Part shown: positions 1-64,000 of the stretch, piece after piece | Layout of the letters: the number at the start of each line of letters is the position of its first letter | Position numbering within the stretch: position 1 is the first letter of the stretch | DNA from: a virus | Direction: 5' to 3' (one strand) | UHGV virus genome: UHGV-1351770 | DNA length: 64,000 bases | The notes under the pieces: generated by a model | What the model was told of the DNA's origin: nothing | Databases searched by the model: none | Seen by the model: the letters and a program-made list of their open reading frames with translations, nothing else | Made by a program: the position numbers and the translations under genes

Positions 1-1123
1 CCGTATCGATAAGATCATCCAGAACTTTATCACGTCCGGCGGCGTATTGTTTTGCTAGGAATACACCGGATGCGCGGTTATGGTGATTGCGTGATGTAAA
101 ATCATGAACGTCATGGATAAACTGATATTTTGGTTTAAGAATATCAAGCAAGCTATTTTCGCCAGCCCATGACGCAACAGCACAAGCATCGTCTAGTTTT
201 TCGGCGTGTATGTCGCCATATTGCAAGCCTAAAACATGATCGGACGTTTCAAAGCATCCGGCGGGAGTGGCGCAAATATTCAAATCGTAAAACATGCCGC
301 TTTCGTCCATCGTTTCAAGCTGGCGAACAAAAAATTCCCCGTCGTCGTCGAACTCAACAATCAGCGCACCGAAATTATGCAGCGCCTCGGCCTTTTGCCC
401 TGCTTTCTGCTGAATGTAGTTTTTGAGCGTTGCCGTTCCGGTTGAATACATGCGGCGCACTACTTCACCTTTTAAAGCTGGCACGCTTTCGGCGGTGATT
501 TTAGCGTGACCAATTGCCAGACCTTCAATATTTAAAGCCGTTGCAGTTTCTGCGAATCCAGAAAGCGGATAATCTGCGGTTGGCAAAACATTAATTTCAG
601 CCATAAAAGCAAAACGGCGGTTATTTAAAAACACGTTTTTGCTGCAAATATATTTATCAAAAGCGGAATCATATTTGATTCCATCCGCACCTTCTCCATT
701 TTGGAATCCGTTTTTATTATAAATATATTTAGAAACAAGCAAATCAGCGCCGATATATTTAGCAAATTGCTCCAGCGCGGCTAAAAAGTTTTTATGCGGG
801 AAAGTATTATTCTGAATCGAGGTAATAATAAAGCGTTTACCTTGTTTTACTTCCCATTGCTCCACCGTACTAGAAACAATTCCCGCCGCTTCTGGTCGCT
901 CATCGTTTTTAATGGCTTTTGCTACTTTCGCCGCTTTTGGTTTCGCTGGTTTATTTGCTTCCAACCAATCACAAATGGCGGTGGAGTGTTTAGTAGTATC
1001 GTATACCGCTTTCGAAATATCGTCACAAACTTCCAATTTAGTGGCGCGCAGACGTTTACCGTAGAAATTGAAGTCAGCGGCCATTTTCAGGATAACGGTT
1101 TGTTTTTCTGCGGAAATAATCAT
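1..1123 (-). CDS. Large pre-early protein, 5'-partial in window (at least 374 aa); A1-like by size and position upstream of an A2-like gene
   Basis: Continuous minus-strand reading frame from window edge to ATG at 1121-1123 with GGAG RBS 11 nt upstream; not in ORF track because truncated by window; synteny with T5 pre-early A1-A2. Confidence 0.5.
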   Translation of the reverse strand, partial: MIISAEKQTVILKMAADFNFYGKRLRATKLEVCDDISKAVYDTTKHSTAICDWLEANKPAKPKAAKVAKAIKNDERPEAAGIVSSTVEQWEVKQGKRFIITSIQNNTFPHKNFLAALEQFAKYIGADLLVSKYIYNKNGFQNGEGADGIKYDSAFDKYICSKNVFLNNRRFAFMAEINVLPTADYPLSGFAETATALNIEGLAIGHAKITAESVPALKGEVVRRMYSTGTATLKNYIQQKAGQKAEALHNFGALIVEFDDDGEFFVRQLETMDESGMFYDLNICATPAGCFETSDHVLGLQYGDIHAEKLDDACAVASWAGENSLLDILKPKYQFIHDVHDFTSRNHHNRASGVFLAKQYAAGRDKVLDDLIDT

Positions 1124-1213
1124 AGTAATAAAACTCCATTAAAGGGATTAGATTAATAATGGCAATATTGCCAAATATAACGCCTCAAATAATAGGCGTT
1201 ATAATTTGCAACA

Positions 1214-1411
1214 TTAATTTAAAGGCACTAGGCTAGAACTAACACCACAAGCAACGGCGGCAATAAAACAAATCAGACCTAAACGCTTCGCTAACTTAGA
1301 TTTACGTTTAAAATAATACGAATCTAAATCATTTTGAAAATAAGCGAATAATAGGGAGGCCGCCATAATAAATAAGCCTAGAATTAAAGATTCAGTAGGA
1401 AAGAAAACCAT
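1214..1411 (-). CDS. Small membrane protein (two predicted TM helices)
   Basis: 65-aa ORF, hydrophobic segments, same orientation as neighbours. Confidence 0.4.
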   Translation of the reverse strand: MVFFPTESLILGLFIMAASLLFAYFQNDLDSYYFKRKSKLAKRLGLICFIAAVACGVSSSLVPLN

Positions 1412-1501
1412 TTTTAAAACTCCTGATTTAAGGGAAGAAAATAACTATCGCTAAACAGTTATATTATTGCCCCCTCACTAAAAGGGGGCAAGGTATAACT
1501 A

Positions 1502-1909
1502 TTATTCCCCTGCGGCTTGTTTTACTTCATCGGCAACGCCTAACAATTGCGCTACTGCATCCAGCGTTTCAAGTTTTGCACTTTCAAGGCTTGCCAGATC
1601 ATCGGCGTCCTTGATAATGCCGGAATCGATAGCGTGTTTTGCAATTACCCGCACGTAATGAGCTTTGCGGATTGAACTACCGCCGCCAACTTTGCGCGGC
1701 TTGTCGCTTTTCTGATAGGCTTTCGCGCTGGTCAATTTCGAACGAACTGACACGGGAGAAGCCGCGCCCACTGCTTTCGCAATCTCTTTCAGGCCGTCGC
1801 TGTTTGCGAATTCTAATCCGTTTTCATTGATTAACTGCTGGTACATGGTAACAGCTTTCTGAGTGTTTTCTTCATTCCATGCGAATTTTGCGGTTTTTGC
1901 GTTAGTCAT
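1502..1909 (-). CDS. Pre-early A2-like protein (135 aa)
   Basis: Size and position immediately downstream of A1-like ORF as in T5; inference from synteny only. Confidence 0.4.
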   Translation of the reverse strand: MTNAKTAKFAWNEENTQKAVTMYQQLINENGLEFANSDGLKEIAKAVGAASPVSVRSKLTSAKAYQKSDKPRKVGGGSSIRKAHYVRVIAKHAIDSGIIKDADDLASLESAKLETLDAVAQLLGVADEVKQAAGE

Positions 1910-2007
1910 GGTAAAAACTCCTATTAGTTTAATTTAAGGGATTAGATTAACTTAATGTTAATCGTTATATCCCCCTGAAGTAAGGGGGATATAAAGTTAA
2001 CACTAAA

Positions 2008-2259
2008 TTATAAAACGGCTTCCCATTTTTCGTTGCGTTGAACAACCTTTACAACATCGCCGGATTTAACGCGAACGCTAAAAACGGGCTTGCCGTTGTT
2101 ACTGCGTTCATTTTCAGCGTATACCGCGTCGATTGTATCGAACGGCATAAGCGCCGCGCCTTTAATACGTTCGGCCTTTCCGGTTAACTCATCCGTTTTA
2201 GTAACGAAAGGAATAAAAACTGATTGACCAATTTTTGGCGCGGTAATAACGTTTTTCAT
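2008..2259 (-). CDS. Hypothetical protein (83 aa)
   Basis: ORF with GGAG RBS. Confidence 0.4.
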   Translation of the reverse strand: MKNVITAPKIGQSVFIPFVTKTDELTGKAERIKGAALMPFDTIDAVYAENERSNNGKPVFSVRVKSGDVVKVVQRNEKWEAVL

Positions 2260-2458
2260 AGTATAAACTCCAGTTTATTTGATGGATTGTTCCGCATTAC
2301 CTGCTAGAAAGTAACAGGTAATAAGAAAAAATCCGCTCGCCATTATAAAATCAATTTAAAGAACTCCACACGGGCCGCTATATCCCAGTTAGGGGGCGGG
2401 GTACATTATGGTAAGCACCGACCGTCAAATTTTATCAAGTTATCGCTCTTATCGAACT

Positions 2459-2749
2459 GGGTACATCTTAAAACCTATCGGCTAGGTTGTCAAACTATTT
2501 TTTGCGATTTTTTATGATTTTCTTTTAGGTCAATCATAATATTTCGCCAGATCATTTCCAGACCTTGCTGGCGACCTTTCTTGTATTGCTTGAATCGGTA
2601 TTTTACCGATCTTTGCGCTACTGTCAACAAATTTTTTGTTTTGCTATCTAGTGCCTTGCTAGGCTTGCCAGTGATCAATAAAGTTTGTTTCATATCGTCG
2701 ATTCCTTATAATGTATAAGTTTACCGCCGATAGGCTTTAAGATGTACCC
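2459..2749. repeat. 23-bp inverted repeat pair (2459-2481 GGGTACATCTTAAAACCTATCGG; 2727-2749 its reverse complement with 1 mismatch) bracketing the 67-aa ORF
   Basis: Read directly from sequence. Confidence 0.8.
2490..2693 (-). CDS. Small basic protein (67 aa) flanked by 23-bp inverted repeat
   Basis: ORF with AAGGAA RBS; Lys/Arg rich. Confidence 0.35.
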   Translation of the reverse strand: MKQTLLITGKPSKALDSKTKNLLTVAQRSVKYRFKQYKKGRQQGLEMIWRNIMIDLKENHKKSQKIV

Positions 2750-3127
2750 AATTTTTAAAGAGCGCGGCGGTAAACTCCCCGCCGTGTAGTTCGTCATTGC
2801 CGCCCTACGAGATAAATAATAGCAAATACAAAAAATGGTGCAACCTTACTTTTGTAAAGAAATGTAAAGAAGGCAACACGCCCGGCGCTCATCTAAGTTT
2901 AAAGGAAACGGGCGCGCGAATACCATAAAACCCAGCAGGTTGGCAAGTAATTTTTTCAGTTTTATTTGCCTTGCCCTACTTGACAAAACTTAAAAAGCTC
3001 GTGGTAGCGATAAACGGCTTATCCCCTTATGATGGGATGGCTAAAAACTTCATCGCGTTCTAGGATGTTTTAGGCGCATTCTAGCCTTGTTGATAACTTA
3101 TCCCCAAAAGCAAAAATGAAATTTTCC

Positions 3128-3176
3128 TAGTTATCCACTTGACTTTTATTTTCCAGTGGATAACTACTTATTTTAT
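3128..3176. promoter_or_regulatory. Palindrome with 11-bp arms TAGTTATCCAC / GTGGATAACTA (DnaA-box-like TTATCCAC) separated by 27 bp
   Basis: Seen in sequence; arms match DnaA box consensus TTATNCACA at 8/9. Confidence 0.6.
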
Positions 3177-3446
3177 GAAATAAATTAATTGACTTTCGTT
3201 TACTGTTGTGTATTAGAAAGATAGCAGACTAATAATTGCTAGAATGATAATCATGCTGGTGGATTGTAACAGCCTGAACTATTAGCAGACTATTAATCAC
3301 GGAAAATCTCATTAGCCAACTAACTATTTCATGATATATAATATACATATAAATTAATGAGAAATAATAACTATAATAAATAATAATCGATAGGAATAAT
3401 AACTATAAGAAACTATCGGACTAAGTGAGAACCACTATCATTTAAG

Positions 3447-3467
3447 TTATCCACAACGTTATCCACA
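3447..3467 (+). promoter_or_regulatory. Two perfect DnaA boxes TTATCCACA in direct orientation (3447-3455, 3459-3467)
   Basis: Exact match to E. coli DnaA box consensus. Confidence 0.7.
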
Positions 3468-3514
3468 GCACAAAATGATTTGACACAATAGGAAGGATTT
3501 ACAGCACTTTTGCA

Positions 3515-3554
3515 CAGACTTATCCACAGGTTATCCTACTGTATAAATATACAG
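3515..3554. repeat. Left copy of 40-bp inverted repeat (CAGACTTATCCACAGGTTATCCTACTGTATAAATATACAG) containing a DnaA box (3520-3528) and a LexA-box-like CTGT-N8-ACAG palindrome (3537-3554)
   Basis: Reverse complement of 7348-7389 matches with a single mismatch. Confidence 0.85.
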
Positions 3555-3820
3555 GGTAAAAAGGTAGTGTTAACAACTGCAATCAATTTTGAGCGGCCTA
3601 AAACGCTTTCTAACGAGCTAAATGCGGTGGGGTAATATTAAAGTAAAGCCTTCACCCGTCGCCCTGGTGGCTTCGCCGTGTTTTGCTCTTTATTGCACCG
3701 CTGCGCGGTTATCACAAAACTAGGCGTTAGGCAAGGAAAATAAAAAGGTAAAATAATATTTGCCCCTAGAAAGAAAATACCTTTATCATTCACTCACCGA
3801 TTAACGAGGGGGCCGAACAA

Positions 3821-4807
3821 ATGAGGCTATATAGACCAGATAACGCAACCGTCTTAAAGGGTGCGCTGCGTAACCTGCTGGACGGTAGCAGAACAACCAG
3901 CATCAAACATTTTGTTTTCAATATTGAAACTATTCATCATAATTTTTTTGATGATTATGATGCTTATAATATGAATAGTTTTCTACCGTTATATAAACAA
4001 GGGGCAACGCTTGTTTTATATAATCAGGATTATCAATTGCTCACTAGTCGAGGGCCGGATACTGATTTCATAATCGTAAAAGGTAGCACAGTAAAAGCCT
4101 ATGATACTGGGGCGGGCTTAGAAGTTTTCACACTAGAAAATTATGAAGCCAACCCCAATGATCTTTATGATGTAGAAAATTTTCTCGATTCATTTTGGCG
4201 TCATTTATCAGTTGGGTGGAATCGGTCGGATTATGACGGGTATCGTTTTGCGGCTGTAATGGCTTTTGATGATAACGGTAATTTTTTGCTACCGCCGGAA
4301 TTATATGATCGTGTATATGAAGGCGATATTGTTGACGCCGGATTCTCTTTCGAAAGAGAAGAAAGTATTGGCAATATAGAAAAACATGCTGTAAATTCTA
4401 GCACTCAAAGCGTTAACACTCAAATCACTGAAAACAAAGGAAAAAATACCATGACCAAGATCGCTAACATTGTTGCCGCTAATAAATCCGCTGTTGTAAA
4501 CGCTGCAAAACTGGAAGCGGGTAAAATTGCACTGACTCAAATTACGAAAGTAGCGGCTAAAAAAGCACCGTTTATGATTAAAGGTTATATTGATACGCCT
4601 ATCGGTCGAGTAGTGATTGCCAACCTGCTAAGCGTAGCGGTTGACCAGTACGCCCCAAGCAACCAGAAAGCGAAAGCAGTAGCAGGGGCAGCTATGGAAG
4701 CGGCAATGTTGGAAATGGTGCAAAGTTTTAACATCGCTGAAATGATTGATGAAATGGTAAAAGGTATCGATATTTCTACCTTCACCACTAGCACCGAAAG
4801 CGAATAA
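3821..4807 (+). CDS. Hypothetical protein (328 aa), first gene of IR-flanked plus-strand cassette
   Basis: Long ORF, GAGG RBS, followed by hairpin terminator. Confidence 0.6.
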   Translation: MRLYRPDNATVLKGALRNLLDGSRTTSIKHFVFNIETIHHNFFDDYDAYNMNSFLPLYKQGATLVLYNQDYQLLTSRGPDTDFIIVKGSTVKAYDTGAGLEVFTLENYEANPNDLYDVENFLDSFWRHLSVGWNRSDYDGYRFAAVMAFDDNGNFLLPPELYDRVYEGDIVDAGFSFEREESIGNIEKHAVNSSTQSVNTQITENKGKNTMTKIANIVAANKSAVVNAAKLEAGKIALTQITKVAAKKAPFMIKGYIDTPIGRVVIANLLSVAVDQYAPSNQKAKAVAGAAMEAAMLEMVQSFNIAEMIDEMVKGIDISTFTTSTESE

Positions 4808-4815
4808 TAATATCT

Positions 4816-4845
4816 AGCGGGGATTATTACCCCGCTTTACTATTC
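4816..4845 (+). terminator. Hairpin AGCGGGGATTATTACCCCGCT plus T-rich tail
   Basis: Seen in sequence. Confidence 0.5.
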
Positions 4846-4872
4846 CCTTGTTAATTAATAGGAGGCTAATAA

Positions 4873-5367
4873 ATGGCTGAGGAAAAATATGGCTTCTCAC
4901 TGGGAGAAGTGAGCACGGCAAAACATGATATGATCATTTTGGTCGATTGCCATACTGGGTACTGCGGGGAAGGGAACACCGAAGAATATCTTGTTCCTGC
5001 TGGTACAGATCTCGACGCTTTCGCTCAAGAAATGGCTATTGATAATGCTTCTCGTTTTGGTAGTGATGGGTATGAAGATGAGGATACTGGAGAATGGGTT
5101 GAAAACGAAAACGTATACGCTGGTCTTTATCATTATCAATTAAGTAAATCCGGCGCATATGTAAACGGCGGCGATCCTATTAATTCCGTCATGAAATTAA
5201 TTATTAAATATGGTGGCGTCGAGATAATTGATAACAAAGCGGTAATATATGCAAACCGATTAAAACAGCTTGTTTATATTCCTGATAATACCCGATGGGA
5301 TGAATATGCTGTTTTGCATGACGAATTGAAACGATGTTTCAATATTGAATCCTTACAAGTAGTCTAA
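4873..5367 (+). CDS. Hypothetical acidic protein (164 aa)
   Basis: ORF with GGAGG RBS. Confidence 0.55.
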   Translation: MAEEKYGFSLGEVSTAKHDMIILVDCHTGYCGEGNTEEYLVPAGTDLDAFAQEMAIDNASRFGSDGYEDEDTGEWVENENVYAGLYHYQLSKSGAYVNGGDPINSVMKLIIKYGGVEIIDNKAVIYANRLKQLVYIPDNTRWDEYAVLHDELKRCFNIESLQVV

Positions 5368-5382
5368 TGTAAAGTTTTGTAA

Positions 5383-5410
5383 AGGTCGCCATAATCGGCG
5401 GCCTTTTTTG
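5383..5410 (+). terminator. Rho-independent terminator (AGGTCGCC-ATAAT-GGCGGCCT plus TTTTTT)
   Basis: Seen in sequence. Confidence 0.65.
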
Positions 5411-5474
5411 TTATAATGCCTTTACACCGTTTGAGGACGGTTGAAAATTTTCCCTATTAACTAGGAGTCTTAAA

Positions 5475-5705
5475 ATGGTTGCTTATTCTTCTGCTAGTCA
5501 TCTGTTCACCACTCAAGGCTGGGTATCTAACCGCGTTATTATTCACGAAATGGTGCAAGAATATGGCATTGCTAAAACTTATAACACCATCCAAGAACTA
5601 TACAACGCCGATAAAATCGATCAGCAAACGGCAGGCTTTTTGCTGGATACCCTGAAAGCGGAACACTGTACTAAAAAACAAGCTGCAAAAATTGTTTTAA
5701 TGTAA
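5475..5705 (+). CDS. Hypothetical protein (76 aa)
   Basis: ORF with AGGAG RBS. Confidence 0.5.
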   Translation: MVAYSSASHLFTTQGWVSNRVIIHEMVQEYGIAKTYNTIQELYNADKIDQQTAGFLLDTLKAEHCTKKQAAKIVLM

Positions 5706-5751
5706 GAAATAACGGGGCGTTATTTTCGCCCCGCTAACTAGGAGAATGAAA

Positions 5752-5901
5752 ATGGTTATTTTTCGAGCTATTCTGGCAGGTATCTTGGGCGCTATTTTAT
5801 CGTTGTTTGCAATAGCTTTCGGCGTTCACGCTGTTATTATCGGCGCGGGTATCGCCGCATTTTCTTATCTGCTGGGCTGCATGACTGGTAAAGGAGAATA
5901 A
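5752..5901 (+). CDS. Small membrane protein (49 aa, Gly/Ala/Ile-rich TM)
   Basis: ORF below track cutoff; AGGAGAA RBS; hydrophobic. Confidence 0.45.
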   Translation: MVIFRAILAGILGAILSLFAIAFGVHAVIIGAGIAAFSYLLGCMTGKGE

Positions 5902-5903
5902 AA

Positions 5904-6116
5904 ATGATCCGCAACGTTTCTCTTGCACGTTCGAAAGGCTTTAAGCTGGTGGACGTTAACACGTTCGAGCGTGAAGATTGTAAAATCGAATATGTAGCAC
6001 GTAACAAAAACGCTTTTCGTGTTACCGAGAAAAAATTTGACAAGCGCGGCAACGTGATAGCTGAAACAGTTAAACACTTTGCCACCTTTTACGCTGCGTT
6101 TCGTGGGGTGTTATAA
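5904..6116 (+). CDS. Hypothetical protein (70 aa)
   Basis: ORF with AAGGAGAA RBS, tightly coupled to upstream gene. Confidence 0.5.
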   Translation: MIRNVSLARSKGFKLVDVNTFEREDCKIEYVARNKNAFRVTEKKFDKRGNVIAETVKHFATFYAAFRGVL

Positions 6117-6117
6117 A

Positions 6118-6462
6118 ATGGTTATTTATGAAGGCAATCGTTTTGTTGCTAATTGCCGTCCGGCATTATTAGCAAACTACTTAAATCAGCTTTCCCCAGT
6201 TTATAAGGGTGTTATTAATATTTATGAGGGAAAGGCGCATTATAAAATCAATGTGGTCGTTGCCCGTGAACTAGCATTTCAATTTTTGACCTTTGCATCT
6301 TGTGACGTTCAGGTTATGGGTGAGGCATTAATTGCAGAAAATGAAGATGATTTTATTAATATTTTCCGCAAGGTGTGCACCGAACGCCTGATAATGAAAG
6401 GCGCGTATATTCAATCCACTGCGGATAGTATTGAAACAGCGTTTCGAAAGGTGGCGCAATGA
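6118..6462 (+). CDS. Hypothetical protein (114 aa)
   Basis: ORF; start adjusted to ATG 6118 one nt after upstream stop with GGGGTG RBS. Confidence 0.5.
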   Translation: MVIYEGNRFVANCRPALLANYLNQLSPVYKGVINIYEGKAHYKINVVVARELAFQFLTFASCDVQVMGEALIAENEDDFINIFRKVCTERLIMKGAYIQSTADSIETAFRKVAQ

Positions 6463-6674
6463 ATGAAATTAACTGGACTATGTTGCTAGATGTTAGGCAA
6501 GTAAAATTAAAACAAGATCTATGGGGTATAGGTAAAGCGGGGGAGGTGTTCAAAGTATTTAAGGATTCTCACCATAGATTTATAAGGAGAAATAACAATA
6601 CGGGTGCAGCGTTTTATTTAATTGATTTAATCAAATTATATGGTGAGGATATTTTCGATCTAGAATACGAGTAA
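6459..6674 (+). CDS. Hypothetical protein (71 aa)
   Basis: ATGA start/stop overlap with upstream gene. Confidence 0.45.
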   Translation: MNEINWTMLLDVRQVKLKQDLWGIGKAGEVFKVFKDSHHRFIRRNNNTGAAFYLIDLIKLYGEDIFDLEYE

Positions 6675-6801
6675 CTATATAATTTTGGTGTATTACAATG
6701 AAATTATATATTTTCGTTGGTAATAGTAAGGCCGCTAATGATTCAGCTGGTGGCGATAACGTTCGCCACTATTGGCAAAATTATATTTACTAGGGGTTAT
6801 T

Positions 6802-6996
6802 ATGGTTACACTGATTTGCGTTAAAGCCGAAGGCGACACGATAGCGCGAGAAGGGCAAAAATATAAAGCCCAAAAAGATCAATTACTCAAAACAATCGAG
6901 CGTTACAAAATACCCGATCTCAAGTATTCCGTAGTGGGGCGCGATGGGATTCTAAGGGCGACACTTGAAAACGCTATTTTTGAGATAGCTAACTAA
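6802..6996 (+). CDS. Hypothetical protein (64 aa)
   Basis: ORF; start adjusted to ATG 6802 with AGGGG RBS. Confidence 0.4.
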   Translation: MVTLICVKAEGDTIAREGQKYKAQKDQLLKTIERYKIPDLKYSVVGRDGILRATLENAIFEIAN

Positions 6997-7011
6997 TAAC
7001 GGGGCGTTATT

Positions 7012-7206
7012 ATGAGCAATAAAATTATTGTGACCAAAACCACCACAATGGTTGACGTTTTTTATGTGCCCGATACGCCGGAAAACCGGCAAGCGGTCGA
7101 GAGGGGCGAATATGATAGCGTAATTTATGATGCCGATGGTTATTATCAGCATTTGGTCGATTCCTATGGGGAAGAGGAGAAGATCACGCATCAATTACCG
7201 GACTGA
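7012..7206 (+). CDS. Hypothetical protein (64 aa)
   Basis: ORF followed by strong terminator. Confidence 0.45.
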   Translation: MSNKIIVTKTTTMVDVFYVPDTPENRQAVERGEYDSVIYDADGYYQHLVDSYGEEEKITHQLPD

Positions 7207-7212
7207 TAACAA

Positions 7213-7236
7213 GCGGGGAGCAGATCCCCGCTTTTC
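7213..7236 (+). terminator. Rho-independent terminator GCGGGGAGCAGATCCCCGC plus TTTT
   Basis: Seen in sequence. Confidence 0.7.
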
Positions 7237-7347
7237 ACGCCTTCAGATAAATACCCCTTTGTTTTAGTATCCCCACCAAAATTAAACGCGTTAGAATGCG
7301 ATCTAGGACGTTTTAGCGGTATATTAGAATTATTCACTACGTAGGAA

Positions 7348-7389
7348 TACTGTATATTTATACAGTAGGATAAGCTGTGGATAAGTCTG
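7348..7389. repeat. Right copy of 40-bp inverted repeat; contains near-consensus LexA box TACTGTATATTTATACAGTA (7348-7367) and DnaA box (complement, 7376-7384); a further DnaA box at 7449-7457
   Basis: Seen in sequence. Confidence 0.85.
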
Positions 7390-7480
7390 TTAATAACGCC
7401 TCAAAATGGCTAGGATTCTGTCAAGTCAAATCGTGCTGTTAATAAGTCTGTGGATAACTTAAATAGTAGTGCTTCTCACT

Positions 7481-7660
7481 TCCGTTCTTAAATGCAAATC
7501 ATTATCATTTGCATTTCACTACCTAACTAATAATCATTCCACTTTTTAAATGAGAATCATTTCACTTTCTGAATAGTTCTCATCCCCTTTCTTAAATGAG
7601 AATAATTATCATTCGCATTTCACTTTTTAAATGAGATTGATTCTCATTATCATTCGCATT
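7481..7660. repeat. Cluster of palindromic and direct repeats (TGCAAATCATTATCATTTGCA; three copies of TTAAATGAGA..ATCATT(C)GCATTTCAC)
   Basis: Seen in sequence; resembles repeat/palindrome-rich injection-stop region of T5. Confidence 0.6.
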
Positions 7661-7691
7661 CAGGCGAGCAGGGCAATTGCCCTGCGCTTTT

Positions 7692-8290
7692 GTGCAAATC
7701 CGACATTTGCTCCACGGGTTACGTGCTGGCGTGTATGTGCGAATCCGACAATTTTTGGTAGTGTGCAAATCCGACCAGAAAAATTTTTATAGTGTGCAGA
7801 TCCGACAATGAATTTTTCCAAAAACTCCAGCAATCCGATGCTGCGCATCAATCCTGTGGAATTAGCTAGAATATGTGCAGATCCGACATGAGTTTATTTG
7901 TGCGAATCCGACAAGATTTTTGTGACTTCGATTGGAGGGTGTGTGATTATGTGGGTTTGGGGAGAAGATGAGAGAGTGAGAGAAAATTAGGGGAACTGCG
8001 AGAGGGGCGCATGTTTGGTGCGGAGCACCTGATTTGCGGGGATTTTGGGGAAGATGTAAGATAATTTGGGAAGATTTGAGATTAGTGGAGATAAAGTAAA
8101 ATTTTATTAGCAAAATGGGGCAAAATAGCTTGACAAGTGAAAATTTCTGTGGCTCTAAAAACTCAGGCAATCATGGGCCTTCGGCCCGAAATAATGCTGC
8201 CATTTTCAGGAGATTATGTGTCCATGAAAACCTAGGCAATTGTGCAAATCCGACCAGTTTTTAAACTTATGTCAGTGTGCAAATCCGACA
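7692..8290 (+). repeat. Eight dispersed direct copies of 14-bp motif GTGC(A/G)(A/G)ATCCGAC(A/C) at irregular spacing
   Basis: Copies at 7692, 7737, 7764, 7794, 7876, 7900, 8242, 8277. Confidence 0.8.
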
Positions 8291-8333
8291 GCAATTTCCA
8301 GAAATGTGTTTTCAAAAAATGTTGTATAGAAAT

Positions 8334-8403
8334 AACCGCCCTCCCTATAACCGCCCTGTATTAACCGCCTATTGCTGAAGTTTCTAGGAACATGAAAACC
8401 GCC
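8334..8403 (+). repeat. Four copies of AACCGCC(T) at 8334, 8349, 8363, 8397
   Basis: Seen in sequence. Confidence 0.6.
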
Positions 8404-8777
8404 TGAGTTGACGAGAGTTTTCCTAAAAACTTAGGAGTCTACTAGAAAGTGTTGTGCCATCCTAGCAGATGAGCGGCAACCGGTGTATCATCTTGAACAC
8501 AGATATTGCCTTTAAATATTTTTAGTTATTTAAAAGTAAATATACCCCCATTTCATGAGAGTTAGCCCCTCTAGGCGCGTGCGATTTGATACATCCTCCT
8601 AAGTCTCGGTGTGGAAGAACAATTGACGAGAACCTGCGAGCAGAACCGTCATCAAGTGTTTTCCTACGAGGAATGATGTAAATCTACGGCCTAGAGGTAA
8701 AAACAAGTTGATGTTTTTAATCTATGAGATTATTATAACATACAGCTCAAATAATGTCAAGAATTTTTCGTTAACGT

Positions 8778-9503
8778 TTATACATCGTGATTGACTTTGA
8801 GTATGACTCCCTTCGATGCCATGAAAAGGAATGTTGCTAGGTAAGATGACTCGGAATTTAGCGCAGAATAATCTACACTTCCTCTAGGTCTAGTTTCTTG
8901 TTTAGTGTCAAGAATTGTTGATATATCAAACTTAACAGACTTAGCAACTTTTCTAGCTTGTTCAGGATCACGTAAAATTTCAAAGTGAGCAGCATCTAGA
9001 ATAGGGTTAGATGTTGTTGAGTCGTCAACTATACTTAGATGAACCTGCGCAAGTGTAGATACGATTCCTAGCTTTAATTCAGATAGAGAAGAATAAGGTG
9101 GTTCCACTTTCTTTGTAAGTCTAGGGAGATGATCGTATTTACATTGCTTTTGAGGAATCATCAGAATATTTGGATAACATTCTAGACAAGCCTTTGCATT
9201 TCCTTCTTTAAAATACGGGAGTTCTTTATCTGCAAAGACGTGGAATGAATCTGCTGAGAATCCTTTAATAGTAGGATCAACAGTTTGAATTAAACGACGT
9301 AAACTAATATAAGAAGGTGCTAGAGTAACTTCTCCTGCATCTTTATTATACTTGGGTTGCCCACTAGCATTAAGGTATGCAGGATAGAACTCTGCACAAA
9401 ATGCTACTGCATGTGCCTCTAACTCATTAAGCTGAGAAACACATTTCCCATTACAAGCTCTAGCTAACTTAATAATCTCTGCTAAATTCTTTTTAATACT
9501 CAT
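8778..9503 (-). CDS. Hypothetical protein (241 aa), last gene of AT-rich coupled operon
   Basis: ORF, ATGA overlap with upstream gene; AT-rich codon usage distinct from core genes. Confidence 0.6.
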   Translation of the reverse strand: MSIKKNLAEIIKLARACNGKCVSQLNELEAHAVAFCAEFYPAYLNASGQPKYNKDAGEVTLAPSYISLRRLIQTVDPTIKGFSADSFHVFADKELPYFKEGNAKACLECYPNILMIPQKQCKYDHLPRLTKKVEPPYSSLSELKLGIVSTLAQVHLSIVDDSTTSNPILDAAHFEILRDPEQARKVAKSVKFDISTILDTKQETRPRGSVDYSALNSESSYLATFLFMASKGVILKVNHDV

Positions 9504-9988
9504 ATATCATCCGCCTGTCCACTAGCTGTTGCTGCTAATCTTCTTTCACGTTTCAAGATGCCGTTAATAATATCTTTCGCATCAGATTTATTTTTGGCTG
9601 TTCTCTTTATTAGGTCAAATAATACTCTCGGATTAGGAACCTCAAACTCTTCCTCTCCCAGACATATAGTATACTCTTTCAAATGTAATTGAGTATATTT
9701 AGTAAGTGGGAAAGACTCTAGTATTCCCGTACTATCAACAGGAATATGTTCTTTCATAGGAATCACTGCACATTTCTGTTCTTTTAAGAAATTCAGGAAA
9801 CCAATAGTTTGGACATCTTCTGAGTCATAAGAAACTTTGCTTATAGCTTCAATAAGCGTAATAGCTTCAGAAGTTAGTACAGATAGATAACGCCGTACAT
9901 TAGAACCATCAGTTATTTGTAGAAAGTAAACCGACGAGTCCTCCGTCGGTTCAAACAGTATATTAGCGAATTTAAATGCTTCTCTCAT
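9500..9988 (-). CDS. Hypothetical protein (162 aa)
   Basis: ORF, overlapping start/stop coupling. Confidence 0.6.
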   Translation of the reverse strand: MREAFKFANILFEPTEDSSVYFLQITDGSNVRRYLSVLTSEAITLIEAISKVSYDSEDVQTIGFLNFLKEQKCAVIPMKEHIPVDSTGILESFPLTKYTQLHLKEYTICLGEEEFEVPNPRVLFDLIKRTAKNKSDAKDIINGILKRERRLAATASGQADDI

Positions 9989-10602
9989 TAATTACCCCTC
10001 TTATCTTCATTAAGAGCAGCTCCCAACGCCTCCATAATAGCATCCTCTAAACTTCCATGTTGACTAGGATTATTAAAATGAATAGTACAAACAGAACTCC
10101 TAGAAACTCCAGCATCCGCAGGTGCTACGCTTCGCATATCAGATTCAAAAGCTTCTTGAGTATGCTTCAACTGTACAGAAGGGCCGTAATCTTCCACAAA
10201 CTTATATGACTGCGTACTACTTACCACACCCCCACAAGGAACATTGTGCATATCCGACATTAATCTTTTATCGGAGTTATTCAGCATTGAGATTGTCCCT
10301 GACTGCCACGGATCTCTAATAGTTACTGGAGTACTAGGGCGGTTCACCTCAGTCTTCACAAGTTTGTACCCTGCATCGATTAATGCGTTAATTAGATTAT
10401 CAGCTGGGATGCGAGCCTTGCCAAAAATCTTACGAGCATCTTCGAGCTTATCCTCAAGATCTTTACATGCTCTAAGGTCATTGTGTGCAAATGTTAGCTT
10501 CATAGATTTGAATTGTACAGTAGCAGTTAAATCTTTAAAGCTATAATCCCATGTGTTCAGTTCATGATCCGGTACTACTTGAATAGGTTGTTGTGTAAAC
10601 AT
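9988..10602 (-). CDS. Hypothetical protein (204 aa)
   Basis: ORF, 1-nt overlaps on both sides. Confidence 0.6.
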   Translation of the reverse strand: MFTQQPIQVVPDHELNTWDYSFKDLTATVQFKSMKLTFAHNDLRACKDLEDKLEDARKIFGKARIPADNLINALIDAGYKLVKTEVNRPSTPVTIRDPWQSGTISMLNNSDKRLMSDMHNVPCGGVVSSTQSYKFVEDYGPSVQLKHTQEAFESDMRSVAPADAGVSRSSVCTIHFNNPSQHGSLEDAIMEALGAALNEDKRGN

Positions 10603-10787
10603 TATTTATTCTCCAGTTTGTCTAACAGTTTATGGGCTGCTAGATTATATTGTTTAAGTTCACGATTAAGGATTTGGTTCTCACACTTTAACTCTAGATT
10701 CTTATTATTAAGAATATTGCAGATTAGTAGAAGTGCTAGTATTAGTAACAGAGAACCTACGAGCATTAAAAGAAAAAGAGTTTCCAT
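10602..10787 (-). CDS. Small N-terminal TM plus coiled-coil protein (61 aa)
   Basis: ORF; hydrophobic N-terminus then heptad-like region. Confidence 0.45.
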   Translation of the reverse strand: METLFLLMLVGSLLLILALLLICNILNNKNLELKCENQILNRELKQYNLAAHKLLDKLENK

Positions 10788-11032
10788 TATTTAATTCCCA
10801 TGTAACGTTTGAGATATATGATGAAGTCTTCTGCTGTATGCTCTGCGCTACCTTGAGCTACGAATAGCTTGAGAGCTTCACGTTGTAATTTAAGAGCAGC
10901 CAACTCACCACGTAATTTTACTAGATCTTCTGCTAGTTCTCTAGCTCTACGCATAATAGCAAAAGATACAAGTACTACGATGAATAACATAACTACTAAA
11001 ATAATTGCTATGATTTCCATATTAACATCCAA
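10787..11032 (-). CDS. Small N-terminal TM plus coiled-coil protein (81 aa)
   Basis: ORF; same architecture as neighbour. Confidence 0.45.
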   Translation of the reverse strand: MDVNMEIIAIILVVMLFIVVLVSFAIMRRARELAEDLVKLRGELAALKLQREALKLFVAQGSAEHTAEDFIIYLKRYMGIK

Positions 11033-11298
11033 CTTTTATCACACATTTGGGCATGCTCTATCAATTCATTTATTGATATACTGGCATCATAAATACTCTC
11101 TAGTATATACCTTCTGTCAAATTCGTCAACCAAATATTCTACGTTATTTATTACTACTTTATACAGATCTGGGACTAGTGAGCATGTATTTGGTATGGGG
11201 CGACTGCTTAAGTCTATTTCATTATAGCCCCACGTTGTTTTAAATAGTTTGTTACTAAGTGCTGCTAATGGGTTTGACCATATAATATAGCTACTCAC
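11008..11298 (-). CDS. Hypothetical protein (96 aa)
   Basis: ORF. Confidence 0.4.
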   Translation of the reverse strand: MSSYIIWSNPLAALSNKLFKTTWGYNEIDLSSRPIPNTCSLVPDLYKVVINNVEYLVDEFDRRYILESIYDASISINELIEHAQMCDKSWMLIWKS

Positions 11299-11782
11299 TA
11301 TTTATCTCCATTCTTAACTTTGAAAACTTATTATACCAAACTATATGATTATCGTCAATTACAAATTTATGATAACATGCTGGCACGGTATAATTTCCAT
11401 AATCCGTGACACGCTGCACAACCTTGTGTGCACACAGTCGACAACCATGCCCTTCTAAATGAGATCTAGCAGTTTGCCAATAATACCCTTCATGATCTGG
11501 ACAATAAATCTCGACTTGCTGTTGCATTGTTTTGTAATTTACACGCTCATACCCGAAGAAAGCTCCATGAACTGCAACAGCTTTCTTGATGAATATAAGA
11601 TTTAGTGCTTCTTGTTGAAAGTCGGGATGTAGCTGCTTAATCTTAGTTCTATTAATAGATCCATCAGATTTGATAAACCTATTTATTGGGAAGTTATTAG
11701 CTTCCTCAATTAATAATTCATTTACTTTTTCTCTCATATTAGATATTCTCACAGCTAAGGTAGAAACATTCGTAAGCATCAC
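11291..11782 (-). CDS. Hypothetical protein with Cys/His cluster (CPDH..HLEGHGCRLCAH), possible zinc-binding nuclease-like fold
   Basis: ORF; motif seen in translation; function inferred weakly. Confidence 0.4.
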   Translation of the reverse strand: MMLTNVSTLAVRISNMREKVNELLIEEANNFPINRFIKSDGSINRTKIKQLHPDFQQEALNLIFIKKAVAVHGAFFGYERVNYKTMQQQVEIYCPDHEGYYWQTARSHLEGHGCRLCAHKVVQRVTDYGNYTVPACYHKFVIDDNHIVWYNKFSKLRMEINSE

Positions 11783-11963
11783 CAGTAAACTCTTTATCTT
11801 GTATTATACACTTAGCCTGGTCTTCTGGTACTCCGGCATCTAATAATTGTTGTTTACTTGGCTTTTCAGCGAATACCTTTACAAAATATTCACCATCCTG
11901 ATTATACTCATTTATATCTCTAGTAAGGACATATACTTGCATTTGAAATTCCTTGAAACACAA
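11739..11963 (-). CDS. Hypothetical protein (74 aa)
   Basis: ORF. Confidence 0.4.
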   Translation of the reverse strand: MCFKEFQMQVYVLTRDINEYNQDGEYFVKVFAEKPSKQQLLDAGVPEDQAKCIIQDKEFTGDAYECFYLSCENI

Positions 11964-11990
11964 AAGGCCAGAACAATTAAGTCCTGGCCT
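11950..11990 (-). terminator. Rho-independent terminator on minus strand (AGGCCAG..CTGGCCT hairpin followed by TTTTGTGTTT in transcript)
   Basis: Seen in sequence. Confidence 0.6.
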
Positions 11991-11996
11991 CTAGAA

Positions 11997-12368
11997 TTAA
12001 TGAAGTTGTTTACCACTTCTTAAAATAGTGGCCGTTTCCATAAGATTTAATGTTGTATCACGCTTTTTGATTTGTTTGTCAAGTTCATCTGTACGTTTAC
12101 CAATGTAAGCGTTAATAGCCATATTCATAGCTGAGGCGAGATCTTCTTTGGTTATCTCTTCGTTATCTAAAGCTAATTTAGCTAAAGAATCGAAAGTACT
12201 AGAAAGTCCTATAAGATCTGAGGTTTCACTGGCCAAAATAGGGTTAACATTATCTATTGTTACTTCTAACATAGAGTTAACAATATCTTCTCCGTCTACT
12301 AGACCAGATTCAATATTACTCTCCCATTCCTTCATCTGCTCCAGCAATGGATTTTTCTTTTCTGTCAT
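11997..12368 (-). CDS. Hypothetical acidic protein (123 aa from internal start)
   Basis: ORF; start moved to ATG with AGGAAA RBS to reduce overlap with upstream gene. Confidence 0.45.
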   Translation of the reverse strand: MTEKKNPLLEQMKEWESNIESGLVDGEDIVNSMLEVTIDNVNPILASETSDLIGLSSTFDSLAKLALDNEEITKEDLASAMNMAINAYIGKRTDELDKQIKKRDTTLNLMETATILRSGKQLH

Positions 12369-12777
12369 GGTAGAGGTTTCCTGTGTCAGTTGGTAAGAAG
12401 GATGATTGCGTTTTAGGTGGATGTTGTTTAGCAATCCAGTTAAGAATCAGCACACGACTAGGAACAATATCGGTATTATACCAAAAATCATGAACCCATT
12501 GACGAGCATCTTCAAACTTACCAAATTTATATGCTTTCTTAAACAATTTAAATCCAAAACAATCTGGTGCAAAGTCTACTTCACGATACTGAATTACTTT
12601 AGAACCAGTTAGGTCTTGGATCGCTGCATTAATTTCTGTATGAGAGAATTTTGTTTCGTGAAACTTATTAAAGAATCGGTAGTTGAAGCGTCCGTTCGTT
12701 TCGACAAATAACTGGATAAAGAGATCGTTAAATTGGTTATCAAACCAGTAATTCTGTAGTTGTTGTAGTGCTGTCAT
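12316..12777 (-). CDS. Hypothetical protein (153 aa)
   Basis: ORF. Confidence 0.5.
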   Translation of the reverse strand: MTALQQLQNYWFDNQFNDLFIQLFVETNGRFNYRFFNKFHETKFSHTEINAAIQDLTGSKVIQYREVDFAPDCFGFKLFKKAYKFGKFEDARQWVHDFWYNTDIVPSRVLILNWIAKQHPPKTQSSFLPTDTGNLYHDRKEKSIAGADEGMGE

Positions 12778-12974
12778 TTACGAACTCCGTTAATTGCCAC
12801 GATGATGCCTTCGTACATAAAAGGAAGTAGTTCAGAAGTGTAGAAGATATTTTCCGTTATTCCTAGATGTCGAAAAAGTATACTAAATAACGCTGTTAGA
12901 AATACAATCTGAGGCAGTAATACAAAATACTCAGTTACAATCTTTGGTGCCTGATAAACAAGACGTTTTATCAT
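12774..12974 (-). CDS. Small membrane protein (66 aa)
   Basis: ORF, hydrophobic. Confidence 0.4.
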   Translation of the reverse strand: MIKRLVYQAPKIVTEYFVLLPQIVFLTALFSILFRHLGITENIFYTSELLPFMYEGIIVAINGVRK

Positions 12975-13073
12975 TGTTTTTAAGTCTCCTTATTACTTTG
13001 GCCTGCTCCACAATAATAAAAACTGCAAGCACTAATAGTGCTATTAGCCCAGCAGTAATTGGTACTAAATCAA

Positions 13074-13400
13074 TCATGGGAGACGCCATACGTAATTAGC
13101 TGTCTGTAGAGCCTTAGCAGTATCATCATGGTACATTACTACAGACTTTGGTGAATAGCTATCAGCTAGTTCTTTACGAATCATTTCACACTCTTCACCA
13201 GTATCAATATTTTTAACTATCACTTTCATATTAAGAGGTGTTAATACAGAAAGTGGTTTCCAGGAGTCCTCAATTTCAATCCCTACCTTTTTCTCAATTA
13301 TCCTGAGAACTTCTAATGTATCATCTGGAATACTAATATTATTATTCACAAACTGTAATATCTCATGTAAGGTATTTAATTCATTAAAATTAAGCTTCAT
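13074..13400 (-). CDS. Hypothetical protein (108 aa)
   Basis: ORF. Confidence 0.45.
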   Translation of the reverse strand: MKLNFNELNTLHEILQFVNNNISIPDDTLEVLRIIEKKVGIEIEDSWKPLSVLTPLNMKVIVKNIDTGEECEMIRKELADSYSPKSVVMYHDDTAKALQTANYVWRLP

Positions 13401-13635
13401 CTTTAAGAATATCCTCTACCATATCACAAGACTGTTGCAATTCATCCGCAATTCGTTTAATATCGGTTTTTGTTACTTTACCAACTAACATCACCAGTAA
13501 CATAGAAAAGATAATAAGTGGAACTGGAATAACAAATAAAGCTACCCTAACAATATTCTTTGGTGCCCATGTGTGGTACTTAGTAACCAGTACACCAACC
13601 ACAATTAGATAAAACGCTAGAATAAACATCATCAT
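13390..13635 (-). CDS. Small membrane protein (81 aa, two TM)
   Basis: ORF. Confidence 0.45.
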   Translation of the reverse strand: MMMFILAFYLIVVGVLVTKYHTWAPKNIVRVALFVIPVPLIIFSMLLVMLVGKVTKTDIKRIADELQQSCDMVEDILKDEA

Positions 13636-13913
13636 TTTTTAATCTCCGTAATTATCTGTGCACGCATTACTTTATTAGGTAATTTTGTATTCCCAGCTAT
13701 TGCTTCAATATTGTTTAGTTTTTCTTTTAGAATATCTGAGCGTCTTTGTGCTAGTTCAATATCTTGTTCTTGTTCTATTAAGCGGCAGTGAAGTCCACTA
13801 TTAGTAGTAAGCATACTCTCTATATTTTTTCGCATGCTTACAATACCAATAATCCCACCAATCGCTGCTAGTGTCATAAGAACTAGTAGTCCAATGAGAA
13901 TTTCAGTTAACAT
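13632..13913 (-). CDS. N-terminal TM plus coiled-coil protein (93 aa)
   Basis: ORF. Confidence 0.45.
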   Translation of the reverse strand: MLTEILIGLLVLMTLAAIGGIIGIVSMRKNIESMLTTNSGLHCRLIEQEQDIELAQRRSDILKEKLNNIEAIAGNTKLPNKVMRAQIITEIKK

Positions 13914-14074
13914 TAAATACTCCTACATTTTTCATTATCCGGGACTAATTTACACATTTCTACTTTCAGTTCTTTTGCTGAGTTTTCTAGTTTAGAAACT
14001 TTATTGTGAATAAGTCCCAAAAATATCGCTTGGAAAACTACCATTATTGCTACTAATGCTAGTTTATTCTCCAT
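13913..14074 (-). CDS. Small TM plus coiled-coil protein (53 aa)
   Basis: ORF below track cutoff found by manual translation; start/stop coupled to neighbours. Confidence 0.35.
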   Translation of the reverse strand: MENKLALVAIMVVFQAIFLGLIHNKVSKLENSAKELKVEMCKLVPDNEKCRSI

Positions 14075-14325
14075 TATTTCTTACCTTTCAGTTGCTTAAC
14101 TTCACGCTCAAAAGATGCTGCACGACGTTCAGCAGTTGCTTGATGCTCCTTCGCAAAACGTGCTTCCTGTTTTGCAAGGTTGAACGCCATAGCATTCTTA
14201 TTCAGAGAATCATACATCTTTTTCATTGCCGGAATAGACATCTTCATGAGCTGACCCTCAAAACCCTGCATGTCGAGGAGAATTGCCAGAACGTTAGCCA
14301 TTTCATTTTTAGTCATGTTTTCCAT
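14074..14325 (-). CDS. Hypothetical protein (83 aa)
   Basis: ORF; start set at MENMTK after conserved leader ATAAATTAATGAGAGAGG. Confidence 0.45.
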   Translation of the reverse strand: MENMTKNEMANVLAILLDMQGFEGQLMKMSIPAMKKMYDSLNKNAMAFNLAKQEARFAKEHQATAERRAASFEREVKQLKGKK

Positions 14326-14403
14326 TAGAATTTCCTCTCTCATTAATTTATAAATTTATTATACAGAATTTTAAGGCTTAAAGCAACTGAATTTTTTAAT
14401 TAC

Positions 14404-14835
14404 TTACCAATCGTTAACAACTCCGGAGAACTCGGAAGCAAAAACTTTTTCAAATTTCTCTGCAATTTCAGGATGATCTTTACAGATCAGCTCAATACAG
14501 GCTTCTGGAGTCATTCCTTCATCTTCAGGATCACCATAGTATTTATCCCAAAGATCATCAGGAATGATATGCTCCGCCAAATCTTGGAAAGAGATTAACT
14601 GATAACGTTCTGCCTCCTCAGCGATAAGAATTTCGCACAGATCTTTATCTATATCGCTACGATAATCCGCAATTAATAGGGCATTGCAAGCATGACATTC
14701 CCAGACCATCAAACGTTCAGAGATGGGGTTAGACTTATCCTGAACGTAAGACTGGAACAAGGTTCGGAAAGTTGCCTTAACTTGTTCAAACTTATCTGCT
14801 GCTGCGAAAACTAGAGCTTTATCAACTTTGTTCAT
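14404..14835 (-). CDS. Hypothetical acidic protein (143 aa)
   Basis: ORF preceded by conserved promoter/leader module. Confidence 0.5.
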   Translation of the reverse strand: MNKVDKALVFAAADKFEQVKATFRTLFQSYVQDKSNPISERLMVWECHACNALLIADYRSDIDKDLCEILIAEEAERYQLISFQDLAEHIIPDDLWDKYYGDPEDEGMTPEACIELICKDHPEIAEKFEKVFASEFSGVVNDW

Positions 14836-14865
14836 TTTGATTCCTTCTCATCAATTTATAAAGTA

Positions 14866-14894
14866 ATTATACAGAAACTTAAGCATTTTAGCAA
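14866..14894 (-). promoter_or_regulatory. Sigma70-type early promoter (minus strand): -35 TTGCTA, 17-bp spacer, -10 TATAAT
   Basis: Seen in sequence; followed by leader ATAAATTGATGAGAAGGAATC before ATG. Confidence 0.65.
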
Positions 14895-15002
14895 ATAAAA
14901 CTTTTAATTAAAATGCCTAATCCTGTGCCAATAGCAATACAAATGATTATAAGTATTGCTATCGCTTGTATGATTCGTTTAATAATAGCCTCAGCTATAT
15001 AC

Positions 15003-15593
15003 TCAGACATTTATATCACCACGTAATACAGCAGCTACATCCTCCCCTATTTGTAATACCTCTCCGGTAGTACAATTAACTACTCTATCATAGCTAGTAA
15101 ACTTACCAGACACAATATCCTCTAGTGGAATCGGAGTTTTACTCATTTCAAATGAGACATTGATATAACGTGGATCACGTAAAGAAATAGTATGTACGTG
15201 TCCGTGAATATTTAGTTTGCCACGAAGCTCATTAGGGTGCAAAGGGCAGTGGGATAGCCAAAACTTTTTGCCACCTCCAGTCTGTTTACCTAGAGCCTGA
15301 ATATCGTCATAAACTTCCACTAAGTCCTTGATGCTCAGTCCTTGACGTTCCGCATCATGATTACCCATAATAAGTTGATTAGGAACATTGTGGATAACCG
15401 ACTTTAATTTGGCCAGACCTTCACGACCTACTGCAATATCTCCTAGCAAAATAAGTTTTGTTCGTTTACCAATATGCTTGGACAAAGTGTCTAGAATATA
15501 CTCATCGTGCTCTTTTATGTTCTTAAACCACGGACGAAAACGTAGTGCTCCAGGGTGGTCTAGGTGCAAGTCTGACCAGAATTTAACTTTCAT
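15003..15593 (-). CDS. Calcineurin-like metallophosphoesterase (motifs DLHLDH, GDI..R, GNHD)
   Basis: Motifs seen in translation. Confidence 0.6.
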   Translation of the reverse strand: MKVKFWSDLHLDHPGALRFRPWFKNIKEHDEYILDTLSKHIGKRTKLILLGDIAVGREGLAKLKSVIHNVPNQLIMGNHDAERQGLSIKDLVEVYDDIQALGKQTGGGKKFWLSHCPLHPNELRGKLNIHGHVHTISLRDPRYINVSFEMSKTPIPLEDIVSGKFTSYDRVVNCTTGEVLQIGEDVAAVLRGDINV

Positions 15594-15882
15594 TACTCTT
15601 TTCCTTATTCTGTATTAAACTATCAACCCAAGAAGTTAACACTTTGGTTTTAAATTCTTCGGGAGTCTCTCCTTCCTTAATGTCTACCTCATTAAGGTAG
15701 GTAGTAAGCCTTGTTTCTATCTCTATCTCAGCAGGAGAATGAAAACAAAAGTTAACTGTTATCCCAGAATATATTACTCCGGTATCCCCTTTGACGAAAG
15801 CATTAACTAATGCCCTCCAACGAAGGGCATCAATACGCATTGCTCGTAATTCTTCTCGTACTTCTTTCATTCTATCATTCAT
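15583..15882 (-). CDS. Hypothetical protein (99 aa)
   Basis: ORF. Confidence 0.45.
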   Translation of the reverse strand: MNDRMKEVREELRAMRIDALRWRALVNAFVKGDTGVIYSGITVNFCFHSPAEIEIETRLTTYLNEVDIKEGETPEEFKTKVLTSWVDSLIQNKEKSNES

Positions 15883-16757
15883 TAAAGAATCCTCTGTACA
15901 CCGCAGCTATCTTCCCGGAGTGTAGTAAATGTGGTGATTTTGCCCGTTTCATCGTTAACTTGCGCAACCGTCAACTGCCCGTTGAAAACACCGCCAGTAT
16001 CAAGATAAACACGGTTTTTATAAAGAAGTGGGTAAGGAACCCCAGTATGTCCGTGAAATACGAAATCTACCCCTTTAACCTCTGGCACTTCTACCGTGTA
16101 TTTTTCTTTAAATCCTGCGTAACGCTGGAAATACGGGTGTTCTTCACCATTTTTGGACAAGTGGAAGCCTATTTCTTGGATTACATCTCGATCCCATAAA
16201 TATGGCTCAACATGGTATCCAGGATGGTCATGTGGGTCTTCCTTAGCTGCTTCTACTTGTGCAATAAGATTATCCCATACTGGGGTTTCTACTTCATTAC
16301 CACATTCTTTGTATGTAAAAGGTACACCACCGTGAACAACACCATACTTCTTACCACGATGTCTAACAGTTAGGAATACTGGCATTTTTTCAGCCATATC
16401 TTCAGCAATATTTTTAATGGTGTCTGCATCCAGCTCATTCATGGCCCACATACCACCATTATACATCCAATTAGCCCAATCTCCTACAATCATAAATTGG
16501 TCATGATTACCACGGACACTAATAAAACGTGGATTATACAGGAATTTGGCTAAAACTTGTAAGTTTTGTGTGCCTCGGTCAATTAAGTCACCAACACATA
16601 CTACACAATCTTTTTTGCTATTATACCCAGCTAATTTCAACGCATCTTCTAGTAAATCGTTGCATCCATGAATATCACCAACGAAAAACAGGTTGGCGTC
16701 ATCCGGCACTACTAGAGTTTTATGTACATTAAATTCTTTTTTCATAATTATTCCCAA
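15882..16757 (-). CDS. Ser/Thr protein phosphatase (PPP family; GDIHG, GDLIDRG, GNHD motifs)
   Basis: Motifs seen in translation; T5 is known to encode a Ser/Thr phosphatase in this region. Confidence 0.7.
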   Translation of the reverse strand: MGIIMKKEFNVHKTLVVPDDANLFFVGDIHGCNDLLEDALKLAGYNSKKDCVVCVGDLIDRGTQNLQVLAKFLYNPRFISVRGNHDQFMIVGDWANWMYNGGMWAMNELDADTIKNIAEDMAEKMPVFLTVRHRGKKYGVVHGGVPFTYKECGNEVETPVWDNLIAQVEAAKEDPHDHPGYHVEPYLWDRDVIQEIGFHLSKNGEEHPYFQRYAGFKEKYTVEVPEVKGVDFVFHGHTGVPYPLLYKNRVYLDTGGVFNGQLTVAQVNDETGKITTFTTLREDSCGVQRIL

Positions 16758-16993
16758 ATAACAGTTAAAATAGTTGTGCCATAATCATTAGATAGTTGGA
16801 GAGTATAACCCTCTTTATAGAGGGCTTTTATAGCTTCATAACTAATTTCATCACGATTAAACTGTACAAAAGAACCCCCAATCTCCACAGAAGAAACTAT
16901 TCTCTTTTTAACGTATTTATATGGTTTCTTTCTACTCTTAAGGAGTGTAGCCCTATTTATCCTGGCTAAACGTTTTGCTTGTTCCGCTAACAT
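16748..16993 (-). CDS. Hypothetical protein (81 aa)
   Basis: ORF. Confidence 0.4.
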   Translation of the reverse strand: MLAEQAKRLARINRATLLKSRKKPYKYVKKRIVSSVEIGGSFVQFNRDEISYEAIKALYKEGYTLQLSNDYGTTILTVIWE

Positions 16994-16997
16994 TTAA

Positions 16998-17432
16998 TTA
17001 TCTCCAGTGGTTAGTATGCTTCTCAGCTTCCTCATCGTTAGGCTCAAAGACAACATGGCAGTCAACCGCTTCCCAAAAAGCCTCACGGATTAAAGAGTTT
17101 TTAGCTGAAATATCTAATTCTCCCCACTCTTCTAAAGTCTCTAGGTCTGTATCAACTTCGGTATCACAGCCAACCAGCCCCAAAGAAACAACAATAGTAA
17201 CGCGATCTTCACGTTGTTCGGGATAAACATCAGCATATTCCCAAGCAGCTTCTTCAACATAATATTGTTGTTCCTTTTCTGGGAGTGACTTATACTTTTC
17301 TTCTGTAATACCCATCTCAACGGCGCGGGTGCCACAAACTACATTGTTATTAATAATTAGATATGCATAGTTCATCGTAATATTCCTGTTTCTTGAAGGG
17401 CAAAGAAAGCCATTAATATGACTAAAATCCAT
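16998..17432 (-). CDS. Hypothetical acidic protein (144 aa)
   Basis: ORF. Confidence 0.45.
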   Translation of the reverse strand: MDFSHINGFLCPSRNRNITMNYAYLIINNNVVCGTRAVEMGITEEKYKSLPEKEQQYYVEEAAWEYADVYPEQREDRVTIVVSLGLVGCDTEVDTDLETLEEWGELDISAKNSLIREAFWEAVDCHVVFEPNDEEAEKHTNHWR

Positions 17433-17556
17433 ACAAAGATATGTGACATAATCATATTAATGTCTCTCTCATCAATTTATATAAGTATTATACCAAAATT
17501 TTTAGCAAAAAGCAAGTAAAATAAAAGCCTGATCCGCTAAGATCAGGCTTTGTTTA

Positions 17557-17847
17557 TTAGTCCTCTGGATTATCATCCAGGAAATTTTTAATAGCTTCGT
17601 GCATAGTTTCTTTACGAAGCTGACGTCCAATCAAAATATGATTAGCTTCTACTCGACCATTAGGTAAGCGATCTGCCAGAACTACTACAGGAACAGCCCT
17701 TACTCCGAACTTCTGCATTAATTCTGTATTATCAGTCTCTTTATGGACTTCCAAATTATATTCATTGACTACTTTATCAAATACTGGCTCGAAAAGTTTA
17801 CACGGGTTACAGGTGGAACCTTTTAATAGATAGACTAATTTAGACAT
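17557..17847 (-). CDS. Thioredoxin/glutaredoxin-like protein (CNPC redox motif)
   Basis: CxxC motif plus thioredoxin-fold-like hydrophobic pattern; start set at MSKLVYLL with AAAGGAAA RBS. Confidence 0.45.
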   Translation of the reverse strand: MSKLVYLLKGSTCNPCKLFEPVFDKVVNEYNLEVHKETDNTELMQKFGVRAVPVVVLADRLPNGRVEANHILIGRQLRKETMHEAIKNFLDDNPED

Positions 17848-18346
17848 TTTTATTTCCTTTGCTGGCAAACTCACCGTGGAGTTCTTCTAGTTTTTCATCT
17901 CTCCATGCAATTGCTTCTTCCAAAGAACTGCACGTTTTCATATAATTGATTCCTGCCCTAGAGATTTTTACTCTAAAAGACTTCCCTCTTTGAGATATAT
18001 TTTTTAATCCCAATAGGTTATTTTTATTAGCCGATTTCCTATTAAAAGCATTTTGAGCTTTTGTAGCTTCTCTTAAGTTACCAATACGGTTGTTTAGCGT
18101 ATTGGTATCATCATGATCTACTATATCAGGTAAATAGCCTTTGTGCATAAAGAAGATTGCTCTATGCGCAAGTATTCGTTCTCCATCAATAGAGAGCATT
18201 AGATAGCCATCAGCATTAATAGACCCAGCAGGCATATTGTTAAGGCTAGTATTCCAACCTCTTGTACCTTCCGGTCTAGGTTTCCAGGTTAGAGTACCAT
18301 CTTCGTGATACTCTAGTACCTCTAATAATCTTTCCCTAGTAATCAC
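17840..18346 (-). CDS. HNH homing endonuclease (HNH_3-type motif VDHDDTNTLNNRIGNLR) with C-terminal AP2-like DNA-binding domain
   Basis: Motif seen in translation. Confidence 0.65.
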   Translation of the reverse strand: MITRERLLEVLEYHEDGTLTWKPRPEGTRGWNTSLNNMPAGSINADGYLMLSIDGERILAHRAIFFMHKGYLPDIVDHDDTNTLNNRIGNLREATKAQNAFNRKSANKNNLLGLKNISQRGKSFRVKISRAGINYMKTCSSLEEAIAWRDEKLEELHGEFASKGNKNV

Positions 18347-18747
18347 AATTTATTAATGGCCTCTAAGAAGTTTTTCATAGTTTTTACGGTTGCGGTGCTC
18401 AGATCAAGATTTACACCCAAACACTCGGTTAACGCTGCCTGGTAAGGCGCTTTTAAACGCCCTTCAGGGACTTCTACCTTTTTGTAGGTTTTATTCTTTA
18501 CTTTATCTAGCATAGCTTCAAGAACGTTGAGAGGCAACTTCGCACCCTCAATATTCACACCAAGCATTTCGGTCAGCATGTTATTAAGATCAATACGAGT
18601 AAGTTTCTTGCCTTTAGACATAGTAGTTCCTGCCTTCTTCTCAAGTTTTTTACGCTCTGGTGAATCGAGGTCACGTAATGCGATGTTCAACTCATACGGA
18701 GCCATGTTATAATGTTCCGCCATTTGAGTATAGAAACGATCAGACAT
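18343..18747 (-). CDS. Hypothetical protein (134 aa)
   Basis: ORF. Confidence 0.45.
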   Translation of the reverse strand: MSDRFYTQMAEHYNMAPYELNIALRDLDSPERKKLEKKAGTTMSKGKKLTRIDLNNMLTEMLGVNIEGAKLPLNVLEAMLDKVKNKTYKKVEVPEGRLKAPYQAALTECLGVNLDLSTATVKTMKNFLEAINKL

Positions 18748-18822
18748 AATATATACCTCTCTTAACTAATTTATGTATATATTATACAATAACTAGGGCT
18801 AAAAGTCAACTACTTTTTTATC

Positions 18823-19239
18823 TTAATCTACTATATGTATAAATCTTTTCCTAACTAGATACATAGTTATTGGGTAAATTGAGTACATAAGTATCGGGGA
18901 GAAAAGGGTGAAATATGCTGTAACTCCCCCAGCTAACATCAAAGGTATTAATGCTAGAGTAAGGGCCATAAGAATCATGCCGAATGAAACAGCCAAAGCT
19001 ATGGATATGGGATTCTCTAGTTCCATCCATAACCAACAATATTTCGTATCTCTATGGCAATTGCATTTACAAACGCCGAATGAACCCATAATTATATACT
19101 CTAGTCCGTGAATAACCTTTATTAATAAGCTATTTCGGGTAGTTAATGCAATGATAGTAAAGACTATCATTAAAACGAATACTACTAGACTTATTTTCCA
19201 GATACCTAGCAGCATCATAGTGAATAGTTCTGCAAACAT
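18823..19239 (-). CDS. Integral membrane protein (about 4 TM, 138 aa)
   Basis: ORF, hydrophobic. Confidence 0.45.
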   Translation of the reverse strand: MFAELFTMMLLGIWKISLVVFVLMIVFTIIALTTRNSLLIKVIHGLEYIIMGSFGVCKCNCHRDTKYCWLWMELENPISIALAVSFGMILMALTLALIPLMLAGGVTAYFTLFSPILMYSIYPITMYLVRKRFIHIVD

Positions 19240-19316
19240 GGCTTTCTCCTATCTTCAAAAATTATTAAAGCCCCCTTTGCCTAAAAAGGCGGGAATATTC
19301 CCGCCTCAATTATTAA

Positions 19317-19730
19317 TTAAACTAGTTCGACATGACCGCCATCATAGGTACCACGTTTTATTTCATCGTGATAATCTCCCGAAGCATTCCAATCGGCACC
19401 AAAACGAAGTTTAATGCCTAGTTCTTTACCAGCTTGTTCAAAAGCCTTTTTAACTGCCCAAAATGCTTCTAGGTCATTCCAATCAATCTTGCCATTAATG
19501 TATGGAGCAAAATCAAGAGCATCTCCAGTAATATGCTTGCTTTTACTAGGATCTTTTAAAAATGAAGTACCATTAGCAATATTCTGGGCACTTTGTGCTA
19601 CTGTACGAATACCCTGTACGATCGTGAAATCATATGGAGATAATTCTAAAGCTCTACGAGCTACTTTTTGTAGCTCTGGCTTAACGGTAGCTAATTGTTT
19701 TTCGCTATTTTTACCAAATTTAAAACTCAT
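19317..19730 (-). CDS. lys: Endolysin, peptidase M15 family (L-alanoyl-D-glutamate peptidase), 137 aa
   Basis: Length identical to T5 endolysin (137 aa); followed immediately upstream by 218-aa holin as in T5. Confidence 0.7.
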   Translation of the reverse strand: MSFKFGKNSEKQLATVKPELQKVARRALELSPYDFTIVQGIRTVAQSAQNIANGTSFLKDPSKSKHITGDALDFAPYINGKIDWNDLEAFWAVKKAFEQAGKELGIKLRFGADWNASGDYHDEIKRGTYDGGHVELV

Positions 19731-20383
19731 ATTGATCTACCTAAAGATCTCTGTTGTGGGGAACAGAGCTTTGTTAAATACTCGTTAAATTTCTCAGAAT
19801 CGGCTGCATCTACAGGATTATCTTTCCAAGCAATACCAATATACCCAGCATAGATATTGTTTAGATTGAAATACGGACAAGTGTATATGTAATTAAAAGT
19901 AACGTTCTTAAACGCAGGTATATTTAACCCCATGTATTTATTTACTTTTACACTTAAATCCGATGCGTAGTTAAAGCCTTCCAAGTGACGTCTATATAGC
20001 TCAGACGTTTTATTTACCGCTTTATCGGCCAAGTCAGCCCTATCTAATTGCGCATTGCTTTCCCATGCAATAATGTTAGAATAATCATTAATGGCATCGG
20101 GTTTATACTTGACGACAAAAACAGCATCCGCACCCGTTTGAGAAAAGAGTACCATGCTCTTTTCTCTAGCTACATTAGGAAAGTTATCTATCCTTTGAGT
20201 TTGAACATCCTGTAGAACCGCAGACGTGGAGAAAGTCTTTAAGAATGACATCACCTCGCTAGTATTACTAACAAATAAGAAAATAATGACAGCAACTAAG
20301 ATAGTTAGCAGACGTTTAAGAAGCGATGCTGGATCTTTCGCTTCTTGGAGCAGTACCGTTAATAATTGTAAGAACTTTTCCAA
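19727..20383 (-). CDS. hol: Holin (218 aa, N-terminal TM)
   Basis: Size and position relative to endolysin as in T5; TM segment. Confidence 0.6.
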   Translation of the reverse strand: MEKFLQLLTVLLQEAKDPASLLKRLLTILVAVIIFLFVSNTSEVMSFLKTFSTSAVLQDVQTQRIDNFPNVAREKSMVLFSQTGADAVFVVKYKPDAINDYSNIIAWESNAQLDRADLADKAVNKTSELYRRHLEGFNYASDLSVKVNKYMGLNIPAFKNVTFNYIYTCPYFNLNNIYAGYIGIAWKDNPVDAADSEKFNEYLTKLCSPQQRSLGRSI

Positions 20384-20539
20384 TTGTAACCTCCTCTAAC
20401 CAGTACCATTATACTAATTTTGGAGGAAAATTACAATGTGTTTTTAAAGATCACTTCTGGAGCATAAAATTTTGTCGTTGTCAAGAAGAATTTTAGATAA
20501 AAGAAAAGCCAGGGTCGTTAAACCCTGGCTTAAAATTAC

Positions 20540-21139
20540 TTACTCTTCGTTATGCTCCTCGGATTGAGGTAACTGGGCTTTATTATATTGCTCAGATCGA
20601 TATTTTGCCAAGATTTCAATACGCTTATGGATTTCTTTGCTATCTAGATAGATATTTTTGTTGTCTTTTACCATCTCGTCGATTTCGTCTATAGAGAAGA
20701 ACGGATAGTAGACATCTAGCATCATATCTTCTACGAACTTGTTGTAAGATTCATAGGCTTTCTTGATTTCTTGACCCTTCTCACAGAATCCGCCAGAGAA
20801 CGTGTGTCCCATTAGCGTAGCATGTGGATGTACTACCCATCCATGACAGGATAGGAAAATTGTGCAGTAAGCAGAAGCACTAGGACCAATCAGGTGTCCT
20901 ATAACTGTTCCACGGCAATTAGCAATTAAGTTAGATAACTGTGCAGCAGTATCAACATAACCACCAGGGCCATTAATCATCAGATTAATTTCGTCGTCCT
21001 CATTTGCTTGCATAAGTACCATTGATAAATCACGGTATTCATCCGGCGGGCCTAATTCTTCATCAAAGAAAAAGGTATACTCATTAGATTGGCGAATGGA
21101 GTGAAACAGGTTAGTCTTTTCTTCTTTTTTATTAGTCAT
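20540..21139 (-). CDS. ClpP-like serine protease (peptidase S14-like; INGPGGYV and GPSAS motifs)
   Basis: Motif similarity to ClpP seen in translation. Confidence 0.5.
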   Translation of the reverse strand: MTNKKEEKTNLFHSIRQSNEYTFFFDEELGPPDEYRDLSMVLMQANEDDEINLMINGPGGYVDTAAQLSNLIANCRGTVIGHLIGPSASAYCTIFLSCHGWVVHPHATLMGHTFSGGFCEKGQEIKKAYESYNKFVEDMMLDVYYPFFSIDEIDEMVKDNKNIYLDSKEIHKRIEILAKYRSEQYNKAQLPQSEEHNEE

Positions 21140-21151
21140 AGCGATCCTTGA

Positions 21152-21904
21152 TTATCCAACTAGTGGTTCTAGCTCTAAGTCACAGAAGTTATAAACTTCT
21201 AGTTTAAGATTATTGATACCATCGAATTTATTAACTAATTCGTGAGTAATATATTTTGCAGGAATACCACTTTCAGATGGATGATCTGATTTAATAGTGA
21301 ACTTCTGCTCAGCGGGTACTACATTTACTATCAAAGAATCCATATCTAAATGATTTGTTTCTCTGAGTAACTCTCCTTCATTGGGGAATCTAACATCTGT
21401 TATTACGGCGACATCTGGGTCGTCTTTAGCGATGGATTGCTCCAGAATTATGAGCCAAATGCGTTCATGCACCAGCTGCCTTCCTAGCTCTGTCCCTACG
21501 AGCTGTAACATTTTTCTCGGAGAAATAAATAAACTATAAAGTCCGTCTTCTTTATTCTCTGAGATAAGTTGTTGAGGATTAAGATATTTTTCCTCAAAAA
21601 TAGGCCAAACGTACGAGAAGTCTTCAAACTTATCGATACCATACTTAAACCACACATCTCTGGCTCGCTCCAGTTGAGATTGTGTGACCGTAAACCATTG
21701 GTCAATCTCTTTTCCCCTGCGCTCTCCTAGAAACTCTGGAGTTACACCGAGGATTACGGATGCAAGTTCATAAACGGGCTTAGCAAAACTATAACGACGG
21801 GATAAACACGTTGGATACGTGTCATTACACCAATCGATAATTAATTTTGCAACGGTATCTTTTCCCGAACCAGCTTCACCATGTAAACCAACTAATACTG
21901 ACAT
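21152..21904 (-). CDS. dnk: Deoxynucleoside monophosphate kinase (P-loop GEAGSGKDT), 250 aa
   Basis: Walker A motif; size matches T5 dNMP kinase (250 aa). Confidence 0.65.
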   Translation of the reverse strand: MSVLVGLHGEAGSGKDTVAKLIIDWCNDTYPTCLSRRYSFAKPVYELASVILGVTPEFLGERRGKEIDQWFTVTQSQLERARDVWFKYGIDKFEDFSYVWPIFEEKYLNPQQLISENKEDGLYSLFISPRKMLQLVGTELGRQLVHERIWLIILEQSIAKDDPDVAVITDVRFPNEGELLRETNHLDMDSLIVNVVPAEQKFTIKSDHPSESGIPAKYITHELVNKFDGINNLKLEVYNFCDLELEPLVG

Positions 21905-22257
21905 TAATCTTTCCTATTGTTAATTGGTGGATAGTAAACTAAGCAACGTTTTTCTTGTAAATCTTGGCGATAGAAGCAAACCATACCAGTCAGTCGTGAA
22001 ATGTAAGAGTAAACTGCTTCCTCACATTTTGCTTTTGCATTCCAATCTTTATATGGTACAACAACTACTACTCCATCTTCTCCATTTGTAGCTAGTTTCT
22101 TTTCAAACTTAAAGTCAAAGCTACAAGGTTGAAGTCCTTTAGGCCAGTCTACATGAGCTTGCTTTAACTCATGAGATGGCTCTGGTTTTATTTCTTCTGC
22201 ACAGCCTGTGATTGTGATTGCGGCTGCGAGCAGTATTCCAAGTTTCCAGTTAAACAC
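21904..22257 (-). CDS. Outer-membrane lipoprotein, o-spanin-like (lipobox ITGC)
   Basis: Signal peptide plus lipobox; overlaps i-spanin-like gene. Confidence 0.5.
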   Translation of the reverse strand: MFNWKLGILLAAAITITGCAEEIKPEPSHELKQAHVDWPKGLQPCSFDFKFEKKLATNGEDGVVVVVPYKDWNAKAKCEEAVYSYISRLTGMVCFYRQDLQEKRCLVYYPPINNRKD

Positions 22258-22637
22258 GCTAATCTTTCCTCGAACTCTTTACTCTGCTTTTTAGCAATTA
22301 ATGTTACCAATCCAGGCTTTGCAGCTATAATATCTTGGCGACTAAGAGCTTTATCTAACTGCTTAATCTTTTTGTCTAGATCTGCTTGCGAAATATTATT
22401 CATTGTGAAATACTGATTCATTCTAGTCTCACGAAGTTCACTTTCAGCTTTCACCTTATTAAGGGAAGTCTCTAGAGAAGAAATCTTTTTAGTAGCTACC
22501 GCAAGATCTCCCGCTAAAGTCTCCACTTTATCTACTAAGTGATAAGCACCGAATCCGATGCCTATCGCTAGACCTGCTCCCAGGATATACCACTTACCGT
22601 GCCATATTCCTGAAAGAAGTTTTTGTATCAAATCCAT
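22188..22637 (-). CDS. i-spanin-like protein (N-terminal TM plus periplasmic coiled coil)
   Basis: Architecture; 70-bp overlap with lipoprotein gene typical of spanin pairs. Confidence 0.5.
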   Translation of the reverse strand: MDLIQKLLSGIWHGKWYILGAGLAIGIGFGAYHLVDKVETLAGDLAVATKKISSLETSLNKVKAESELRETRMNQYFTMNNISQADLDKKIKQLDKALSRQDIIAAKPGLVTLIAKKQSKEFEERLACLTGNLEYCSQPQSQSQAVQKK

Positions 22638-23292
22638 GTGCTGCTAACCTGTCTTTATCTGATACTTTAATCATATCAGGCTCACCAGTTCCTAGTACAC
22701 CGAAGATATACTGTTCGAGAACTTGGTGTAAACGGTATAAGTTACTTTCAATTTCCTGCCACGGAATACCTGACTGATGGAAACGAATGTTAGTCTGAAT
22801 CACGAAGTTACGAACATCATCGTTATCGTTCTTTTTAATACCTTTCACATATGCAATCGGTACACGCAGTTCGGATAAGATACGTTCTGCTTTAGGTTTT
22901 GCTTCAGCGAGCAAATCACGCATTGTTTCACGAACATCTCCGCGACTCTTATCCATTAAGTAATGGCGAGCATGCAATCCCATCTCTTCCATTTTATCGA
23001 ACATAGTGTCGAGGTTGAACGTTTTGAAGCTAAATGCTGGATGCCAGCAATACAGCTCGTGCAACCAGTAAACTTCACCTGCAACAAATAGTGGGTTTAC
23101 AAAATATTCGAAATCACCACGAAAAGATAGCGAGCCATCACGAAATACCTGGCGAGTATGCACAATGTTCTTTTCTGCATCATCGGTTACTTTAACCAGG
23201 AACTCCTCAGTTTTACGTTCCCACACACGATCTGGGTCGAACAAACTGTTCTGCAAATCATACACATCGGCGAACTTAGAAATAATCCTCAT
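22594..23292 (-). CDS. Hypothetical protein (232 aa)
   Basis: ORF. Confidence 0.5.
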   Translation of the reverse strand: MRIISKFADVYDLQNSLFDPDRVWERKTEEFLVKVTDDAEKNIVHTRQVFRDGSLSFRGDFEYFVNPLFVAGEVYWLHELYCWHPAFSFKTFNLDTMFDKMEEMGLHARHYLMDKSRGDVRETMRDLLAEAKPKAERILSELRVPIAYVKGIKKNDNDDVRNFVIQTNIRFHQSGIPWQEIESNLYRLHQVLEQYIFGVLGTGEPDMIKVSDKDRLAAHGFDTKTSFRNMAR

Positions 23293-23446
23293 ATTTAATC
23301 CTCTTGCCTCAATCTATAAACATATTATACAAAAGTTTGGGCATCTAAGCAACTAAAATTTTATTATAAAAATAGCCCAGTCGCAAAAGTGCAGGCTGGG
23401 CTTTGTCATTATTTGCTTTTGCTAGTAAGTTGATTTAGTATCAATC

Positions 23447-23827
23447 TTATGTAATATTAGTTTCTCTAGCTTTGCGTAGTACCCCTGCATTTCTCCACAA
23501 TTTGATATCAGCAACTGTTTCTTTATATGGAGCAATGGTAGAACCAATTGGGCCAGCAACTAATAGTCCAAAGAACCCTACAATACGCATGTAGAACAAG
23601 CATTCTTTGGCTGTCATATTATTTACTGCTTTTTTCTGCTTTTCATCTTTAAACTTCTGTTCTTGATCATCAATACGTAGATACTTAACAAACCATTCAG
23701 CAGAATGTTCATCCAAATGTCTAATAATAGCTATCGCATATACAGTACCGATTAAAAACCAAGTTGTAACAAGAATTAGTAATATAGTCATATTATCTCC
23801 AGTTAGGGCTAGCAGCCACCTCACCAC
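23447..23827 (-). CDS. Membrane protein (126 aa)
   Basis: ORF, hydrophobic. Confidence 0.45.
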   Translation of the reverse strand: MVRWLLALTGDNMTILLILVTTWFLIGTVYAIAIIRHLDEHSAEWFVKYLRIDDQEQKFKDEKQKKAVNNMTAKECLFYMRIVGFFGLLVAGPIGSTIAPYKETVADIKLWRNAGVLRKARETNIT

Positions 23828-23923
23828 TTACCGCACTAAGGGGCACGACTCCCTTATCCGTAACAGTTGCAGGTGACGCAACTCGGTCCTACGCGAGTTC
23901 TTTAGGTATTCTGCATTTCAGCT

Positions 23924-24187
23924 TTAAATTTTTTCTATATTACGAGTCTTTCTATAAAAGAAAAACACAGATGTTGGGCCTAGAAGAATATCCACAATAA
24001 ATATCATAGATCTAGCACATCTGAGTAATGTTTTATCATCAAGAGGAGGCAGATCTAACGGTCGAGTTTTATGTATAACGTATAATATTACATCTTTATT
24101 CTTAGAAATATACAGATCATCAACCAAGCTGTAAATAGCTACTATAGATCCAATGACGAACCAAAGAGCAAATGGAGAGATAATCAT
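23924..24187 (-). CDS. Small membrane protein (87 aa)
   Basis: ORF. Confidence 0.4.
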   Translation of the reverse strand: MIISPFALWFVIGSIVAIYSLVDDLYISKNKDVILYVIHKTRPLDLPPLDDKTLLRCARSMIFIVDILLGPTSVFFFYRKTRNIEKI

Positions 24188-24480
24188 TTCAGATCCTTTT
24201 CATTAATTAGAATATTAGTAAACAGTGGAGTAACTCCTAGACTCATAGTAGGTCCAAACGTATTCATGGCTGCCCACAATTGCATAGTGATCATCCCATC
24301 TTTAATCTCTGGATCTTTATATTCTTCGATACGTTTTTTGGCAAAGGCAACTACATCTGGAGTACTACCGTTCTTTACAACATGATCATGCCAAAACTGA
24401 GCGTTTTCACTCCGTAGGAATGTTAAAACATCCTTAGTTGCTGGAATCTGCACTGTGCTATTGATGTTTAGTCTTTTCAC
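24184..24480 (-). CDS. Hypothetical protein (98 aa)
   Basis: ORF. Confidence 0.45.
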   Translation of the reverse strand: MKRLNINSTVQIPATKDVLTFLRSENAQFWHDHVVKNGSTPDVVAFAKKRIEEYKDPEIKDGMITMQLWAAMNTFGPTMSLGVTPLFTNILINEKDLK

Positions 24481-24877
24481 GTTCTTCTCTCCGACGTTTA
24501 CTTTCTTTCATCATATGAGCTGCTACAACTTCATGGTAGTAGTCATTAATGTTACCTTCTGGCAGGAAATGCTTTATAGTCTCTAACTGACAAATAACTC
24601 GATGAAGATGGCTATTTGGTAGACACAATTTTATACCTGCAACAAATCCAGAGAAGCCTGGAACACTGAACATGGGTTGGGCTTCTACTCTACCTTCAGA
24701 GTTGATATTAAGCTCAATTGAGATACCCATTTTCATACTATAAAGCTGGCAATATTCTCCATTACCAGACCTTGACCAAACAGTGAAATCCTCATCAATT
24801 TGATCTTGGATTTCTGTAATTGCAAATTTAATTCTAGGGTCTAAATTATTCATCTTCACCTTCAAAGTCGCAATCAT
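24458..24877 (-). CDS. Hypothetical protein (139 aa)
   Basis: ORF. Confidence 0.45.
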   Translation of the reverse strand: MIATLKVKMNNLDPRIKFAITEIQDQIDEDFTVWSRSGNGEYCQLYSMKMGISIELNINSEGRVEAQPMFSVPGFSGFVAGIKLCLPNSHLHRVICQLETIKHFLPEGNINDYYHEVVAAHMMKESKRRREEREKTKHQ

Positions 24878-25145
24878 AACGACAAGTAAAAGAACTGGAG
24901 CTATTAGTACGTTGAGTGGTTATTTCACCACGTTTGCTAATAGTAACGGCTGGATTAGAGAAGTTTTTATTAGTATAGATTTCTACTTTACCATTACGTT
25001 CCTTAACATCACGAACTTTACCATACTCGGTAATAATGCCGTTCTGTTGAACTTTAACATTACCATTTTTCATAGAAACTTTGGTAGATGCCAGAGAACC
25101 GAAACTAACTGCGGAGATCATCAGTGCAATAATAAACTTATTCAT
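24846..25145 (-). CDS. Secreted protein with signal peptide (about 99 aa)
   Basis: ORF; start moved to MNKF after GGGAGG RBS; N-terminal signal sequence. Confidence 0.4.
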   Translation of the reverse strand: MNKFIIALMISAVSFGSLASTKVSMKNGNVKVQQNGIITEYGKVRDVKERNGKVEIYTNKNFSNPAVTISKRGEITTQRTNSSSSFTCRYDCDFEGEDE

Positions 25146-25419
25146 CTTCATCCTCCCCACTACAATCACGACATACATCATAATCGTTGAAAGAACGTTC
25201 GTGAGCTTCACACCACCAAGAACAAGAATCGCAGAGAAACATTTCGGTTTTCTCCAGTGCTTGGCCTAAAAGATCATCAGCCTCCTCAGCAGTAATCTTC
25301 AATCCGCACACATCTGCTACACGTTCTTTAATTAAGCGACCTGCTTCGTGGTAAGACATACAGGTTCCCGCAACATCATGTTCAAGAACATGAACAGCAC
25401 AGTCTAGACGAGTTTTCAT
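25138..25419 (-). CDS. Cys-rich protein (CDSCSWWC..CRDC), possible zinc-binding
   Basis: ORF. Confidence 0.4.
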   Translation of the reverse strand: MKTRLDCAVHVLEHDVAGTCMSYHEAGRLIKERVADVCGLKITAEEADDLLGQALEKTEMFLCDSCSWWCEAHERSFNDYDVCRDCSGEDEDE

Positions 25420-25495
25420 TTCAAACCTCTCTCATCAATTTATAAACATATTATAGCAAGAAAAGAGAGGTTTAGCAAATGAATTATTTCAGAAT

Positions 25496-25843
25496 TTAGT
25501 CATAGCACCACCATAACCCACGCTTACGCATGTCATGATCGCGATTATAATCATAATTTTCTGGGTCTTTCATCACGCGGTGGAGTTCTTGACGATTCCC
25601 TTGACGAACCATTTTATTAGAATGCCACTTAACATTCTTACTAATAGAATTCCAGTTATAACCATCCTTTTTCTCATTACGAATGGTTGCTTCCTTCATT
25701 TCTTTCTTGATGTCGTCCCAGGATTTGGCATAAATAACACGAATCCAGTAGCCATTTTCTTTGATGAAAGAATATTCTTGAGAGAATTGTTCTTTAGACT
25801 TCCACCACTGATCACCAGATTGTTTACGATAAGTACGGCTCAT
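25496..25843 (-). CDS. Hypothetical basic protein (115 aa)
   Basis: ORF. Confidence 0.45.
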   Translation of the reverse strand: MSRTYRKQSGDQWWKSKEQFSQEYSFIKENGYWIRVIYAKSWDDIKKEMKEATIRNEKKDGYNWNSISKNVKWHSNKMVRQGNRQELHRVMKDPENYDYNRDHDMRKRGLWWCYD

Positions 25844-25964
25844 ATTACCTCCATTAAGTCTTTTAAATTAACCTAATGTGGATGAATTTTATTATACATA
25901 TATTATGTACCTTTATACAGAAAAACCCCAGACTACTTATTCAATAGCTGGGGTTTGTTATTAA

Positions 25965-26279
25965 TTACAGATCGGGGCGTTCATCTTCGAAACAACCTGA
26001 GCTGATTCCTTCTCCGAATCCTACAAAGCCATCAAATTCATCATTTGAGATGTCCGCAATCATTGCTTCCATTTTCCTGATCTCCGAGGTTTTCATACCT
26101 GCTTTACTATTCTTATAATATTTGCGAGGGTTCCCACACATCCAACAAGAACAGATGCAAGGAGTAGTAGTGATAATACCTAACCGCTTAGGGCTTTCTT
26201 CATGTGGAAAGACTGTCCAGTACTTCTTGCGGTTGTTCTTCACACGTTGCCGGTGATGACGTCTTAATGCTCGATCCAC
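25965..26279 (-). CDS. Cys-rich protein (CICSCWMCGNPRKY)
   Basis: ORF. Confidence 0.4.
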   Translation of the reverse strand: MDRALRRHHRQRVKNNRKKYWTVFPHEESPKRLGIITTTPCICSCWMCGNPRKYYKNSKAGMKTSEIRKMEAMIADISNDEFDGFVGFGEGISSGCFEDERPDL

Positions 26280-26360
26280 ACATTTCTCCTAAAACTTGGG
26301 AGATAAATGGAGTTTGCTCGACTACCTTGCGTAGTTCGGAGAAACCATATCCAAACCCCA

Positions 26361-26729
26361 TTACATCGCCTGAGTAAATGTACGACTAATAACGTCGTTC
26401 TGTTGTTCACGAGTCAATGCGTTAAATCGAACAGCATAGCCAGAGACACGGATAGTCAATTGAGGATATTTTTCAGGATGTTTCTGTGCATCCAAAAGCT
26501 GATCACGGCTTAACACATTGACATTTAGGTGCTGACCCCCTTCGATTTGAGGGGCGACTTCCACTTTGACTTCACGGAAGGCTTCGGGATCGAATTGTGG
26601 TGTGATACCTTCTAGATCTTCAACTAGAACTTTCTGTTTAAGTTCACCATTGTCGGAGTATAGCTGAATAATCTGATTTTCATGAACAAGGTTAATTACG
26701 CCAGATTTAAGATTTTGATATGCTTTCAT
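26361..26729 (-). CDS. GrcA (YfiD)-like autonomous glycyl radical cofactor protein (122 aa)
   Basis: C-terminal [43 protein letters not shown] matches E. coli GrcA / PFL glycyl-radical domain nearly residue for residue. Confidence 0.7.
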
Positions 26730-26752
26730 TAGATCTCCCCGATGTTAGAATT

Positions 26753-26828
26753 TGGTAGTTAGTAGTGGATTTGAACCACTGTAGTCGCTCCGTATGAAGG
26801 AGGTGCATAACCACTCTGCCAACTAACT
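26753..26828 (-). tRNA. tRNA-Met (anticodon CAT)
   Basis: Manual cloverleaf fold: 7-bp acceptor, T-loop TTCAAAT, anticodon loop TTCATAC, encoded CCA. Confidence 0.75.
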
Positions 26829-26924
26829 ATTATGTTTTACTAGACTAAGTAAGTATTCTTTATACTCTTTGGACCAATTAGCTTTTTTAAACTTTCCTGG
26901 ACGCATAGTCTTAGTTCCTAAATT

Positions 26925-27001
26925 TGGTACTCCGGGAGGGATTTAAACCCCCGATCTCTCGGTTATCAGCCGAGTGCTTTAGATCGCTAAGCTACCGAAG
27001 C
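26925..27001 (-). tRNA. tRNA-Ile (GAT)
   Basis: Manual fold: D-stem GCTT/AAGC, anticodon stem CTCGG/CCGAG, loop CTGATAA. Confidence 0.8.
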
Positions 27002-27751
27002 ATTAACATTTTACAGTAGAACGTTTACCATTTCTAGGCGCACCTGGAAGTCGAGCACGTTCTGCCATTCTTCTCTTAATCTTTGAGATATTTTCTAGTG
27101 TTTGTTCTTCAGGCTTAATGCCTGAAACACTACACCACTGATTACCATCCCATGCAGTAATGATCATAACACCATTACCCATAATCTTTTCTGTGAAAGT
27201 AATTCTCATTATAGCAACTCGTCTAAGCAAGAGGTATATTTAAATTTACCATCTTTATCTACTTTGATTTCAACCTCCGCTCGTGGTACTTGACGAACTA
27301 CACCATGAATCATCTTATAGCGAATGCCTTTAGCTGGTTCACGATCTTTTGGAAATACTTGCTTAACCGTTACTACCTTGTACTCATCATGCGGTGTTAG
27401 TACAACTACTTGATCGCCCTCTTTGATTTTCCAAGAGCCAGGAAATTCGTAAGTATAACGTTGACCACCAGTTTGGAACACAACAGAAAGATAACGTTTC
27501 ATTTGGTTTCCCTCTCATTAATTTATATAAATATTATAACAAGAAATAAGAGAGAAGGCAAATGAATTTTTAATAAAGTTTAGTCACTTCATAAACTATA
27601 CTACGAGATTCTTTATTACGTTGTATTAAATTAGCGTATGCTTCTTCAGCTTCATTTTTAGTATTAAAGTCTATAACGTGGGAGGTATTAGTTCTGTTTG
27701 ATTGGCTATACCAGATAACTACTAGGAGTTTAAACATACTAGTCCTTAAAT

Positions 27752-27838
27752 TGGTGCTGGGCACAGGATTCGAACCTGCAACGGGATTACTCCTCCTGAT
27801 TACAAATCAGGTGCATTCAACCATTCTGCCAACCCAGC
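27752..27838 (-). tRNA. 87-nt class II-type tRNA (3-bp D-stem, 11-nt D-loop, 15-nt variable arm, A73) carrying anticodon TGT (Thr codons)
   Basis: Manual fold: acceptor GCTGGGT/GCCCAGC, anticodon stem CCTGA/TCAGG, loop TTTGTAA. Confidence 0.55.
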
Positions 27839-27846
27839 AGAACCCG

Positions 27847-28011
27847 TTATTTCAACGGGATTTCTTTTTCAATAACAGGAGACTTATCAGTCATGACTGT
27901 CATTGCCATTTGTTGTAGAAATTCAAAGGTGAAGGCTACACGTTCTTCACCAATCTCTACTTCTACACGTTTCTTTTGTTTGTCGATCTTAACTTTTAGG
28001 TTATCAGCCAT
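27847..28011 (-). CDS. Hypothetical protein (54 aa)
   Basis: ORF below track cutoff; manual translation. Confidence 0.3.
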   Translation of the reverse strand: MADNLKVKIDKQKKRVEVEIGEERVAFTFEFLQQMAMTVMTDKSPVIEKEIPLK

Positions 28012-28255
28012 TAGAGATTACAGTACTGGTAGTTGGCAGTATTACAGATGAAGCAACAGTGTTTAAATGCTTTCTCCAGTCTAGGTTAAATTGTTTTCGA
28101 AACTCTTCATAAGGTTCTTCTGGATAAAAGCTAAAACCTCCTTTCTCATCATTTAGGATAACAGAGCCGTCAGTTTGTTCGTATGCTCGGTATGTTTCTC
28201 CAATAATAATAACTCGTTTATCGGTACTTTTATTACGAAACTCGAAAACGTGCAT
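28004..28255 (-). CDS. Hypothetical protein (83 aa)
   Basis: ORF. Confidence 0.45.
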   Translation of the reverse strand: MHVFEFRNKSTDKRVIIIGETYRAYEQTDGSVILNDEKGGFSFYPEEPYEEFRKQFNLDWRKHLNTVASSVILPTTSTVISNG

Positions 28256-28261
28256 AATGTT

Positions 28262-28337
28262 TCCTTAAAGTTGGAGCGGCTAGAGGGAATCGAACCCTAC
28301 TCAGCGAGGCTTGGAAGGCCTGCGACACAACCCGTGT
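28262..28337 (-). tRNA. tRNA-Gly (TCC)
   Basis: Manual fold; anticodon loop CTTCCAA; T-loop TTCGATT. Confidence 0.7.
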
Positions 28338-28345
28338 GCTTAACC

Positions 28346-28421
28346 GCTTATTGTTTGGCTGGAGAAGGAGGAATTGAACCTACCATTAACGGAGTCAAAG
28401 GCCGTTGTGCTAACCGTTACA
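28346..28421 (-). tRNA. tRNA-Gln (TTG)
   Basis: Manual fold; acceptor TGGAGAG/TTCTCCA; loop CTTTGAC. Confidence 0.7.
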
Positions 28422-28427
28422 CTACTC

Positions 28428-28503
28428 TCCAATTATTTGGCTGGGATGCCACGGATCGAACGTGGAACCTTCGGAGTCAGAGGCCGACGATCTGCCAATT
28501 GAT
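28428..28503 (-). tRNA. tRNA-Gln (CTG)
   Basis: Manual fold; perfect acceptor and T-stem; D-stem GATC/GATC; loop CTCTGAC. Confidence 0.75.
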
Positions 28504-28525
28504 CTACATCCCAATAATTTTTATT

Positions 28526-28720
28526 CTACGGAAAAATTATTGTTGGCTCAGATTCTTCCAAACGTTTGCCTTCATGATCTACTCGAATAACTCCGCATCC
28601 CTCGCAAATCACAACAGCACCGTTGCCTTCTTTAACTTCAGCTTCTGTAATCAAACCAGAAAGATCACCAGTATCTCTGCCCCACATATCAATGGAGCAT
28701 TGTTTGCAGAAATCAGCCAT
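28526..28720 (-). CDS. Small zinc-ribbon-like protein (CxxC..CxxC, 64 aa)
   Basis: ORF. Confidence 0.4.
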   Translation of the reverse strand: MADFCKQCSIDMWGRDTGDLSGLITEAEVKEGNGAVVICEGCGVIRVDHEGKRLEESEPTIIFP

Positions 28721-28745
28721 ATTTTATTTCCTATTTAAGTTAATT

Positions 28746-28822
28746 TGGGGTGGCTAGTGGAATTCGAATCCACATAGGCCTGATTCACAATCAGGATCAT
28801 TAACCAATTATGATATAGCCAC
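28746..28822 (-). tRNA. tRNA-His (GTG)
   Basis: Manual fold; acceptor GTGGCTA/TAGCCAC, discriminator C, loop TTGTGAA. Confidence 0.8.
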
Positions 28823-29191
28823 AATTGAAAACTCGCAGGGTTAGCGAAACCTTCCTCAATTAGCATGTTCTAGAATACTAATCAAGTTATCTCCTATTGC
28901 GCGCAGCTCAAGACGAGTACGAATTTTCAATTGTGGCGGCTCTCAGAAACTCTTCTACTCTAGTCTTAGCAGCTTACTCCCGAACGCATGTCGGGGAAGT
29001 CTTACCAAGAGCATCAAATAGCACCGTTACACTTTGAGCCATAGATATATCAAGAAGCAGAAGGACTTGAACCTTCACGAGATAGACCATTTATCTCAGC
29101 CGCTTTATGAGGTATGTTGCAGGGAGTGGATGTTCCCTATAAACCTTTTAGGCAGCCCCGTCTACCGATTCCGGCATACTTCAAGAATTTT

Positions 29192-29374
29192 TTATAAACC
29201 AGCAGAAGCCTCATTTAAAGCATCAACAATAGCCTGTTGTTGCGTCCATCCTCTACCAGTAGAATTAACATGTGGAAGATATACTTCCCAATAACCATCC
29301 TCTAGTAAGGTTATTTGTGCACTAAACTCTGTGCCATCATTTAGTGTAACCTTCACAGTTTTTGTTAAAGACAT
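29192..29374 (-). CDS. Hypothetical protein (60 aa)
   Basis: ORF. Confidence 0.35.
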   Translation of the reverse strand: MSLTKTVKVTLNDGTEFSAQITLLEDGYWEVYLPHVNSTGRGWTQQQAIVDALNEASAGL

Positions 29375-29390
29375 ATATTATCCTATAAGT

Positions 29391-29480
29391 TGGCAGAAGA
29401 TAATGGAGTCGAACCATCACCGTATCGCTACAGCGGGCTGGTTTTCAAGACCAGTTACGTACCACTACGTCCTATCTTCT
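29391..29480 (-). tRNA. tRNA-Ser (TGA), class II
   Basis: Manual fold; anticodon stem CTGGT/ACCAG, loop CTTGAAA; 19-nt variable arm; G73. Confidence 0.8.
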
Positions 29481-29486
29481 ATTGTT

Positions 29487-29577
29487 TGGCGGAAGAGGAG
29501 AGACTTGAACTCTCAAGCCGTTTTACCAGTCAGCCACTTTCCAAGCGGTTTTCGTCACCAATTCGATTTGCTCTTCC
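29487..29577 (-). tRNA. tRNA-Ser (GGA), class II
   Basis: Manual fold; perfect acceptor and T-stem; loop TTGGAAA; long variable arm; G73. Confidence 0.65.
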
Positions 29578-29688
29578 AATAATAAGATGATGCCTCTATC
29601 ACACCAGGCAGTTACGCCTCGCTGGGATTCGAACCCATTAAAACAGCTCAACCGAGATAGTAGGTTTAATTTACTCTGACCATCAAAT

Positions 29689-29773
29689 TTGGTGGGGCTA
29701 GGGAGACTCGAACTCCCACGCATTTAAGCTACGGAATCTAAGGCCGTATTGTCTACCAGTTCCAGCATAGCCC
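29689..29773 (-). tRNA. tRNA-Leu (TAG), class II
   Basis: Manual fold; acceptor GGGGCTA/TAGCCCC, A73, T-stem GGGAG/CTCCC, long variable arm. Confidence 0.75.
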
Positions 29774-29778
29774 CGAAT

Positions 29779-29852
29779 TTGGTGGAGAAAGAGGGAGTTG
29801 AACCCTCGTCTTCTGCGTGCAAAGCAGATGTTCTACCATTAAACTATATCCC
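29779..29852 (-). tRNA. tRNA-Ala (TGC)
   Basis: Manual fold; anticodon stem TCTGC/GCAGA, loop TTTGCAC; acceptor has one U-U mismatch. Confidence 0.7.
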
Positions 29853-30232
29853 CAAATTCTTTAGTTTACTAAGGCTATTAGCTCGGCGTAACTACAGCAC
29901 CTTCGCTTCGAGCGGAAGGAACTGCGTCATCTCGCAAACCCAATACACTATTCAGTTGCCGCTGAATCTAGTGGACTAATCTAGAACTTCTCCCGAATCG
30001 TAGGGATCGTGCTTTTTGGCAGCCAGTCCTAGGTCGAGCTAATACCTTAGTGAACTAAATTGATGGATATCAGACTAATTTTGCTACGACGTTTATCCTG
30101 GGGATCTCTTTTTCGGTAGCTCTGCTAGTGTAGACGTCATACACCTGGTATCTAGGCAGCTATTTTCGCATCAATTTATATACATATTATATCAAGAAAT
30201 TAAGCATCAAGCAACTGCGTTTTTCTTGAAAT

Positions 30233-30311
30233 TGGTAGATCGCCTGGGACTCGAACCCAGAACCTTCCGATTAAAAGTCGGATGCTACTAAACCTATTGA
30301 GCTAGCGATCT
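30233..30311 (-). tRNA. tRNA-Lys (TTT)
   Basis: Manual fold; anticodon stem TCCGA/TCGGA, loop CTTTTAA. Confidence 0.75.
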
Positions 30312-30312
30312 A

Positions 30313-30480
30313 TTAGTAACCATTGTATACTTCTTTAATAGAGTGAACTTTCAGGTAAGGGTGATTAGTACTAAACTCTACCATTACTTCATCCCAATTT
30401 TTACCATAATGAGCGAGTAAGGATTTTGATGTATTCTTACCTAACCGTTTGTCACTTACTACTAATCGAAATACTTTCAT
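30313..30480 (-). CDS. Hypothetical protein (56 aa)
   Basis: ORF below track cutoff; GAGGAT RBS. Confidence 0.35.
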   Translation of the reverse strand: MKVFRLVVSDKRLGKNTSKSLLAHYGKNWDEVMVEFSTNHPYLKVHSIKEVYNGY

Positions 30481-30500
30481 TTCGAAATCCTCTATTAAAA

Positions 30501-30577
30501 TGGAAGCGGGTGCAGGAATCGAACCTACCTCTTTCTAGCTTATGAGACTAGCGATCTCTACCAGAGATCTAACCCGC
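30501..30577 (-). tRNA. tRNA with CAT anticodon (Met, fMet or lysidine-Ile)
   Basis: Manual fold; D-stem ATCT/AGAT, anticodon stem CTAGT/GCTAG, loop CTCATAA. Confidence 0.7.
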
Positions 30578-30584
30578 AATTGTT

Positions 30585-30662
30585 TGGTCTCCGTGGGAGG
30601 ATTTGAACCCCCGACCCTATCGCCCCAAACGAAACGCTCTGGCCAAACTGAGCTACACGGAG
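30585..30662 (-). tRNA. tRNA-Pro (TGG)
   Basis: Manual fold; D-stem GCTC/GAGC, loop TTTGGGG with G37. Confidence 0.7.
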
Positions 30663-30666
30663 AATA

Positions 30667-30825
30667 TTATTTCTTCAACCACAACAAAGATAAGCCCAGC
30701 ATACTAAAGCCGCTAACTAATCCGATACATTTTTCTTCTATAGTAAAAGTATTTAGATTAAATGCTGTTATAGCTATTGGCACACACCATAATGCCATAA
30801 AAACTTGAGCTATCTTGTGTTTCAT
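30667..30825 (-). CDS. Small membrane protein (about 52 aa)
   Basis: ORF below cutoff; GAAGGAAAG RBS; hydrophobic. Confidence 0.35.
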   Translation of the reverse strand: MKHKIAQVFMALWCVPIAITAFNLNTFTIEEKCIGLVSGFSMLGLSLLWLKK

Positions 30826-31278
30826 TTTGCTTTCCTTCTCTTCACTTTATAAAATATATTATACAGAGAATTAGGCAGAATAGCAAATGAATTTTTAATA
30901 AATTTACTTATTGTGTAGGCCACCTGGAGGCTATGAACCCCACGGCTGACAAAGAAGTTTGCGAGACCTCTCTTAAATGCCAGAATAGACCCGCCGATCT
31001 ATCGGAACCTACATAATAAGTAAACTTTATAGTGTCATTCTAGACAGGACTCGAACCTGTTATCACTTGTGCGGACTTACGAGAACCATTCTTTCACTCG
31101 AATCGAACGAGCTTCTGCCCTCGCCAAGCTGGTTTCCCCATCAACCACGCTAGAATGTTTAATTGTTTTCAGTGCAAGAGTCCGAGTCTTGGACACGACC
31201 GCTTCGCAAGTACATAGGCAGCTTATCATGAGTCAGCACTTCCGAATTGCTAGCTCCGTGCTCTGCACTGAAATTTTG

Positions 31279-31626
31279 TTAATTTAATAGTAAAGTACGA
31301 TCTACTTCACCATTAATTGTTCGGCATTCTTCTGGGATTGCCGGAGTGGCCTTATATTCCCACCATTCAGAACCGTCGTATTCACCACGTTCTAACCAAG
31401 TTCCATCAGTAAACCACACGTTACCATAAAGCAATTGCCCACCGAAACCAGAATCATATTTAAAGTCTAGATTATTTAGAAAATCTTCAATATCTTTTTC
31501 TGTATAACCTATGGGTAATACCCAAACTTCTTTGTCCCCATAATAACCGAATTCTATCTTAATACACTTAACTTTAGAATTAATATTCTTTAGGGCAAGT
31601 AACAACTCTTCTTTAGCATTAATCAT
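31279..31626 (-). CDS. Hypothetical protein (115 aa)
   Basis: ORF. Confidence 0.45.
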   Translation of the reverse strand: MINAKEELLLALKNINSKVKCIKIEFGYYGDKEVWVLPIGYTEKDIEDFLNNLDFKYDSGFGGQLLYGNVWFTDGTWLERGEYDGSEWWEYKATPAIPEECRTINGEVDRTLLLN

Positions 31627-31652
31627 AGCATATTTCTCGTGCTAGTTTAGTT

Positions 31653-31729
31653 TGGCGCGACCGATGGGATTCGAACCCACATTCTCTCCCGTGACAGGGG
31701 AGTACCATTACCAAGCCAGCCCCGGTCGC
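31653..31729 (-). tRNA. tRNA-Asp (GTC)
   Basis: Manual fold; perfect acceptor GCGACCG/CGGTCGC; anticodon stem CTCCC/GGGAG, loop CTGTCAC. Confidence 0.8.
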
Positions 31730-31738
31730 ATAATTCAT

Positions 31739-31924
31739 TTACTCAGCTTTGAGTTTTTCAATAGCTGCATTAAGTTCCTTAAGAAACTCTTTTCGTACAT
31801 TAAGACGGTTGAGACTTACTAATATATCATGTTTAAGTTCTTCGATGTATTTCTTCTCAACTTCAATATTGTTGATAGTGCTATCACGATGAACTTCTAG
31901 CTGCGCAATTACATTCTTGGACAT
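31739..31924 (-). CDS. Hypothetical coiled-coil protein (61 aa)
   Basis: ORF. Confidence 0.35.
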   Translation of the reverse strand: MSKNVIAQLEVHRDSTINNIEVEKKYIEELKHDILVSLNRLNVRKEFLKELNAAIEKLKAE

Positions 31925-32026
31925 GCTTGTTTCCTCAGTTATTAATGAAAGTGGTATCTGTGGCTGAATTCGATGTCAGCAATGATAGCTGGTTGGCTAC
32001 CGGTTTACTTAACTCTACACAGAATT

Positions 32027-32109
32027 TGGCGGGCCGTGTAGGATTCGAACCTACGTTGTCTTTCGACATGGATTAACAGTCCACCGCCAAACCGCTTGGC
32101 TAACGACCC
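32027..32109 (-). tRNA. 83-nt tRNA with anticodon GTT (Asn codons), a 13-nt variable arm (GTC-GAAA-GAC hairpin) and G73
   Basis: Manual fold; D-stem GCCA/TGGC; anticodon stem GTGGA/TCCAT, loop CTGTTAA; perfect T-stem. Confidence 0.6.
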
Positions 32110-32261
32110 TAAATTTACATTGCTGACTAGGATTTTCACCTAGACGGAGTTAGCACCGTAGCGTGTAGCGGCATACCTCTCCAAACCGTGCCTCATCTTT
32201 CAATTACGGAGACAGTGTTCCTACGCGTGCCTGAATTGATTTAACAATTCTTTCAGCAAAT

Positions 32262-32337
32262 TGGACGACCGCATGAGATTTGAACTCACATAAAAAGGAT
32301 TTGCAATCCTTCGCCTAAGCCATTCAGCCAACGGTCG
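32262..32337 (-). tRNA. tRNA-Cys (GCA)
   Basis: Manual fold; anticodon stem AAGGA/TCCTT, loop TTGCAAA. Confidence 0.75.
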
Positions 32338-32386
32338 ATTTATCTTGTTCTGTCATGTTGCTTCTCCAGTTCAATTTATGTAATTA

Positions 32387-32695
32387 TTATACAGAACTTT
32401 TGGAAACTAAGCAACTACATTTTTTAAGAATTTGATGCCTTTCTTTTTTCTTCTTATATTTCCACGTTAATGGATTCTGTCGATTATAAACGCTTGAGAT
32501 CTTTGTCTCGTCAAAGTTCTTCAATATCATGTAATCACAGGATAATTGTTCTAGTGGAATGTGATCCCCGTCAAAAGCGTATACATAAGGCTGTTGACTA
32601 ACACGATAATGATAGACTTTGTTAATTCTACGTTTCAGCGACTTATCCGCGCAGTAAATAAAGAAGTTTTCAGGATGCATCAGCATCTCCTTCAA
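32387..32695 (-). CDS. Hypothetical basic protein (102 aa)
   Basis: ORF. Confidence 0.4.
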   Translation of the reverse strand: MKEMLMHPENFFIYCADKSLKRRINKVYHYRVSQQPYVYAFDGDHIPLEQLSCDYMILKNFDETKISSVYNRQNPLTWKYKKKKERHQILKKCSCLVSKSSV

Positions 32696-32697
32696 TT

Positions 32698-32772
32698 TGG
32701 TGCACCCTGTTCGTATCGAACGAACCTCTCAAGCTCTTCAGGCAAGCGCTAATCCATCTCAGCTAAAGGTGC
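32698..32772 (-). tRNA. tRNA, probable Phe (GAA); anticodon stem has two U-U mismatches
   Basis: Manual fold; good acceptor, D-stem and T-stem GTTCG/CGAAC; loop CTGAAGA. Confidence 0.5.
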
Positions 32773-32779
32773 AAATTTT

Positions 32780-32851
32780 TGGCAGGGGTAAAGGTATTCG
32801 AAACCTTTTCATGGGTTTTGGAGGCCCATTTGCAACCTATGCGTACCCCAA
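32780..32851 (-). tRNA. tRNA-Trp (CCA) with non-canonical short D-arm
   Basis: Manual fold; T-arm AAGGT-TTCGAAT-ACCTT; anticodon loop CTCCAAA. Confidence 0.5.
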
Positions 32852-32859
32852 TTATTAAT

Positions 32860-32934
32860 TGGCACACCCAACGAGGATCGAACTCGTGTTCCCACTGTGA
32901 AAGAGTGGTGTCCTAACCGCTAGACGATAGGTGC
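32860..32934 (-). tRNA. tRNA-Glu (TTC)
   Basis: Manual fold; anticodon stem CCACT/AGTGG, loop CTTTCAC; T-stem ACGAG/CTCGT. Confidence 0.75.
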
Positions 32935-32942
32935 ATTAAATT

Positions 32943-33030
32943 TGGTGGGCGTTAATGGAGTCGAACCACTCGAGTCGCAATGACCAGGGATTTACAATCC
33001 CCTCCGCTACCACTTACGGAATAAACGCCC
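32943..33030 (-). tRNA. tRNA-Tyr (GTA), class II
   Basis: Manual fold; acceptor GGGCGTT/AACGCCC, A73; loop TTGTAAA; 14-nt variable arm. Confidence 0.8.
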
Positions 33031-33158
33031 ATATTTAGAAGTATTCAAATACTAGTTTAAACACTTTTAAATATGTTTCCAAATTAGATAACTATTATAT
33101 CAAGTTTTAAGGCACTGAGCAAGTCAGATTTTGAAGAACTTGCTCAGTGCTGTATTAG

Positions 33159-33434
33159 TTAGTCGAATTTAGGAGTGACAGTTAAGGAGAACGGAAGTTC
33201 GAAAACCTCTTCACCCTCATTACTAACGGTAACTACACGACCTTTAAGTTCAGACATTGAAATATCAATATCAGCTTTTGCATCTGGAGCCATGCCAGCT
33301 TCAATACACTTAGCTTTAACTTCCGGTAAAAGCTCTACATTATAGAGATAAAGCCACTCAATCTCACCTTCCCAGTCTTCCCAGGATTTACAGATTGCAC
33401 TTTCAATACCAGTTGCTACAACACGATTTTGCAT
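33159..33434 (-). CDS. Hypothetical acidic protein (91 aa)
   Basis: ORF. Confidence 0.45.
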   Translation of the reverse strand: MQNRVVATGIESAICKSWEDWEGEIEWLYLYNVELLPEVKAKCIEAGMAPDAKADIDISMSELKGRVVTVSNEGEEVFELPFSLTVTPKFD

Positions 33435-33524
33435 TAGTTAATTCCTTCATCAATTTATATAACTATTATATCAGAAATTTAAAGTAAAAGGCAAGTACAT
33501 TTTTAAAAATTCTGTTTGGAGGAG

Positions 33525-33731
33525 CTAAACTCCAGATTCTTCGGCCAAGTCTAAACTAATAAGAGTTATAGCCATAATTGCCGCACCATGTTCTTTTTCT
33601 CCGGTGTTTTTAGCAGAGTCTATAATATCCTTAATCTGTTCGTAATAACTTTTTACTTCTTGTTCAATGCCTGCCTCGGCTATCATGCCTTTAGCCATGA
33701 ATCGTTGCATGGTAATTTCAGGATTAGCCAT
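33525..33731 (-). CDS. Hypothetical protein (68 aa)
   Basis: ORF. Confidence 0.4.
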   Translation of the reverse strand: MANPEITMQRFMAKGMIAEAGIEQEVKSYYEQIKDIIDSAKNTGEKEHGAAIMAITLISLDLAEESGV

Positions 33732-33891
33732 GTTGTTTCTCCAGTTTCATTTTTAATAGTTTACAGATGAAATCAACGTCTTCATCTGTGCCTAAGTCTC
33801 TATCCTCAAGGGTCGCCTTGAAGTTTTTCGTCAATTCCATGAGGATGACTTCCCTAGAACGACGTGTTGGAGGCGGAGGAGGTCTATACAT
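33724..33891 (-). CDS. Pro-rich small protein (55 aa)
   Basis: ORF below cutoff; AAGGAA RBS; coupled to downstream gene. Confidence 0.3.
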   Translation of the reverse strand: MYRPPPPPTRRSREVILMELTKNFKATLEDRDLGTDEDVDFICKLLKMKLEKQHG

Positions 33892-33905
33892 CTTAATTCC
33901 TTAAT

Positions 33906-33982
33906 TTGGTAGGGGTGGTGGGATTCGAACCCACAAAACCTGAATTTTAAGTCCAGTACCTATGCCAATTCGATTACACCCC
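33906..33982 (-). tRNA. 77-nt class I-type tRNA with anticodon TAA (Leu codons UUA/UUG) and A73, lacking the long variable arm of canonical tRNA-Leu
   Basis: Manual fold; perfect T-stem GTGGG/CCCAC; anticodon stem CTGGA/TTCAG, loop CTTAAAA; weak D-arm. Confidence 0.5.
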
Positions 33983-34084
33983 CATGTAATCAGTTTATTA
34001 GTTGATACATATTATAGCCTAGAGAAAACCCTACTACTAATCCTACGAACCAACCAATATAATAATCTTTTAGTTTCACAGGTA

Positions 34085-34270
34085 TTATCCTCGTTCAATA
34101 TCTAGGGAAATACCGCAGTTAGGATTAATACCTGTACCCTTGCAATTTGGGCAAACCCAGATATTGCAAAAAGTATCTCCTGCTTCTGCATCAGAACTTT
34201 CACCAATTCCCCTACACTCAGGGCAGGCACATTCTTCTAGCTCTTGCTTGAGTTCTTGAAACTTAGACAT
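34085..34270 (-). CDS. Zinc-ribbon protein (CPECRG..CPNCKG, 61 aa)
   Basis: ORF. Confidence 0.45.
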   Translation of the reverse strand: MSKFQELKQELEECACPECRGIGESSDAEAGDTFCNIWVCPNCKGTGINPNCGISLDIERG

Positions 34271-34279
34271 ATAGTCTCC

Positions 34280-34468
34280 TTAGTCAATTACTTTTGAGGC
34301 TTCAAGGTAGTCAATATAGTGTACGTTTTCTACCGTAATCATATAATCCGCCACTTTATCCATAGCTTGAGCTTCAGAGGTAGCTCTGACTAATCTATAT
34401 CCTTTTTTATATTCATCCGGGTATTCTCTATCTTGAATAAACACAACATAAACTATATATAGATCCAT
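34280..34468 (-). CDS. Hypothetical protein (62 aa)
   Basis: ORF. Confidence 0.4.
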   Translation of the reverse strand: MDLYIVYVVFIQDREYPDEYKKGYRLVRATSEAQAMDKVADYMITVENVHYIDYLEASKVID

Positions 34469-34486
34469 TTGTGACCTCTATTTAAT

Positions 34487-34564
34487 TGGTGGCTCCCCGA
34501 GGATTCGAACCTACGTACCTTCCGGTTATGAGCCGGGTGCTCATACCATATGAGCTTGAGAACC
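34487..34564 (-). tRNA. tRNA with CAT anticodon (third CAT species), weak T-stem
   Basis: Manual fold; acceptor GGTTCTC/GGGAGCC with 2 GU; perfect D-stem GCTC/GAGC; anticodon stem CCGG/CCGG, loop CTCATAA. Confidence 0.55.
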
Positions 34565-34570
34565 AAAATC

Positions 34571-34659
34571 TGGCGGAAGAAGTGGGAATCGAACCCACAA
34601 GGCTATATTTCAAACCGACAGATTAGCAATCTGCTGCAATACCATTATGCTATTCTTCC
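34571..34659 (-). tRNA. tRNA-Ser (GCT), class II
   Basis: Manual fold; acceptor GGAAGAA/TTCTTCC, G73; anticodon stem GCAGA/TCTGT, loop TTGCTAA; 19-nt variable arm. Confidence 0.75.
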
Positions 34660-34680
34660 GAATTTATAAGATATATTATA

Positions 34681-35202
34681 TTAGAAATTTAACTTCATAG
34701 CAAGAAAATTTTTCAAGTTTTCGGTAGACATCTCATCCACATCTACAGGAGAAACAAATCCATTTAATTGTCTAGCAAACTTTTCACCAGCAGGATCATT
34801 GTCCCCAACAGCTACCACTTTAAAAGGTAGTAATTTCAGTTGCTTTAATAACGCTTTTCCTGGAGAAGAGCCCAACATTGCCAGGGCTGGATAACCAGCA
34901 TTATGTAACGCAACTGCCTTAAATACAGATTCAGCGATCAATACTACTTTTTCATCTCCATTGAGAGTTTCTAGTCCCCATACACACTGGGTAGTAGAAT
35001 AAGTAAAGTATTTAGCTTCAAAGGGGCACTTACCATGACCTTTTGGAGCAGAAGGATTATAAGTTTGATAGCCCCTCAACATCCCAGAGAAGTCATACAA
35101 CGGGACTGTTAGCCATCCCTCCGGACTTAACCAGCAATGATATTTATCTGTATCAAACCCTCTAGATAAGAGGTGCTGTGTTAGCTCATCAACATTCATA
35201 TC
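34681..35202 (-). CDS. Stand-alone Toprim-domain protein (VVAVGDNDPAGEKFARQL), 173 aa
   Basis: Toprim DxD motif in translation; start set at MNVDEL directly after promoter/leader TATAAT..ATAAATTTGAGAGAGGAATCAGAT. Confidence 0.5.
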   Translation of the reverse strand, partial: DMNVDELTQHLLSRGFDTDKYHCWLSPEGWLTVPLYDFSGMLRGYQTYNPSAPKGHGKCPFEAKYFTYSTTQCVWGLETLNGDEKVVLIAESVFKAVALHNAGYPALAMLGSSPGKALLKQLKLLPFKVVAVGDNDPAGEKFARQLNGFVSPVDVDEMSTENLKNFLAMKLNF

Positions 35203-35229
35203 TGATTCCTCTCTCAAATTTATAGATAT

Positions 35230-35258
35230 ATTATACAGAGAATTTAGCATTCAAGCAA
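35230..35258 (-). promoter_or_regulatory. Early promoter (minus): -35 TTGCTT, 17 bp, -10 TATAAT
   Basis: Seen in sequence. Confidence 0.6.
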
Positions 35259-35464
35259 TCAAATTTTTTAACTTTTAGAGGAAAATCATATGGCACTTAA
35301 GGGTAGCAGATAAGTGGTGAGGACCAAAATTTGTGACCCCACTAAAAATCCGGGGGCAATTTTTAAAGACCCCTTGACATTTTCGCGGGGGTAGTGTAAA
35401 GTATATGTTATGGATGAGTGATCAAAGAGACACACATTTTCTATATACTAGGAGGTGTCAAAAA

Positions 35465-36451
35465 ATGACAGAAGAAGTAGCTAAGAGTCCTGAGACCGTC
35501 GCTAGCGTTGCAGCAGAACTGCACCGTCACGAGGAATCAGATAAGAAAAAGTGGGAGAAGGTCAGAGCCTACGAAGAAAAACATCGTGAACACGATGATG
35601 AAGAAGATGACGATGATGAGCATTGTCATAAATATGGAAAACATAAAATGCAAGAACCAGTAAACGTATTCACTAGTGGCTTCCCTGGCCTACTGGGTGG
35701 TTACCCAGCAAACGCAGGTGCTTTCGGTGGGGAAGGTATGGGTCTATTCGGAGCTATCCTAATCGGTGCTCTATTAACAGGCGGATTCGGTGGTTTCGGT
35801 GGATTCGGTGGACGTGGTGTAGTTGGTGAAGGTACCGCAGTTGATGCAGTACTTCAGAACCAAGATACCGCTAGTATTCTAGCAGCTATTAATACTACTC
35901 GTACAGAAGCTAACCAGGGTACTGGAGCTGTTTTAAGCGCAGTTAACAATGGTTTTAGCCAGACATCCCAAAACCAGAGCCGTGATACTCAGTCTGTACT
36001 AACTACGATCTATGGTACAGGTGCTAATCTGTCTAATCAGATCTGCCAGGAAACTCGCAACGTTATTCAGGGTCAGTTCGATCTTTCTCGCCAGATTGAT
36101 CAATCTTTCGCAGCTAACCAGATAGCTCGTGCACAAGATAAGTTTGATTCTGCACAGATCGCTTTCCAGCAGACTTTACAAACTAATAACCAGTTTGCCG
36201 CTGTTCAGGCTCAGATGTGTGCTAACCAGAACTCTCTGGAACGTCAGATTGCTGAATGTTGCTGTGAACTTCAGACTGCGATCGCTGGTGTAACTACTGC
36301 GCGTATCCAGGATGAGTTAGATGCATGTCGCCTACGTGAAGCAATCGCTGCAGGTAGCGGTGCTAACGGTCAGGTAATTAATCAAATCGCTTTAAGTCTT
36401 GGTGCTATCACTCAGACTCTGGCTGGTCTGCAGGCTAAACTGCCTGCTTAA
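35465..36451 (+). CDS. Acidic N-terminus, hydrophobic glycine-zipper segment (GGFGGFGGFGG), Q/N/S/T-rich repetitive C-terminal protein (328 aa)
   Basis: ORF; start moved to ATG 35465 with AGGAGGTG RBS; low-complexity composition seen in translation. Confidence 0.6.
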   Translation: MTEEVAKSPETVASVAAELHRHEESDKKKWEKVRAYEEKHREHDDEEDDDDEHCHKYGKHKMQEPVNVFTSGFPGLLGGYPANAGAFGGEGMGLFGAILIGALLTGGFGGFGGFGGRGVVGEGTAVDAVLQNQDTASILAAINTTRTEANQGTGAVLSAVNNGFSQTSQNQSRDTQSVLTTIYGTGANLSNQICQETRNVIQGQFDLSRQIDQSFAANQIARAQDKFDSAQIAFQQTLQTNNQFAAVQAQMCANQNSLERQIAECCCELQTAIAGVTTARIQDELDACRLREAIAAGSGANGQVINQIALSLGAITQTLAGLQAKLPA

Positions 36452-36472
36452 TATTAAGGGGAGGAGCCCATT

Positions 36473-36889
36473 ATGAGTAAATATGGTTTTGTAAATAACG
36501 GACTTAATCAAAGTATGGGCTCCCAGCAGCCCATTCCGGGTCTGGATAACCCCTACTTACAACAATTGCAACAGCGTTTAGCAGAAGCGCAACAGATGCA
36601 GCAACAACTCCAGCAAAACCCTGGAAGTGTGAGTCCTATGCAAATGATGCAGCAAATGGGCGGGCAGTCGCAAATGCCTCAACAAATGCAGCAACAGGTG
36701 CCGCAGCAGCAAGTTCAGCAACAAACCCAACAACCGCAGGTTTCTGCGGAAGGACAGGCAGTACTAGCCCTTTTCGAAGACTTCGCAAAGACAGAGGATG
36801 GGAAACAGCTTGTATCACTTATGGGTAAGTTTAATAGCTTCTGCCAAAGCCAGGTTGCAAAAGCTCAAAATGGTGGTAATAACTCCTAA
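36473..36889 (+). CDS. Gln-rich protein (138 aa; QQMQQQVPQQQVQQQTQQPQ)
   Basis: ORF with GGGGAGGAG RBS. Confidence 0.55.
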   Translation: MSKYGFVNNGLNQSMGSQQPIPGLDNPYLQQLQQRLAEAQQMQQQLQQNPGSVSPMQMMQQMGGQSQMPQQMQQQVPQQQVQQQTQQPQVSAEGQAVLALFEDFAKTEDGKQLVSLMGKFNSFCQSQVAKAQNGGNNS

Positions 36890-36898
36890 GGAGGAATT

Positions 36899-37093
36899 AT
36901 GTGTTGCAGAAAATCTGTTTCGTGCTGCCCAATGCCTGTAGCACGTTGTTGCTCTCCAGCAATGTTTACGCAAATACCGGCGTTCAATCCGTTTGCCTTT
37001 AAGCCTACTCTTATCCTGCCCCCTAGAGTAGATTTTCAGTCAAGATTGGCCTCCCGTATGGGTGGTTGCTGTAATAAGAGTATATGGTTCTAA
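36899..37093 (+). CDS. Cys-rich small protein (64 aa; CC..CC..CC..CC)
   Basis: ORF with AGGAGGAA RBS 1 codon after upstream stop. Confidence 0.45.
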   Translation: MCCRKSVSCCPMPVARCCSPAMFTQIPAFNPFAFKPTLILPPRVDFQSRLASRMGGCCNKSIWF

Positions 37094-37107
37094 AGAACCA
37101 AACAATA

Positions 37108-37145
37108 AAGCCCCTAGTCGAAAGACTTAGGGGCTTTTCTTTTAT
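37108..37145 (+). terminator. Rho-independent terminator (AAGCCCCTAG..CTTAGGGGCTT plus TTTCTTTT)
   Basis: Seen in sequence. Confidence 0.7.
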
Positions 37146-37150
37146 CTTAA

Positions 37151-37189
37151 ATACAGAAAAGCCCTGCGCTCTCCAGGGAACGCAGGGCT
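37151..37189 (-). terminator. Rho-independent terminator for minus strand (AGCCCTGCG..CGCAGGGCT, U-run in minus transcript)
   Basis: Seen in sequence; convergent with plus-strand terminator. Confidence 0.65.
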
Positions 37190-37213
37190 TACTTCAGATG
37201 TTACGTGCGGATA

Positions 37214-38172
37214 TTATTTATTACGCATATCCATAATCATTTGGCCATCATAGCCAGTACCTACCACAGTCTGTGGTACACCACCTTGATATTTCTGAGC
37301 ACGAATCATTTCAACTTCCAATTGCTTCCAACGAATCATTTCAGGAGTAATAGTACGTTGCAGTGCGGCGTTAGCTTCAGCTTCTTTCTTAGCTGCGTAC
37401 AGTTTAGCGTCTGCGTCACGTTCATTAGCAATAGCTTGGTTGTTGCGAGCTTCACGGTCTGCTTCTGCCTGTTTAACTTTTGCTGTGCTTCTTGTTCAAC
37501 ACGAGCAAGTTCAGCTTTCGCAGCATTAACTTGCTCTTCACGAACTTTGGTATTCTGTACCTGTTCCATGATTACTGGAGGCAGGGTAATATCCTGAAGA
37601 AACACCTGCTTAACTGTGTAACCATATGGGCGTGCATACTCTTCAACTTCCTGTTGAATTGCAGTTTGCAATTGAGCCTGAATTTTAGCATCAAACAAAT
37701 CTTGTGCTTTTGGTACAGACTTACCAAACTCACGAATAGTAGACAGTAATTTTTCAGTTACATACTTGTCTAGTGCCTGATCCTGAGTACCTGCGTTAAT
37801 ACGGTTAATCGGTGCCTTAGAACCATCAAACTGCAACATAACAGTCAGGTCAACAGTGGATTTAAACTTATCCTGGCTAGGAACCTGAAGTTTATCTAAT
37901 TTTACAGCAATATCTTTTGTACTAAAAGTATCGAAAGATGCAAACGGGTTTACAAGATGGAAACCAGGCAATACTGGATTAGGATCTACTTTACCCAGGA
38001 ATGTTTGGGTTTTAACCGTACCATCAGAAACAATAGTATATGAATTAAAAGCTAGAATCAAGCCTGCTAAACCAACTACAGCACCAACTACAGCACCAAT
38101 ACCCCAACGTTTAATAGTACGAATTACTTTCTGCTCAGAAGTCAGTTCTTTCATATTTTTAGTATTAAACAT
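37214..38172 (-). pseudogene. SPFH / band-7 (HflK/HflC-prohibitin-like) membrane protein gene interrupted by a -1 frameshift in an A4 run (plus T-run 37477-37480)
   Basis: N-terminal 239 aa in one frame (TM plus SPFH-like), C-terminal roughly 85 aa continue cleanly in another frame down to stop at 37214-37216. Confidence 0.6.
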
Positions 38173-38206
38173 ATGTTTCCTTTGTTTTAGTTACAGTTAA
38201 TAAAAT

Positions 38207-38281
38207 TGGCCGAGGTGACAGGATTCGAACCTGCATAAAGAAATTTAGAAGACTCCTGCCTCTCCCTTAGACTACACCCCG
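38207..38281 (-). tRNA. tRNA-Arg (TCT)
   Basis: Manual fold; T-stem GCAGG/CCTGT; anticodon stem GGAGT/ATTTC with GU pairs, loop CTTCTAA. Confidence 0.6.
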
Positions 38282-39084
38282 TTTAGGCATTTTTAAGAAC
38301 TCTTATAAAAGCTCTTAAAGATACCCGACGGTAGGTAGGGTTAGCCCCCTCAGATTAAGCTCTGCAGCCCTTCCGTCAGACAATATCTTCCAGTTTAAGT
38401 CAGGGTGACTTAGTGGTTATGTCCTGCGGTATATTGAGGACTCGGTTAGGCTTGGGGTCATGACTTCCCACCTTTTGCTGCTACTCAACAGGAGTTATCG
38501 CGAATTACCTGTGCTATTGTGCACCATTAGTGACATCTCTCATGTCAGCATTTCCCACTTTGTGGATAGCTTGAAAAACTACTCCGATATGGAGAAAGAA
38601 CTTCACTACCCTAGAATACCTTCTAAAGTTCTTCTTTAGCCTGGACATAGTTAAATCGTAATAAAACTATTCAGCAGACTGGTTGGTTAGTCTGGAACCA
38701 ACTACCGCGTGGTTTAGGCAGTGCGCAACTAACCTCGGAAGCTTTTACGTTAAAAGCATCAGTTATCCAGTTCTTACCGACCGTAGTATTCGAACCTACA
38801 TCTTCCACCAGTTACGGCTTGATAATACCAATTATACTAGGACGGCAGTGTTACTACATAAGTGATTTCCACACCCCACTATTTATAAATTAGAGAAGAG
38901 TTTAGGGGAGAGGTTTCAGACGCCTCATTTTACACGTTTTAGCCACTAACCGGGATTGCCGCCCCCTGTGTACTAGTTTTACAACTAACCCACCGACTCT
39001 ATTCAACGAATCTTAGTGCTCGACGCATCTTACATTAAGACAAGTTCAGCGTAATCGGCTCGCTGTTCCCTAATTTATGAATAT

Positions 39085-39113
39085 ATTATACAGAATTTAA
39101 AGGCATTTAGCAA
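39085..39113 (-). promoter_or_regulatory. Early promoter (minus): TTGCTA-17-TATAAT
   Basis: Seen in sequence. Confidence 0.65.
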
Positions 39114-39121
39114 ATAAATTT

Positions 39122-39565
39122 TTAATTAAATTCGCCAGCAATCTGAGCAGCAGTACCACCATCATAACGCCCAGAAAATTCTTCCTTAATCGCTTTCATC
39201 AGCATACCCTTTGTAATTCCAGGGTTTAGCTTAACTAATTCTGCAAAGTATTTACGAATCTCAGTATCAGATAACTGAGGAGGCAGATACTCCTGCAACC
39301 ACTTATTTAGAATGTATTCATACTGAGCAGACTGTAAGCTATAGCTATCAAGATCTCGACCATGAAGTTTAGCTTTCATCTGGTTAATGCTTTTTAGTTG
39401 AGCTTTGAGATAAGACACAAATTGTTCAGAAGTGATGAAATCTTTATCAATACGCTGAAGATCCCCGATTATGGTCTGGTAGCTTTTAGCGACTTCTTTA
39501 TCAGAACCATTAAACTTAGAATCCTGCAAAGCTCTACGCAAAACATCTAAAATATTCTCTTCCAT
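39122..39565 (-). CDS. GatB/YqeY-domain-like protein (147 aa)
   Basis: Weak C-terminal similarity pattern to YqeY family; mostly inference. Confidence 0.35.
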   Translation of the reverse strand: MEENILDVLRRALQDSKFNGSDKEVAKSYQTIIGDLQRIDKDFITSEQFVSYLKAQLKSINQMKAKLHGRDLDSYSLQSAQYEYILNKWLQEYLPPQLSDTEIRKYFAELVKLNPGITKGMLMKAIKEEFSGRYDGGTAAQIAGEFN

Positions 39566-39735
39566 TATTTCATTCCTAACGCTTGGTTAAAAGATTGTTC
39601 TGTCATAACTGCTGAGACTTTGGCGAAATCAAACTTTTTAGGGTTAGTAGTAATTTCAGCCACGTTAGATGTTTTAACAGTTTTCGTAGTACGAATACCG
39701 CGAGTGTTAACACCAATAATTACAACTGATTTCAT
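39565..39735 (-). CDS. Hypothetical protein (57 aa)
   Basis: ORF below cutoff; GAGAGGAAG RBS; TAATG coupling to downstream gene. Confidence 0.35.
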   Translation of the reverse strand: MKSVVIIGVNTRGIRTTKTVKTSNVAEITTNPKKFDFAKVSAVMTEQSFNQALGMK

Positions 39736-39803
39736 ATTTCGCTTCCTCTCATTAGTTTATGGAAGTATTATACAGAAATTTAAGTATTTAAGCAAGTAAA
39801 TTT

Positions 39804-40271
39804 TTAAGTTTTAGTGACAACAGGTTTATAAAACGTATGTCCCTTAATCTTAGTTGTTTTCTTAAATTTCTTTGTCCAGTAAGGTTTATCTTTACCACTA
39901 TGGAAGTATAGTGCTCCATGTGTAGGATCTTGTGGTAAATCAACGTAGTATATCACTCTAGCTAAATTCTTAGCGGTTTGCCAAGCCTCATCGGTTTTAT
40001 CAACTTTTGGTCTCTTAGATACCCAAGAGAACTGGTTAGACTGATATACTACTTTACAGTAGGAATCTGGGAATTTACCGGAGTTTACACGGTTTTTAGT
40101 AACATGTGCAATCGCCGTCATTCCCTTTATGCCCTCACCACGACTCTCGAAATAGATATTTTTAGCAATGCAATCTATTTCTTTTGCATCGTGCGATGCC
40201 TGACTACTAAAGCTGAAGGTAAGGGCAGCTACTAAAAGCAAAGCTGCCTTCATTCTTTTTACTCCTGCCAA
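39804..40271 (-). CDS. Cell-wall hydrolase, SleB/CwlJ family (signal peptide; FESRGEG..THGALYFH motifs)
   Basis: Motifs seen in translation. Confidence 0.55.
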   Translation of the reverse strand: MAGVKRMKAALLLVAALTFSFSSQASHDAKEIDCIAKNIYFESRGEGIKGMTAIAHVTKNRVNSGKFPDSYCKVVYQSNQFSWVSKRPKVDKTDEAWQTAKNLARVIYYVDLPQDPTHGALYFHSGKDKPYWTKKFKKTTKIKGHTFYKPVVTKT

Positions 40272-40576
40272 TCATATTCAACACGATTGGGATTTTCTTT
40301 ATACCCTAAGTCAAGCAAATCATTACGCATATTTTGCTTAGCTACTGGGTTCGAGGTTACTAGTACCACTTTCTTTGGTCTCTGCCCAAATTCTAAGAGT
40401 AAACGAAGAATTTGATAACCTTCCATACCGTCTACAGCCAAGTCATTATCCATATAAACGAAATGGCCTGTGGTATCAGTTTTATTCAGAAACTCTACAG
40501 CGGCTTCTGGGGTTCGAATGATAATGTCCATTCCGTGAAGATTACGCACATCATCAATCAAAATATGAAAAGTCAT
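40259..40576 (-). CDS. CheY-like receiver-domain protein (single domain, 105 aa)
   Basis: ILIDDV..FVYMDNDLAVDGMEGYQILRLL..KVVLVTS pattern matches response-regulator receiver fold. Confidence 0.45.
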   Translation of the reverse strand: MTFHILIDDVRNLHGMDIIIRTPEAAVEFLNKTDTTGHFVYMDNDLAVDGMEGYQILRLLLEFGQRPKKVVLVTSNPVAKQNMRNDLLDLGYKENPNRVEYDWQE

Positions 40577-41019
40577 AATAGCCTCGTTTCATCAATTTAA
40601 AAAATATATTATACATATAATTTAGTAGATTAGCAAATACATTTTTAAATTGTGAAACTAGTAAACCGATAAACAGCCTAGAGGCGCCACAGGCCATATC
40701 TTATGAGCCATGTACCTTTGATCTAGGGTTTGAATCATCAACGAATACTTTGCATCTTTTAGCTTTAGAAGTTTAGAAGTTTGAGTTCTTTAAACTTTTC
40801 AGCTTTCATACTTAAATGTTGATCTTTGAAGTTGTGTCGGTAATATCAACGACGCTTTGTTCTTACGTATCAGCTTAAAAGGCTGGTGTAATAAACATAA
40901 TCTCCAATAGATTATACTTTATAGTATGGTCAGCGGTCTTATTTAACCTCGTATTTCAACCGCTGCTGCGAGGTAAGATGCTTGGGCTTTCGTCTACCGA
41001 TTTACTAGCTTTTAACTTA

Positions 41020-41658
41020 TTATTCTACTTCAATGAAAGTAGAGGCGTTAGACTCGGACAGAACAAAGTCAACATTTGTTGCAAAGTCCTGGTATTCCTC
41101 GTCATGCTGCTTAATCAGCTTCTCCAGTTCCAGAGGATCAATCAAGAATGGAGTATTCTTGAGTTCCAGCAGGTTGAGCTGCATTTTAACTTCATCTTCG
41201 GAAGTTTTCTTATCGCGGGTAGCCATGCTATCCTGCAAACGCTCATATTTAGCATCAAACTGTGCTTTCTGCGTATTAAACTTAACCGTAGCGGCATGGA
41301 ACTGCTTACGCATGTTAGCCAGCAGTTGGGCTTTAAGTTCCATAGAACGCTTAGCTTCAATTGCTTCCGCAACAGTCATTTTACGAGAACCGATCTCAAC
41401 TATTGTTTCTGCATTGCTCTTAATCAGAGCAGATTTGATACTATCACGCTTAGACATCATATCCAGCAGAGATTGGAAATCAGTCTTAATACGGGTAGAC
41501 AGGGCATCTACTTCGATTGCAGCGCCAACTACAACCTGGTTTTTATCCTTACCTTCACCAACAGCGATCAGAAGCTGCTGTTCAGTAGCTTTACGGATTT
41601 TAGCTTCCAGAGATTTGATGGTTGCCAGAGCGCGAGTTTTAGAAATACGAGTAGTCAT
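41020..41658 (-). CDS. Hypothetical alpha-helical / coiled-coil protein (212 aa)
   Basis: ORF with AAGGAAG RBS; two plus-strand ORFs of similar length overlap it and are judged shadows. Confidence 0.5.
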   Translation of the reverse strand: MTTRISKTRALATIKSLEAKIRKATEQQLLIAVGEGKDKNQVVVGAAIEVDALSTRIKTDFQSLLDMMSKRDSIKSALIKSNAETIVEIGSRKMTVAEAIEAKRSMELKAQLLANMRKQFHAATVKFNTQKAQFDAKYERLQDSMATRDKKTSEDEVKMQLNLLELKNTPFLIDPLELEKLIKQHDEEYQDFATNVDFVLSESNASTFIEVE

Positions 41659-41711
41659 TATTTGCTTCCTTATATGAAGTTTGAGATTTGAATTTGTTTA
41701 AATTTGGTCTG

Positions 41712-41894
41712 TTACAGACCAATTGCCAGCAGAGTGCGCAGAACAGTATCGTTACTGTTATCAATTTTAGGATTAGCACGATTTAGCAGATCAAAGATTT
41801 TCTGGATACCTGATTGACGTTCAGCCATACGACGGATACCCAGATTACGAGTAGCTTTCTTACCATTTTTACGAACATTTTTAGATACTGGCAT
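41712..41894 (-). CDS. Small basic protein (60 aa)
   Basis: ORF. Confidence 0.4.
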   Translation of the reverse strand: MPVSKNVRKNGKKATRNLGIRRMAERQSGIQKIFDLLNRANPKIDNSNDTVLRTLLAIGL

Positions 41895-41964
41895 ATTTGT
41901 TTTCCTTTTATTGTTTTCTCAAATTTATGAATATATTATATAGAATTTTGGAGCCGGAAGCAAA

Positions 41965-42666
41965 TCAAATTTTCATTTTTTCGATCATAGCTGCAACACA
42001 ATAGCTCTCAACTAAGGCATCGAATGCTGGGTCGTGCTTAACCGGATAGATCCCATAACGAATGGTGTCCATCTTCTCCATTTTAGCTATTGCCCAGCTA
42101 ATACCTTCAGTTTCTAGAGCTTTATAACTATAGCCAGTTTGCATCCAGAGATTACGAAGAGATCTAACATTACCCAAGTTCCAGAATTTCCACGGAACTA
42201 TTTCTTCATTGGTTCCAGCATGGAAAGTGTTTGCAGAGTAGATAGTCATATCAAACTCTGGGCCATTGCCATAATACAAAGCATTTTCGCCTAGAGCCAA
42301 CTCCATAATATTTTGAGCCATAGAGAAGGCAGCATGGTTAGAGCCAAGTTTATTAGTGCAATGATGTTTACCATTTTGGAAGGCAATCAGTTTTGGATTA
42401 CGCTCATTCATAGCTTCCATAATGTGGATAGCAGACGGGCTATGTTTAGCCTGATCCATCCAGAATGCTAGAGTAGATGCTGTAACTTTGGCACCAGAAT
42501 TAAGTTGATCTTGTACATCTAAAGTAACAAATACTAGATCAGGGTCTTTATCAATTCCATGCATAGCCACAAAAGCGAATGAAGGCATTGCGATATGAGT
42601 AGTACCACAATCTCCTGGAGTTCCTAGAGATTCAATATCTAGCATACCAAATGGTTTTACTTTCAT
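41965..42666 (-). CDS. DEDD-family 3'-5' exonuclease (DnaQ-like; motif LDIESLGT)
   Basis: Exo I motif in translation; start moved to MKVKPF with AAGGA RBS. Confidence 0.45.
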   Translation of the reverse strand: MKVKPFGMLDIESLGTPGDCGTTHIAMPSFAFVAMHGIDKDPDLVFVTLDVQDQLNSGAKVTASTLAFWMDQAKHSPSAIHIMEAMNERNPKLIAFQNGKHHCTNKLGSNHAAFSMAQNIMELALGENALYYGNGPEFDMTIYSANTFHAGTNEEIVPWKFWNLGNVRSLRNLWMQTGYSYKALETEGISWAIAKMEKMDTIRYGIYPVKHDPAFDALVESYCVAAMIEKMKI

Positions 42667-42694
42667 AACGTATCCTTTATTGTGTAGAAAACTA

Positions 42695-42931
42695 TTAAAG
42701 AGCTGTCTCTTTAATAGACTCCCACTTCTTGGGGTCTTTAAAACCAGGAAGCATATCCTCACTGACATCCCAGTTCTCTTCCATAGAGAAGTCGGGCCAT
42801 TCATTCCAGCTACCTTCCAGCTCTTCATAACAGGTATCCATTACCTCATGACTAGAAAGTCGTGTATAATCTCTAGCGGACTTATGAGTGCTAGCACGGT
42901 TAAAATCATTCTTTGCTACAAAATTACGCAT
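42695..42931 (-). CDS. Hypothetical acidic protein (78 aa)
   Basis: ORF. Confidence 0.4.
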   Translation of the reverse strand: MRNFVAKNDFNRASTHKSARDYTRLSSHEVMDTCYEELEGSWNEWPDFSMEENWDVSEDMLPGFKDPKKWESIKETAL

Positions 42932-42972
42932 AGTTTCTCCAAATAAGAGGGGCTTTCACCCCCTGATTTAAA

Positions 42973-43188
42973 TCACTTGCCCAGCAGTTTAAGGATATTT
43001 TCCATAATAGTTTGGGCAGATTTTTCACTCTTGTTGGTTTCAGCCAACTTTAAAGCGAGTTCTTCCTGCTGTTTCTGAATATCCGCAGCAATTTTTTGAT
43101 CAGCCTCAATACGAGCTTGAAGCTCATCAGTGATAGTGGTAAAGGAAGCAACGATTTCAGTAACGGAACGTGGTTTCTTAGAGAACAT
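42973..43188 (-). CDS. Hypothetical coiled-coil protein (71 aa)
   Basis: ORF. Confidence 0.4.
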   Translation of the reverse strand: MFSKKPRSVTEIVASFTTITDELQARIEADQKIAADIQKQQEELALKLAETNKSEKSAQTIMENILKLLGK

Positions 43189-43252
43189 AAAAAATATCCT
43201 TGATTAGTTAGAGAATCAGTAGATTGTAGGGGCTCTCGCCCCTATTTATCTA

Positions 43253-43768
43253 TTACTTCGCTTTACGCTTGCGAGCTGGTTTAGCAGATTTACGAGCAGA
43301 ATCACCCGTGAACTTAATGCCTACACCGTAACACAGAGCACGAACATTATCTTTACTATACTCTACGCCAAAGATATTTGGCTTAACAGAACCAAACTGT
43401 CCACGAGTATTACGCAATACATCTGCTGTTGGTTTACGCTTCTGGTTAACTGCCTTCTCATAGTCTTTCATAGACATACCATTACGAGAGAACAATTCAG
43501 CCCCAGCGTTGAAGCTCAGGGAAACTGGGACAGATTTGTGGCCGTAATTTTCTACATACATAACCATTTTGTAGGATTTACGGGTGGCATTTTTAGCTTT
43601 AGGCTTCTGACGAATCGGAGCCGGATTATTCAGTGCTTGCGCAGCCTGAGCATCGGTAGGATGCTTACGCAGGTGACGTTCCAGACGAGCTTTGCGATTA
43701 GCCTCAGTCTTCTGGAAAGTTTTAACTGCCGGAGCTGCTTGAGTTTTTGCGTTTTTCTGCTTAGCCAT
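43253..43768 (-). CDS. Highly basic protein (171 aa), possible DNA-binding
   Basis: ORF; Lys/Arg-rich termini. Confidence 0.45.
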   Translation of the reverse strand: MAKQKNAKTQAAPAVKTFQKTEANRKARLERHLRKHPTDAQAAQALNNPAPIRQKPKAKNATRKSYKMVMYVENYGHKSVPVSLSFNAGAELFSRNGMSMKDYEKAVNQKRKPTADVLRNTRGQFGSVKPNIFGVEYSKDNVRALCYGVGIKFTGDSARKSAKPARKRKAK

Positions 43769-43806
43769 TATTTGTTTTCCTTTTTGTTTATCAATTTATG
43801 AAGTAT

Positions 43807-43835
43807 ATTATACGAGAATTTGAAGCGTTTAGCAA
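43807..43835 (-). promoter_or_regulatory. Early promoter (minus): TTGCTA-17-TATAAT
   Basis: Seen in sequence. Confidence 0.65.
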
Positions 43836-43843
43836 ATGAATTT

Positions 43844-44293
43844 TTAATTTATTAACTGTAAGCTTCTTTTAATTTCAGACCTTACCTGCATCAAAAGAAC
43901 TCCTAAAGTATTATCCCCGATGCCTCGGCAAACACCCCAATATGTATCTCCCCAGGTATTTCCTTCAATCAAAGTTGCATTTTTTGTTGCTAACAGTTTG
44001 TCTCTCAAATCAGGGATTGCGAACTTTAACCGTAAAAGTTCTAGCATTACATCATCTTTTACTTTATCCCAGTCAGAGCGTAGAGTTAATTTACGTCCTC
44101 TACGTTTGGCAACTCCTGCGTTTAGAGAGCGTAGTACATGAGCTACATCATCTTTTTGGTCTGATTTCATAGCCTGAAAAGCATGTTCTACAGTATCAGC
44201 ATGCCATATTTCATTTAGATATTCGAAAGTAATTGGTGATAAATAAAAGTTTGATAAGAAACTATAAGCACCTTTAAATTCAGTAATCTTCAT
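43844..44293 (-). CDS. NADAR (YbiA-like, DUF1768) domain protein
   Basis: GAYSFLSNFY..EHAFQAMK..DW..K pattern matches NADAR family. Confidence 0.55.
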   Translation of the reverse strand: MKITEFKGAYSFLSNFYLSPITFEYLNEIWHADTVEHAFQAMKSDQKDDVAHVLRSLNAGVAKRRGRKLTLRSDWDKVKDDVMLELLRLKFAIPDLRDKLLATKNATLIEGNTWGDTYWGVCRGIGDNTLGVLLMQVRSEIKRSLQLIN

Positions 44294-44574
44294 TTTTTAC
44301 GCCCCGCATCTTTAGCCTCCTCGGCTGTATAAATATACTGATAAGCCCCTTTGGAGTAGGCTGGAGCAGTACACATTTTCTTACGCTCAATCTCTTCTTG
44401 AGCTTTTCTTTCGCGTTCAGCTAATTCTTCGTCCAGATAAACTAAACGTTGTTCTGGAGGAGGTGGAAGACGTGTCTCTGGCTCACCAATATTAGCCTTT
44501 CTTATTTGACGAGGTGATTGTGCACGTTTTCTCAATGGTTTAAATCCTGATGAATTTGAGTTATAAATTCGCAT
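44290..44574 (-). CDS. Hypothetical basic protein (94 aa)
   Basis: ORF. Confidence 0.4.
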   Translation of the reverse strand: MRIYNSNSSGFKPLRKRAQSPRQIRKANIGEPETRLPPPPEQRLVYLDEELAERERKAQEEIERKKMCTAPAYSKGAYQYIYTAEEAKDAGRKK

Positions 44575-44650
44575 AAAGCCCTCCTCACTTTCAATACGAA
44601 TATTATACTAAATTAGAGGGCTTTAAGCAAGAAAATTTTTAATTTATTTA

Positions 44651-45124
44651 TCACATCTCAGCCATTTCAGCTTCAGTAATAACAGTATTACACAATGCAT
44701 CTACAGCTTCATTACCACTAATACCAGAATGCCCTTTAACCTTAATAAAGGTAGGGTTAGTATTATGAAAGTTGATATACTGCTGTGTTAATTTAAATGC
44801 TTCCTGCCAAAGTTCTAGATTAAGTGGAACTTCACCATCTGCTTTCTTCCAGCCTTTTCTTTGCCAAGAAAACATCCAACTTTCCATGCCATTTTTGCAA
44901 TAAGCAGAGTCAGTATAGATAGCAATTGGTCTATTATCTTTTTTAACAGACCAACGTAGAGCTTCTACAATAGCTGTGAGTTCCATCTCATTATTTGTAG
45001 TTTTAGGATTATAACCAGATTTAGAGCCTAAACGATCGTCGTTATCATCATAGACAATAAAACCCCAAGCACCTGGACCTGGGTTAGACTTACAAGCACC
45101 ATCTGTGTAAATGTGGAAAACCGA
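44651..45124 (-). CDS. rnh: Ribonuclease H (RnhA-like)
   Basis: TDGAC..GxGAWG..ELTA..YTDS..KGHSG..GNE.AD motifs; start at MSVF with GGGAGG RBS. Confidence 0.8.
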   Translation of the reverse strand, partial: SVFHIYTDGACKSNPGPGAWGFIVYDDNDDRLGSKSGYNPKTTNNEMELTAIVEALRWSVKKDNRPIAIYTDSAYCKNGMESWMFSWQRKGWKKADGEVPLNLELWQEAFKLTQQYINFHNTNPTFIKVKGHSGISGNEAVDALCNTVITEAEMAEM

Positions 45125-45126
45125 CA

Positions 45127-45408
45127 TTATACCTCCCAACTAATTTTAAGACCCATGTCTACAAAGGCAGCTTCTCGGTAGTATTGAGAGATATGATACC
45201 CCTTATCCGATAAGGTTTTTAGTACCGATTTAGCTGCTCCTGGCATTTCTCTAGGATTATATAGCCACCTAGCGTAAGGATTATCTCGAATAATTACTTC
45301 TGTATTTCCAGACTTAGCAGCTTCTACAATCTTTTCTTCTATAAACTTTAGAAATGCGGGTACTTCTGTTAATCCTGCAAGTTCTTGAGCTTCTTTGGCT
45401 GAAATCAT
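45127..45408 (-). CDS. Hypothetical protein (93 aa)
   Basis: ORF. Confidence 0.45.
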   Translation of the reverse strand: MISAKEAQELAGLTEVPAFLKFIEEKIVEAAKSGNTEVIIRDNPYARWLYNPREMPGAAKSVLKTLSDKGYHISQYYREAAFVDMGLKISWEV

Positions 45409-45501
45409 TATATACCTCCAGTTTATAAAATATATTATATTTTAATTTCACTAAATAAGCAAATGAAATTTAAATATAATAGCCCCGAAGGGCTATTTAA
45501 A

Positions 45502-46356
45502 TTACACAGTGAATGGATACGCAATAGCAGGGTGGTGTTCGTAACCACGAACAGTAAAATCATCCTTACTTACCCAGGTCAATACATCCTCCAAAGTTCG
45601 GATATTTGGATTGATTTCTAGAGTAGGAGGTGCAAAAGGTTCACGATCGAATTGCTTATGCTCCATCAAAACATTATACTGATCCTCATAGATATGAAGA
45701 TTGATAATCTTCTGGCGTGCAATTCCTGGTTTAAGGCCTGTAATCTGTGCCATTAATGCTAGAAGCGTATAGCACTGAACCATGTTAAATACTTGGCCTA
45801 ACAGGAAGTCATTAGATCTCTGGAAAGAATTCAGGTATAATGTATCTCCCAAAATAGAGAACTGATGAGTGTGCATACATGGACGTAAGCAACCCTTTGA
45901 GAACTCTCCCGGATTCCAGAAAGTTAGAATTTCTCCACGATCATCAATGCCATTTTTCAGATTATGATAAATCTTGGCTAGTTGGTCAAACATAAGACCA
46001 TCGGAATTAGTCCACTGACGTCCTTGAACACCATAGACTCGTCCCATATCATCCTCACCTTTACGGTATGGATTGTCTAGCCAAGCTAAATTTTCATTTG
46101 CATTAGCATTCCATGTGTTAACACCAATAGCGCGGAACTGTGCTGCTGAATCATACCCACGTAGATACCCAATCATTTCCATTATTGCTTGTTTTGCAAA
46201 CGCCTTACGAGTAGTAATAAGGGGAAATTCACCTGCACCTACGTTAAAAGTAAAATCTGCGTCAATAATAGTGAGGCAACGAACCCCTGTTCTAGGATTC
46301 GTTACCCACTGACCCTCTGATAGAATACGTTTTCCAACTTCGATATACTGATCCAT
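45502..46356 (-). CDS. thy: Thymidylate synthase
   Basis: Conserved ThyA-like blocks in translation (e.g. [16 protein letters not shown]); adjacent to DHFR. Confidence 0.8.
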
Positions 46357-46889
46357 TAATAAGTAACCAATTCCTGTACAAATCGCAGGCTGTTATCACT
46401 GTTTGCGCCGGTTGCGTAAACTAAACGCGTAGATTCATAGTTGTAATCTAGAATCGTATTATCCAGATGTACATCTGCCTCTAGTTTTTGATTACTAAAG
46501 ATTGTGGATACAAAAGCACTTTCAATATGTCCATGAATATACATTTCGTACAGTAATGTTGCACCACCTAAAACCACTGTCTGCTGATCTTTTAAGAACG
46601 TAGGTAATGTATCCCCAATCTTTGAAATTGGAGTATAGATACCATGTTTAATATCATCAGGCAGAGGACGATCCGCACGAATAAAGAGGTCAGATTCTCC
46701 AATCATACGTTGCCGAACAACTTCTGGAAGTGCTAAATAAGTACCTGCACCAATGATGATGTTATCTGGGTTCAACACGTCCAGTTGAGAGTAGAAAGCA
46801 TCTAGTTCTTCTTTGAAGGAACCCCATGGGAGTTTGCCTCGGAGGCCGAACTCCCCATTCGGCCCAACTGCATATAATGCCGTTATCAT
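46356..46889 (-). CDS. frd: Dihydrofolate reductase
   Basis: N-terminal DHFR-like pattern ([19 protein letters not shown]); ATGA coupling to thymidylate synthase; size. Confidence 0.65.
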
Positions 46890-48031
46890 AAGAAATCTCC
46901 AAATTCATTGCCCAGATCTTTCAGAGTATCCGTAGAGGTCTCAGTTACCTGACCTACACGGTAGGCTGCACCAATCTGGATTTCTTGTGGAGCAGGCTGT
47001 AAAGAAGTGGTATCCAACCAGTTCATGATCCACGGAATAGGGTTTTTGGTGATTACTGGTAAATGACTAGGCCATTCTACACCAATGTGCATAAACGCAT
47101 TACGCCCCACAAAATATAGGTACTCTTCTAGAAGTTCTGCGTTCAAACCAATCAGACTACGACCTTTGAAAATGAAATGACCCCATTCAATTTCAGTTTT
47201 TAGAGTTTTCAGGAGCTGTGCTGGTGCTTTAGCCACTGCTTCCTCTACCAGATCTTTGTCAAATTGTTGAAACATAATCTGGATGATTGCTTTGGACATC
47301 TGAGTGTGCAGAGCTTCATCTTTAGCGATTAATTGCAGATTTTTAGCAATACCTTGCAGAATATCGTTTTCTGCTAATGCAAAGGTACATGCAAAGGATG
47401 CGTAAAACTGCATTGCTTCCAGACCGTAGATCGCAAAGTAAGCATCTAATAGCTTAGCCTGAGTTTCACGTTTAACTTCGGGGAACTCAGTTTCTGGATA
47501 TGTATTGTCGCCACGATGATCGCGTACTGCGATGAAATACTGACCTAACTGGTACAGTTCATCGAATAGTTCAACAGAATCAGCTATGCGTGCGAATGCT
47601 TCTTGGTTTTTGGTTACAGAATCAATAAATTCTGCTGGATCAGTTAGCACATTACGAATAATATTGCTATAAGCACGACTATGCAGATCTTCGAAGTAGC
47701 TCCACTGCTTGAGCATACCTTCCAATTCTGGACGACTTACAAGCGGCATAATAGCCGCTTCAGGAGCACGACTGATAAAGGAATCTGTTTGAGTCTGCCA
47801 TGCTAAGTTCAGGAGTGTAATTTCCTGAATTTCACGTGGGAGATTAGGCCATTGTTTCTTATCTGCTTCCAGACTGATTTCAGTTTCAGTCCAAAATTGA
47901 GAGCGTTGCAGAAGTGCCAGACGTTCTAGTTCTGGATGTGCTACACGTACATAATCTGCGATACCGAGAGAATCGCCCAGGAAAAGATCAGCGTTAGTAT
48001 GATCCCAATTCAGGTTTAGTAAAGTAGTCAT
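46886..48031 (-). CDS. nrdB: Ribonucleotide reductase class Ia small subunit NrdB
   Basis: Diiron ligand pattern (FACTFALAE.., KDEALH); downstream of nrdA. Confidence 0.8.
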   Translation of the reverse strand: MTTLLNLNWDHTNADLFLGDSLGIADYVRVAHPELERLALLQRSQFWTETEISLEADKKQWPNLPREIQEITLLNLAWQTQTDSFISRAPEAAIMPLVSRPELEGMLKQWSYFEDLHSRAYSNIIRNVLTDPAEFIDSVTKNQEAFARIADSVELFDELYQLGQYFIAVRDHRGDNTYPETEFPEVKRETQAKLLDAYFAIYGLEAMQFYASFACTFALAENDILQGIAKNLQLIAKDEALHTQMSKAIIQIMFQQFDKDLVEEAVAKAPAQLLKTLKTEIEWGHFIFKGRSLIGLNAELLEEYLYFVGRNAFMHIGVEWPSHLPVITKNPIPWIMNWLDTTSLQPAPQEIQIGAAYRVGQVTETSTDTLKDLGNEFGDFL

Positions 48032-48137
48032 TGATTTTCCTCTTTCTCACTATTTCAGGAATATTATAGCAAATCTGGTAGCGATTAGCAAGTAAAATTT
48101 CAAAGAAAAAGGAGACCCGAAGATCTCCTTGTTTTTA

Positions 48138-50468
48138 TTAAATAGTACAACCACCGGATGCACAACCGGCTGCTTCTTCTCCAGCACCTCCACCATTTGC
48201 GGTATTGAAGTTAGCATAATACCAAGTTTTCCACCCATACTTAACAGCAGTCATGAAATCACGAACTACTACTGGGCCAGGAATGATTTCATTCTCAAAC
48301 TTGGTGTAGTCATAGTACATATTCGTACTGATAGACTGGCTGAAGAATTTCTGCATAGTTGCTACCCACTTGATCCACTCGATACGATCTACATCATAAG
48401 CCAGTTTATAGCTCATTAACGTTTCCCAATCGGTTGCACCTGGAGCAATTGCAATTACTTTATTAACTGCACTACCCTTGATAGATACAATCTTACGGGG
48501 TGGTTCGATAGAGTTAGTAACACCTAACAGAACGGAAGAACTTTCTCCCGGCATCTGAGCAGTCAGAACAGAGTTACGCATACCATATTTCAAAATATCT
48601 GCACGCAGAGACTCCCAATCTATTTCTAGACCTACGGATACCAGTTCATCAACAGTTTTCTTGTACGTGTCGATTACCAGAATTCCTTTAGATGGTTTAG
48701 TACGATCAAACCACTCACATGCACCCTGTTCTTTAGCTAGGCGTACAGAGGCTTTATGCAGGAAGTAAGACAGTTTTTCAGCCTCACGGTGAATCCAGTT
48801 ACGGGCTTCAATACCTTCGTAAGCCAGACCTTCTGCTGCCATTGCACCTGCTGCGTTCATCAGGCCAATACCAACATTACGACGTTTCTTAGCCGTATAT
48901 TCCATAGTTGGGAACGGATAATCCTGAATTTCAATAATTGTATCAACGAATTTCAGAAGGATGTAGCAAGTTTTTTCCCACTCAGCCAGAGATTCCATGC
49001 GTCCAAGTACAACACCCCCGAGGTTACACAGAGATACTTCACCAATATCCTCCGGCTTCATTTGATCAAGCTGCTCTTTTGTCTTATACAGCTCTGTGAT
49101 ATGATGGAACGGGCGAGTAGGCTGAGTAATTTCAACACAAAGGTTTGTCATACGGATCGGATCAAGGAAGTTACCGTGACGGTTAGATTCCCCAATGTGA
49201 TGAGCATACATACGTCCTGTTTCCATTCGGATACGTAGCCAAGTATCTAGGATTTCTTTTGCAGAGACTTTAGGAGCTGCAGGAACAGTTTTTCCTTCGT
49301 GGTCGATCTTTGTAAGAGATGCCACACGTTTCTCCGCTGCCACGTAGATTTCTTCAAATTTAGCCTCGTCATCACTATAAAACGCTTCATGAACTTCTGG
49401 AGCATAGAAGTATGACATTAGCGTAATATCTTCGTTTTTAAGATAACGTTTTAACAAAAGATTGTTAAAGCTCAGAGAATAATCCATCTTATCGATTTTA
49501 TTCTCGTCTGTAGCACGTTGTTGCTTAACCTGCATCAATTGAATGATTTCAGGGTCGAAGTACGGATAAGACACTGTGGCAGAACCACCACGAGTTTGCT
49601 GAGTATTGGCCTTTACTGAGCGGTCAATGTGTCGATAATATGGCAGTTTTCCGGAATGCGGGAATGCCCCATTTCGCACCGGATCAGCAATTGATCGGCT
49701 TTCAAGATGATACCCGATTCCCGCTCTGGCTGCGACCATTTTGAAGACGATGTGCTCGGCGGTGTCGATTGAATCCAACGTGTCAGTGGAATCCACGAGG
49801 CAGCAACTAGCAAATCCACGGTCACTAGAGCGCAGACCAACCAGTGGCGGCGTAGGAACGTTGATTTTGTGGAGTGACATTGCGTTGTAGAGGTCGATTG
49901 CATCTAGAATTGTCCAGTTAGGTTGAGATAACATCGCCATTGCCATACCCATATAGGCAAACTGCGGAGTTTCATAAATTTCACCAGTGGCTATATTACG
50001 ACGGGAATACTTATCAAAGAACTGCTTCAGCCCACCACTAGTAAAAAGACGGTCACGATCATGGTCGATAACCTGATTCAGAGCTTCAAATTGCTCATCG
50101 GTAATCCATGCACTCATGTCTTCCCATGCACCTACGCTAACCATATGGTCATGGAAGAAGCGCAGAGAAGGCGGTTCGAAGGAATCATAGAGGCGTTTAC
50201 GCATTTGCGCAAGACGTAATTCCTTTGCTGGCACATCATATGCTGGATTATCTTTGATAAGACTTTCAGCAGCTTTAATTAATGCATCCATCAGAGTGTC
50301 GGAATCTACAACCCCTTTAGGCAGAGTTTTTTGAGCAGCCATAGTAATGGCTGACCAACTTACATCAACTGTTTTGCAACCATACTCCGCCCAACCATTG
50401 AGTTTTTCAGGAGCAAAGTCTTCTACAGTACCGTCACGTTTAATTACTTTTTCAATGCGATGGCTCAT
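48138..50468 (-). CDS. nrdA: Ribonucleotide reductase class Ia large subunit NrdA
   Basis: ATP-cone N-terminus, catalytic CEI / NLC blocks, C-terminal Cys pair; start at MSHRIEK with AAGGAAA RBS. Confidence 0.85.
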   Translation of the reverse strand: MSHRIEKVIKRDGTVEDFAPEKLNGWAEYGCKTVDVSWSAITMAAQKTLPKGVVDSDTLMDALIKAAESLIKDNPAYDVPAKELRLAQMRKRLYDSFEPPSLRFFHDHMVSVGAWEDMSAWITDEQFEALNQVIDHDRDRLFTSGGLKQFFDKYSRRNIATGEIYETPQFAYMGMAMAMLSQPNWTILDAIDLYNAMSLHKINVPTPPLVGLRSSDRGFASCCLVDSTDTLDSIDTAEHIVFKMVAARAGIGYHLESRSIADPVRNGAFPHSGKLPYYRHIDRSVKANTQQTRGGSATVSYPYFDPEIIQLMQVKQQRATDENKIDKMDYSLSFNNLLLKRYLKNEDITLMSYFYAPEVHEAFYSDDEAKFEEIYVAAEKRVASLTKIDHEGKTVPAAPKVSAKEILDTWLRIRMETGRMYAHHIGESNRHGNFLDPIRMTNLCVEITQPTRPFHHITELYKTKEQLDQMKPEDIGEVSLCNLGGVVLGRMESLAEWEKTCYILLKFVDTIIEIQDYPFPTMEYTAKKRRNVGIGLMNAAGAMAAEGLAYEGIEARNWIHREAEKLSYFLHKASVRLAKEQGACEWFDRTKPSKGILVIDTYKKTVDELVSVGLEIDWESLRADILKYGMRNSVLTAQMPGESSSVLLGVTNSIEPPRKIVSIKGSAVNKVIAIAPGATDWETLMSYKLAYDVDRIEWIKWVATMQKFFSQSISTNMYYDYTKFENEIIPGPVVVRDFMTAVKYGWKTWYYANFNTANGGGAGEEAAGCASGGCTI

Positions 50469-50610
50469 TTGGCTTTCCTTTTTATAGTTATCAGGATTTA
50501 AGGAATATTCTACTTTATTATCGGTCATTAGGCAAATAAAATTTTCTGATAGAAAAGGCCCGAGTATTTTCATACCCAGGCCCTGTATATTACCAGTCTA
50601 GCTTTTTAGC

Positions 50611-50832
50611 TTATTCAATTACTTTAGCTCTAGCTACTTCTTTTAATAGAATATCTATGGAGGTGCTCAGCTCGTTATAATTGAATGGTTTATTTGGATT
50701 TGAGGTTACAATTTTCCACGCTAGGGTTGTCTTAGGACTTTCTTCCCCTTCCTTACGTGTAATCATATTAGCAGCACTCAGTGAAGTACGATGTATTTTA
50801 GTTTTACGGCTCAGATGAACGACGTTTCCCAT
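50611..50832 (-). CDS. Hypothetical protein (about 73 aa)
   Basis: ORF; start adjusted to MGNVV. Confidence 0.35.
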   Translation of the reverse strand: MGNVVHLSRKTKIHRTSLSAANMITRKEGEESPKTTLAWKIVTSNPNKPFNYNELSTSIDILLKEVARAKVIE

Positions 50833-50833
50833 A

Positions 50834-51586
50834 TTACACCTTCCCCATGTCTTTAAAAATATCATAGAATGCTTTAGACTCAACAGAACGAACGTTATCA
50901 ATCAATTCGATCATTGAGAATGGGGCATTTTCGTATTTCTCATAGACTTCCATAAGGAGTGCTAGACCTGAGTCACCTTTAATGTCTTTCTGAGCTATAT
51001 CTCCGCAGATAATTAAACGGCAGTCTTGTCCTACACGAGTTAGGAGACAAATCATTGCCTCAACGGAAATATTCTGAGCTTCATCGACAATTACATAGGA
51101 GTTGTTGAAAGTTCTGCCACGAGCATGTTCGATAGCCAAAAATTTAATTTTCTGACGTTCGACATATCCCTTATAGGCATGATCGCCGATGGCCCATTTC
51201 ATACCATCAGCTATTGGCTCCAACCAAGGCTCTAGCTTTTCTGCTAGATCACCAGGAAGCATACCAAGAGACTTACCTAGAGGTTCATTAGGACGTACGA
51301 GGATCACTTGCTCAATATCTGAGTGAATGTCTACGAGTTCCTGAGCTGCAAGAACGGACGGAATAAAGGTTTTACCAGTACCTGGCTCACCGATACCCAC
51401 AGTCACTGTGTTGTTCTTGATCATATTGATATATGATTTTTGCTCGCGGTTTTTACCTACTAGGGATTTAGCAACTGGGTTAGCGTAATCATTAGAAAAA
51501 TCAGCCTGAATTACGTTGTTCTCATATTTGTTGCCACGCTTTCTTGAACCATTGCGGTTCTCTCTTTTTTGACGTGCTTTTCCCAT
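50834..51586 (-). CDS. phoH: PhoH-like ATPase
   Basis: Walker A GEPGTGKTF and PhoH family blocks; start at MGKAR with AGGAGTG RBS. Confidence 0.8.
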   Translation of the reverse strand: MGKARQKRENRNGSRKRGNKYENNVIQADFSNDYANPVAKSLVGKNREQKSYINMIKNNTVTVGIGEPGTGKTFIPSVLAAQELVDIHSDIEQVILVRPNEPLGKSLGMLPGDLAEKLEPWLEPIADGMKWAIGDHAYKGYVERQKIKFLAIEHARGRTFNNSYVIVDEAQNISVEAMICLLTRVGQDCRLIICGDIAQKDIKGDSGLALLMEVYEKYENAPFSMIELIDNVRSVESKAFYDIFKDMGKV

Positions 51587-51879
51587 AAATAACACTCCTA
51601 TAGTGTACTTCGCTAACAGAGGATCAACAAAAAGATCTTGTTTATCAACTTACAAATATATTATACCAATATATACAGTAAAAAGCAACTACAATTTTAA
51701 ATAAGCCTATGATATTGCATTTAAATAAAAATTTGCTTGCTTTTAGCGTGAGATGTGTGATACTAGATAATCATTTTATATCGCGTGCACGAGTGCGTGA
51801 TTATACAATTTTTAATAGAGATTGGCAAATAAAATTTTTTGACTCAGATCATGTTACAGAACTTTATAGTAAAATATTG

Positions 51880-51908
51880 TTGACATCCGCCCTCGAATGA
51901 GTTATAAT
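51880..51908 (+). promoter_or_regulatory. Promoter for nrdD: -35 TTGACA, 17 bp, -10 TATAAT
   Basis: Seen in sequence. Confidence 0.7.
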
Positions 51909-51937
51909 AGTAGTCTTAGTTAGAGAAGGAGAGTGTA

Positions 51938-53812
51938 ATGAATCGTAATGAAGAACTAAAATATAAAGAAATGCAGGCGTTAATTAGAAACTGCAAAGAG
52001 ATTATCGAAGGGTCAGCAGATGAAGAGCTGCTGTTTAATAATGCTAATAAACCCTCAGAACGTTTCCCTACACAAAGGGATATGCTTGCAGGTGAATTGA
52101 GTAAGTATCTGATTCTAGAAGAAATGCCAATTCAGATTCGAAATGCTCATATGATTGGGGATATTCATTTCCATGATGCTGATTATGCTGCATTAGGCAT
52201 GACTAACTGTTGTCTGGTAGCTCTGGAAGATATGTTGAAGAATGGTATGAAGGTTGGTAATGCTGAAATTAGCACTCCAAACTCTATCACTACTGCGGCG
52301 GCTATTACTGCCCAGATTATCACTCAGGTTAGCTCCCATCAGTATGGTGGTACTTCTGTAGATCGCCTTGATGAAGTATTAGCCCCTTATGTTCGTAAAT
52401 CCTATGACAAAAATCATGCGTTTGCAAAACGTTGGACTAAGGATGAAGCCAAAGCATCAGTAATGGCTACGGAGATGACTGAAAAGGAAGTCTATGATGC
52501 CTGTCAGGGTCTGGAGTATGAAATCAATACGATGTTCAACTCTAATGGTCAGAGTCCATTTATTACCTTTGGTTTTGGTCTAGGAACTTCTTGGGAAGCA
52601 CGTCTAGTACAGAAAGCAATACTGAAAGTACGCATGGATGGTTTAGGTATCAATAAACGTACAGCTATCTTCCCTAAACTAGTATTTGTACTTCGTGATG
52701 GCGTAAATATGAAGCCAGGAGATGTTAATTATGACATCAAGAAGTTAGCTATGAAATGTACTGCTGAACGTATGTATCCAGATTATATCAGCTATGATAA
52801 GGTTGTGGAAGTTACTGGAGACTATAAAGTTTCTATGGGCTGCCGTTCATTCCTAGCTGCTACAGAAGATGGTGAAACTGCCGGTCGTAATAACTTAGGT
52901 GTTGTTTCTGTAAACTTGCCTAGAATTGCTATCGAAGCTGAAGGAAATATTGACCTATTCTTTGATTTGCTTGAGCTACGTGTAGATACAGCATTAAAAG
53001 CGTTGGAGTGGAGAGTTGATCGCTTAAAATACATTCAAGCTAAAGCTGCACCCATCCTCTATATGTCAGGAGCCTTTGGGTTGCGCTTGGAGCCTGATGA
53101 ATATGTATTCGATCATTTCTATAACCGTGCTTCTGTATCTCTAGGGTATATTGGCTGCCATGAAATGCTACAGTTCATGTTTGGCAAAGATGTAGACACA
53201 ATGTCCGAGACCTGCATCAAGTTTGTTCAGCGTGTATTGCAGTACATGCGGGATAGGGTCGATCAGAAGAAGGAAGAAACTAAATTAGGTTATAGCCTGT
53301 ATGCTACACCATCAGAATCCCTATGTGACCGTTTTTGTCGTCTAGACCGTGAATATTTCCCGGAGTATGAAGATATTCTGTCTAAAGGATACTACACTAA
53401 CTCTCACCACCTTGATGTGGAACGTAAAGTTGCTCCTAACGTGAAATTTGATTATGAGTCTAACTTTACTCCGATTGCTTCTGGTGGGTGTATTTCCTAC
53501 GTAGAATTACCGGATATGAAACGATTCCCAGATGCACTGGAATGGGTTATTAATTATGCTGCTAGTAAGGTTCATTACTTCGGTATTAATACCCCAGTGG
53601 ATTCTTGTGGTAAATGTGGATTCTTAGGTGAAACAATAGCATCCGAAGATGGATTTAAGTGCCCTATCTGTGGTAATCATGACCCCGAAACTCTTGAAGT
53701 AACTCGTCGAGTTTGTGGGTATCTTGGAAATCCTGGTGCTCGTCCATTTAACCCCGGCAAACAGCACGAGGTGATGGGCAGAGTGAAACATCAGGATATT
53801 CGAGCTAAATAA
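51938..53812 (+). CDS. nrdD: Anaerobic ribonucleotide reductase class III NrdD
   Basis: C-terminal glycyl radical motif RVCGYLG and preceding Zn-ribbon CxxC..CxxC; length 624 aa. Confidence 0.85.
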   Translation: MNRNEELKYKEMQALIRNCKEIIEGSADEELLFNNANKPSERFPTQRDMLAGELSKYLILEEMPIQIRNAHMIGDIHFHDADYAALGMTNCCLVALEDMLKNGMKVGNAEISTPNSITTAAAITAQIITQVSSHQYGGTSVDRLDEVLAPYVRKSYDKNHAFAKRWTKDEAKASVMATEMTEKEVYDACQGLEYEINTMFNSNGQSPFITFGFGLGTSWEARLVQKAILKVRMDGLGINKRTAIFPKLVFVLRDGVNMKPGDVNYDIKKLAMKCTAERMYPDYISYDKVVEVTGDYKVSMGCRSFLAATEDGETAGRNNLGVVSVNLPRIAIEAEGNIDLFFDLLELRVDTALKALEWRVDRLKYIQAKAAPILYMSGAFGLRLEPDEYVFDHFYNRASVSLGYIGCHEMLQFMFGKDVDTMSETCIKFVQRVLQYMRDRVDQKKEETKLGYSLYATPSESLCDRFCRLDREYFPEYEDILSKGYYTNSHHLDVERKVAPNVKFDYESNFTPIASGGCISYVELPDMKRFPDALEWVINYAASKVHYFGINTPVDSCGKCGFLGETIASEDGFKCPICGNHDPETLEVTRRVCGYLGNPGARPFNPGKQHEVMGRVKHQDIRAK

Positions 53813-53817
53813 GCCAA

Positions 53818-53853
53818 TCAGCCGGGTTGCTAGTCGACCTGGCTTTTATTTTA
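53818..53853 (+). terminator. Hairpin plus TTTTATTTTATTT after nrdD
   Basis: Seen in sequence. Confidence 0.5.
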
Positions 53854-53911
53854 TTTGCTTTCAGCCAAAAATTTATATATAATAGATTTATAAATTTGAG
53901 AGGAGAAAGCT

Positions 53912-54193
53912 ATGAGCGAATTGCTTCCTAAAATAGATGTCTCCCATCTTGGAGAGCCTAGTGAAGAACGTAAGGCTCTAGATTGGTTGGGCGGATTTGA
54001 TTATCGTCGTGTTGTTGCAACATGGAATGATAAGAAAGTTAAGAAGTTTCGGGTACATTATGTAGGTAAAGACAAGTGGCTCTGGATTGATTATGAAGAA
54101 TCGAATGGGTATACTAAGGCTGTGAAAATTTATCGCATGTATGGGTATTATTACGCTCACTGTGATAAGAATGAATTTACAGTACAGAACTAA
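53912..54193 (+). CDS. Hypothetical protein (93 aa)
   Basis: ORF with GAGAGGAGAAAG RBS after promoter. Confidence 0.5.
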   Translation: MSELLPKIDVSHLGEPSEERKALDWLGGFDYRRVVATWNDKKVKKFRVHYVGKDKWLWIDYEESNGYTKAVKIYRMYGYYYAHCDKNEFTVQN

Positions 54194-54202
54194 GGAACAA
54201 GA

Positions 54203-54406
54203 ATGAAAAACGTAAAACATCTTAAATATCGCTTAATTTACAACGGACGTATGGAAACAGAAGACCTGGCCCAATTAGCTATTAATTCTAATGAGGTTAC
54301 AGTGCGTGCGCTGGCAATTGAAAAGTTGCGTGCCTCTTATGAAAATCGTGTTATGGAACTAGAGGAGAAACTTTATGGCATTCTCGAAGCCGATGCTACC
54401 AGATAA
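54203..54406 (+). CDS. Hypothetical protein (67 aa)
   Basis: ORF. Confidence 0.4.
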   Translation: MKNVKHLKYRLIYNGRMETEDLAQLAINSNEVTVRALAIEKLRASYENRVMELEEKLYGILEADATR

Positions 54407-54596
54407 GGGTTTAAACTCCGCTTTGGAAAACGCATTAATGCAGCACTGGGAAACTGGCTATAAGGATGGTGTTGAATCCTGCGCTACTATGCTAGAAGTT
54501 ATTGCTAATACCTTAATGGAGAAAGGTAACAAAGAATTAGCTGAGCTGTTAGACAGTATTGGGCAAAACTTTAGAGAACAGGTGAAAAATGCGTAG
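54375..54596 (+). CDS. Hypothetical protein (73 aa)
   Basis: ORF. Confidence 0.4.
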   Translation: MAFSKPMLPDKGLNSALENALMQHWETGYKDGVESCATMLEVIANTLMEKGNKELAELLDSIGQNFREQVKNA

Positions 54597-55404
54597 ATTA
54601 ATTATTATTAGCGGTGCAGGTTTGAGTGTTGAAAGTGGTGTACGAGCCTTCCGTACTGATACTACTAGTGGTAAAGCATTATGGGATGATTATGATCTAG
54701 AAGAAGTATGTAATATTCATGCCTTTCGTGGTAATTTTTATCATAAAACCCATATGTTTTACAACAAGCGTCGTGAAGAGCTAAAAACTGTTGAACCCAA
54801 TCTTGCGCATTTGCGTATTGGTGAATGGTATAAACAATACCCTGGTCAAGTAGTAAACTTGACCACCAACGTAGATGACCTTATTGAGCGTGCTGGCGTT
54901 CCACATAATGACATTCTGCACATTCACGGATATTTAAAAGAGGTTGTTGTAGCTGATAGCTACAATAGTAGCAATAAACGGATTATTGACGTAGGATACA
55001 ATTCTATTGATCCAGATGATTATAAATGGGTTAAACCTAATGTAATCTTCTTTGGAGAGCATGCTCCTGCATATGCAGAAATGTACAATGTTTTTGATGG
55101 TATTACCAGTCAGGATATGATCGTTGTGGTTGGTTGCTCTAACCAAGTAATTAACTTCTACTGGGAATTATTTCCTGTTCTTAATTTGACTGCTGCCAAG
55201 CTAATGATTGTTAACTACTATGATAGTGCACTAGCGGAGGAACCGGGCTATCAAGGTATGACTCGTAGTGAGATGTACCAGCTGGAAGAACGCGGTATCC
55301 CTTACTGGAGTAAAGGTGCGGTAGATGCTTTCAGTGATCCTGATTTTATTGCTCGTGTAGAAGCTCATTTAGGGGGTAGACCTTATGTGTCAGGAAATAA
55401 GTAA
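54589..55404 (+). CDS. Sir2-family (sirtuin-like) NAD-dependent protein
   Basis: N-terminal GAGLSVESGVRAFR matches Sir2 NAD-binding signature GAGIS.ESGIP.FR. Confidence 0.65.
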   Translation: MRRLIIISGAGLSVESGVRAFRTDTTSGKALWDDYDLEEVCNIHAFRGNFYHKTHMFYNKRREELKTVEPNLAHLRIGEWYKQYPGQVVNLTTNVDDLIERAGVPHNDILHIHGYLKEVVVADSYNSSNKRIIDVGYNSIDPDDYKWVKPNVIFFGEHAPAYAEMYNVFDGITSQDMIVVVGCSNQVINFYWELFPVLNLTAAKLMIVNYYDSALAEEPGYQGMTRSEMYQLEERGIPYWSKGAVDAFSDPDFIARVEAHLGGRPYVSGNK

Positions 55405-55897
55405 TACTCCAATTATTTTTCTAGACATTGATGGGGTGCTCAATTCGAGCATCTCCCACCATCATGCACCTGATGATGAAAAGATTTTCTTTGGAAGTGA
55501 CTGGGTTTTCAAACCGCTTCTCAAGGCTTTTCAGGACTTTATTCGTCCTTCTCCGATAATGATTGTTGGAGTATCATCTTGGTTCTCTGTCAGGAATGAG
55601 ATGGAGAACGTTCAGATTATGACCAGATTAGGTCTTATCGATCGTTTTCTTGGTACAACGGATTTTACTGGTGGTGGATTATCTAGGGGTAATTCTGTTC
55701 TTCGCTTCGTTGAAAAGCATAAGCTCAAACATTGGTGTGTGCTGGATGATGCCGGTGCTATGATGTATCAGTATCCAACGGTTATAGTCAATGGTAGGAC
55801 TGGGATAAATCTTCAAGATTTAAAAGCTGTTAGCTATATGCTAGAATTTAGTCCAGATCTTGAAATGTGTAAATCCTTGCAACAATTTAAGGTGTAA
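55385..55897 (+). CDS. HAD-superfamily hydrolase-like protein (motif I FLDIDGVLN)
   Basis: DxDGxL motif in translation. Confidence 0.45.
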   Translation: MCQEISNTPIIFLDIDGVLNSSISHHHAPDDEKIFFGSDWVFKPLLKAFQDFIRPSPIMIVGVSSWFSVRNEMENVQIMTRLGLIDRFLGTTDFTGGGLSRGNSVLRFVEKHKLKHWCVLDDAGAMMYQYPTVIVNGRTGINLQDLKAVSYMLEFSPDLEMCKSLQQFKV

Positions 55898-55899
55898 AT

Positions 55900-56328
55900 A
55901 TGTTCAATAATGTATTCTCTAAAGAAGCTAACCCAATTTTGGTTAACTTTTGGCGTACTCTCCCAGCTAGCCTGTATAATGAGGTTATTAACTCTTTGAA
56001 AATATGGTGTGAGAATAACGAAATCTCCTTTGCTTTTAAAGATGATATTGATGAGGCTCCCTGTATTGGTTTAATTGTGCAGGTAGAGGAGGGTCTTGAA
56101 GAGATTGTCGGCTGGAAAGAGTTAGATGAAATGGGCTTAGTTTTTGCGTTAAACTATAAGCTGTTTATGCCTGCTAAGCATCGCCTCGTTGTTAATTATA
56201 AAACTAGTGAATCTCCTGGTTTTCAGGTTAATGAACGTTATGGTTGGTCTTACTCACCGGAAGAAGTAAATGAGGGGATTCAGAAACTTCGCCGTTTTGG
56301 TTATCAAATTCCGGGTTTAACTGCCTAA
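55900..56328 (+). CDS. Hypothetical protein, paralog A of tandem pair (142 aa)
   Basis: ORF; shares CIG..GL.VALN..F.P and C-terminal IPGLT blocks with next gene. Confidence 0.5.
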   Translation: MFNNVFSKEANPILVNFWRTLPASLYNEVINSLKIWCENNEISFAFKDDIDEAPCIGLIVQVEEGLEEIVGWKELDEMGLVFALNYKLFMPAKHRLVVNYKTSESPGFQVNERYGWSYSPEEVNEGIQKLRRFGYQIPGLTA

Positions 56329-56337
56329 GGGGGCATA

Positions 56338-56727
56338 ATGGAACAAGTATATTGGCGTCAGATTGACCCTAGTTTGGTGAAACGTGCGGAGAAGCTGCTA
56401 CAACGTTGGTTGGGGGTAAGACAAGCCTCCTTCACTTTTCCTGAGCAGCAAACGGATGATCCATGTATTGGCGTTTTCCTGTCTGGATATGCCGAGGAAT
56501 GGGAGATGGATTGGAATGAATTGTCCGCTATGGGTTTAATTGTTGCCCTAAACTTCTCTATATTCCATCCACGTGGTTTGGCCATATGTCGTGTGCCGGA
56601 TGATGGTTGTTCGCCCCATCTTTTACAGGTGGAAGATGATATTTGGGAGTACACTCCAGATATTCTCAAAGAAGCTAAAGAACAGTTAAACCGTGTTGGG
56701 ATCTATGTTCCGGGATTAAATGACTAA
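56338..56727 (+). CDS. Hypothetical protein, paralog B of tandem pair (129 aa)
   Basis: ORF; paralogous to preceding gene. Confidence 0.5.
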   Translation: MEQVYWRQIDPSLVKRAEKLLQRWLGVRQASFTFPEQQTDDPCIGVFLSGYAEEWEMDWNELSAMGLIVALNFSIFHPRGLAICRVPDDGCSPHLLQVEDDIWEYTPDILKEAKEQLNRVGIYVPGLND

Positions 56728-57349
56728 TGATTTTTATTAGCTGAACTCTGATTACCGAGTCATTTTGGCTCGGTTTTATCCGTACTCAAGACCAATGATA
56801 GCACCATCCGGAAAATTTTACTTGCAGGATGCTCAAAATCTTGATATAATATTTATATTGAATTGAGAGACATTAGTAAAAATTGATTTTGCTAATTTTT
56901 CTTGTTTACAATCCGCGATACGGAACAGTTAGGCTGCCCCATTAAGGGTTGTTTTAACTGTTACGTGTTAGTTTTTAAACAAATAGTTAATAGAATACTT
57001 AGCGATCTGCGTCCCGTAGGAACCCTGGTAAGGCCTCGAAGCAACCTAGATAGAGGTGGTTGTGAAGTGAGACGGGAGGAGTGAAAAACTCCGAGACGTG
57101 ATTCTGTAAGTTATACTGCATCTAGTATGAGCTAGTATATGAAGCATTAGGTGAGCAAATCTGGCTTAGCGGCCATCCTCAAGGATTTGTGCGGTATAGC
57201 AAAGCAGCAGCGCAGCGTGAAAGTGGAAGTTGCCACCCCACTTCAGTATTTGCGATTAATTTGTTGAGAAATTGACAGTAACAGTTGTTCTATTCTTTCT
57301 GAATAGTCCTAAAGAAAACTTATTTCATTTCCAACACAGGAGTATTGTT

Positions 57350-60139
57350 GTGTTCTCAATCCTACAAGGTCATGCAGGATTTCATCGCGATTTAGCTACA
57401 GGCAATTGGCGAGAAGTTAAAGCAGAAGACTATCTTTTTGCTAAAAGATTTTCCTCAAAGCATCCTGAAGGTAAACCAGCTTCAATGCCCTTCAAGTTTG
57501 ATGTAATTGATGAAGTTGATCCGCAAACCCTAGTAGAAATGCTTCCTCTTATGAGACGTTTAACGTCTGACCCTCATATCGTTGCGGTACGAGGTAGATG
57601 TCTTGCACCTAAAAATAATGTGCGACGTAAGAAGGGCAACTTTAATGTATCTAACCCAAGCAATATAATTGCAATGGACGTGGATGGTATTGTAGATACA
57701 GGTGGTTGTAACAAGTTTGATCTTGTTGGCATGGCTCGACATATTATTAGAATGTTAAATAGTATTAGTGAGGATATGTTTCCTCTTGATGCAGGGTTTA
57801 TCGCTCATGCATCGTCTTCGGCTGGGCTAAAACCGGGTATCCGAATGCACTTAATACTAGAATCTAATGTTAAAGTAACTCAGGGTCAAATCAAATTCTT
57901 ATTTACATCTATCAACGAAAGTAGTAGACAAAAGTATGGCTTTGATATTGCCGACTTAGCTTATTACTCTTCCGTACAGCTCCATTATTTTGCAGATCCG
58001 TTATTTACCGATGGTATAGTAGATCCGTTTAAAGCGGAGGGTGCTTCACGTCTGGTATTTGTTAAGGGTTCTAAAGTAAATTTACCCAATAATCTGGTTG
58101 ACTATGAAACAGCTAGAGGTGAGTTTAAGGAGGAGTTTTACTCTTTACTCGATCAAATTAAAGGTAAAAAAGCTGCCTCTGATAAAGTAGAGGAAACTAT
58201 CAGCGAACTAGAAGAAGCTGAGGATGGAGTGTATCTACGTATCATACCTAAACTCTATCACAGAGCCTTAGAGGATGGTGTTGATTTTGCATGGCTAGAA
58301 AAAGAAATCCGTCCAGCCTTATCAGAATATATTGCAACTAAAGATAACAGTCGCAATATTCAAGATTACTTTAATAACGGTCGTAAACAGGCTCTGAAAG
58401 CATTTGTTAATAATTCTAAACGTGATATACCTGATGTTTTAAAGGGTATTCCACTCAAAAAGCTAGAAACTAATTCTCTAGAAACTGATAACTTCTTGAA
58501 ATTAAATACTGTACCACCAGAAGGTTATATGACTTTTGTAAAAGCAAGTCTAGGTACAGGTAAAACTACAGCGGTTGTGCGTTGGTTAGATTCAGGAGTT
58601 ATTAAAGGTAATTTCTTAGCAATTACCAATACTCGAGCACTGGTATCTTCAAATGCTAAGAAATTTAGTGCAGGACAATATGATAAGTCTGTAGATATGC
58701 TTAATTTTAAGCGTGGTGCTATTGACCGTATGTCCACAACTATTCACTCTTTGCATAAGTTCAAGAGTTTTATTGGTCAAATCGATGCAATCTTTATCGA
58801 TGAATGTGATGCTGTAATGAATGACCTACTATTCGCCCCGGTTGTTAAACAACGTCGTGAATGTATTCAGGTTCTTCGGGATATTCTTGCAACTGCAAAA
58901 ATCATTATATTATCTGATGGGGATATTAGTGCAGAAACAATTGAAGCATATGGTTCTTTGATTGAGTTTGATAAACCAGTAGCATTTTATAATCATCACC
59001 GTAAGATGCTGTCAAAAGCTCATGCTTATGAGTTTCCTGATGAATCCAGTATTTGGGTTGCACTTCAGACTTCTCTAGAAATGGGGGAGAAATCTATTCT
59101 GGTATCTGATTGTGGCCCGGATGAACTGAATGAGAAGGGCATGGCGTTGCGTCGTAATACTGGTGCGTTAGTTAAGGAAATCCACTCAAATTCTACATCC
59201 GATGTAGATATTCGACGTATTCTGGATTACACAACTAATGAGCTAATTGATCAACAAATTGATTGCTTATTATGTAGTCCATCCGTAACAAGTGGTGTTG
59301 ACTTCAACTATTTTGATAACGTATTCGTTATTACTAGAACCAGCAACCAAGCGCCAAACATGCGTTTCCAAGCAATCAGGCGCGACCGTGGCGCTCAGAA
59401 CATTTATTATTTTATTGATAAATCTACGAGTGGATTCTCCGCAGGTTCTGAGCAATATAACATTGATGAAGGTTGGCTGGAGTTAGCACAGCAATTATAC
59501 GCACGTCGCAGGGAGCTGGAATCTAGAAACTATACTAGTACTTTACGTTATTACTTGCTTGATCAGGGTGCAACTATTGATATTTTCAGCGAAAGCTGGG
59601 GAACTATCGAAGGTGCAGGAAAAGAGTATACGGAAGAGCGAATCAAAGCTATTTTGTATTCAACCCCTGATTATTGTGCTCCACGCCATGCAGATGCGTA
59701 TGAAGCTAAACTACTTCTTGTTCGCTATTATCATCTTGAGTCTATTAAAGATGTAACAGTTGAGCATGTTGAACAATATATCAAGGATAAACCGAATGAT
59801 CGAGCGGCATTCTTCCATAAAATGCACGAGATGTTCTGGGAAGATATTAAGAAGTGTTCAAATGTCACTATCAAACCATTCATAGAAGCTCTGAAAGGTA
59901 AGAAGAAAGATTTCTTCCTTAAAACAGGTCAGAGTGCTAACCCAAAATATGCTAGAATGTATCTTGGTATGATGGGTATTGGTAAGGATATGAACACGGA
60001 GAATATTGTAGACTGGTACAGAACCTATTGTAAAATCGAGTGTATGCCAATCCCGTATAAGTTTATGACTGATGAGGAGAAACATATGCATGATGAAGCA
60101 ATGGCAGAGCTAGGTGCTAGAAATGACAGTGAAGAATAA
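57350..60139 (+). CDS. Large Walker A/B NTPase, helicase- or replication-origin-binding-like protein (about 929 aa)
   Basis: Walker A SLGTGKTT and Walker B IFIDECD; GTG start with CAGGAG RBS chosen over upstream ATG lacking RBS. Confidence 0.6.
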   Translation: MFSILQGHAGFHRDLATGNWREVKAEDYLFAKRFSSKHPEGKPASMPFKFDVIDEVDPQTLVEMLPLMRRLTSDPHIVAVRGRCLAPKNNVRRKKGNFNVSNPSNIIAMDVDGIVDTGGCNKFDLVGMARHIIRMLNSISEDMFPLDAGFIAHASSSAGLKPGIRMHLILESNVKVTQGQIKFLFTSINESSRQKYGFDIADLAYYSSVQLHYFADPLFTDGIVDPFKAEGASRLVFVKGSKVNLPNNLVDYETARGEFKEEFYSLLDQIKGKKAASDKVEETISELEEAEDGVYLRIIPKLYHRALEDGVDFAWLEKEIRPALSEYIATKDNSRNIQDYFNNGRKQALKAFVNNSKRDIPDVLKGIPLKKLETNSLETDNFLKLNTVPPEGYMTFVKASLGTGKTTAVVRWLDSGVIKGNFLAITNTRALVSSNAKKFSAGQYDKSVDMLNFKRGAIDRMSTTIHSLHKFKSFIGQIDAIFIDECDAVMNDLLFAPVVKQRRECIQVLRDILATAKIIILSDGDISAETIEAYGSLIEFDKPVAFYNHHRKMLSKAHAYEFPDESSIWVALQTSLEMGEKSILVSDCGPDELNEKGMALRRNTGALVKEIHSNSTSDVDIRRILDYTTNELIDQQIDCLLCSPSVTSGVDFNYFDNVFVITRTSNQAPNMRFQAIRRDRGAQNIYYFIDKSTSGFSAGSEQYNIDEGWLELAQQLYARRRELESRNYTSTLRYYLLDQGATIDIFSESWGTIEGAGKEYTEERIKAILYSTPDYCAPRHADAYEAKLLLVRYYHLESIKDVTVEHVEQYIKDKPNDRAAFFHKMHEMFWEDIKKCSNVTIKPFIEALKGKKKDFFLKTGQSANPKYARMYLGMMGIGKDMNTENIVDWYRTYCKIECMPIPYKFMTDEEKHMHDEAMAELGARNDSEE

Positions 60140-60356
60140 AAAATGGGAAACAAGGAAGTTTCCAGTAAAAGAACGTAAAGTTCCTGTTTACGACACTTCG
60201 GAAAAGCTATGTAGGGTGGTACCGCATAGATTAGCTGGCATCCCTAACATATCCGAGTGGCTACTTAAACAACGGAAAACTAATGTGTCTCTTCGCATCG
60301 GCTTTGAGTTAGATAAAGTCTATGCTGAACTTGCTTCTTTGCTCAAGGAATCGTAA
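60114..60356 (+). CDS. Hypothetical protein (80 aa)
   Basis: ORF overlapping 3' end of helicase gene. Confidence 0.4.
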   Translation: MLEMTVKNKKWETRKFPVKERKVPVYDTSEKLCRVVPHRLAGIPNISEWLLKQRKTNVSLRIGFELDKVYAELASLLKES

Positions 60357-60363
60357 AAATTTA

Positions 60364-60393
60364 TTTGCATAGTGCAAATAATTTCTGTATAAT
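60364..60393 (+). promoter_or_regulatory. Promoter: -35 TTGCAT, 18 bp, -10 TATAAT with conserved leader ATAAATTTGAGAGAGGAG
   Basis: Seen in sequence. Confidence 0.6.
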
Positions 60394-60424
60394 AGATTCA
60401 TAAATTTGAGAGAGGAGTTTAAAT

Positions 60425-61129
60425 ATGGCTGGTTCTCGTAGAAAGAAACATATCCATGAAATCCCAGATGAAGTCTTTAAAAAGGTTATAGAGCATCTGG
60501 AGAACGGTGGTACTAAGAAAGCAGCATGTGAAATGCTCGGCGTATCCTCTAATCCAACTATGGAAAGGATGATTGAAGAGTGGCAAGATCGCCAAATTCA
60601 AGTTGCCGAAATGAAGAAAAAGAAACGTGGCACACTAATTGAAGGCATCGAGTTAGCCAACGTTATTGAGCAGTATTTATCTGGTGATTCTTTTGAAGAA
60701 ATTGCCGATCGTAATTATCGCTCTGTAGCAATGGTTAAATCTGTTCTGGAACGCTACGGTGCTCTACTTCGTTTGAATGATATTGTAGATCCACTGAATC
60801 CTCCGATTATTCCTGATGATGCTGTAGCAGAAGAATTTGCAGTTGGTGAGCTTGTTTGGGTTCCTGGATACCAGTGTATCGGTGAAATCAAAAAAGCAAT
60901 GGATAACCCTGTTGGTTGCTACCGTGTATGGCTCCTATCAGAAGGCAAACAACAGAACGTCCATTATATGAATTACGAGCTGGCTTCTGTTAAACATCTG
61001 GAAAAGCTAGGGGTTGACGTAAAATCTCTAGGGTACAAGTGGACTCGTGAAGAAATTATTACGTTGATTAACGAAGCTGTTAAGGCCGCCTTGAAACTTG
61101 ATAAAGAAAAAGGAAAACGCCGTGAGTAG
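60425..61129 (+). CDS. HTH DNA-binding protein (234 aa); comparable in size to T5 D5 DNA-binding protein
   Basis: N-terminal helix-turn-helix-like segment TKKAACEMLGVS; D5 comparison is inference from size and position. Confidence 0.45.
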   Translation: MAGSRRKKHIHEIPDEVFKKVIEHLENGGTKKAACEMLGVSSNPTMERMIEEWQDRQIQVAEMKKKKRGTLIEGIELANVIEQYLSGDSFEEIADRNYRSVAMVKSVLERYGALLRLNDIVDPLNPPIIPDDAVAEEFAVGELVWVPGYQCIGEIKKAMDNPVGCYRVWLLSEGKQQNVHYMNYELASVKHLEKLGVDVKSLGYKWTREEIITLINEAVKAALKLDKEKGKRRE

Positions 61130-61373
61130 ACTAACTGATTTACTTAAAGATGGGGAAGTAAAAACACTATATCGTAGAAGCTGGGATAACGATAATAACG
61201 GCTTAGTGTTACTAACTTTAGATGCTGACTCGGATGTAGCTACTCAGCATACCTGGGTAGCCGGTAACTATCCATATAGCGAGGTTGTTTCATTAACAGT
61301 ATGCGAAGCTATTGCAGACGATTGGGAGGTTGCCAGCATCGAGGATATGCTCGCTGTTGGCCTGGTGGAGTAA
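61098..61373 (+). CDS. Hypothetical protein (91 aa)
   Basis: ORF. Confidence 0.4.
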   Translation: MIKKKENAVSRLTDLLKDGEVKTLYRRSWDNDNNGLVLLTLDADSDVATQHTWVAGNYPYSEVVSLTVCEAIADDWEVASIEDMLAVGLVE

Positions 61374-61476
61374 CTACTTAAAAATTTCAGTTGCTTAATC
61401 CTACAATTCTTGATATAATATTCTCATAGTTTGAAAGAACTATTCTGTTTAATTCTTAATTAAGGAAATATAAAAT

Positions 61477-61887
61477 ATGACTACTCCAACTCAGTGGACT
61501 GATGAACTGTTCGAAAAAATGTCTTCCGAATATGTTGCTCGTATGGAGCAATTCCCAGAGGATGAACGTCCCGGTGTTAGCATGGAAATTGTTAGCGAAA
61601 TTGCCCAGGAAAATGGCGTAACTCCGAACGGTTTTCGTATGAAGCTGACTAAAGCAGGTTTGTATATCAAGAAAGCTGCTGGTTCTACTTCTAAATCTAG
61701 CGCATCTACTGGAGAAAAAGCTTCCGGTGGTTCTCGTACCTCCAAAGCACAAGCCCATGCCGACCTTCGCGCAGCATTCTCTGACGCTGGCTTAGCACCA
61801 GATTTTCTGGATGATGCAATTATCGACAAACTGACCGGTAAAGCGGCTGCTCATCTGGCAGAAGCAATCCGAGCTATCACTAAGTAA
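61477..61887 (+). CDS. Hypothetical protein (136 aa)
   Basis: ORF with AGGAAAT RBS. Confidence 0.5.
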   Translation: MTTPTQWTDELFEKMSSEYVARMEQFPEDERPGVSMEIVSEIAQENGVTPNGFRMKLTKAGLYIKKAAGSTSKSSASTGEKASGGSRTSKAQAHADLRAAFSDAGLAPDFLDDAIIDKLTGKAAAHLAEAIRAITK

Positions 61888-61924
61888 TATTTAGATAAAT
61901 CCACCAACAAAAGGAACTACAGTT

Positions 61925-62221
61925 ATGACCAAAGCTGAAATTATCGCACAATGTGAAAAATTTGGTGAGTTTTATCTTCATTACGAGAAACTTCGTCAGA
62001 AAGGAACCACGTACCTTCAGGGTACGATGGAATTTGATCCAGCCCAAGATAAATATCTGGCTGAGCGTATTAAACGTGAACGTATTCGTAAAGAGAAAGA
62101 TGATGAGATCCTTGTCTTCTCTCGTACTAATGATAGCTTCCGTTTTATTCCTGTCGAGAAAGTCCGTCGTGTGACTAGCCTCCAATCAGAGTTAGATCGT
62201 GCTTCTCCAGTAGGCCGATAA
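61925..62221 (+). CDS. Hypothetical protein (98 aa)
   Basis: ORF. Confidence 0.45.
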   Translation: MTKAEIIAQCEKFGEFYLHYEKLRQKGTTYLQGTMEFDPAQDKYLAERIKRERIRKEKDDEILVFSRTNDSFRFIPVEKVRRVTSLQSELDRASPVGR

Positions 62222-62271
62222 GAAACCAATTAGCCCCTATATGGGGCTTTTTGTGTATTTGGGATATGTAA

Positions 62272-62580
62272 ATGAGCGAACAGGTAAATCAAAACTATGA
62301 AGGACACGTTGATGACCAGTCCATCATACTTTGGGAGAAGGAGGGAGAACAAGTAAGATTAACAGTATCTGAATTTCGTGGGAATCTATACATGGGTATT
62401 CGTTACTGGCTTCTTGATATTAATGATGAATGGTTTCCAACGAAATCTGGCTTCTCTTTTCCTTACACCCTAGAAACAACATCACAGCTTTTCTATGCGT
62501 TTACACAGATTCTTAGCGAATCTGAGGTTTTACATGAAGTACAGAAACGAGCTGAAGAACTCAAAGCCAAGAATGCCTAG
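62272..62580 (+). CDS. Hypothetical protein (102 aa)
   Basis: ORF. Confidence 0.45.
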   Translation: MSEQVNQNYEGHVDDQSIILWEKEGEQVRLTVSEFRGNLYMGIRYWLLDINDEWFPTKSGFSFPYTLETTSQLFYAFTQILSESEVLHEVQKRAEELKAKNA

Positions 62581-62667
62581 TTCTTGGCTTTTTCTTTATA
62601 AATGTATTTGCTTTCAACTCAGTTTTGTTATATAATATTTATATAAATTAATGAGAGATACAAATAA

Positions 62668-63639
62668 ATGACTAATGTAAAAGAATTTATTAAACGCTGT
62701 CAAGAAGCATACTATCAAGGCATGTCTTTAATCTCTGATGAAGAATATGATTGCTTAGTAAAACGCTTCCCACTAGAAGAAGAGATCGGGCCTAAGGGTG
62801 ATATTCCACATCTGTATCGTATGTATTCTTTGCAGAAAGTTTACTATAATCGTGGAGACAAACCACCATTCAATCCATTAGGACAAGTAGAAACAGATAA
62901 ACTGGATGGGTGTGCAATTTCTCTACTGTATATTGATGGTGAATTTGTCCAAGCACTAACTCGTGGTAACGGTATTTTAGGAAATGATGTCACAAGCAAC
63001 GTAAGATTGCTGAACATACCTAAAAAGATTTCTCAAAAAGTACCAACCCAAATCACTGGTGAAGTTCTAATTACAAAAGAAGTAGAAAATAAACGTAACT
63101 TTGCCTCTGGTGCTATTAACCTCAAAGATAGCGATGATTTCGTACAACGTATTGGAGAAGGTGGTTTAATCTTCGTTGCATATGGTATTCAGTGTTCTGC
63201 CGAATCTGTAGGTATTACAGAATCGTATTTAAAAGATATGCTTTGGCTAGAGAATGAGGACTTCTTAACAGTTGTTAATGTGCGTTCCTTCTTTAAATGG
63301 ATTCCTACGGACGGTAAAGTTGTTCGTATTAATGACAACAACAAATTCTTCCGAGAAGGCTGGACTAATAAATTCCCTCGTGGAGCATTCGCTATTAAAG
63401 AGGATGAAGAAGGCGAGATTACAACTCTTACTAAAGTTGAATGGCAGGTAGGGGCTTCTGGTAAAGTAACTCCAGTTGGCTATTTCGAACCGGTAATTAT
63501 TGATGATGCTACAATTGTTAAGGCGACTCTTAATAACGTTGATTATATTAACTCTCTTGATCTAGAGATCGGTTGCCAGATTCGAGTGATTCGTGCTGGT
63601 GGTGTAATCCCGTGCATAGTAGAGCGAGTATACGATTAA
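62668..63639 (+). CDS. ligA: NAD-dependent DNA ligase, N-terminal adenylation-domain subunit (KxDG motif KLDG)
   Basis: LigA adenylation motif I; ORF stops before Zn-finger/HhH part, which follows as a separate ORF. Confidence 0.7.
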   Translation: MTNVKEFIKRCQEAYYQGMSLISDEEYDCLVKRFPLEEEIGPKGDIPHLYRMYSLQKVYYNRGDKPPFNPLGQVETDKLDGCAISLLYIDGEFVQALTRGNGILGNDVTSNVRLLNIPKKISQKVPTQITGEVLITKEVENKRNFASGAINLKDSDDFVQRIGEGGLIFVAYGIQCSAESVGITESYLKDMLWLENEDFLTVVNVRSFFKWIPTDGKVVRINDNNKFFREGWTNKFPRGAFAIKEDEEGEITTLTKVEWQVGASGKVTPVGYFEPVIIDDATIVKATLNNVDYINSLDLEIGCQIRVIRAGGVIPCIVERVYD

Positions 63640-63783
63640 TACATAACCCTTTGCTACCCATCTACCATATCGGAATTATAAAGTGGTTATTGACATTTTC
63701 GCCGCTTAGGTATATACTATTATCATTCAGTTGAGGGATAGAAAGTTATGGCGAGGGTAAGCAAAGTTAGTTAAAATTGTAGT

Positions 63784-63811
63784 TGCTAAATGCTTAAATA
63801 CTTGCTATAAT
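63784..63811 (+). promoter_or_regulatory. Promoter between the two ligase ORFs: TTGCTA-16-TATAAT
   Basis: Seen in sequence. Confidence 0.55.
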
Positions 63812-63840
63812 ATTTATATAAATTGATAAGGAAGAAATTT

Positions 63841-64000
63841 GATGAAAATCGAAATTCCAACACAATGTCCCTCTTGTGGTTCTAAGCTAGATCTTGTCAA
63901 CGGACAATTATTCTGTCGGAATAAGTCCAACTGTCCAGCGCAATCAAGTAAGTTAATTGAGAACTTCTGTTCAAAAATGAAGTTAAAGGGCTTTGGCCCA
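63841..64000 (+). CDS. NAD-dependent DNA ligase C-terminal subunit (Cys4 zinc finger [16 protein letters not shown]), 3'-partial
   Basis: LigA zinc-finger signature; continues beyond window. Confidence 0.65.

Follow-up and report, generated by a model that had tools for sequence, protein, structure and literature searches.

The T5.077-079 locus and its signals

The window analysed here, a 64,000-nt stretch of the viral genome UHGV-1351770, belongs to a T5-like phage. At positions 35465-37093 its + strand carries an island of three genes homologous to T5.077, T5.078 and T5.079. The genes and the signals that accompany them are as follows.

35374..35402, + strand: sigma-70 promoter (= T5 P12), from a scan, the T5 annotation and conservation
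35403..35464, + strand: 5' leader, with the Shine-Dalgarno sequence AGGAGG at 35450-55; unusually conserved
35465-36451, + strand: ORF1 (T5.077 homologue, phrog_8119), 328 aa
36473-36889, + strand: ORF2 (T5.078 homologue, phrog_7894), 138 aa
36899-37093, + strand: ORF3 (T5.079 homologue), 64 aa
37107..37145, + strand: intrinsic terminator, a GC-rich hairpin with a GAAA loop, followed by UUUUCUUUU

A preliminary description of this DNA had presented the locus as a rightward island amid leftward genes, with strong ribosome-binding sites, a promoter of its own containing TTGACA and a strong terminator, and each of these elements was recovered. Of the window's 58 ORFs that reach 100 aa, 41 lie on the - strand, as do all the genes that adjoin the island. 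Reading of the sequence placed a strong Shine-Dalgarno sequence before each of the closely spaced genes: the AGGAGG in the leader for ORF1, GGGGAGGAG around 36457-66 for ORF2 and GGAGG at 36890-94 for ORF3. The start chosen for ORF1 in Bas32, at ATG 35405, was rejected; it is located at the predicted transcription start or just 5' of it and, unlike ATG 35465, lacks a Shine-Dalgarno sequence.

The promoter scan returned a 10/12 match with a -35 hexamer TTGACA (35374-79), a 17-nt spacer and a -10 hexamer TAAAGT (35397-402). Its position is that of the annotated T5 promoter P12, and 21 relatives show no change in either hexamer or in the length of the spacer. Since promoter-like sites in the region were not above chance (2 found, 7.5 expected), the promoter is supported by its position, its conservation and the T5 annotation. 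The discriminator directly 3' of the -10 hexamer, ATATG, agrees at four of five positions with ATATT, which every known T5 early promoter is reported to have (PMC7472727). By this element the cassette promoter appears to be of the early type, resembling the T5 early-promoter motif. The leader that follows has ~3 variable positions among the 21 relatives, which diverge by up to 20% elsewhere, and its predicted fold is not significant (z = -1.37). The terminator hairpin (37107-37137) with its U-tract has a predicted dG of -20.2 kcal/mol (z = -5.4), a stability reached by none of 200 shuffled sequences. In relatives the inner stem is inverted or replaced with its pairing kept, and the T5 record describes the same element as an efficient bidirectional rho-independent terminator. 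No RNA family was found within the operon using Rfam.

The operon differs from its surroundings in composition, with a GC content of 46-47% compared to 39% for the window. Codon usage like that of highly expressed genes had been proposed for the island as a whole; this was borne out for ORF1, whose optimal-codon frequency of 0.66 ranks third of 58 (window mean 0.48, sd 0.076), and not for ORF2 (0.47) or ORF3 (0.44), which are average. The codon usage of ORF1 suggests an abundant protein. All three genes, including the 64-aa ORF3, are by their pN/pS values under purifying selection (0.15-0.25 for ORF1, 0.16-0.23 for ORF2 and 0.29 for ORF3).

The proteins encoded by T5.077-T5.079 (also named T5p075-077; PHROGs 8119 and 7894) are direct orthologues of the window proteins, with 81% (ORF1) to 100% (ORF3) protein identity. 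T5 shares with the window the gene order, P12, the bidirectional terminator, the neighbouring nick site and the SPFH gene, and nothing substantive differs. The T5 record already annotates the promoter, the terminator and the three genes. The genes are entered there as hypothetical proteins only, with no structural or early function attached, and our literature search returned no mention of T5.077-079 or T5p075-077.

The three proteins and their relatives

ORF1 has the composition first ascribed to it: an acidic N-terminus, a glycine zipper and a low-complexity remainder. Residues 1-62 contain 20 D/E, 12 K/R and 7 H, residues 91-116 (GMGLFGAILIGALLTGGFGGFGGFGG) form a Gly-zipper hydrophobic segment with 46% Gly, and residues 117-328, which include CCCE at 265-268, are enriched in A, Q, T and N. 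The predicted architecture is a charged N-terminal helix, an acidic/His-rich linker, the Gly-zipper and a helical rod of ~200 residues that carries an invariant C252 and the C265-C267 cluster (C-x12-CCC). A VAAEL..HE..DKK motif is conserved across all cassette-type ORF1s. An AF2 model built from a shallow alignment was poor (pLDDT 49); with 94 sequences the mean pLDDT rose to 69, and two helices, at 9-45 and 134-169, were followed by one continuous helix spanning 175-325. The protein has a single hydrophobic segment, situated between a charged stretch of ~90 residues and a long helix. The core of this segment is short, at 10-20 residues, and its hydrophobicity is borderline in several cassette-type homologues, in which the best 19-residue Kyte-Doolittle hydropathy is just 1.2-1.3.

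ORF2 is Gln-rich, as had been noted (27.5% Gln overall and 41% in residues 16-96). The further label "prion-like" did not hold, as the Gln tract is not the conserved element of the protein. What is conserved is an N-terminal helix (YLQQLQQRLAEAQ) and a C-terminal domain (EGQAVLALFEEFAKTEDGKQLVS.MGKFNSFCQ) with one invariant Cys, separated by a variable Gln/Pro-rich spacer. In the N4-like, lambdoid and L036 versions, the spacer is Pro-rich and of other length, with both flanking segments conserved. No signal peptide or transmembrane segment was recognised on reading the ORF2 sequence.

ORF3 is basic (pI 9.3) and Pro/Ser-rich, and its 8 Cys are arranged as four CC doublets, as counted in the preliminary description. 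That it is a real gene is indicated by its pN/pS of 0.29 compared to 1.2-1.6 in the two other frames. The 33-aa alternative frame annotated in SSP1 was rejected, with a pN/pS of 1.56. The length of ORF3 is constant at 195 nt in 21 relatives, and all the cassettes examined have, 3' of ORF2, a counterpart that is 49-91 aa long and is preceded by a GGAGG-type Shine-Dalgarno sequence of its own. Among seven versions compared, six start with Met-Cys-Cys and the seventh (L035) with MSCNCGCGG. No hydrophobic signal sequence, lipobox or other export signal was found in the ORF3 homologues. The gene is annotated in T5 and Bas32 and absent or in the wrong frame in most records, and a profile search retrieved only three called proteins and no outside relatives. 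ORF3 clearly illustrates the kind of short Cys-rich gene that is routinely overlooked by gene callers. Invariant Cys residues are present in all three cassette proteins.

The expectation that no described family would fit these proteins was upheld. Scans of all three against Pfam, NCBIfam and PADLOC gave sub-threshold noise only (RIFIN, Granulin), PADLOC-DB gave no match at E <= 0.1, and only families of unknown function were matched in PHROGs. Neither the cassette-type profile of ORF1 nor the profile of ORF2 had a match in the PDB. Foldseek searches of the PDB and BFVD with the deeper ORF1 model returned only vimentin-like coiled coils (E > 1) or random matches.

ORF1 nevertheless has distant relatives. 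Its superfamily comprises 523 clusters, mostly from crAss-like phages, and is spread over Crassvirales, Demerecviridae and other phages. Proteins of phrog_16490 (Crassvirales) share with ORF1 the motif VF(T/P)NG, a GGFGGFGGFGG segment, the helical rod, ECCCE(L/N) and a C-terminal LQAK, and judging from their sequences the crAss-type proteins are true distant homologues of ORF1. They differ in having no charged N-terminal domain and in their P/Y/G-rich, sometimes Cys-rich C-terminal tails. The phrog_16490 labels, "spike protein/glycoprotein" or "outer capsid protein/viral fiber", appear to rest on weak coiled-coil similarity. No partners resembling ORF2 or ORF3 were found near the crAss-type or archaeal-virus-type ORF1 homologues.

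When the superfamily profile was compared to the PDB, weak matches were obtained to the fusion-peptide and long-helix region of HA2 (E = 0.005, alignment accuracy 0.65) and to the PspA coiled coil. Both were judged compositional, and the HA2 match was seen only with the crAss-dominated profile and was lost with the cassette-type profile. ORF1 contains GLFGAI, the hexapeptide with which the HA2 fusion peptide opens. Like the class I fusion protein influenza HA2, ORF1 has a Gly-rich hydrophobic peptide followed by a long Asn/Gln/Thr-rich helix; unlike such proteins it has no C-terminal membrane anchor, and the resemblance is most likely compositional.

The trio is a horizontally mobile accessory operon

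Five or more unrelated kinds of phage were found to carry the same trio: T5-like, N4-like and lambdoid phages, a Pseudomonas phage with Mu-like head genes, and one further background. The copies outside the close relatives of T5 are listed here by locus.

L028, L029: trio in distant Demerecviridae-like contigs
L034: trio in an N4-like phage with a virion RNA polymerase
L035: trio in a lambdoid phage, between antiterminator Q and the holin
L030/L004: trio in a Pseudomonas phage with Mu-like head genes, the cassette bracketed by terminators
L036: trio in a further background

ORF1 occurs in 223 phage records compared to ~443 records with an NrdA at least 80% identical, and in about half of the T5-like records. 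The cassette can also be lost from T5 itself. The T5 st0 deletion (33667-41891) spans it, placing it within the deletable region, and T5Mos (deletion 30661-38625) has lost P12 and the 5' part of T5.077 (PMC11464382); both mutants are viable. The cassette is thus dispensable for growth in laboratory hosts. In the accessible portion of the RNA-seq and proteome table for Bas33, no cassette homologues were found, and the gene rows there jump from 68.9 kb to a holin-sized gene at 76.3 kb (PMC13250531). Bas33 probably lacks most of the tRNA region, given this jump in the rows of that portion of the table.

Phage morons are autonomous accessory transcription units, for example lambda bor and lom and HK97 gp15. 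The cassette has its own promoter and its own terminator, and it opposes the local direction of transcription. It is present or absent among close relatives, deviates in GC content, is dispensable and is common to unrelated phages. Together, these features identify the trio as an autonomous, horizontally mobile accessory operon, or moron. It differs from lambda bor and lom and HK97 gp15 in having three genes, conserved together, in place of one, in occurring mostly in virulent phages and in carrying cargo with no known homologue. No prophage copies were found in two scans of the 185,579 species-representative genomes of GTDB, and in this the cassette is unlike typical lysogen-protecting exclusion morons. 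The T5 genes, promoter and terminator were already known; what is new is the recurrence of the trio in unrelated phages and the ORF1 superfamily.

Candidate functions of the three proteins

We tentatively propose, as a plausible rather than a probable reading, that the trio encodes an early, abundant, membrane-associated three-protein complex that acts on the envelope, against either competing phages or host defence. Replication, lysis proper and virion structure seem less likely roles for the cassette. In the proposed complex, which we infer would be made early in infection, the abundant ORF1 would be anchored at the inner membrane via its short Gly-zipper segment. Its rod of ~200 residues, with the invariant C-x12-CCC, would reach roughly 20 nm or more if extended. 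ORF2 may serve as a soluble adaptor, with a flexible Gln/Pro spacer between two conserved ends. The cysteines of ORF3, a tiny basic peptide, could together with those of ORF1 and ORF2 bind metal, or tether or cross-link the complex. The charged N-terminal helix of ORF1 appears to be confined to the cassette-type subfamily, and because this domain and the two partners appear and disappear together, ORF2 and ORF3 may dock onto it. More speculatively, the assembled complex could modify or guard the infected cell's envelope, either to shut out competing phages or to neutralise a host defence that acts at the membrane.

Superinfection-exclusion membrane proteins include T4 Imm and Sp, T5 Llp and lactococcal Sie2009. 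They are non-essential, membrane-located and patchy in distribution, made early in the case of T4 Imm/Sp and T5 Llp and from a prophage in that of Sie2009, and the cassette is like them in being dispensable and patchy, and would probably be so in location and timing as well. It is unlike them in being three-component and in showing no similarity of sequence or fold, and no similarity to known Sie proteins was found in PHROGs or Pfam. Exclusion is a candidate role.

The side of the membrane on which the rod lies bears on this proposal. Across the family, the K+R residues that flank the hydrophobic segment number 35 N-terminally and 71 C-terminally, an asymmetry slightly in favour of a cytoplasmic rod. 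A rod so placed would weaken a model of exclusion that faces the periplasm and would agree with an alternative, in our view unlikely, in which the products form a cytoplasm-facing, membrane-tethered scaffold with metal- or thiol-binding Cys clusters. Such a scaffold could organise a phage factory, a condensate or a sequestered host factor, or it could bind or sequester a metal or redox molecule. That ORF2 and ORF3 have invariant Cys yet no export signals is consistent with it. Some Cys/Gly-rich C-terminal tails in the superfamily (…CCNQYSNCGCGCNG) resemble the MSCNCGCGG N-terminus of the lambdoid ORF3, which suggests that ORF3 acts at the end of the rod. ORF1 also offers a His/Asp/Glu-rich stretch, but this acidic/His tract is poorly conserved and no match to known metal-binding families was found. 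Moreover, a cytoplasmic rod requires either a monotopic anchor or passage of the charged N-terminal domain of ~90 residues through the membrane.

A role in lysis, as an accessory or spanin-like fusogen, is doubtful. In this scheme an inner-membrane-anchored coiled coil would reach to the outer membrane, with ORF3 as an o-spanin analogue, or the cassette would tune the timing of lysis. The likeness to the spanins lambda Rz/Rz1 lies in a putatively membrane-anchored helical rod protein followed by a small, adjoining Pro-rich, Cys-containing partner gene, and in conserved cysteines. Genomic context also points this way in some phages: an ORF1 homologue lies right after the holin/endolysin genes in the crAss-like phage cr4_1, another follows holin-like small membrane proteins in L006, and the lambdoid copy of the trio adjoins the holin gene. 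The HA2 match of the superfamily profile and the GLFGAI motif would suit a fusogen, but the low alignment accuracy of that match and its disappearance with the cassette-type-only profile argue against reading it so. Unlike Rz/Rz1, the cassette has an extra Gln-rich middle gene and an early-type promoter and lies outside the lysis cassette, and ORF3 on reading has neither signal peptide nor lipobox. Canonical i-spanin, o-spanin, holin and endolysin are annotated in the T5-like Bas32, ~15-20 kb from the cassette, and deletion mutants without the cassette propagate normally.

The preliminary description had hinted at a membrane-active, toxin-like module working with the convergent SPFH scaffold protein, which we now consider very unlikely. 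The combination of Gly-zipper and Cys-rich peptide is compatible with membrane activity, and in T5-like phages an SPFH gene (Band_7 match, E = 4e-20) lies immediately 3' on the opposite strand. This gene is frameshifted in the window, as had been stated: compared to T5 and SSP1 it has lost 1 nt from an A-run near 37481 and is thereby split into ORFs of 278 aa and 41 aa, while the cassette is intact. The link between the two was not sustained, as the SPFH gene adjoins the cassette only in T5-like genomes and is absent beside it at L028, L029, L030, L034, L035 and L036. No PADLOC or toxin-family match was obtained, and the codon usage of ORF1 is more suggestive of a structural component made in quantity than of a potent toxin. 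The distant crAss-like homologues are labelled "outer capsid protein/viral fiber" and "spike protein", and in cr4_1 and L006 ORF1 homologues are close to virion genes, which might suggest a virion-associated fibre or decoration protein. Such a role is most improbable, given that the labels reflect weak coiled-coil similarity, that the T5 operon has an early-type promoter and is found, on the opposite strand, within the early/tRNA region, that T5st0 virions without these genes are infectious and routinely used, and that the late cluster of T5 structural genes is elsewhere in the genome (PMC8624392).

The envelope-acting complex that we prefer could also be taken further, to a bolder version that we regard as a long shot. 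The trio would then be the founding example of a new phage membrane machine made of a CCC-cluster coiled-coil rod, a flexible adaptor and an "MCC" peptide. The N-terminal Cys-Cys, which adjoins basic residues (MCCRK…), would be S-acylated or metal-loaded and would clamp the complex to the membrane, as a counterpart in bacterial viruses of dual-palmitoylation anchors or as a new fusogenic or exclusion device on the Gram-negative envelope.

Although T5 is among the classical model phages, this operon, strongly signalled and probably expressed in abundance, has had no function assigned to it. The present analysis turns three "hypothetical proteins" into a defined, testable module common to virulent and temperate-type phages, with an ORF1 superfamily that is prominent in the crAss-like phages of the human gut. 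If the trio does act in phage competition or counter-immunity at the envelope, it would represent a new class in the accessory repertoire of phages, and the misleading database labels "spike", "fiber" and "kinase" would be corrected.

Organisation of the operon and its signals

The window comes from a Tequintavirus, a T5-like phage. Over 1.9 kb, the region carrying the operon was 98-99% identical to BUCT632 and SSP1, and 241 phage records matched it in a sequence search. Three plus-strand ORFs were found where the preliminary description had placed them, together with the strong ribosome-binding sites, the promoter and the strong terminator that it had assigned to them:

35374-35402, plus strand: promoter, TTGACA-17 nt-TAAAGT, annotated in T5 as P12
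35465-36451, plus strand: ORF1, 328 aa, 34.8 kDa, strong Shine-Dalgarno
36473-36889, plus strand: ORF2, 138 aa, strong Shine-Dalgarno
36899-37093, plus strand: ORF3, 64 aa, strong Shine-Dalgarno
37107-37137, plus strand: terminator hairpin, -20.2 kcal/mol, z = -5.4

The intergenic gaps are 21 nt (ORF1-ORF2) and 9 nt (ORF2-ORF3). The ORFs are orthologues of T5.077, T5.078 and T5.079 (alias T5p075-077), each annotated in the T5 records as "hypothetical protein", with no known structural or early role. These records also annotate promoter P12 upstream of the trio, an "efficient bidirectional rho-independent terminator" downstream, the major nick site and T5.080, the SPFH/Band_7 gene that converges on the trio. 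Neither the genes nor the signals around them are therefore new. In the literature searched, T5.077-079 / T5p075-077 were named in no paper, and it is reasonable to regard the operon as an undescribed system, as first proposed.

The promoter hexamers and spacer length were unchanged in 21 relatives diverging by up to 20% elsewhere. The discriminator, ATATG, agrees at 4 of 5 positions with ATATT, a motif that PMC7472727 reports in every T5 early promoter known, and this resemblance makes early expression of the operon likely, as judged from sequence. In the terminator, the inner stems are inverted or swapped among relatives with pairing kept. ORF1 starts at 35465; the ATG at 35405, used in the record of the T5-like phage Bas32, coincides with the predicted transcription start or precedes it slightly, and was rejected. 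The 5' leader (35403-35464) has ~3 variable positions in the same relatives, and its predicted fold was not significant (z = -1.37). The leader may be constrained by promoter function (discriminator and downstream region) or by control of translation.

That all three ORFs are real genes is shown by the way selection acts on them, by conservation of length and by the existence of distant counterparts. Against relatives, pN/pS was 0.15-0.25 for ORF1 and 0.16-0.23 for ORF2, while ORF3 gave 0.29 in frame versus 1.2-1.6 in the other two frames. ORF3 was always 195 nt in 21 relatives, and ORF1 and ORF2 changed by whole codons. All distant cassettes examined have, behind ORF2, an ORF of 49-91 aa with its own GGAGG-type RBS. 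The ORF3 versions begin with M-C-C in six of seven cases (MSCNCGCG in the remaining one), have a common second CC pair and an NPF motif, and are basic, Pro/Ser-rich and nearly free of acidic residues. ORF3 is absent from the annotation in most GenBank records; the 33-aa ORF given in its place in SSP1 is in the wrong frame. Synonymous divergence of ORF3 reaches roughly half the level seen in ORF1 and ORF2 (pS of 0.20 versus 0.43-0.46 relative to L026, the comparison sequence, and 0.05 against 0.32 relative to T5), which hints at additional nucleotide-level constraint or a recombination boundary.

The convergent SPFH/Band_7 gene (T5.080 homologue; 37214-38172, minus strand) is indeed frameshifted: by comparison with T5 and SSP1, one nucleotide is missing from an A-run near 37481, which splits the gene into ORFs of 278 aa and 41 aa. 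Either the gene is a genuine pseudogene or the sequence contains a homopolymer error. Near 38088-38099 the gene has, in addition, an in-frame insertion of 12 nt. Its leftward terminator hairpin (37150-37190) contains GCGC at 37156-59, a position equivalent to that of the T5 feature annotated as "major DNA single-chain interruption" (39746-47; 32.6% nick). Just past tRNA-Arg (38210-38281), in the region matching T5 stable "RNAX", a minus-strand tRNA-like match (38775-38846) fell below threshold, at 25.1 bits versus a gathering score of 29.

Distribution of the trio among phages

The main new result is that the ORF1-ORF2-ORF3 trio recurs in multiple phage backgrounds. It was present in two distant Demerecviridae-like contigs (L028, L029; ORF1 identity 36-45%), in an N4-like phage (L034), where it adjoins the giant virion RNA polymerase gene, and in a lambdoid phage (L035), where it lies in opposite orientation between antiterminator Q and holin, a classic moron site. 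It was also found flanked by terminators in a 62-kb Pseudomonas phage with Mu-like head genes (L030, MK443266 (L004)), and in a further background (L036). Among the backgrounds compared, the SPFH gene adjoins the trio only in T5-likes. The partnership with SPFH raised in the preliminary description is thus not borne out by the other backgrounds, and an SPFH-dependent system was rejected.

ORF1 occurs in 223 phage records and an NrdA at least 80% identical to that of the window in ~443, and therefore roughly half of T5-like genomes have the cassette. The T5 st0 deletion (33667-41891 in the T5 record) includes the cassette, and T5st0 is in routine use as an infectious phage. T5Mos, which is viable, has a deletion (30661-38625) that takes out the cassette promoter and 5' end (PMC11464382). 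The cassette is dispensable in the laboratory and patchily distributed, and its GC content is 46-47% versus 39% for the window. Taken together, the unrelated backgrounds, patchiness, viable deletions and GC deviation identify it as a moron, an autonomous accessory transcription unit, on all operational criteria. No prophage copies were seen in either of two scans covering 185,579 representative genomes of bacteria.

In the portion of the gene table available for the BASEL phage Bas33 (PMC13250531, dataset S01), rows skip from ~68.9 kb to a holin-sized gene at 76.3 kb; this portion suggests that Bas33 is naturally without most of the tRNA region, and probably without the cassette. In L035, two more plus-strand genes (7751-8978; 169 aa and 143 aa) lie between the trio and a terminator (8984-9011) and may be additional cargo.

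Protein architecture and the wider ORF1 superfamily

ORF1 comprises a confidently predicted charged N-terminal helix (residues 9-45) containing a VAAEL..HE.SDKK motif, an acidic/His-rich stretch that is poorly conserved, the conserved motif EPVNVFTNGFPG and a Gly-rich hydrophobic segment, GMGLFGAILIGALLTGGFGGFGGFGG, followed by ~200 residues of predicted long helices (134-169, then a single helix 175-325; mean pLDDT 69 from a 94-sequence alignment). Four Cys, C252 and C265-267 (…CANQN…IAECCCE…), are invariant across the cassette-type family, the ORF1 versions accompanied by ORF2 and ORF3. Foldseek of the model against PDB and BFVD returned generic coiled coils only, with no structural analogue. 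The optimal E. coli codon frequency of ORF1 (0.66; mean 0.48) ranks third of 58 long ORFs in the window, which suggests that the protein is abundant.

In ORF2, an N-terminal helix and a C-terminal domain are conserved, the latter with one invariant Cys, and a spacer separates them. The spacer is Gln-rich in the window and Pro-rich, with other lengths, in other phages; the "prion-like" composition attributed to ORF2 is therefore not a conserved feature. No signal peptide or transmembrane segment was detected in ORF2 or ORF3.

Cues to ORF1 topology pull in different ways. The hydrophobic core is short (best 19-residue Kyte-Doolittle score 1.72 in the window, 1.2-1.3 in several homologues). The K+R counts flanking it across 94 sequences (35 on the N side, 71 on the C side) would slightly favour a cytoplasmic rod, and the ~90-residue charged N-terminal domain argues that the N-terminus is kept in the cytoplasm.

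With a cut-off of E <= 1e-3, an exhaustive profile search retrieved 523 cluster representatives, of which 126 reached E <= 1e-10. Most belong to phrog_16490, a family with members among crAss-like phages as well as in a Bacteroides phage and in a virus whose predicted hosts are Methanomassiliicoccales. In common with ORF1, they have the VF.NG motif, a hydrophobic GGFGGFGG segment, the helical rod, ECCCE and, at the C-terminal end, an LQAK motif. Unlike ORF1, they are without the charged N-terminal domain and have P/Y/G-rich, sometimes Cys-rich, C-terminal tails, and ORF2/ORF3-like genes were not found nearby. The ORF1 N-terminal domain thus co-occurs with ORF2 and ORF3.

Influenza HA2 was matched by the superfamily profile at E = 0.005, in an alignment of poor accuracy, and was not matched by the profile of cassette-type ORF1. 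In databases, crAss-like homologues of ORF1 bear the labels "spike protein/glycoprotein" or "outer capsid protein/viral fiber", most likely on account of a weak coiled-coil resemblance. Several records wrongly name ORF2 a "cAMP-dependent protein kinase catalytic subunit". Some solo ORF1-type proteins (P0027, P0037, P0064 and P0095) carry Cys/Gly-rich tails (…CCNQYSNCGCGCNG, …CGGCGCCNNGAWL) resembling the N-terminus of the lambdoid ORF3 (L035 7444-7719, MSCNCGCGG…); judging from this resemblance, the rod C-terminus and ORF3 may be related by gene fusion or fission.

Proposed role of the cassette

The trio is a conserved, co-inherited and strongly signalled unit under purifying selection that can be lost in the laboratory. 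We infer with moderate confidence that its products assemble into a single complex that associates with the inner membrane via the ORF1 Gly-zipper, and that ORF1 is abundant. ORF2 and ORF3 would dock on the charged N-terminal domain of ORF1, since domain and partners co-occur. A periplasmic rod would have its four invariant Cys in disulfides and, at ~22 nm per 150 helical residues by our own estimate, could span the periplasm, which would fit an entry-blocking or envelope-bridging role. With a cytoplasmic rod, the Cys clusters of ORF1-3 could serve metal binding or acyl/thiol chemistry on a membrane-tethered scaffold.

Our first-ranked guess is envelope-level competition, either superinfection exclusion or counter-defence, because of the moron behaviour, the early-type strong signals, the patchiness and the membrane association. 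The toxin element of the preliminary description was not supported, and the cassette proteins had no PADLOC match among known defence or toxin components. A role as the phage's own spanin pair was rejected, as ORF3 is without a lipobox and Bas32, a close T5-like phage, carries annotated genes for i-spanin, o-spanin, holin and endolysin at another site. A virion protein is very unlikely given the early region, the early-type promoter and the infectious st0 virions. The full proposal, that an early, abundant, membrane-associated complex of the three proteins acts in envelope-level exclusion or counter-defence, is tentative. The genetic element is of a known kind, a moron, and its type of cargo is undescribed. 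The cassette is found in a model phage, can be tested cheaply and has ties to a large gut-phage superfamily that is itself uncharacterised.
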